Below, one piece after another: positions 1-64,000 of a stretch of DNA of 64,000 bases. This DNA is from Eledone cirrhosa (Eukaryota). Where the stretch lies: positions 81,892-145,891 of the forward strand of contig CAXHJY010000964.1 of assembly GCA_964016885.1 (NCBI GenBank). The letters run 5' to 3'. The notes under the pieces are model-generated. The model made no database searches, was not told the DNA's origin, and saw only the letters and a program-made list of their open reading frames with translations. Within the stretch, counting starts at the first letter, position 1. Each line of letters opens with the position of its first letter. The position numbers and the translations under genes are program-made.

Positions 1-165
1 CATGGCTCAGTGGTTAAAGCTTTGGGTTTAAAATCGTTAGGTTGTGAGTTCAGTTTCCGGACCTGGTGGTGTGTTGTGTCCTTCAGCAAGACACTTTATT
101 TCATGTTGCTCCAGTTCACTCAGCTGTAGAAATGAGTTGCGACGTCACTGGTGCCAAGCTGTATC
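1..165 (+). mobile_element. tRNA-derived SINE (5' end cut by window edge)
   Basis: Pol III A-box-like TGGCTCAGTGG and B-box-like GTGAGTTCAGTTTCC, followed by a SINE central-domain-like tract TTGTGTCCTTCAGCAAGACACTTTATTTCA...CTCCAGTTCACTCAGCTG. Confidence 0.7.
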
Positions 166-1600
166 ATCCTTAATAAGCTCCGTGTTATTCGTGAATCAGA
201 GATCTAGAGTATTCACATGTCTTCTTGGGTGGAGTATCATTTGTTCCATCAAGAGTCTGTCTGTAAGGTCCAACAAGGATTCTGTCTGCCTTTGTTTAGG
301 TGCAGTCATTCCTTAGAGGGGCTAGCCTTCGAGCCAATTGACCTTGGGGAACTTGAAATCTCCCAACAGTAGGATGTTGAGACTCTGATCCAAATTGATC
401 AGAACTTCTTCAATTCTTCTGAGACGATCTTCAAACTTGTCCCCATGTCTAGCGGCATCTGATATGTGACACATATTACCATTTTGAGTTGCTTCGCGTG
501 TACTATTAGGGCGTCACAGACCGAGTTGGAATGTCACAACAGTACTAATGATGTGACATCTTCACGGATGTACAAAGCAACTCCACCATGAGTTCTCCCC
601 CTTCTGTCAGTACGAAATACAACATACTTTGGTTATGTGTATTTCTGTTATGTTTGCTGTCAGATGAGTTTCAGTTAGTGCCTTACATATTGCTTGATTG
701 CTTGTAGGTAGGAGATCTTACACATGTCGGTTAGTTTCACCAGACCGCTGACATTTAGTAGTACCACTGGTGTGACATTTGGGGTGTCAGTGGTGGCTGC
801 TGATAAGGCATTTTCATAGGTATTAGTTGTTCTGCTTCCACCTACTGCCCTCTCTTCATCGGGTCAGTACGTGCAACCTCGGCATACTTCGTGGCCTGTG
901 TTATTTGCACATGTTGGTTTGGGCTTGGGTAGTTGGCATGAGCAGGTTGGGTCTGGAGTGCGCAAAACCGCACACTTTGTCCGAGCCTGCCCATGACAGA
1001 AGGTTCCTTTTTTTGTAGAATTTACAGAGTACTTGGGCAATCTTTTTCGCAGGGTCTCTGTTTATTCTTAGTTCTAGTTTTCTTCACCTTAACATTTATC
1101 CACTAGTCATTTCTTGTCTGTTTATTTACGTTTTTCTTCTTATTGGGGTCCGTCTGGTGGTTCTTTAGTTTACCTTCGCTGTATTCCAGTGTTTCATTTT
1201 CTTTTTCATCTTCTTCATTGATGTTGTCTACGGCGCAGGCCATTTCCCTCCTAGCGGCTTTCAGATCGTTCCGGTGTTCCGTGTGTTCTTTGCAGCCCGT
1301 ATTGAGTTTTCACGGGGGTGGGGGGGGGGTCTTCTTTCGTCTCCTCTGTGAAAAGAAGGTTCAGCTGATCCATGTATGGCCTAACAAGCGAGTGGGCACG
1401 AAAAATATTCATTCTTTTTCTCGCTGGATCTGTGCCAAAGTTCTCAGAAAGCCACAGCTCTGCAAGTTCTCCTTAATTAGTTTGTATGAAAGAGAGCCAT
1501 CAGCTGAACTCCATGCACTGTGCATTTAGTTTCCAGTTTCGGTGAGTTCCGATCCCATCTACTTGAATAATTGTATCTGCATTATCTTCCATATTTCAAT
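166..1600 (-). pseudogene. Degenerate CR1/L2-group LINE 5' part (ORF1 and AP-endonuclease), diverged relative of 52461-56750
   Basis: 541-630 (GTGACATCTTCACGGATGTACAAAGCAACTCCACCATGAGTTCTC) aligns by eye to 55230-55320. 1430-1510 encodes ADGS..CGFLRTLAQI, matching ORF1 at 56145-56351. Many stops and frameshifts. Confidence 0.8.
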
Positions 1601-1662
1601 TATTATAATCAATGGATTAAAAATAACACGAAATGCAATTACTATTTCAGAAAAAAAAAGGT

Positions 1663-4712
<3,050 letters not shown>

Positions 4713-4831
4713 ATAAATTGAAACAAAATGAAAACGAAATTTCATTTCTCACTCTTAGTATGGCACTTACTTAAATGTAAGTATGCATGTATACGTACAT
4801 ACATATATGTATACAGACGTACAGTAGTATG

Positions 4832-4875
<44 letters not shown>

Positions 4876-5316
4876 TATACATATGCATACAGGTACACAT
4901 ACATATATGCACGTATCAGTTTAGCGGCGCTAACGTCGCTTTGTTCGTTTGTAAACAAACTGAACAGCCTGAATTTATGCCATACGGTGTTAAGGCAACC
5001 ACGTCACCTTTTTGTTCAACACTGACACAGGAACGATGTACTAGTTTCAAGCTTGTTAGCTATCATCAGCACCGTTTACCCATCTGCCAGATAGTTGAAC
5101 GTTCGAAAGTATATACTTTCCTTATGAAAATTAACGGCTGAGCAGCCTAATTTGCATATTGAGTGAGTTAAATCGGTTAGGCATACCGAAAACGATAAAT
5201 TGAAACAAAATGAAAACGAAATTTCATTTCTCACTCTTAGTATGGCACTTACTTAAATGTAAGTATGCATGTATACGTACATACATATATGTATACAGAC
5301 GTACAGTAGCATGCAC

Positions 5317-5349
<33 letters not shown>

Positions 5350-5790
5350 TATACATATGCATACAGGTACACATACATATATGCACGTATCAGTTTAGCG
5401 GCGCTAACGTCGCTTTGTTCGTTTGTAAACAAACTGAACAGCCTGAATTTATGCCATACGGTGTTAAGGCAACCACGTCACCTTTTTGTTCAACACTGAC
5501 ACAGGAACGATGTACTAGTTTCAAGCTTGTTAGCTATCATCAGCACCGTTTACCCATCTGCCAGATAGTTGAACGTTCGAAAGTATATACTTTCCTTATG
5601 AAAATTAACGGCTGAGCAGCCTAATTTGCATATTGAGTGAGTTAAATCGGTTAGGCATACCGAAAACGATAAATTGAAACAAAATGAAAACGAAATTTCA
5701 TTTCTCACTCTTAGTATGGCACTTACTTAAATGTAAGTATGCATGTATACGTACATACATATATGTATACAGACGTACAGTAGCATGCAC

Positions 5791-5823
<33 letters not shown>

Positions 5824-6261
5824 TATACATATGCATACAGGTACACATACATATATGCACGTATCAGTTTAGCAGCGCTAACGTCGCTTTGTTCGTTTGT
5901 AAACAAACTGAACAGCCTGAATTTATGCCATACGGTGTTAAGGCAACCACGTCACCTTTTTGTTCAACACTGACACAGGAACGATGTACTAGTTTCAAGC
6001 TTGTTAGCTATCATCAGCACCGTTTACCCATCTGCCAGATAGTTGAACGTTCGAAAGTATATACTTTCCTTATGAAAATTAACGGCTGAGCAGCCTAATT
6101 TGCATATTGAGTGAGTTAAATCGGTTAGGCATACCGAAAACGATAAATTGAAACAAAATGAAAACGAAATTTCATTTCTCACTCTTAGTATGGCACTTAC
6201 TTAAATGTAAGTATGCATGTATACGTACATACATATATGTATACAGACGTACAGTAGCATG

Positions 6262-6301
<40 letters not shown>

Positions 6302-6742
6302 TATACATATGCATACAGGTACACATACATATATGCACGTATCAGTTTAGCGGCGCTAACGTCGCTTTGTTCGTTTGTAAACAAACTGAACAGCCTGAAT
6401 TTATGCCATACGGTGTTAAGGCAACCACGTCACCTTTTTGTTCAACACTGACACAGGAACGATGTACTAGTTTCAAGCTTGTTAGCTATCATCAGCACCG
6501 TTTACCCATCTGCCAGATAGTTGAACGTTCGAAAGTATATACTTTCCTTATGAAAATTAACGGCTGAGCAGCCTAATTTGCATATTGAGTGAGTTAAATC
6601 GGTTAGGCATACCGAAAACGATAAATTGAAACAAAATGAAAACGAAATTTCATTTCTCACTCTTAGTATGGCACTTACTTAAATGTAAGTATGCATGTAT
6701 ACGTACATACATATATGTATACAGACGTACAGTAGCATGCAC

Positions 6743-6775
<33 letters not shown>

Positions 6776-7213
6776 TATACATATGCATACAGGTACACAT
6801 ACATATATGCACGTATCAGTTTAGCGGCGCTAACGTCGCTTTGTTCGTTTGTAAACAAACTGAACAGCCTGAATTTATGCCATACGGTGTTAAGGCAACC
6901 ACGTCACCTTTTTGTTCAACACTGACACAGGAACGATGTACTAGTTTCAAGCTTGTTAGCTATCATCAGCACCGTTTACCCATCTGCCAGATAGTTGAAC
7001 GTTCGAAAGTATATACTTTCCTTATGAAAATTAACGGCTGAGCAGCCTAATTTGCATATTGAGTGAGTTAAATCGGTTAGGCATACCGAAAACGATAAAT
7101 TGAAACAAAATGAAAACGAAATTTCATTTCTCACTCTTAGTATGGCACTTACTTAAATGTAAGTATGCATGTATACGTACATACATATATGTATACAGAC
7201 GTACAGTAGCATG

Positions 7214-7257
<44 letters not shown>

Positions 7258-7695
7258 TATACATATGCATACAGGTACACATACATATATGCACGTATCA
7301 GTTTAGCGGCGCTAACGTCGCTTTGTTCGTTTGTAAACAAACTGAACAGCCTGAATTTATGCCATACGGTGTTAAGGCAACCACGTCACCTTTTTGTTCA
7401 ACACTGACACAGGAACGATGTACTAGTTTCAAGCTTGTTAGCTATCATCAGCACCGTTTACCCATCTGCCAGATAGTTGAACGTTCGAAAGTATATACTT
7501 TCCTTATGAAAATTAACGGCTGAGCAGCCTAATTTGCATATTGAGTGAGTTAAATCGGTTAGGCATACCGAAAACGATAAATTGAAACAAAATGAAAACG
7601 AAATTTCATTTCTCACTCTTAGTATGGCACTTACTTAAATGTAAGTATGCATGTATACGTACATACATATATGTATACAGACGTACAGTAGCATG

Positions 7696-7735
<40 letters not shown>

Positions 7736-8176
7736 TATACATATGCATACAGGTACACATACATATATGCACGTATCAGTTTAGCGGCGCTAACGTCGCT
7801 TTGTTCGTTTGTAAACAAACTGAACAGCCTGAATTTATGCCATACGGTGTTAAGGCAACCACGTCACCTTTTTGTTCAACACTGACACAGGAACGATGTA
7901 CTAGTTTCAAGCTTGTTAGCTATCATCAGCACCGTTTACCCATCTGCCAGATAGTTGAACGTTCGAAAGTATATACTTTCCTTATGAAAATTAACGGCTG
8001 AGCAGCCTAATTTGCATATTGAGTGAGTTAAATCGGTTAGGCATACCGAAAACGATAAATTGAAACAAAATGAAAACGAAATTTCATTTCTCACTCTTAG
8101 TATGGCACTTACTTAAATGTAAGTATGCATGTATACGTACATACATATATGTATACAGACGTACAGTAGCATGCAC

Positions 8177-8209
<33 letters not shown>

Positions 8210-8650
8210 TATACATATGCATACAGGTACACATACATATATGCACGTATCAGTTTAGCGGCGCTAACGTCGCTTTGTTCGTTTGTAAACAAACTGAACA
8301 GCCTGAATTTATGCCATACGGTGTTAAGGCAACCACGTCACCTTTTTGTTCAACACTGACACAGGAACGATGTACTAGTTTCAAGCTTGTTAGCTATCAT
8401 CAGCACCGTTTACCCATCTGCCAGATAGTTGAACGTTCGAAAGTATATACTTTCCTTATGAAAATTAACGGCTGAGCAGCCTAATTTGCATATTGAGTGA
8501 GTTAAATCGGTTAGGCATACCGAAAACGATAAATTGAAACAAAATGAAAACGAAATTTCATTTCTCACTCTTAGTATGGCACTTACTTAAATGTAAGTAT
8601 GCATGTATACGTACATACATATATGTATACAGACGTACAGTAGCATGCAC

Positions 8651-8683
<33 letters not shown>

Positions 8684-9124
8684 TATACATATGCATACAG
8701 GTACACATACATATATGCACGTATCAGTTTAGCGGCGCTAACGTCGCTTTGTTCGTTTGTAAACAAACTGAACAGCCTGAATGTATGCCATACGGTGTTA
8801 AGGCAACCACGTCACCTTTTTGTTCAACACTGACACAGGAACGATGTACTAGTTTCAAGCTTGTTAGCTATCATCAGCACCGTTTACCCATCTGCCAGAT
8901 AGTTGAACGTTCGAAAGTATATACTTTCCTTATGAAAATTAACGGCTGAGCAGCCTAATTTGCAAATTGAGTGAGTTAAATCGGTTAGGCATACCGAAAA
9001 CGATAAATTGAAACAAAATGAAAACGAAATTTCATTTCTCACTCTTAGTATGGCACTTACTTAAATGTAAGTATGCATGTATACGTACATACATATATGT
9101 ATACAGACGTACAGTAGCATGCAC

Positions 9125-9157
<33 letters not shown>

Positions 9158-9598
9158 TATACATATGCATACAGGTACACATACATATATGCACGTATCA
9201 GTTTAGCGGCGCTAACGTCGCTTTGTTCGTTTGTAAACAAACTGAACAGCCTGAATTTATGCCATACGGTGTTAAGGCAACCACGTCACCTTTTTGTTCA
9301 ACACTGACACAGGAACGATGTACTAGTTTCAAGCTTGTTAGCTATCATCAGCACCGTTTACCCATCTGCCAGATAGTTGAACGTTCGAAAGTATATACTT
9401 TCCTTATGAAAATTAACGGCTGAGCAGCCTAATTTGCATATTGAGTGAGTTAAATCGGTTAGGCATACCGAAAACGATAAATTGAAACAAAATGAAAACG
9501 AAATTTCATTTCTCACTCTTAGTATGGCACTTACTTAAATGTAAGTATGCATGTATACGTACATACATATATGTATACAGACGTACAGTAGCATGCAC

Positions 9599-9631
<33 letters not shown>

Positions 9632-10072
9632 TATACATATGCATACAGGTACACATACATATATGCACGTATCAGTTTAGCGGCGCTAACGTCGCTTTGT
9701 TCGTTTGTAAACAAACTGAACAGCCTGAATTTATGCCATACGGTGTTAAGGCAACCACGTCACCTTTTTGTTCAACACTGACACAGGAACGATGTACTAG
9801 TTTCAAGCTTGTTAGCTATCATCAGCACCGTTTACCCATCTGCCAGATAGTTGAACGTTCGAAAGTATATACTTTCCTTATGAAAATTAACGGCTGAGCA
9901 GCCTAATTTGCATATTGAGTGAGTTAAATCGGTTAGGCATACCGAAAACGATAAATTGAAACAAAATGAAAACGAAATTTCATTTCTCACTCTTAGTATG
10001 GCACTTACTTAAATGTAAGTATGCATGTATACGTACATACATATATGTATACAGACGTACAGTAGCATGCAC

Positions 10073-10105
<33 letters not shown>

Positions 10106-10546
10106 TATACATATGCATACAGGTACACATACATATATGCACGTATCAGTTTAGCGGCGCTAACGTCGCTTTGTTCGTTTGTAAACAAACTGAACAGCCT
10201 GAATTTATGCCATACGGTGTTAAGGCAACCACGTCACCTTTTTGTTCAACACTGACACAGGAACGATGTACTAGTTTCAAGCTTGTTAGCTATCATCAGC
10301 ACCGTTTACCCATCTGCCAGATAGTTGAACGTTCGAAAGTATATACTTTCCTTATGAAAATTAACGGCTGAGCAGCCTAATTTGCATATTGAGTGAGTTA
10401 AATCGGTTAGGCATACCGAAAACGATAAATTGAAACAAAATGAAAACGAAATTTCATTTCTCACTCTTAGTATGGCACTTACTTAAATGTAAGTATGCAT
10501 GTATACGTACATACATATATGTATACAGACGTACAGTAGCATGCAC

Positions 10547-10579
<33 letters not shown>

Positions 10580-11020
10580 TATACATATGCATACAGGTAC
10601 ACATACATATATGCACGTATCAGTTTAGCGGCGCTAACGTCGCTTTGTTCGTTTGTAAACAAACTGAACAGCCTGAATTTATGCCATACGGTGTTAAGGC
10701 AACCACGTCACCTTTTTGTTCAACACTGACACAGGAACGATGTACTAGTTTCAAGCTTGTTAGCTATCATCAGCACCGTTTACCCATCTGCCAGATAGTT
10801 GAACGTTCGAAAGTATATACTTTCCTTATGAAAATTAACGGCTGAGCAGCCTAATTTGCATATTGAGTGAGTTAAATCGGTTAGGCATACCGAAAACGAT
10901 AAATTGAAACAAAATGAAAACGAAATTTCATTTCTCACTCTTAGTATGGCACTTACTTAAATGTAAGTATGCATGTATACGTACATACATATATGTATAC
11001 AGACGTACAGTAGCATGCAC

Positions 11021-11053
<33 letters not shown>

Positions 11054-11494
11054 TATACATATGCATACAGGTACACATACATATATGCACGTATCAGTTT
11101 AGCGGCGCTAACGTCGCTTTGTTCGTTTGTAAACAAACTGAACAGCCTGAATTTATGCCATACGGTGTTAAGGCAACCACGTCACCTTTTTGTTCAACAC
11201 TGACACAGGAACGATGTACTAGTTTCAAGCTTGTTAGCTATCATCAGCACCGTTTACCCATCTGCCAGATAGTTGAACGTTCGAAAGTATATACTTTCCT
11301 TATGAAAATTAACGGCTGAGCAGCCTAATTTGCATATTGAGTGAGTTAAATCGGTTAGGCATACCGAAAACGATAAATTGAAACAAAATGAAAACGAAAT
11401 TTCATTTCTCACTCTTAGTATGGCACTTACTTAAATGTAAGTATGCATGTATACGTACATACATATATGTATACAGACGTACAGTAGCATGCAC

Positions 11495-11527
<33 letters not shown>

Positions 11528-11968
11528 TATACATATGCATACAGGTACACATACATATATGCACGTATCAGTTTAGCGGCGCTAACGTCGCTTTGTTCGT
11601 TTGTAAACAAACTGAACAGCCTGAATTTATGCCATACGGTGTTAAGGCAACCACGTCACCTTTTTGTTCAACACTGACACAGGAACGATGTACTAGTTTC
11701 AAGCTTGTTAGCTATCATCAGCACCGTTTACCCATCTGCCAGATAGTTGAACGTTCGAAAGTATATACTTTCCTTATGAAAATTAACGGCTGAGCAGCCT
11801 AATTTGCATATTGAGTGAGTTAAATCGGTTAGGCATACCGAAAACGATAAATTGAAACAAAATGAAAACGAAATTTCATTTCTCACTCTTAGTATGGCAC
11901 TTACTTAAATGTAAGTATGCATGTATACGTACATACATATATGTATACAGACGTACAGTAGCATGCAC

Positions 11969-12001
<33 letters not shown>

Positions 12002-12442
12002 TATACATATGCATACAGGTACACATACATATATGCACGTATCAGTTTAGCGGCGCTAACGTCGCTTTGTTCGTTTGTAAACAAACTGAACAGCCTGAAT
12101 TTATGCCATACGGTGTTAAGGCAACCACGTCACCTTTTTGTTCAACACTGACACAGGAACGATGTACTAGTTTCAAGCTTGTTAGCTATCATCAGCACCG
12201 TTTACCCATCTGCCAGATAGTTGAACGTTCGAAAGTATATACTTTCCTTATGAAAATTAACGGCTGAGCAGCCTAATTTGCATATTGAGTGAGTTAAATC
12301 GGTTAGGCATACCGAAAACGATAAATTGAAACAAAATGAAAACGAAATTTCATTTCTCACTCTTAGTATGGCACTTACTTAAATGTAAGTATGCATGTAT
12401 ACGTACATACATATATGTATACAGACGTACAGTAGCATGCAC

Positions 12443-12475
<33 letters not shown>

Positions 12476-12916
12476 TATACATATGCATACAGGTACACAT
12501 ACATATATGCACGTATCAGTTTAGCGGCGCTAACGTCGCTTTGTTCGTTTGTAAACAAACTGAACAGCCTGAATTTATGCCATACGGTGTTAAGGCAACC
12601 ACGTCACCTTTTTGTTCAACACTGACACAGGAACGATGTACTAGTTTCAAGCTTGTTAGCTATCATCAGCACCGTTTACCCATCTGCCAGATAGTTGAAC
12701 GTTCGAAAGTATATACTTTCCTTATGAAAATTAACGGCTGAGCAGCCTAATTTGCATATTGAGTGAGTTAAATCGGTTAGGCATACCGAAAACGATAAAT
12801 TGAAACAAAATGAAAACGAAATTTCATTTCTCACTCTTAGTATGGCACTTACTTAAATGTAAGTATGCATGTATACGTACATACATATATGTATACAGAC
12901 GTACAGTAGCATGCAC

Positions 12917-12949
<33 letters not shown>

Positions 12950-13390
12950 TATACATATGCATACAGGTACACATACATATATGCACGTATCAGTTTAGCG
13001 GCGCTAACGTCGCTTTGTTCGTTTGTAAACAAACTGAACAGCCTGAATTTATGCCATACGGTGTTAAGGCAACCACGTCACCTTTTTGTTCAACACTGAC
13101 ACAGGAACGATGTACTAGTTTCAAGCTTGTTAGCTATCATCAGCACCGTTTACCCATCTGCCAGATAGTTGAACGTTCGAAAGTATATACTTTCCTTATG
13201 AAAATTAACGGCTGAGCAGCCTAATTTGCATATTGAGTGAGTTAAATCGGTTAGGCATACCGAAAACGATAAATTGAAACAAAATGAAAACGAAATTTCA
13301 TTTCTCACTCTTAGTATGGCACTTACTTAAATGTAAGTATGCATGTATACGTACATACATATATGTATACAGACGTACAGTAGCATGCAC

Positions 13391-13423
<33 letters not shown>

Positions 13424-13704
13424 TATACATATGCATACAGGTACACATACATATATGCACGTATCAGTTTAGCGGCGCTAACGTCGCTTTGTTCGTTTGT
13501 AAACAAACTGAACAGCCTGAATTTATGCCATACGGTGTTAAGGCAACCACGTCACCTTTTTGTTCAACACTGACACAGGAACGATGTACTAGTTTCAAGC
13601 TTGTTAGCTATCATCAGCACCGTTTACCCATCTGCCAGATAGTTGAACGTTCGAAAGTATATACTTTCCTTATGAAAATTAACGGCTGAGCAGCCTAATT
13701 TGCA
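4713..13704 (-). mobile_element. Retrozyme family A: tandem array of 19 near-identical ~474-bp monomers, one hammerhead ribozyme per monomer
   Basis: Period 474 (478 and 482 variants differ only in the internal TA run). Minus strand of each unit reads AACGGUG-CUGAUGA-UAGCUAACAAGCUU-GAAA-CUAG-UA-CAUCGUU. Many local hairpins. Left end joins (TA)n. Confidence 0.88.
5032..5076 (-). ncRNA. Minimal type I hammerhead ribozyme (first of 19 copies in the array)
   Basis: Stem I AACGGUG/CAUCGUU (7 bp). Core CUGAUGA...GAAA. Stem II AGCU-AACA-AGCU with a U.U closing pair. Palindromic stem III ACUAGU. Cleavage triplet GUA. Confidence 0.88.
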
Positions 13705-13708
13705 GTGT

Positions 13709-13862
13709 TGTGTCAGTGTTGAACAAAAAGGTGACGTGGTTGCCTTAACACCGTATGGCATAAATTCAGGCTGTTCAGTTTGTTTACAAACGAACAAAGC
13801 GACGTTAGCGCCGCTAAACTGATACGTGCATATATGTATGTGTACCTGTATGCATATGTATA

Positions 13863-13893
<31 letters not shown>

Positions 13894-14336
13894 GTGTGCA
13901 TGCTACTGTACGTCTGTATACATATATGTATGTACGTATACATGCATACTTACATTTAAGTAAGTGCCATACTAAGAGTGAGAAATGAAATTTCGTTTTC
14001 ATTTTGTTTCAATTTATCGTTTTCGGTATGCCTAACCGATTTAACTCACTCAATATGCAAATTAGGCTGCTCAGCCGTTAATTTTCATAAGGAAAGTATA
14101 TACTTTCGAACGTTCAACTATCTGGCAGATGGGTAAACGGTGCTGATGATAGCTAACAAGCTTGAAACTAGTACATCGTTCCTGTGTCAGTGTTGAACAA
14201 AAAGGTGACGTGGTTGCCTTAACACCGTATGGCATAAATTCAGGCTGTTCAGTTTGTTTACAAACGAACAAAGCGACGTTAGCGCCGCTAAACTGATACG
14301 TGCATATATGTATGTGTACCTGTATGCATATGTATA

Positions 14337-14369
<33 letters not shown>

Positions 14370-14427
14370 GTGCATGCTACTGTACGTCTGTATACATATA
14401 TGTATGTACGTATACATGCATACTTAC
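13709..14427 (+). mobile_element. Inverted arm of the retrozyme A array (~1.5 monomers)
   Basis: Reverse complement of the 474-bp unit, joined head-to-head at ~13704-13709 and running into (TA)n at 14428. Confidence 0.92.
14136..14180 (+). ncRNA. Minimal type I hammerhead ribozyme (inverted arm)
   Basis: AACGGTG CTGATGA TAGCTAACAAGCTT GAAA CTAGTA CATCGTT reads directly on the + strand. Confidence 0.88.
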
Positions 14428-15589
<1,162 letters not shown>

Positions 15590-15830
15590 AGATAAATCTA
15601 CCAAGAGTTTACGGTAGTGTCCAATCCGTATGAAGAACTCAATGTATTCCGGATATCATGGAAAGAAGAGATGTAATGAAAATCCACTTTCGGTGAAAGA
15701 TAAACGGTATACAGAGTCAAGATAAAATATTAAACAAATAATGAACAAACAATTCCTTATATTAAACAAAAAAAGTTCACTATTTAACGATCGTTAAGGA
15801 ATTGTTTGTTCATTATTTGTTTAATATTTT
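15590..15830. mobile_element. Short orphan insertion with a 36-bp inverted arm (probable truncated, doubly primed retro-insertion)
   Basis: 15724-15759 is the perfect reverse complement of 15795-15830. (TA)n lies on both sides. Confidence 0.5.
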
Positions 15831-15833
15831 ATG

Positions 15834-15912
<79 letters not shown>

Positions 15913-16024
15913 GTATATATATATATGTATATATATGTATATATATATATATGTATGTATATATATATATATGTATGTATATATGTATGTATATATATAT
16001 ATATGTATGTATATATGTATGTAT

Positions 16025-16056
<32 letters not shown>

Positions 16057-16105
16057 GTATATATATATGTATGTATATATATATGTATGTATATATATAT
16101 GTATG

Positions 16106-16195
<90 letters not shown>

Positions 16196-16287
16196 TGTAT
16201 GTATATATATATGTATGTATATATATATGTATGTATATATATATATATGTATGTATGTATATATATGTATGTATGTATATATATATG

Positions 16288-16319
<32 letters not shown>

Positions 16320-16371
16320 TATATATGTATGTATATATGTATATATATGTATGTATATATGTATATATATG

Positions 16372-16403
<32 letters not shown>

Positions 16404-16455
16404 TATATATGTATGTATATATATATATATGTATGTATATATATATATATGTATG

Positions 16456-16486
<31 letters not shown>

Positions 16487-16499
16487 ATATATGTGTATG

Positions 16500-16532
<33 letters not shown>

Positions 16533-16632
16533 ATATATGTGTATGTATGTATATATATATATATGTATGTTATTATATATATGTGTATGTAGGTATGTAT
16601 ATATATATATGTATGTATATATGTATGTATAT
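15831..16632. repeat. (TA)n/(TATG)n microsatellite
   Basis: Seen directly. Confidence 0.97.
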
Positions 16633-16675
16633 ATATTGTTATACTTTGGGAGGGTAATGTTGCCAATAAGAAATA

Positions 16676-17768
16676 CACTAGAGAACAGTCAGGAACTAGA
16701 GAAAAACACAATGGAAAGCATCCAGCAAATAGCAAACTCCATCCACCAGAGCATTAGAGTTACTATAGACTACCCAAGTAAACACCCCAACCATCGATTA
16801 CCTTTACTAAACACAGAGCTCTGGTTAGATACCATTAACAACAAAAAACAAACCTCCATTCCCATTATGCCAAACCCATGACTTCCAAACATCTGATCCA
16901 CCGAAACTCGGACATTTCGGACCATACCAAAATCAACATACCGATTGTGGATTTGGTACGGGTGATGAGAAATGTGTCCCGCATGTGCAACCCCGAAGAA
17001 CTAGAGAGACACATACAACACTTCATCCACCGTATGCAGTTCTCTGGCTACAATCAGAGATATAGAATCAGAGTGTATAGAGGCGCCAGAACCAAATGGG
17101 AAAAAATGGTAAATAATGACATAAATGGGACGTGCACCTTGTATAGGAGCAAATTTTGGAATAGAATAGAAAGAACTAGGAACAAGGCTAATATAATAAA
17201 CTCATGGTATGATAGCAATAAATACCAGAGTGTAATGTTCATCGATACAACCCCTAGAGGCGAACTAGCTTACAAATTTAGAAGGGCCCTAAATAAACAT
17301 AAACTCAATATTAAGATAGTAGAAAGACCAGGTACCTCTGTAAAAACACTTATTAGCAATACATTCCTTTTTCAAAGACCCTCATGTATAGATAAGAAAT
17401 GTATAACCTGTAAAATAAGCCCCCATTTTAACTGTAAAACTAGAAATGTAGTGTATAGCATAAGATGTACTAAAGGACAATGTAGAGACAAAAATATAGT
17501 GTACATAGGTGAGACAGCTCGTAGTGTAGGGGAACGGATAAATGAACACTGGCGAGACCTTCAAGATAATAAAGAATCATCTGTACTCTACCAACATGCT
17601 AAGATAGAACACAAGGGTAAATTAGAGAACATAGAAATAAAAATAGAATCTACACACAGAAAAGACGCAATGTTTAGACAAATTACAGAGGCAATAAACA
17701 TAAAAGAACTACAACCAAAATTAAATAGAAAACATGAGCAGAACAGCTATATCACAACTTACAATTAA
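16676..17768 (+). pseudogene. PLE ORF C-terminal fragment (RT thumb + GIY-YIG endonuclease), frameshifted near 16850
   Basis: Contains NVVYSIRC...VYIGETAR and is highly similar to the C-terminus of 36053..40006. Confidence 0.9.
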
Positions 17769-17968
17769 GGACAAAATGAAAACACACACACACATAGAAC
17801 AAACAACCAACCAGTAATATGTAAATAAATAAATAGATAAATGAACATAAACACACACAGACACCCGGATGTGGCGCATGCGCAAACAGAGCACACAACA
17901 CACACACAGAAACAAAATGGCGTAGGACAGAACAAAGGAGAGGCACAGAAACAAAGAAAGGAATCCCC

Positions 17969-18013
17969 AGTCACTGAAGAGGTCACAGAGTGTGTGACGA
18001 AAGAACTATGACT
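17969..18013 (+). ncRNA. Minimal type I hammerhead ribozyme in PLE pLTR
   Basis: AGUCA-CUGAAGA-G-GUCACA(GAGUG)UGUGAC-GAAA-GAAC-UA-UGACU. Confidence 0.78.
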
Positions 18014-18223
18014 ATATATAAACAACTATCTGGTTGTAGAACCAACCAACCAACCAGAAATTTATAAATTTGTAAATTTATAAATATATAATAAATTGAA
18101 GTGAAAGCAACTGGTGCGTGTGTTTCTTATTGGCAACATGACCCTCCCAAGGTATAACAATATCGGTTTCAACACACGATTTCAGACAAAGAATCTTGCT
18201 AAACAAATTCAGAAACGAAATAT

Positions 18224-20320
<2,097 letters not shown>

Positions 20321-20552
20321 TCACTCAGTCAAACAACCAGATTTCAACCCCAACATCTACAACAACAACAACACCGGCACTAATGTTTACAGCAACAACA
20401 GCTTCAGAATGAACTGAAATGAACATTTACAACAATTACAACAACAACAACAGCGGCATCAAAACATAAAAAAAGGAAGGGAAAAGAAAAAAGAAAAGGG
20501 GAGGGGAAAAAAAAAAAAAAAAAAAGAAAGGAAAAAAAAAACTCAAAATAAC

Positions 20553-20555
<3 letters not shown>

Positions 20556-20646
<91 letters not shown>
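20556..20646. repeat. (CA)n microsatellite within an A/CAA-rich low-complexity stretch
   Basis: Seen directly. Confidence 0.95.
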
Positions 20647-20647
<1 letters not shown>

Positions 20648-21418
20648 CAGAACAACAACATCAACTGCCACCACCACCACCACCGCCACCGCCGTCGCCA
20701 TCACCATCACCAGCGACCTGGCCTTAAGAACAACTTTAATAATAATTTTTCTGCTTTTGGCACGGATCCGGCGACTGGCCAGCGCATCACTGGTACTCTC
20801 TTTTGTTGACTCCGTGGAGAGCCATAACTCTATGCTGTAAAGCAATTATAGTAATACTGGACTGTAATACGATCGGCTTCAACTATACAAACTCTTGAAA
20901 GTCAACAGTTGACATAATCTGGTAATCTTGTATCAGTAATGACGGTAATATATATATATATATGTGTGTGTGTGCGTGTAAGTGAGTAGAGTAGCGTGTG
21001 TGTGTGTTTGTTGTATGTATGAGTGTTGCTGTGTGCACGCATATGTATGCGTGTGTGTGTATGTCGTACGTATAAGTGTCAATAAGTAATTTTTTTTTTT
21101 TTTTTTTTTTTTTTTGCGCGGGGACATAGAAATAATCGGGCTGGATGCCCGATCGAGCAGTTAAACCACTGGGAGTGAAGAACCCCTAGCCCATGTCAGG
21201 GTATTCTTCTAGGAGAAGGCATCTCAGGAAACTGGGTTAACTCCGATATAAAACCTGCGGCTCAGTAGTTACCGATGATGTTGATCTTTTCTTCTTTTCG
21301 GGTTATAGCTACTGTCGCTCAGAGAGTGGGATTGGTTCAGTGCACAGTCTTTCCTCACTTTAAAAATATTCGTCACGCACAGGCATTGCACGAGTGCATT
21401 AATAATTATTAATAGTGT

Positions 21419-21453
<35 letters not shown>

Positions 21454-21490
21454 TATTATTACTTTTTTTTTTTTTTTTTTTCCCAATTCA

Positions 21491-24400
21491 ATGATGTTCC
21501 AGAACAATGTAAACGAGATAATTGCCAATTTGGGTTCTGGAACAAAAAAGATCATTGGCAATAAGGGCAGGGGCCCCAAGTTATCACAACCTGGGCCCGC
21601 CCGTCATCGTGCCATTGTAATAGAGCCAAACAGGGCATTTAGTCTTGGCTGCTGGAACGTACGGACGCTGCTTGACAGGGATTCTTTGGAGCGTCCTGAA
21701 CGAAGGACCGCTCTTGTTGCAAAGGAGCTTCGACGTTACGATCTTGACATCGTGGCTTTGTCTGAGACGAGGTTAGCTGGAGATGGTCATCTTACGGAAT
21801 TTTGTGGAGAATATACATTCTTCTGGAAAGGAAGAGATGAAGGAACCAGAAGAGAGGCTGGGGTAGGATTTGCTGTTAAGACTGTACTGGTGAATAAATT
21901 AGAAGAATTCCCAGTGGGGATTAGTGAGCGTCTTATGTCCATGAGAGTTCCGCTGGACAAGGGAAGATATGCTACCCTGGTGAGTGTGTATGCTCCAACT
22001 ATGAATTCTGTCGATGAAGAAAAACTGTCCTTTTACCATGCCTTGAAAGGTGTTTTAAGAAATATCCCTCAGGCAGACAAAGTCATCGTGCTTGGTGACT
22101 TTAATGCTAGAGTGGGTAGGGATTTTAACACATGGAATGTAATCGGAAGGCATGGGGTGGGAAAGTGTAACAGCAATGGTATGCTCTTGCTGCAGATGTG
22201 TGAGGAGCTGGATCTGTGTGTTACCAACACCATGTTCCAACAAAAGAACAAATTCAAGACCACATGGATGCATCCTGCATCTAAGGAATGGCATCTTTTG
22301 GACTACGTCCTAGTCAGGATGCGTGACAGACAGGATGTGCAGTGTGTTCGTGTTCTTCGTGGAGCTGAGTGCTGGACGGACCACCGCCTGGTACGCGCAA
22401 AAGTGAATCTAATCACCAAACGTAAAATCCGGGCTCCTGGTGTTACCCTGCCCAAAAGATTGAATGCTGCTCGTCTTAAGGATAAAAATGTGAAGAGGAC
22501 ATTGGAAGAAGAGATGCAGGCTGCAGATCTTGGTGAGGATTGGCCGACCCTTAAAAAGTCGGTTTATGATGTAGGCAGACGTGTTCTGGGATTGGTGCAG
22601 AGAAAACATCAGGACTGGTTTAATGAGAAAGATGTGCATATAGATGACTTGTTGGCTGATAAGAGGCGCGCTCTGTCACGCTACTTGACGGCAAAACCAC
22701 AGGAGAGGAATACGTTGCATGAGGAGCTCAGAGATGTAAAATCACGTGTTAGGCGGAGTCTTTCTCAGATGAAGGATCAGTGGTGGAGTGAGAAGGCTGG
22801 TGAGATACAAACTGCGTCTGATTGCAATAACACAAAGCTGTTGTACAGTCTCTTGCGTGAGGTTTATGGACCGTCTTCTTCTCTGGTGACACCGATTCGC
22901 AGCAAGGATGGCAAAGAACTTCTTCGTGACTCACAGGGAATTCTACGAAGGTGGCGAGAGCACTTTGATGATCTTTTGAATCAGCCGTCTGTCGTCAGTG
23001 AAGATTTCCTCAATCTCATTCCGGAAAGTCCTGTGAAAGTAGCTCTCGCAGAACCTCCGACACTTGTGGAGGTTGCAGTGGCTATTTCGAAGCTGAACAG
23101 TGGAAGATCTCCAGGTATGGATGGCATACATGCTGAGCTCCTACAATATGGTGGTGAGAGACTCCTGCAACATCTTCACTCTCTGTTTGGAAGGATATGG
23201 GCTAATGAATCCGTGCCTGAGGACTGGAGAGATGCAGTAATGGTGGTCTTGTACAAGGGAAAGGGTAACAGGAATGATTGTGGGAACTACAGAGGTATAT
23301 CATTGCTTTCTGTCGTGGGGAAAGTTTTATGTAGGGTGCTTCTGGACCGTCTGCTGACACACATTGCAGATTGTGTCCTTCCTGAAAGTCAATCTGGTTT
23401 TCGTGTTGGACGCGGCACTACTGATATGATCTTCTCAGCTAGACAGCTCCAGGAGAAGTGCATTGAACAGGGCTTGGATCTGTATCAGGTTTTTGTCGAT
23501 CTGACAAAGGCTTTCGATACTGTCAACAGAGATGCATTATGGAAGGTTCTCCAGAAACTTGGTTGCCCTGATAAGTTCCTTGCTTTAGTTAGGTCTTTCC
23601 ATGACGACATGAAGGCTTGGGTTAATGTCGGAGGTAACATGTCGGAGCCTATCTCAGTAAAAAATGGAGTAAAACAGGGGGATATTCCAGCACCGACCCT
23701 GTTTGCCATATACTTTGCAATGGTTTTCTGTATTGCATTCAGGAATTGCGAGCATGGTGTTTACATCCGATATCGAACCTCAGGCAGCATATTTAACATC
23801 AGGCGCTTTGCTGCGAAGACAAAAGTATTTACATCAGTCATAAGAGACCTCTTGTATGCAGATGATTGCGATCTTGTAGCGCACACAGAGAGTGATATGC
23901 AGCACATTTTGAATGTATTTTCTGACGCTTGCACTGCCCTGGGTTTGACTGTCAGTCTCAAGAAAACCGTCGTCATGTACCAACCTGCACCTGGTAGGCA
24001 GTACACTGAACCAAACATCTATGTGTATGGCAAACGACTTGGAGTGGTTGATCAGTTTGTCTACCTGGGAAGCACTGTCAATCAATACGGCAACCTTGAC
24101 AGTGAAATCTCACTTAGGATTAGGAAAGCAAGTGATGCTTTCGGAAAGCTAGAAAGGCGACTCTGGGGTCGGCGAGACATATGCAGGAGGACAAAGGTAA
24201 GGGTGTACAGGGCATGTGTACTCTCTTGTCTTCTTTATGCCTGCGAGACCTGGGTCACATATCGACGCCACCTTAAGCAATTGGAGCGTTTCCATCAGAT
24301 GTGTCTCAGACGGATACATGGCGTTCGCTGGAGGGACCACATCAGTGATGTCGAGATTTTGGAAAGCTCTGTGTGTGACAGTATAGAAGCTCTTGTGCTT

Positions 24401-25036
24401 AAGCAGCGACTCCGTTGGAGTGGTCACCTTGCCAGGATGAAGGATTCTAGAATACCAAAACAACTCTTCTATGGAGAGTTGGTTAAAGGAAAACGACCGC
24501 CACATAAACCAAAAAAGAGGTATAAGGATTCCTTGAAAGCCTCTCTGAAAGACGCTAACATCTCTGCTGATACATGGGAAAATATTGCTGCTGATCGTAA
24601 TAAATGGAGAAAGACTGTATATGAGGGAAAAGTTGCCTTTGAGGCATCTCGAATCGCACACGAGAAAGTAAAGCGGGACGTGAGGAAGGGTATTGCTGTT
24701 GCACTTCCAGACGGCGAGGGTCCTCCTATGTTTCTGACATGCAGCGTCTGTGCGAGACTCTGCCTAAGCAAAGCTGGACTCGAAAGTCATCTTCGCAGTC
24801 ATAAAGTAAGACCAGTGGTTGACTACCAGGCTGCTGTTGGAGATGCTACTCATCATGCTTGCCAAACATGTGGTAGAGAATGTAAATCAGCAGGAGGACT
24901 CAAGCGACATGCAAAAGTACACGAACTCCAACCACAGCCGACTATTCCCAGTAAATGTTTTGGTTGCCGACTCTGTGCAAGACATTTTAGATCATTGGCT
25001 GGGCTAAAAAGCCACATTCGATCGCAGCACTGTTAG
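21491..25036 (+). CDS. RTE LINE protein: AP endonuclease + reverse transcriptase + three C-terminal C2H2 zinc fingers (1181 aa)
   Basis: APE motifs WNVRTL, LSETR, GDFNARVG, LDY, TDH. RT motifs FVDLTKAFD, GVKQG, LLYADD. C2H2 motifs CSVC..HLRSH, CQTC..HAKVH, CRLC..HIRSQH. Confidence 0.96.
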   Translation: MMFQNNVNEIIANLGSGTKKIIGNKGRGPKLSQPGPARHRAIVIEPNRAFSLGCWNVRTLLDRDSLERPERRTALVAKELRRYDLDIVALSETRLAGDGHLTEFCGEYTFFWKGRDEGTRREAGVGFAVKTVLVNKLEEFPVGISERLMSMRVPLDKGRYATLVSVYAPTMNSVDEEKLSFYHALKGVLRNIPQADKVIVLGDFNARVGRDFNTWNVIGRHGVGKCNSNGMLLLQMCEELDLCVTNTMFQQKNKFKTTWMHPASKEWHLLDYVLVRMRDRQDVQCVRVLRGAECWTDHRLVRAKVNLITKRKIRAPGVTLPKRLNAARLKDKNVKRTLEEEMQAADLGEDWPTLKKSVYDVGRRVLGLVQRKHQDWFNEKDVHIDDLLADKRRALSRYLTAKPQERNTLHEELRDVKSRVRRSLSQMKDQWWSEKAGEIQTASDCNNTKLLYSLLREVYGPSSSLVTPIRSKDGKELLRDSQGILRRWREHFDDLLNQPSVVSEDFLNLIPESPVKVALAEPPTLVEVAVAISKLNSGRSPGMDGIHAELLQYGGERLLQHLHSLFGRIWANESVPEDWRDAVMVVLYKGKGNRNDCGNYRGISLLSVVGKVLCRVLLDRLLTHIADCVLPESQSGFRVGRGTTDMIFSARQLQEKCIEQGLDLYQVFVDLTKAFDTVNRDALWKVLQKLGCPDKFLALVRSFHDDMKAWVNVGGNMSEPISVKNGVKQGDIPAPTLFAIYFAMVFCIAFRNCEHGVYIRYRTSGSIFNIRRFAAKTKVFTSVIRDLLYADDCDLVAHTESDMQHILNVFSDACTALGLTVSLKKTVVMYQPAPGRQYTEPNIYVYGKRLGVVDQFVYLGSTVNQYGNLDSEISLRIRKASDAFGKLERRLWGRRDICRRTKVRVYRACVLSCLLYACETWVTYRRHLKQLERFHQMCLRRIHGVRWRDHISDVEILESSVCDSIEALVLKQRLRWSGHLARMKDSRIPKQLFYGELVKGKRPPHKPKKRYKDSLKASLKDANISADTWENIAADRNKWRKTVYEGKVAFEASRIAHEKVKRDVRKGIAVALPDGEGPPMFLTCSVCARLCLSKAGLESHLRSHKVRPVVDYQAAVGDATHHACQTCGRECKSAGGLKRHAKVHELQPQPTIPSKCFGCRLCARHFRSLAGLKSHIRSQHC

Positions 25037-25044
25037 TTGCTATC

Positions 25045-25082
<38 letters not shown>

Positions 25083-25161
25083 GCTTATGTGCGTGCGTGT
25101 GTGTGTATATATATATGAATATGTATATTATTATTGTTGTTGTCGTTATTATTATTATTGC

Positions 25162-25204
<43 letters not shown>

Positions 25205-25326
25205 GTTATTAATGTATGTGTGTATATATGTGTGAGTGTATGTGTATGTATGTGTGTGTGTATATATGTATGTATATGTATGTATGTGTGTGTGTATATA
25301 TATGTGTATATATATATATATGTATA

Positions 25327-25359
<33 letters not shown>

Positions 25360-25369
25360 CTTTTCCTTT

Positions 25370-25433
<64 letters not shown>

Positions 25434-25453
25434 TTTTTTTTTTTTTTTATTAT

Positions 25454-25487
<34 letters not shown>
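25045..25487. repeat. Mixed (TG)n, (ATT)n, (TA)n and poly-T block inside the RTE 3' UTR
   Basis: Lies between the RTE stop codon and the conserved terminal stem-loop. Confidence 0.85.
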
Positions 25488-25528
25488 TGTGCAATGGCCA
25501 TACTCGATAACGAGGGGGCAGCCATCAT

Positions 25529-28028
<2,500 letters not shown>

Positions 28029-30343
28029 ATTGGAATAAATGCTCTGAAATAGCGATATATATGTGAATATAGACATAGAATATTCGAAAATATTCTGTAT
28101 GTTTATAATAAACATTTTGAAGACCTAATCGCTATAGAATAGAATACGTCACGTATTACAATTAGATTCTCGATAAAAGCAAGGGAAGTAAGTCTACGCG
28201 TTTCATTCTTGTTAGAATTCATCAGGACTACATATCCAGTGCTTTTATCGAGAATGACACAGCTAGAGACTTATAGAATACTTAGCTGTGTACAGGAACT
28301 GGTTTGAAAGAGCGGTTGCCGGTCCGGCAGAAATTAGAAATTGGAATAAATGCTCTGAAATAGCGATATATATGTGAATATAGACATAGAATATTCGAAA
28401 ATATTCTGTATGTTTATAATAAACATTTTGAAGACCTAATCGCTATAGAATAGAATACGTCACGTATTACAATTAGATTCTCGATAAAAGCAAGGGAAGT
28501 AAGTCTACGCGTTTCATTCTTGTTAGAATTCATCAGGACTACATATCCAGTGCTTTTATCGAGAATGACACAGCTAGAGACTTATAGAATACTTAGCTGT
28601 GTACAGGAACTGGTTTGAAAGAGCGGTTGCCGGTCCGGCAGAAATTAGAAATTGGAATAAATGCTCTGAAATAGCGATATATATGTGAATATAGACATAG
28701 AATATTCGAAAATATTCTGTATGTTTATAATAAACATTTTGAAGACCTAATCGCTATAGAATAGAATACGTCACGTATTACAATTAGATTCTCGATAAAA
28801 GCAAGGGAAGTAAGTCTACGCGTTTCATTCTTGTTAGAATTCATCAGGACTACATATCCAGTGCTTTTATCGAGAATGACACAGCTAGAGACTTATAGAA
28901 TACTTAGCTGTGTACAGGAACTGGTTTGAAAGAGCGGTTGCCGGTCCGGCAGAAATTAGAAATTGGAATAAATGCTCTGAAATAGCGATATATATGTGAA
29001 TATAGACATAGAATATTCGAAAATATTCTGTATGTTTATAATAAACATTTTGAAGACCTAATCGCTATAGAATAGAATACGTCACGTATTACAATTAGAT
29101 TCTCGATAAAAGCAAGGGAAGTAAGTCTACGCGTTTCATTCTTGTTAGAATTCATCAGGACTACATATCCAGTGCTTTTATCGAGAATGACACAGCTAGA
29201 GACTTATAGAATACTTAGCTGTGTACAGGAACTGGTTTGAAAGAGCGGTTGCCGGTCCGGCAGAAATTAGAAATTGGAATAAATGCTCTGAAATAGCGAT
29301 ATATATGTGAATATAGACATAGAATATTCGAAAATATTCTGTATGTTTATAATAAACATTTTGAAGACCTAATCGCTATAGAATAGAATACGTCACGTAT
29401 TACAATTAGATTCTCGATAAAAGCAAGGGAAGTAAGTCTACGCGTTTCATTCTTGTTAGAATTCATCAGGACTACATATCCAGTGCTTTTATCGAGAATG
29501 ACACAGCTAGAGACTTATAGAATACTTAGCTGTGTACAGGAACTGGTTTGAAAGAGCGGTTGCCGGTCCGGCAGAAATTAGAAATTGGAATAAATGCTCT
29601 GAAATAGCGATATATATGTGAATATAGACATAGAATATTCGAAAATATTCTGTATGTTTATAATAAACATTTTGAAGACCTAATCGCTATAGAATAGAAT
29701 ACGTCACGTATTACAATTAGATTCTCGATAAAAGCAAGGGAAGTAAGTCTACGCGTTTCATTCTTGTTAGAATTCATCAGGACTACATATCCAGTGCTTT
29801 TATCGAGAATGACACAGCTAGAGACTTATAGAATACTTAGCTGTGTACAGGAACTGGTTTGAAAGAGCGGTTGCCGGTCCGGCAGAAATTAGAAATTGGA
29901 ATAAATGCTCTGAAATAGCGATATATATGTGAATATAGACATAGAATATTCGAAAATATTCTGTATGTTTATAATAAACATTTTGAAGACCTAATCGCTA
30001 TAGAATAGAATACGTCACGTATTACAATTAGATTCTCGATAAAAGCAAGGGAAGTAAGTCTACGCGTTTCATTCTTGTTAGAATTCATCAGGACTACATA
30101 TCCAGTGCTTTTATCGAGAATGACACAGCTAGAGACTTATAGAATACTTAGCTGTGTACAGGAACTGGTTTGAAAGAGCGGTTGCCGGTCCGGCAGAAAT
30201 TAGAAATTGGAATAAATGCTCTGAAATAGCGATATATATGTGAATATAGACATAGAATATTCGAAAATATTCTGTATGTTTATAATAAACATTTTGAAGA
30301 CCTAATCGCTATAGAATAGAATACGTCACGTATTACAATTAGA
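28029..30343 (-). mobile_element. Retrozyme family B: ~7.4 tandem, apparently identical 311-bp monomers, one hammerhead ribozyme per full monomer
   Basis: Period 311 (TGGAATAAAT at 28031, 28342, 28653...). Minus strand reads GUAGUC-CUGAUGA-AUUCU(AACA)AGAAU-GAAA-CGCG-UA-GACUUAC. (TA)n lies on both sides. Confidence 0.9.
28188..28231 (-). ncRNA. Minimal type I hammerhead ribozyme (first of 7 copies)
   Basis: Canonical core, 5-bp stem II, palindromic stem III ACGCGU, GUA cleavage triplet, stem I AGUC/GACU. Enclosed by a perfect 16-bp inverted repeat (28166-28181 / 28240-28255). Confidence 0.92.
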
Positions 30344-30345
30344 GT

Positions 30346-33327
<2,982 letters not shown>

Positions 33328-33541
33328 TCGTTTCTGAATTTGTTTAGCTAGATTCTTTATCTGAAATCGTGTGTTGAAACCGATATTGTTATACTTTGGG
33401 AGGGTCATGTTGCCAATAAGAAACACACGCACCAGTTGCTTTCACTTCAATTTAATTTAATATATATTTATAAATTTACAAATTTATAAATTTCTGGTTG
33501 GTTGGTTGGTTCCACAACCAGATAGTTGTTTATATATATAT

Positions 33542-33586
33542 AGTCATAGTTCTTTCGTCACACACTCTGTGACCTCTTCAGTGACT
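33542..33586 (-). ncRNA. Hammerhead ribozyme in the inverted pLTR
   Basis: Reverse complement of 35899-35943. Confidence 0.78.
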
Positions 33587-35805
33587 GGGGATTTCTTTCT
33601 TCGTTTCTGTGCCTTTCCTTTCTTCTATCCTACGCCATTTTGTTTGTGTGTGGGTTGCGTGCTCAGTTTGCGCATGCGCCACATCCGGGTGTCTGTGTGT
33701 GTTTGTGTTCATTTTTCTATTTTTCTATTTATATTTGTTTGTTTATTTATTTATTTATTGTTGGTTGGTTGTTTGTTCTATGTGTGTGTGTGTTTTCATT
33801 TTGTCTTGTGTGTGTTTTCATTTTGTGTGTGTTTTCAATTGTAAGTTGTTTATATATGTGTGTGTGTGTTTTCATTTTGTCCTTAATTGTAAGTTGTGAT
33901 GTTGCTGTTCCACTCATATTTTCTATTTAATTTTGGTTTTAATTCTTTTATGCTTACTGCCTCTGTAATTTGCCTAAACATTGCGTCTTTCTTGTGTGTG
34001 GATTCTATTTTTATTTCTATGCTCTCTAATTTACCCCTGTGTTCTATCTTAGCATGTTGGTAGAGCACAGATGATTCTTTACTATCTTGGAGGTCTCGCC
34101 AGTGTTCATTTATTCGTTCCCCTATACTACGAGCTGTCTCACCTATGTACACTATATTTTTGTTTCTACATTGTCCCTCAGTACATCTTATGCTATATAC
34201 TACATTTCTAGTTTTACAGTTAATATGGGGGCTTATTTTACAGGTTATACATTTCTTATCTATACATGAGGGTCTTTGGAACGGGTATGTCTTGCTAATA
34301 AGTGTTTTTACGGAGGTACCAGGTCTTTCTACTATCTTAATATTGAGATTATGTTTCTTTAGGGCCCTTCTGAATTTGTAGGCTAGTTCGCCTCTAGGGG
34401 TTGTATTGATGAACATTACACTCTGGTATTTATTGCTATCATACCATGAGTTTATTCTATTGGCCTTGTTCTTAGTTCTTTCTATTCTATTCCAAAATTT
34501 GCTCCTATACAAGGGGCAGGTCCCATTTATGTCATTATTTACCATTTTTTCCCATTTGGTTCTGGCTCCTTTATACACTCTGATTCTATCTCTCTGATTG
34601 TAGCCAGAGAACTGCATACGGTGGATGAAGTGTTGTATGTGTCTCTCTAGTTCTTCGGGGTTGCACATGCGGGACACATTTCTCATCACCCGTATCAAAT
34701 CCGCAATCAGTATGTTGATTTTGGTATGGTCCGAAATGGCCGAGTTTCGGTGGATCAGATGTTTGGAAGTCATGGGTTTGGCATAATGGGAATGGAGGAT
34801 TTGTTTTTGGTTGTTAATAGTATCTAACCAGAGCTCTGTGTCTAGTACAGGTAATCGATGGTTGGGGTGTCTACTTGGGTAGTCTATAGTAACTCTAATG
34901 CTCTGGTGGATGGAGTTTGCTATTTGCTGGATGCTTTCCATTGTAAATAATGACATAAATGGGACCTGCCCCTTGTATAGGAGCAAATTTTGGAATAGAA
35001 TAGAAAGAACTAAGAACAAGGCCAATAGAATAAACTCATGGTATGATAGCAATAAATACCAGAGTGTAATGTTCATCAATACAACCCCTAGAGGCGAACT
35101 AGCCTACAAATTCAGAAGGGCCCTAAAGAAACATAATCTCAATATTAAGATAGTAGAAAGACCTGGTACCTCCGTAAAAACACTTATTAGCAAGACATAC
35201 CCGTTCCAAAGACCCTCATGTATAGATAAGAAATGTATAACCTGTAAAATAAGCCCCCATATTAACTGTAAAACTAGAAATGTAGTATATAGCATAAGAT
35301 GTACTGAGGGACAATGTAGAAACAAAAATATAGTGTACATAGGTGAGACAGCTCGTAGTATAGGGGAACGAATAAATGAACACTGGCGAGACCTCCAAGA
35401 TAGTAAAGAATCATCTGTGCTCTACCAACATGCTAAGATAGAACACAGGGGTAAATTAGAGAGCATAGAAATAAAAATAGAATCCACACACAAGAAAGAC
35501 GCAATGTTTAGACAAATTACAGAGGCAGTAAGCATAAAAGAATTAAAACCAAAATTAAATAGAAAATATGAGTGGAACAGCAACATCACAACTTACAATT
35601 AAGGACAAAATGAAAACACACACACACATATATAAACAACTTACAATTGAAAACACACACAAAATGAAAACACACACAAGACAAAATGAAAACACACACA
35701 CACATAGAACAAACAACCAACCAACAATAAATAAATAAATAAACAAACAAATATAAATAGAAAAATAGAAAAATGAACACAAACACACACAGACACCCGG
35801 ATGTG

Positions 35806-35852
35806 GCGCATGCGCAAACTGAGCACGCAACCCACACACAAACAAAATGGCG
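35806..35852 (+). promoter_or_regulatory. Putative pLTR promoter module: NRF1-type GCGCATGCGC and YY1-type CAAAATGGCG motifs
   Basis: Consensus-like matches. Same order and position upstream of the hammerhead in the divergent PLE at ~61800-61895 (minus strand). Confidence 0.5.
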
Positions 35853-35898
35853 TAGGATAGAAGAAAGGAAAGGCACAGAAACGAAGAAAGAAATCCCC

Positions 35899-64000: not shown

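Follow-up and report, generated by a model that had tools for sequence, protein, structure and literature searches.

One insertion of a hammerhead-bearing 310/311-bp family in Eledone cirrhosa, likely written by a Penelope-like enzyme

In a 64,000-bp stretch of DNA from Eledone cirrhosa (contig CAXHJY010000964.1, positions 81,892 to 145,891; this whole stretch is here called the window) a 311-bp unit is repeated in tandem. The array is, with a probability that we put at roughly 70%, one insertion of a non-coding, hammerhead-bearing 310/311-bp family, written by a Penelope-like enzyme that copied round a small RNA circle; ribozyme cleavage and the circle are both predictions. The Penelope type of the insertion is indicated by two fixed ends, by inverted arms, by a TA target and by the same pattern in two autonomous Penelope-like families. 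The family appears to work like a non-autonomous Penelope-like element.

The features are listed in the table, in which unit position 1 is the first base 3' of the predicted cut. The preliminary description had placed here a 311-bp monomer with a minus-strand hammerhead enclosed by a perfect 16-bp inverted repeat, all of which was borne out: there is no mismatch among the seven full copies and the partial one, and the core (AGUC-CUGAUGA-AUUCU-AACA-AGAAU-GAAA-CGCG-UA/GACU) occurs seven times on the minus strand and not at all on the plus strand of the array. The unit is non-coding and has 34% GC; no open frame of at least 150 amino acids lies inside the array, an Rfam search returned no match at gathering scores, and no promoter was identified. 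An extra C at unit position 3 together with A288 assigns the copy to the youngest haplotype class. It is a one-armed insertion, a minority case in the family, in which the second arm is absent. Its 3' end at unit position 166 is, we infer, the start site of reverse transcription. A target-site duplication is unreadable here, both flanks being TA repeats.

Table. Features of the 311-bp array, its surroundings in the window and its sister family
Feature	Position	Strand	Remarks
Tandem array	28029..30343	-	2,315 bp = 7.44 x 311 bp; the hammerhead sense is the minus strand
RNA-sense 3' end, unit position 166	28029	-	...UUCCAAU, then TA repeat; main fixed end of the family
Unit position 131, second fixed end of the family	28064	-	outer end of the inverted arms elsewhere; unused in the window copy
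Hammerhead, first full unit	28191..28229	-	type I; recurs every 311 bp, 7 copies
Hammerhead parts	28191..28229	-	helix I AGUC/GACU, CUGAUGA, helix II AUUCU/AGAAU, AACA loop, GAAA, helix III palindrome ACGCGU
Predicted cut after GUA	between 28195 and 28194	-	folding prediction
16-bp clamp extending helix I	28166..28255	-	28240-28255 pairs with 28166-28181
5'-truncated end at unit position 29	30343..30345	-	2 filler bases, then TA repeat
Left (TA)n/(TATG) microsatellite	25530..28028		target site
Right (TA)n/(TATG) microsatellite	30346..33326		orientation that of the left one
Penelope-like element	33327..40506	+	1,320-aa open frame 36044-40006, hammerhead-bearing pseudo-LTRs, inverted 5' arm, two end sites 60 nt apart
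Sister family loci	L113-L152, e.g. L143:1174-5319	minus (L143)	units diverged within arrays

The family was counted by pattern searches of the 3.0-Gb genome, for which reversed-pattern controls gave 0. A degenerate core pattern found 17,067 hammerhead cores of the 310/311-bp family, in line with the earlier claim of a recent and dispersed retrozyme; the A288 form of the core gave 3,963 matches and the window's own form 1,393. For the 3' junction of unit position 166 with TA there were 1,051 exact matches, for the junction at about position 131 there were 840, and for a junction at the ribozyme cut site the genome-wide pattern search gave none. The RNA-sense 3' ends are fixed and the 5' ends scattered.

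The 92 loci of the family analysed outside the window lie within the first 232 Mb of contig C1. Twelve of them were picked by the hammerhead alone and 80 by their 166 end, the latter coming from the first 100 matches listed (all on contig C1). Ten of these 12 are two-armed, all ten head-to-head, and eight end exactly at 166. Among the 80, 71 are two-armed, 2 are one-armed, 5 run off the end of the sequence retrieved and 2 lie at assembly gaps; head-to-head two-armed arrays were found at 71 of the 73 resolvable loci. K-mer mapping placed the end of the inverted arm at unit positions 121-140 in 70 of 71 cases, the end being 131 or lying within a TA-like run (133-141) where TA overlap blurs it. 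Arms have a median length of about 3 units and reach 19, both exceed one unit at 55 of 71 loci, and their lengths fit an exponential. Near the cut site there are 4 of 148 arm 5' ends as against 6.2 expected, and since 5' ends are not enriched there, reverse transcriptase appears to read through the cut site. Of 72 joints between two arms, 39 have an overlap of 1-8 bases, and inserts are present in 22. Stalling of reverse transcriptase at the 16-bp clamp was considered and discarded as not shown: between unit positions 14 and 31 lie 16 of the 148 5' ends (nominal p 0.012), which is not significant in a window scan (p 0.20).

Penelope-like elements whose GIY-YIG endonuclease is C-terminal have an inverted 5'-truncated copy and a tail of 30-40 bp at one end (Craig et al., 2021, PMC8557442), and Frangieh et al. 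(2024, PMC11167929) described that the tail lies between two internal start sites of reverse transcription and that the enzyme cleaves AT-rich DNA on both strands and extends the two of them. The 3' ends at 166 and 131 of the 311-bp family fit this 30-40 nt signature. With the elements so described the family shares the inverted 5'-truncated arm, the tail, two adjacent starts of reverse transcription, AT-rich or (TA)n targets and a type I hammerhead; unlike autonomous elements, it has no frame for reverse transcriptase plus GIY-YIG in the array, and both of its arms are multimers of the 311-nt unit.

Context and a positive control for the two-end, inverted-arm pattern are provided by the neighbouring element listed in the table, which was termed Penelope-like by motifs, pseudo-LTRs and hammerheads. 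It is apparently intact; its 1,320-aa frame has a CxxxxCxxC motif before the endonuclease, and a Pfam search of the frame gave no family at E 0.1. All 77 scored genome matches to the protein are 99-100% identical, which indicates that the element is very young. Among 43 ends of copies of this first family, 18 lie at one site and 24 at a second about 60 nt on, and a second Penelope-like family (5,242 matches to its pseudo-LTR motif) has the same two end classes in TA, again with a tail of about 60 nt. Truncated copies at 61450-62966 (minus) and 16678-18219 represent the second family and a 90%-identical relative of the first, and a tblastn search of 133 sequences brought up further divergent Penelope-like fragments. 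As helper of the 311-bp family both families were rejected, their tails being about 60 nt as against about 35 nt; no pseudo-LTR homology of the 311-bp unit to the window's Penelope-like elements was found, and no matching tail is shared with the two families tested.

The window also holds a 474-bp hammerhead family (4713-14327 and 51559-52460) with a short inverted arm, a few ends of which lie near unit positions 415-419 and 465-474, about 57 nt apart. The window's Penelope-like elements may be the helper of this family (tails of about 57 and 60 nt). Its unit contains ATGCAAAT, which we take to be the octamer motif. That the two hammerhead families are unrelated, as had been stated, holds outside the ribozyme, where a comparison of the 311-bp array within the window listed only TA-type matches; it does not hold for the ribozymes, which have in common the AACA loop 2, a palindromic helix III and the GUA site. 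Long open frames of other non-LTR retroelements lie at 21416-25036, 43529-47053 and 52501-55728.

In the proposed mechanism the arrays would be transcribed as multimers, which pairs of hammerheads would cut, the helix III palindrome being predicted stable only between two units, and a host ligase would close the monomer into a circle. The Penelope reverse transcriptase-endonuclease would cut both strands of a TA repeat, each broken end would prime one cDNA, at the two internal start sites (166 and about 131), and each reverse transcriptase would run round the circle for about 3 and up to 19 units. End-joining would then fuse the two cDNAs into head-to-head arms, of which the window copy would have retained only the cDNA begun at position 166.

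The nature of the template was read from the haplotypes. Sixty loci have full units in each of their two arms; at 55 of them the arms share their majority haplotype (chance between loci 0.059), and 12 of the 60 carry in both arms a 'private' variant, one seen at no other sampled locus, the sample being 83 loci out of more than 1,000. The arrays look copied from one monomer, in agreement with the earlier suggestion of a reverse-transcribed multimer. To become fixed in every unit of both inverted arms, a variant has to pass through a bottleneck of one unit, at insertion or close to it. One haplotype per insertion points to a single monomer as template, probably a circular one, and shared haplotypes, scattered 5' ends and exponential arm lengths together find their simplest explanation in a ligated monomer circle. 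Three sequencing runs of unknown kind gave one 340-nt contig each (310+30), as is expected from a tandem array and a circle alike, and these contigs were left out of account. Of the five exceptions to arm identity, three are single-unit arms with one odd base and two are mosaics. At locus L062 all six units of the inverted arm have A277G, which in the main arm is confined to the unit next to the junction, as though the template had changed midway through copying; at L156:1565-6831 one arm passes in register from an old haplotype to a young one, by template switch or by later conversion.

The main rival to the monomer circle is an uncut, uniform multimer: a linear transcript of a parent array would serve as template for a Penelope-type insertion, and uniformity would stem from the parents or from gene conversion. 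The two mosaics fit a mixed linear template, the U288 classes (see below) are predicted to misfold helix II, and ribozyme cleavage is unnecessary for Penelope insertion in vitro (Frangieh et al., 2024). We nevertheless regard the linear template as unlikely, since a new mutation hits one unit of a parent, yet the 37 haplotypes found across 83 loci are each fixed across their array, and since the sample-private variants stand in both inverted arms. Moreover, abutting twin priming predicts a cluster of main-arm 5' ends at the second start site, and none is seen (9 of 76 at 120-145).

Less probable still is the insertion of a monomer or short piece derived from Penelope, followed by local growth through unequal crossover, as proposed for vertebrate retrozymes by Li et al. 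(10.64898/2026.07.22.740005). In the long arrays L052, L053 and L071 unit-level variants do recur, which points to expansion or conversion of the DNA at a later time. Two inverted arms would, however, have to grow separately and yet remain identical (55 of 60), the youngest arrays are already long, with up to 17 cores in one arm at 0.12 substitutions per kb, and no similarity to the pseudo-LTRs of the window's Penelope-like elements was found.

The monomer folded as a circle reaches −67.2 kcal/mol as compared with −47.5 +/- 4.3 for shuffled sequences (z −4.5; none of 200 shuffles as stable), so that the fold check proposed in the preliminary description turned out in its favour. Much of this predicted stability comes from the clamp and the hammerhead: the interior without them has a z of −2.0 (6 of 150 shuffles as stable). 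The opposite strand folds equally well (z −5.0). The expectation that the rest of the unit also pairs was upheld in part. Clamp (pair probabilities 0.52-1.0 in the circular fold) and hammerhead stand; GCCGG-T-CCGGC would leave a loop of 1 nt, too small for the stem to close, and UGCCG/CGGCA with a 3-nt loop is predicted instead; the AUAGCGAU stem is weak (0.49-0.61). The helix III palindrome ACGCGU is predicted to form a duplex between two units (−7.5 kcal/mol) and no hairpin, which is the double-hammerhead arrangement known from PMC4209133. From the usual hammerhead, in which G10.1-C11.1 is the common pair (PMC4209133), the family departs by an A-U or U.U in this place and by its GUA site. 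The probability of helix II is predicted to be about 0.9 with A288 and about 0.15 with U288 (U288 classes 0.13-0.17). Li et al. saw cleavage in 1 of 9 Xenopus dimers.

An older sister family with units of 317-320 bp (2,233 motif matches) aligns along the whole unit and permits a test of covariation, which had also been suggested and which the clamp passed by compensatory changes: both sides have changed in 4 of 12 aligned pairs, and pairing is found in 98% of cells. Two-sided changes are found in helix II and the AGAAUAUU stem too; the pairing of ACACAGCUA with UAGCUGUGU is not maintained in the sister unit. As the compensatory changes lie between two lineages, they count as few events. Most sister hammerheads have U3-A8 and a 12-nt palindromic helix III, whereas the 311-bp family has C3-G8, which one sister branch keeps; C3-G8/U3-A8 is a known covariation of the core (PMC4209133). 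Most of the sister 3' ends shown lie 11 nt past a shared CAGAGCA motif, like position 166, and those 11 bases differ. Further hammerhead families with U3-A8 cores (UUGAAAA, UUGAUAA) were seen at L116, L153, L176 and L184, likewise in TA-rich sites.

A satellite spread at the DNA level by extrachromosomal circles, with the hammerhead as a passenger, would presumably yield uniform arrays as well, by rolling-circle DNA; it is scarcely credible, since the 3' ends are fixed and strand-specific, the 5' ends are random, the polarity is uniformly head-to-head and compensatory changes have preserved the structure. Least probable of all is an endogenised viroid-like RNA replicating from RNA to RNA, for which one may cite the small, predicted circular and ribozyme-bearing unit and the haplotypes that differ between insertions, and against which stand a ribozyme on one strand only, a branched fold with 59% of bases paired, and the copying of both arms of every two-armed locus examined from the hammerhead-sense strand. 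Viroids and hammerhead satellite RNAs share with the 311-nt unit the size, the predicted circle and the option of a double hammerhead; unlike them, the unit is encoded in the genome, has its ribozyme in one polarity, is branched and has 34% GC. The family is most probably not a viroid, and the epithet 'viroid-like, highly base-paired' was not supported.

The hammerheads of the family fall into four classes, A285/U288, U285/U288, A288 and the window class (16, 28, 17 and 6 arrays), with 0.66, 0.34, 0.15 and 0.12 single-unit substitutions per kb in the same order (Spearman 0.37, p 0.002), the last two being indistinguishable in age; an estimate that counts all deviations gives a flatter series (from lowest to highest 0.34, 0.48, 0.57 and 0.83 per kb). 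The subfamilies can be arranged by age, the changes that set them apart lying mainly in the hammerhead, and the window's type is among the youngest. Among the recurrent array-wide variants, 10 of 17 lie in the 44-nt hammerhead, which makes up 14% of the unit (p 2e-5; two pairs share a site); the corresponding counts are 10 of 79 for unit-level variants and 1 of 17 for private ones. The U288 classes hold most copies (3,963 of the 17,067 cores being A288), which counts against a simple 'better ribozyme' account. Among the array-wide changes A-to-G is found 10 times and T-to-C 4 times (p 0.047; p 0.026 when set against unit-level changes), an excess that may faintly reflect editing of an RNA template. 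We tentatively consider it possible that in each insertion a dimeric Penelope enzyme has left a two-sided rolling-circle record of a single RNA circle, and that the family is a population of circles under ribozyme selection. This reading is suggested by the hammerhead-focused changes between subfamilies, by the change in the two youngest classes that is predicted to restore helix II, and by the A-to-G lean, as in template editing.

Retrozymes as such are known. Metazoan non-LTR retrozymes, among them newt satellite 2 and axolotl HHR_Amex1/2, were described by Cervera and de la Pena (2020, PMC7229834), who proposed, without showing it in the main text, that Penelope-like elements make tandem cDNA on a circular template. 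Judged by its sequence, the 311-bp family has all the features of this group as given in that text: tandem non-coding units of 150-450 bp with low GC (below 50%) and one type I hammerhead each, a weak palindromic helix III, a monomer predicted to fold stably on itself and thousands of dispersed copies. At its base, helix II of the older classes has a U.U mismatch like that of HHR_Amex2. Unlike the retrozymes described there, it has two fixed internal ends, mostly two inverted arms in (TA)n and no readable target-site duplication; in the main text of PMC7229834 the words 'inverted' and 'microsatellite' have 0 occurrences.

In 2026 Li, Clavereau and Pollet (10.64898/2026.07.22.740005) presented vertebrate non-LTR retrozymes as non-autonomous Penelope-like sequences. 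Like theirs, the 311-bp family co-occurs with endonuclease-bearing Penelope-like elements, and the array, with at least two consecutive units that carry a full hammerhead, falls under their definition of an active retrozyme. Their case, as set out there, is built on co-occurrence and pseudo-LTR homology and favours local amplification, whereas the one made here is built on the anatomy of the insertions, no pseudo-LTR homology having been found.

The preliminary description did not contain the two fixed ends inside the unit, the Penelope-type build with two arms, the sister family or the age series of subfamilies. An anatomy with two arms and fixed ends is described in none of the retrozyme texts covered, a point on which their supplements could bear, and literature searches brought up no report of it. 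That animal retrozymes return to DNA by a Penelope reverse transcriptase acting on circular RNA has been proposed in the literature cited, and in the texts covered was not demonstrated. The family offers exact predicted start sites (166 and 131), a TA target, a product in which two multimeric arms are inverted, and natural ribozyme variants that differ stepwise in age, features that make rolling-circle target-primed reverse transcription testable in the published in vitro Penelope assay.
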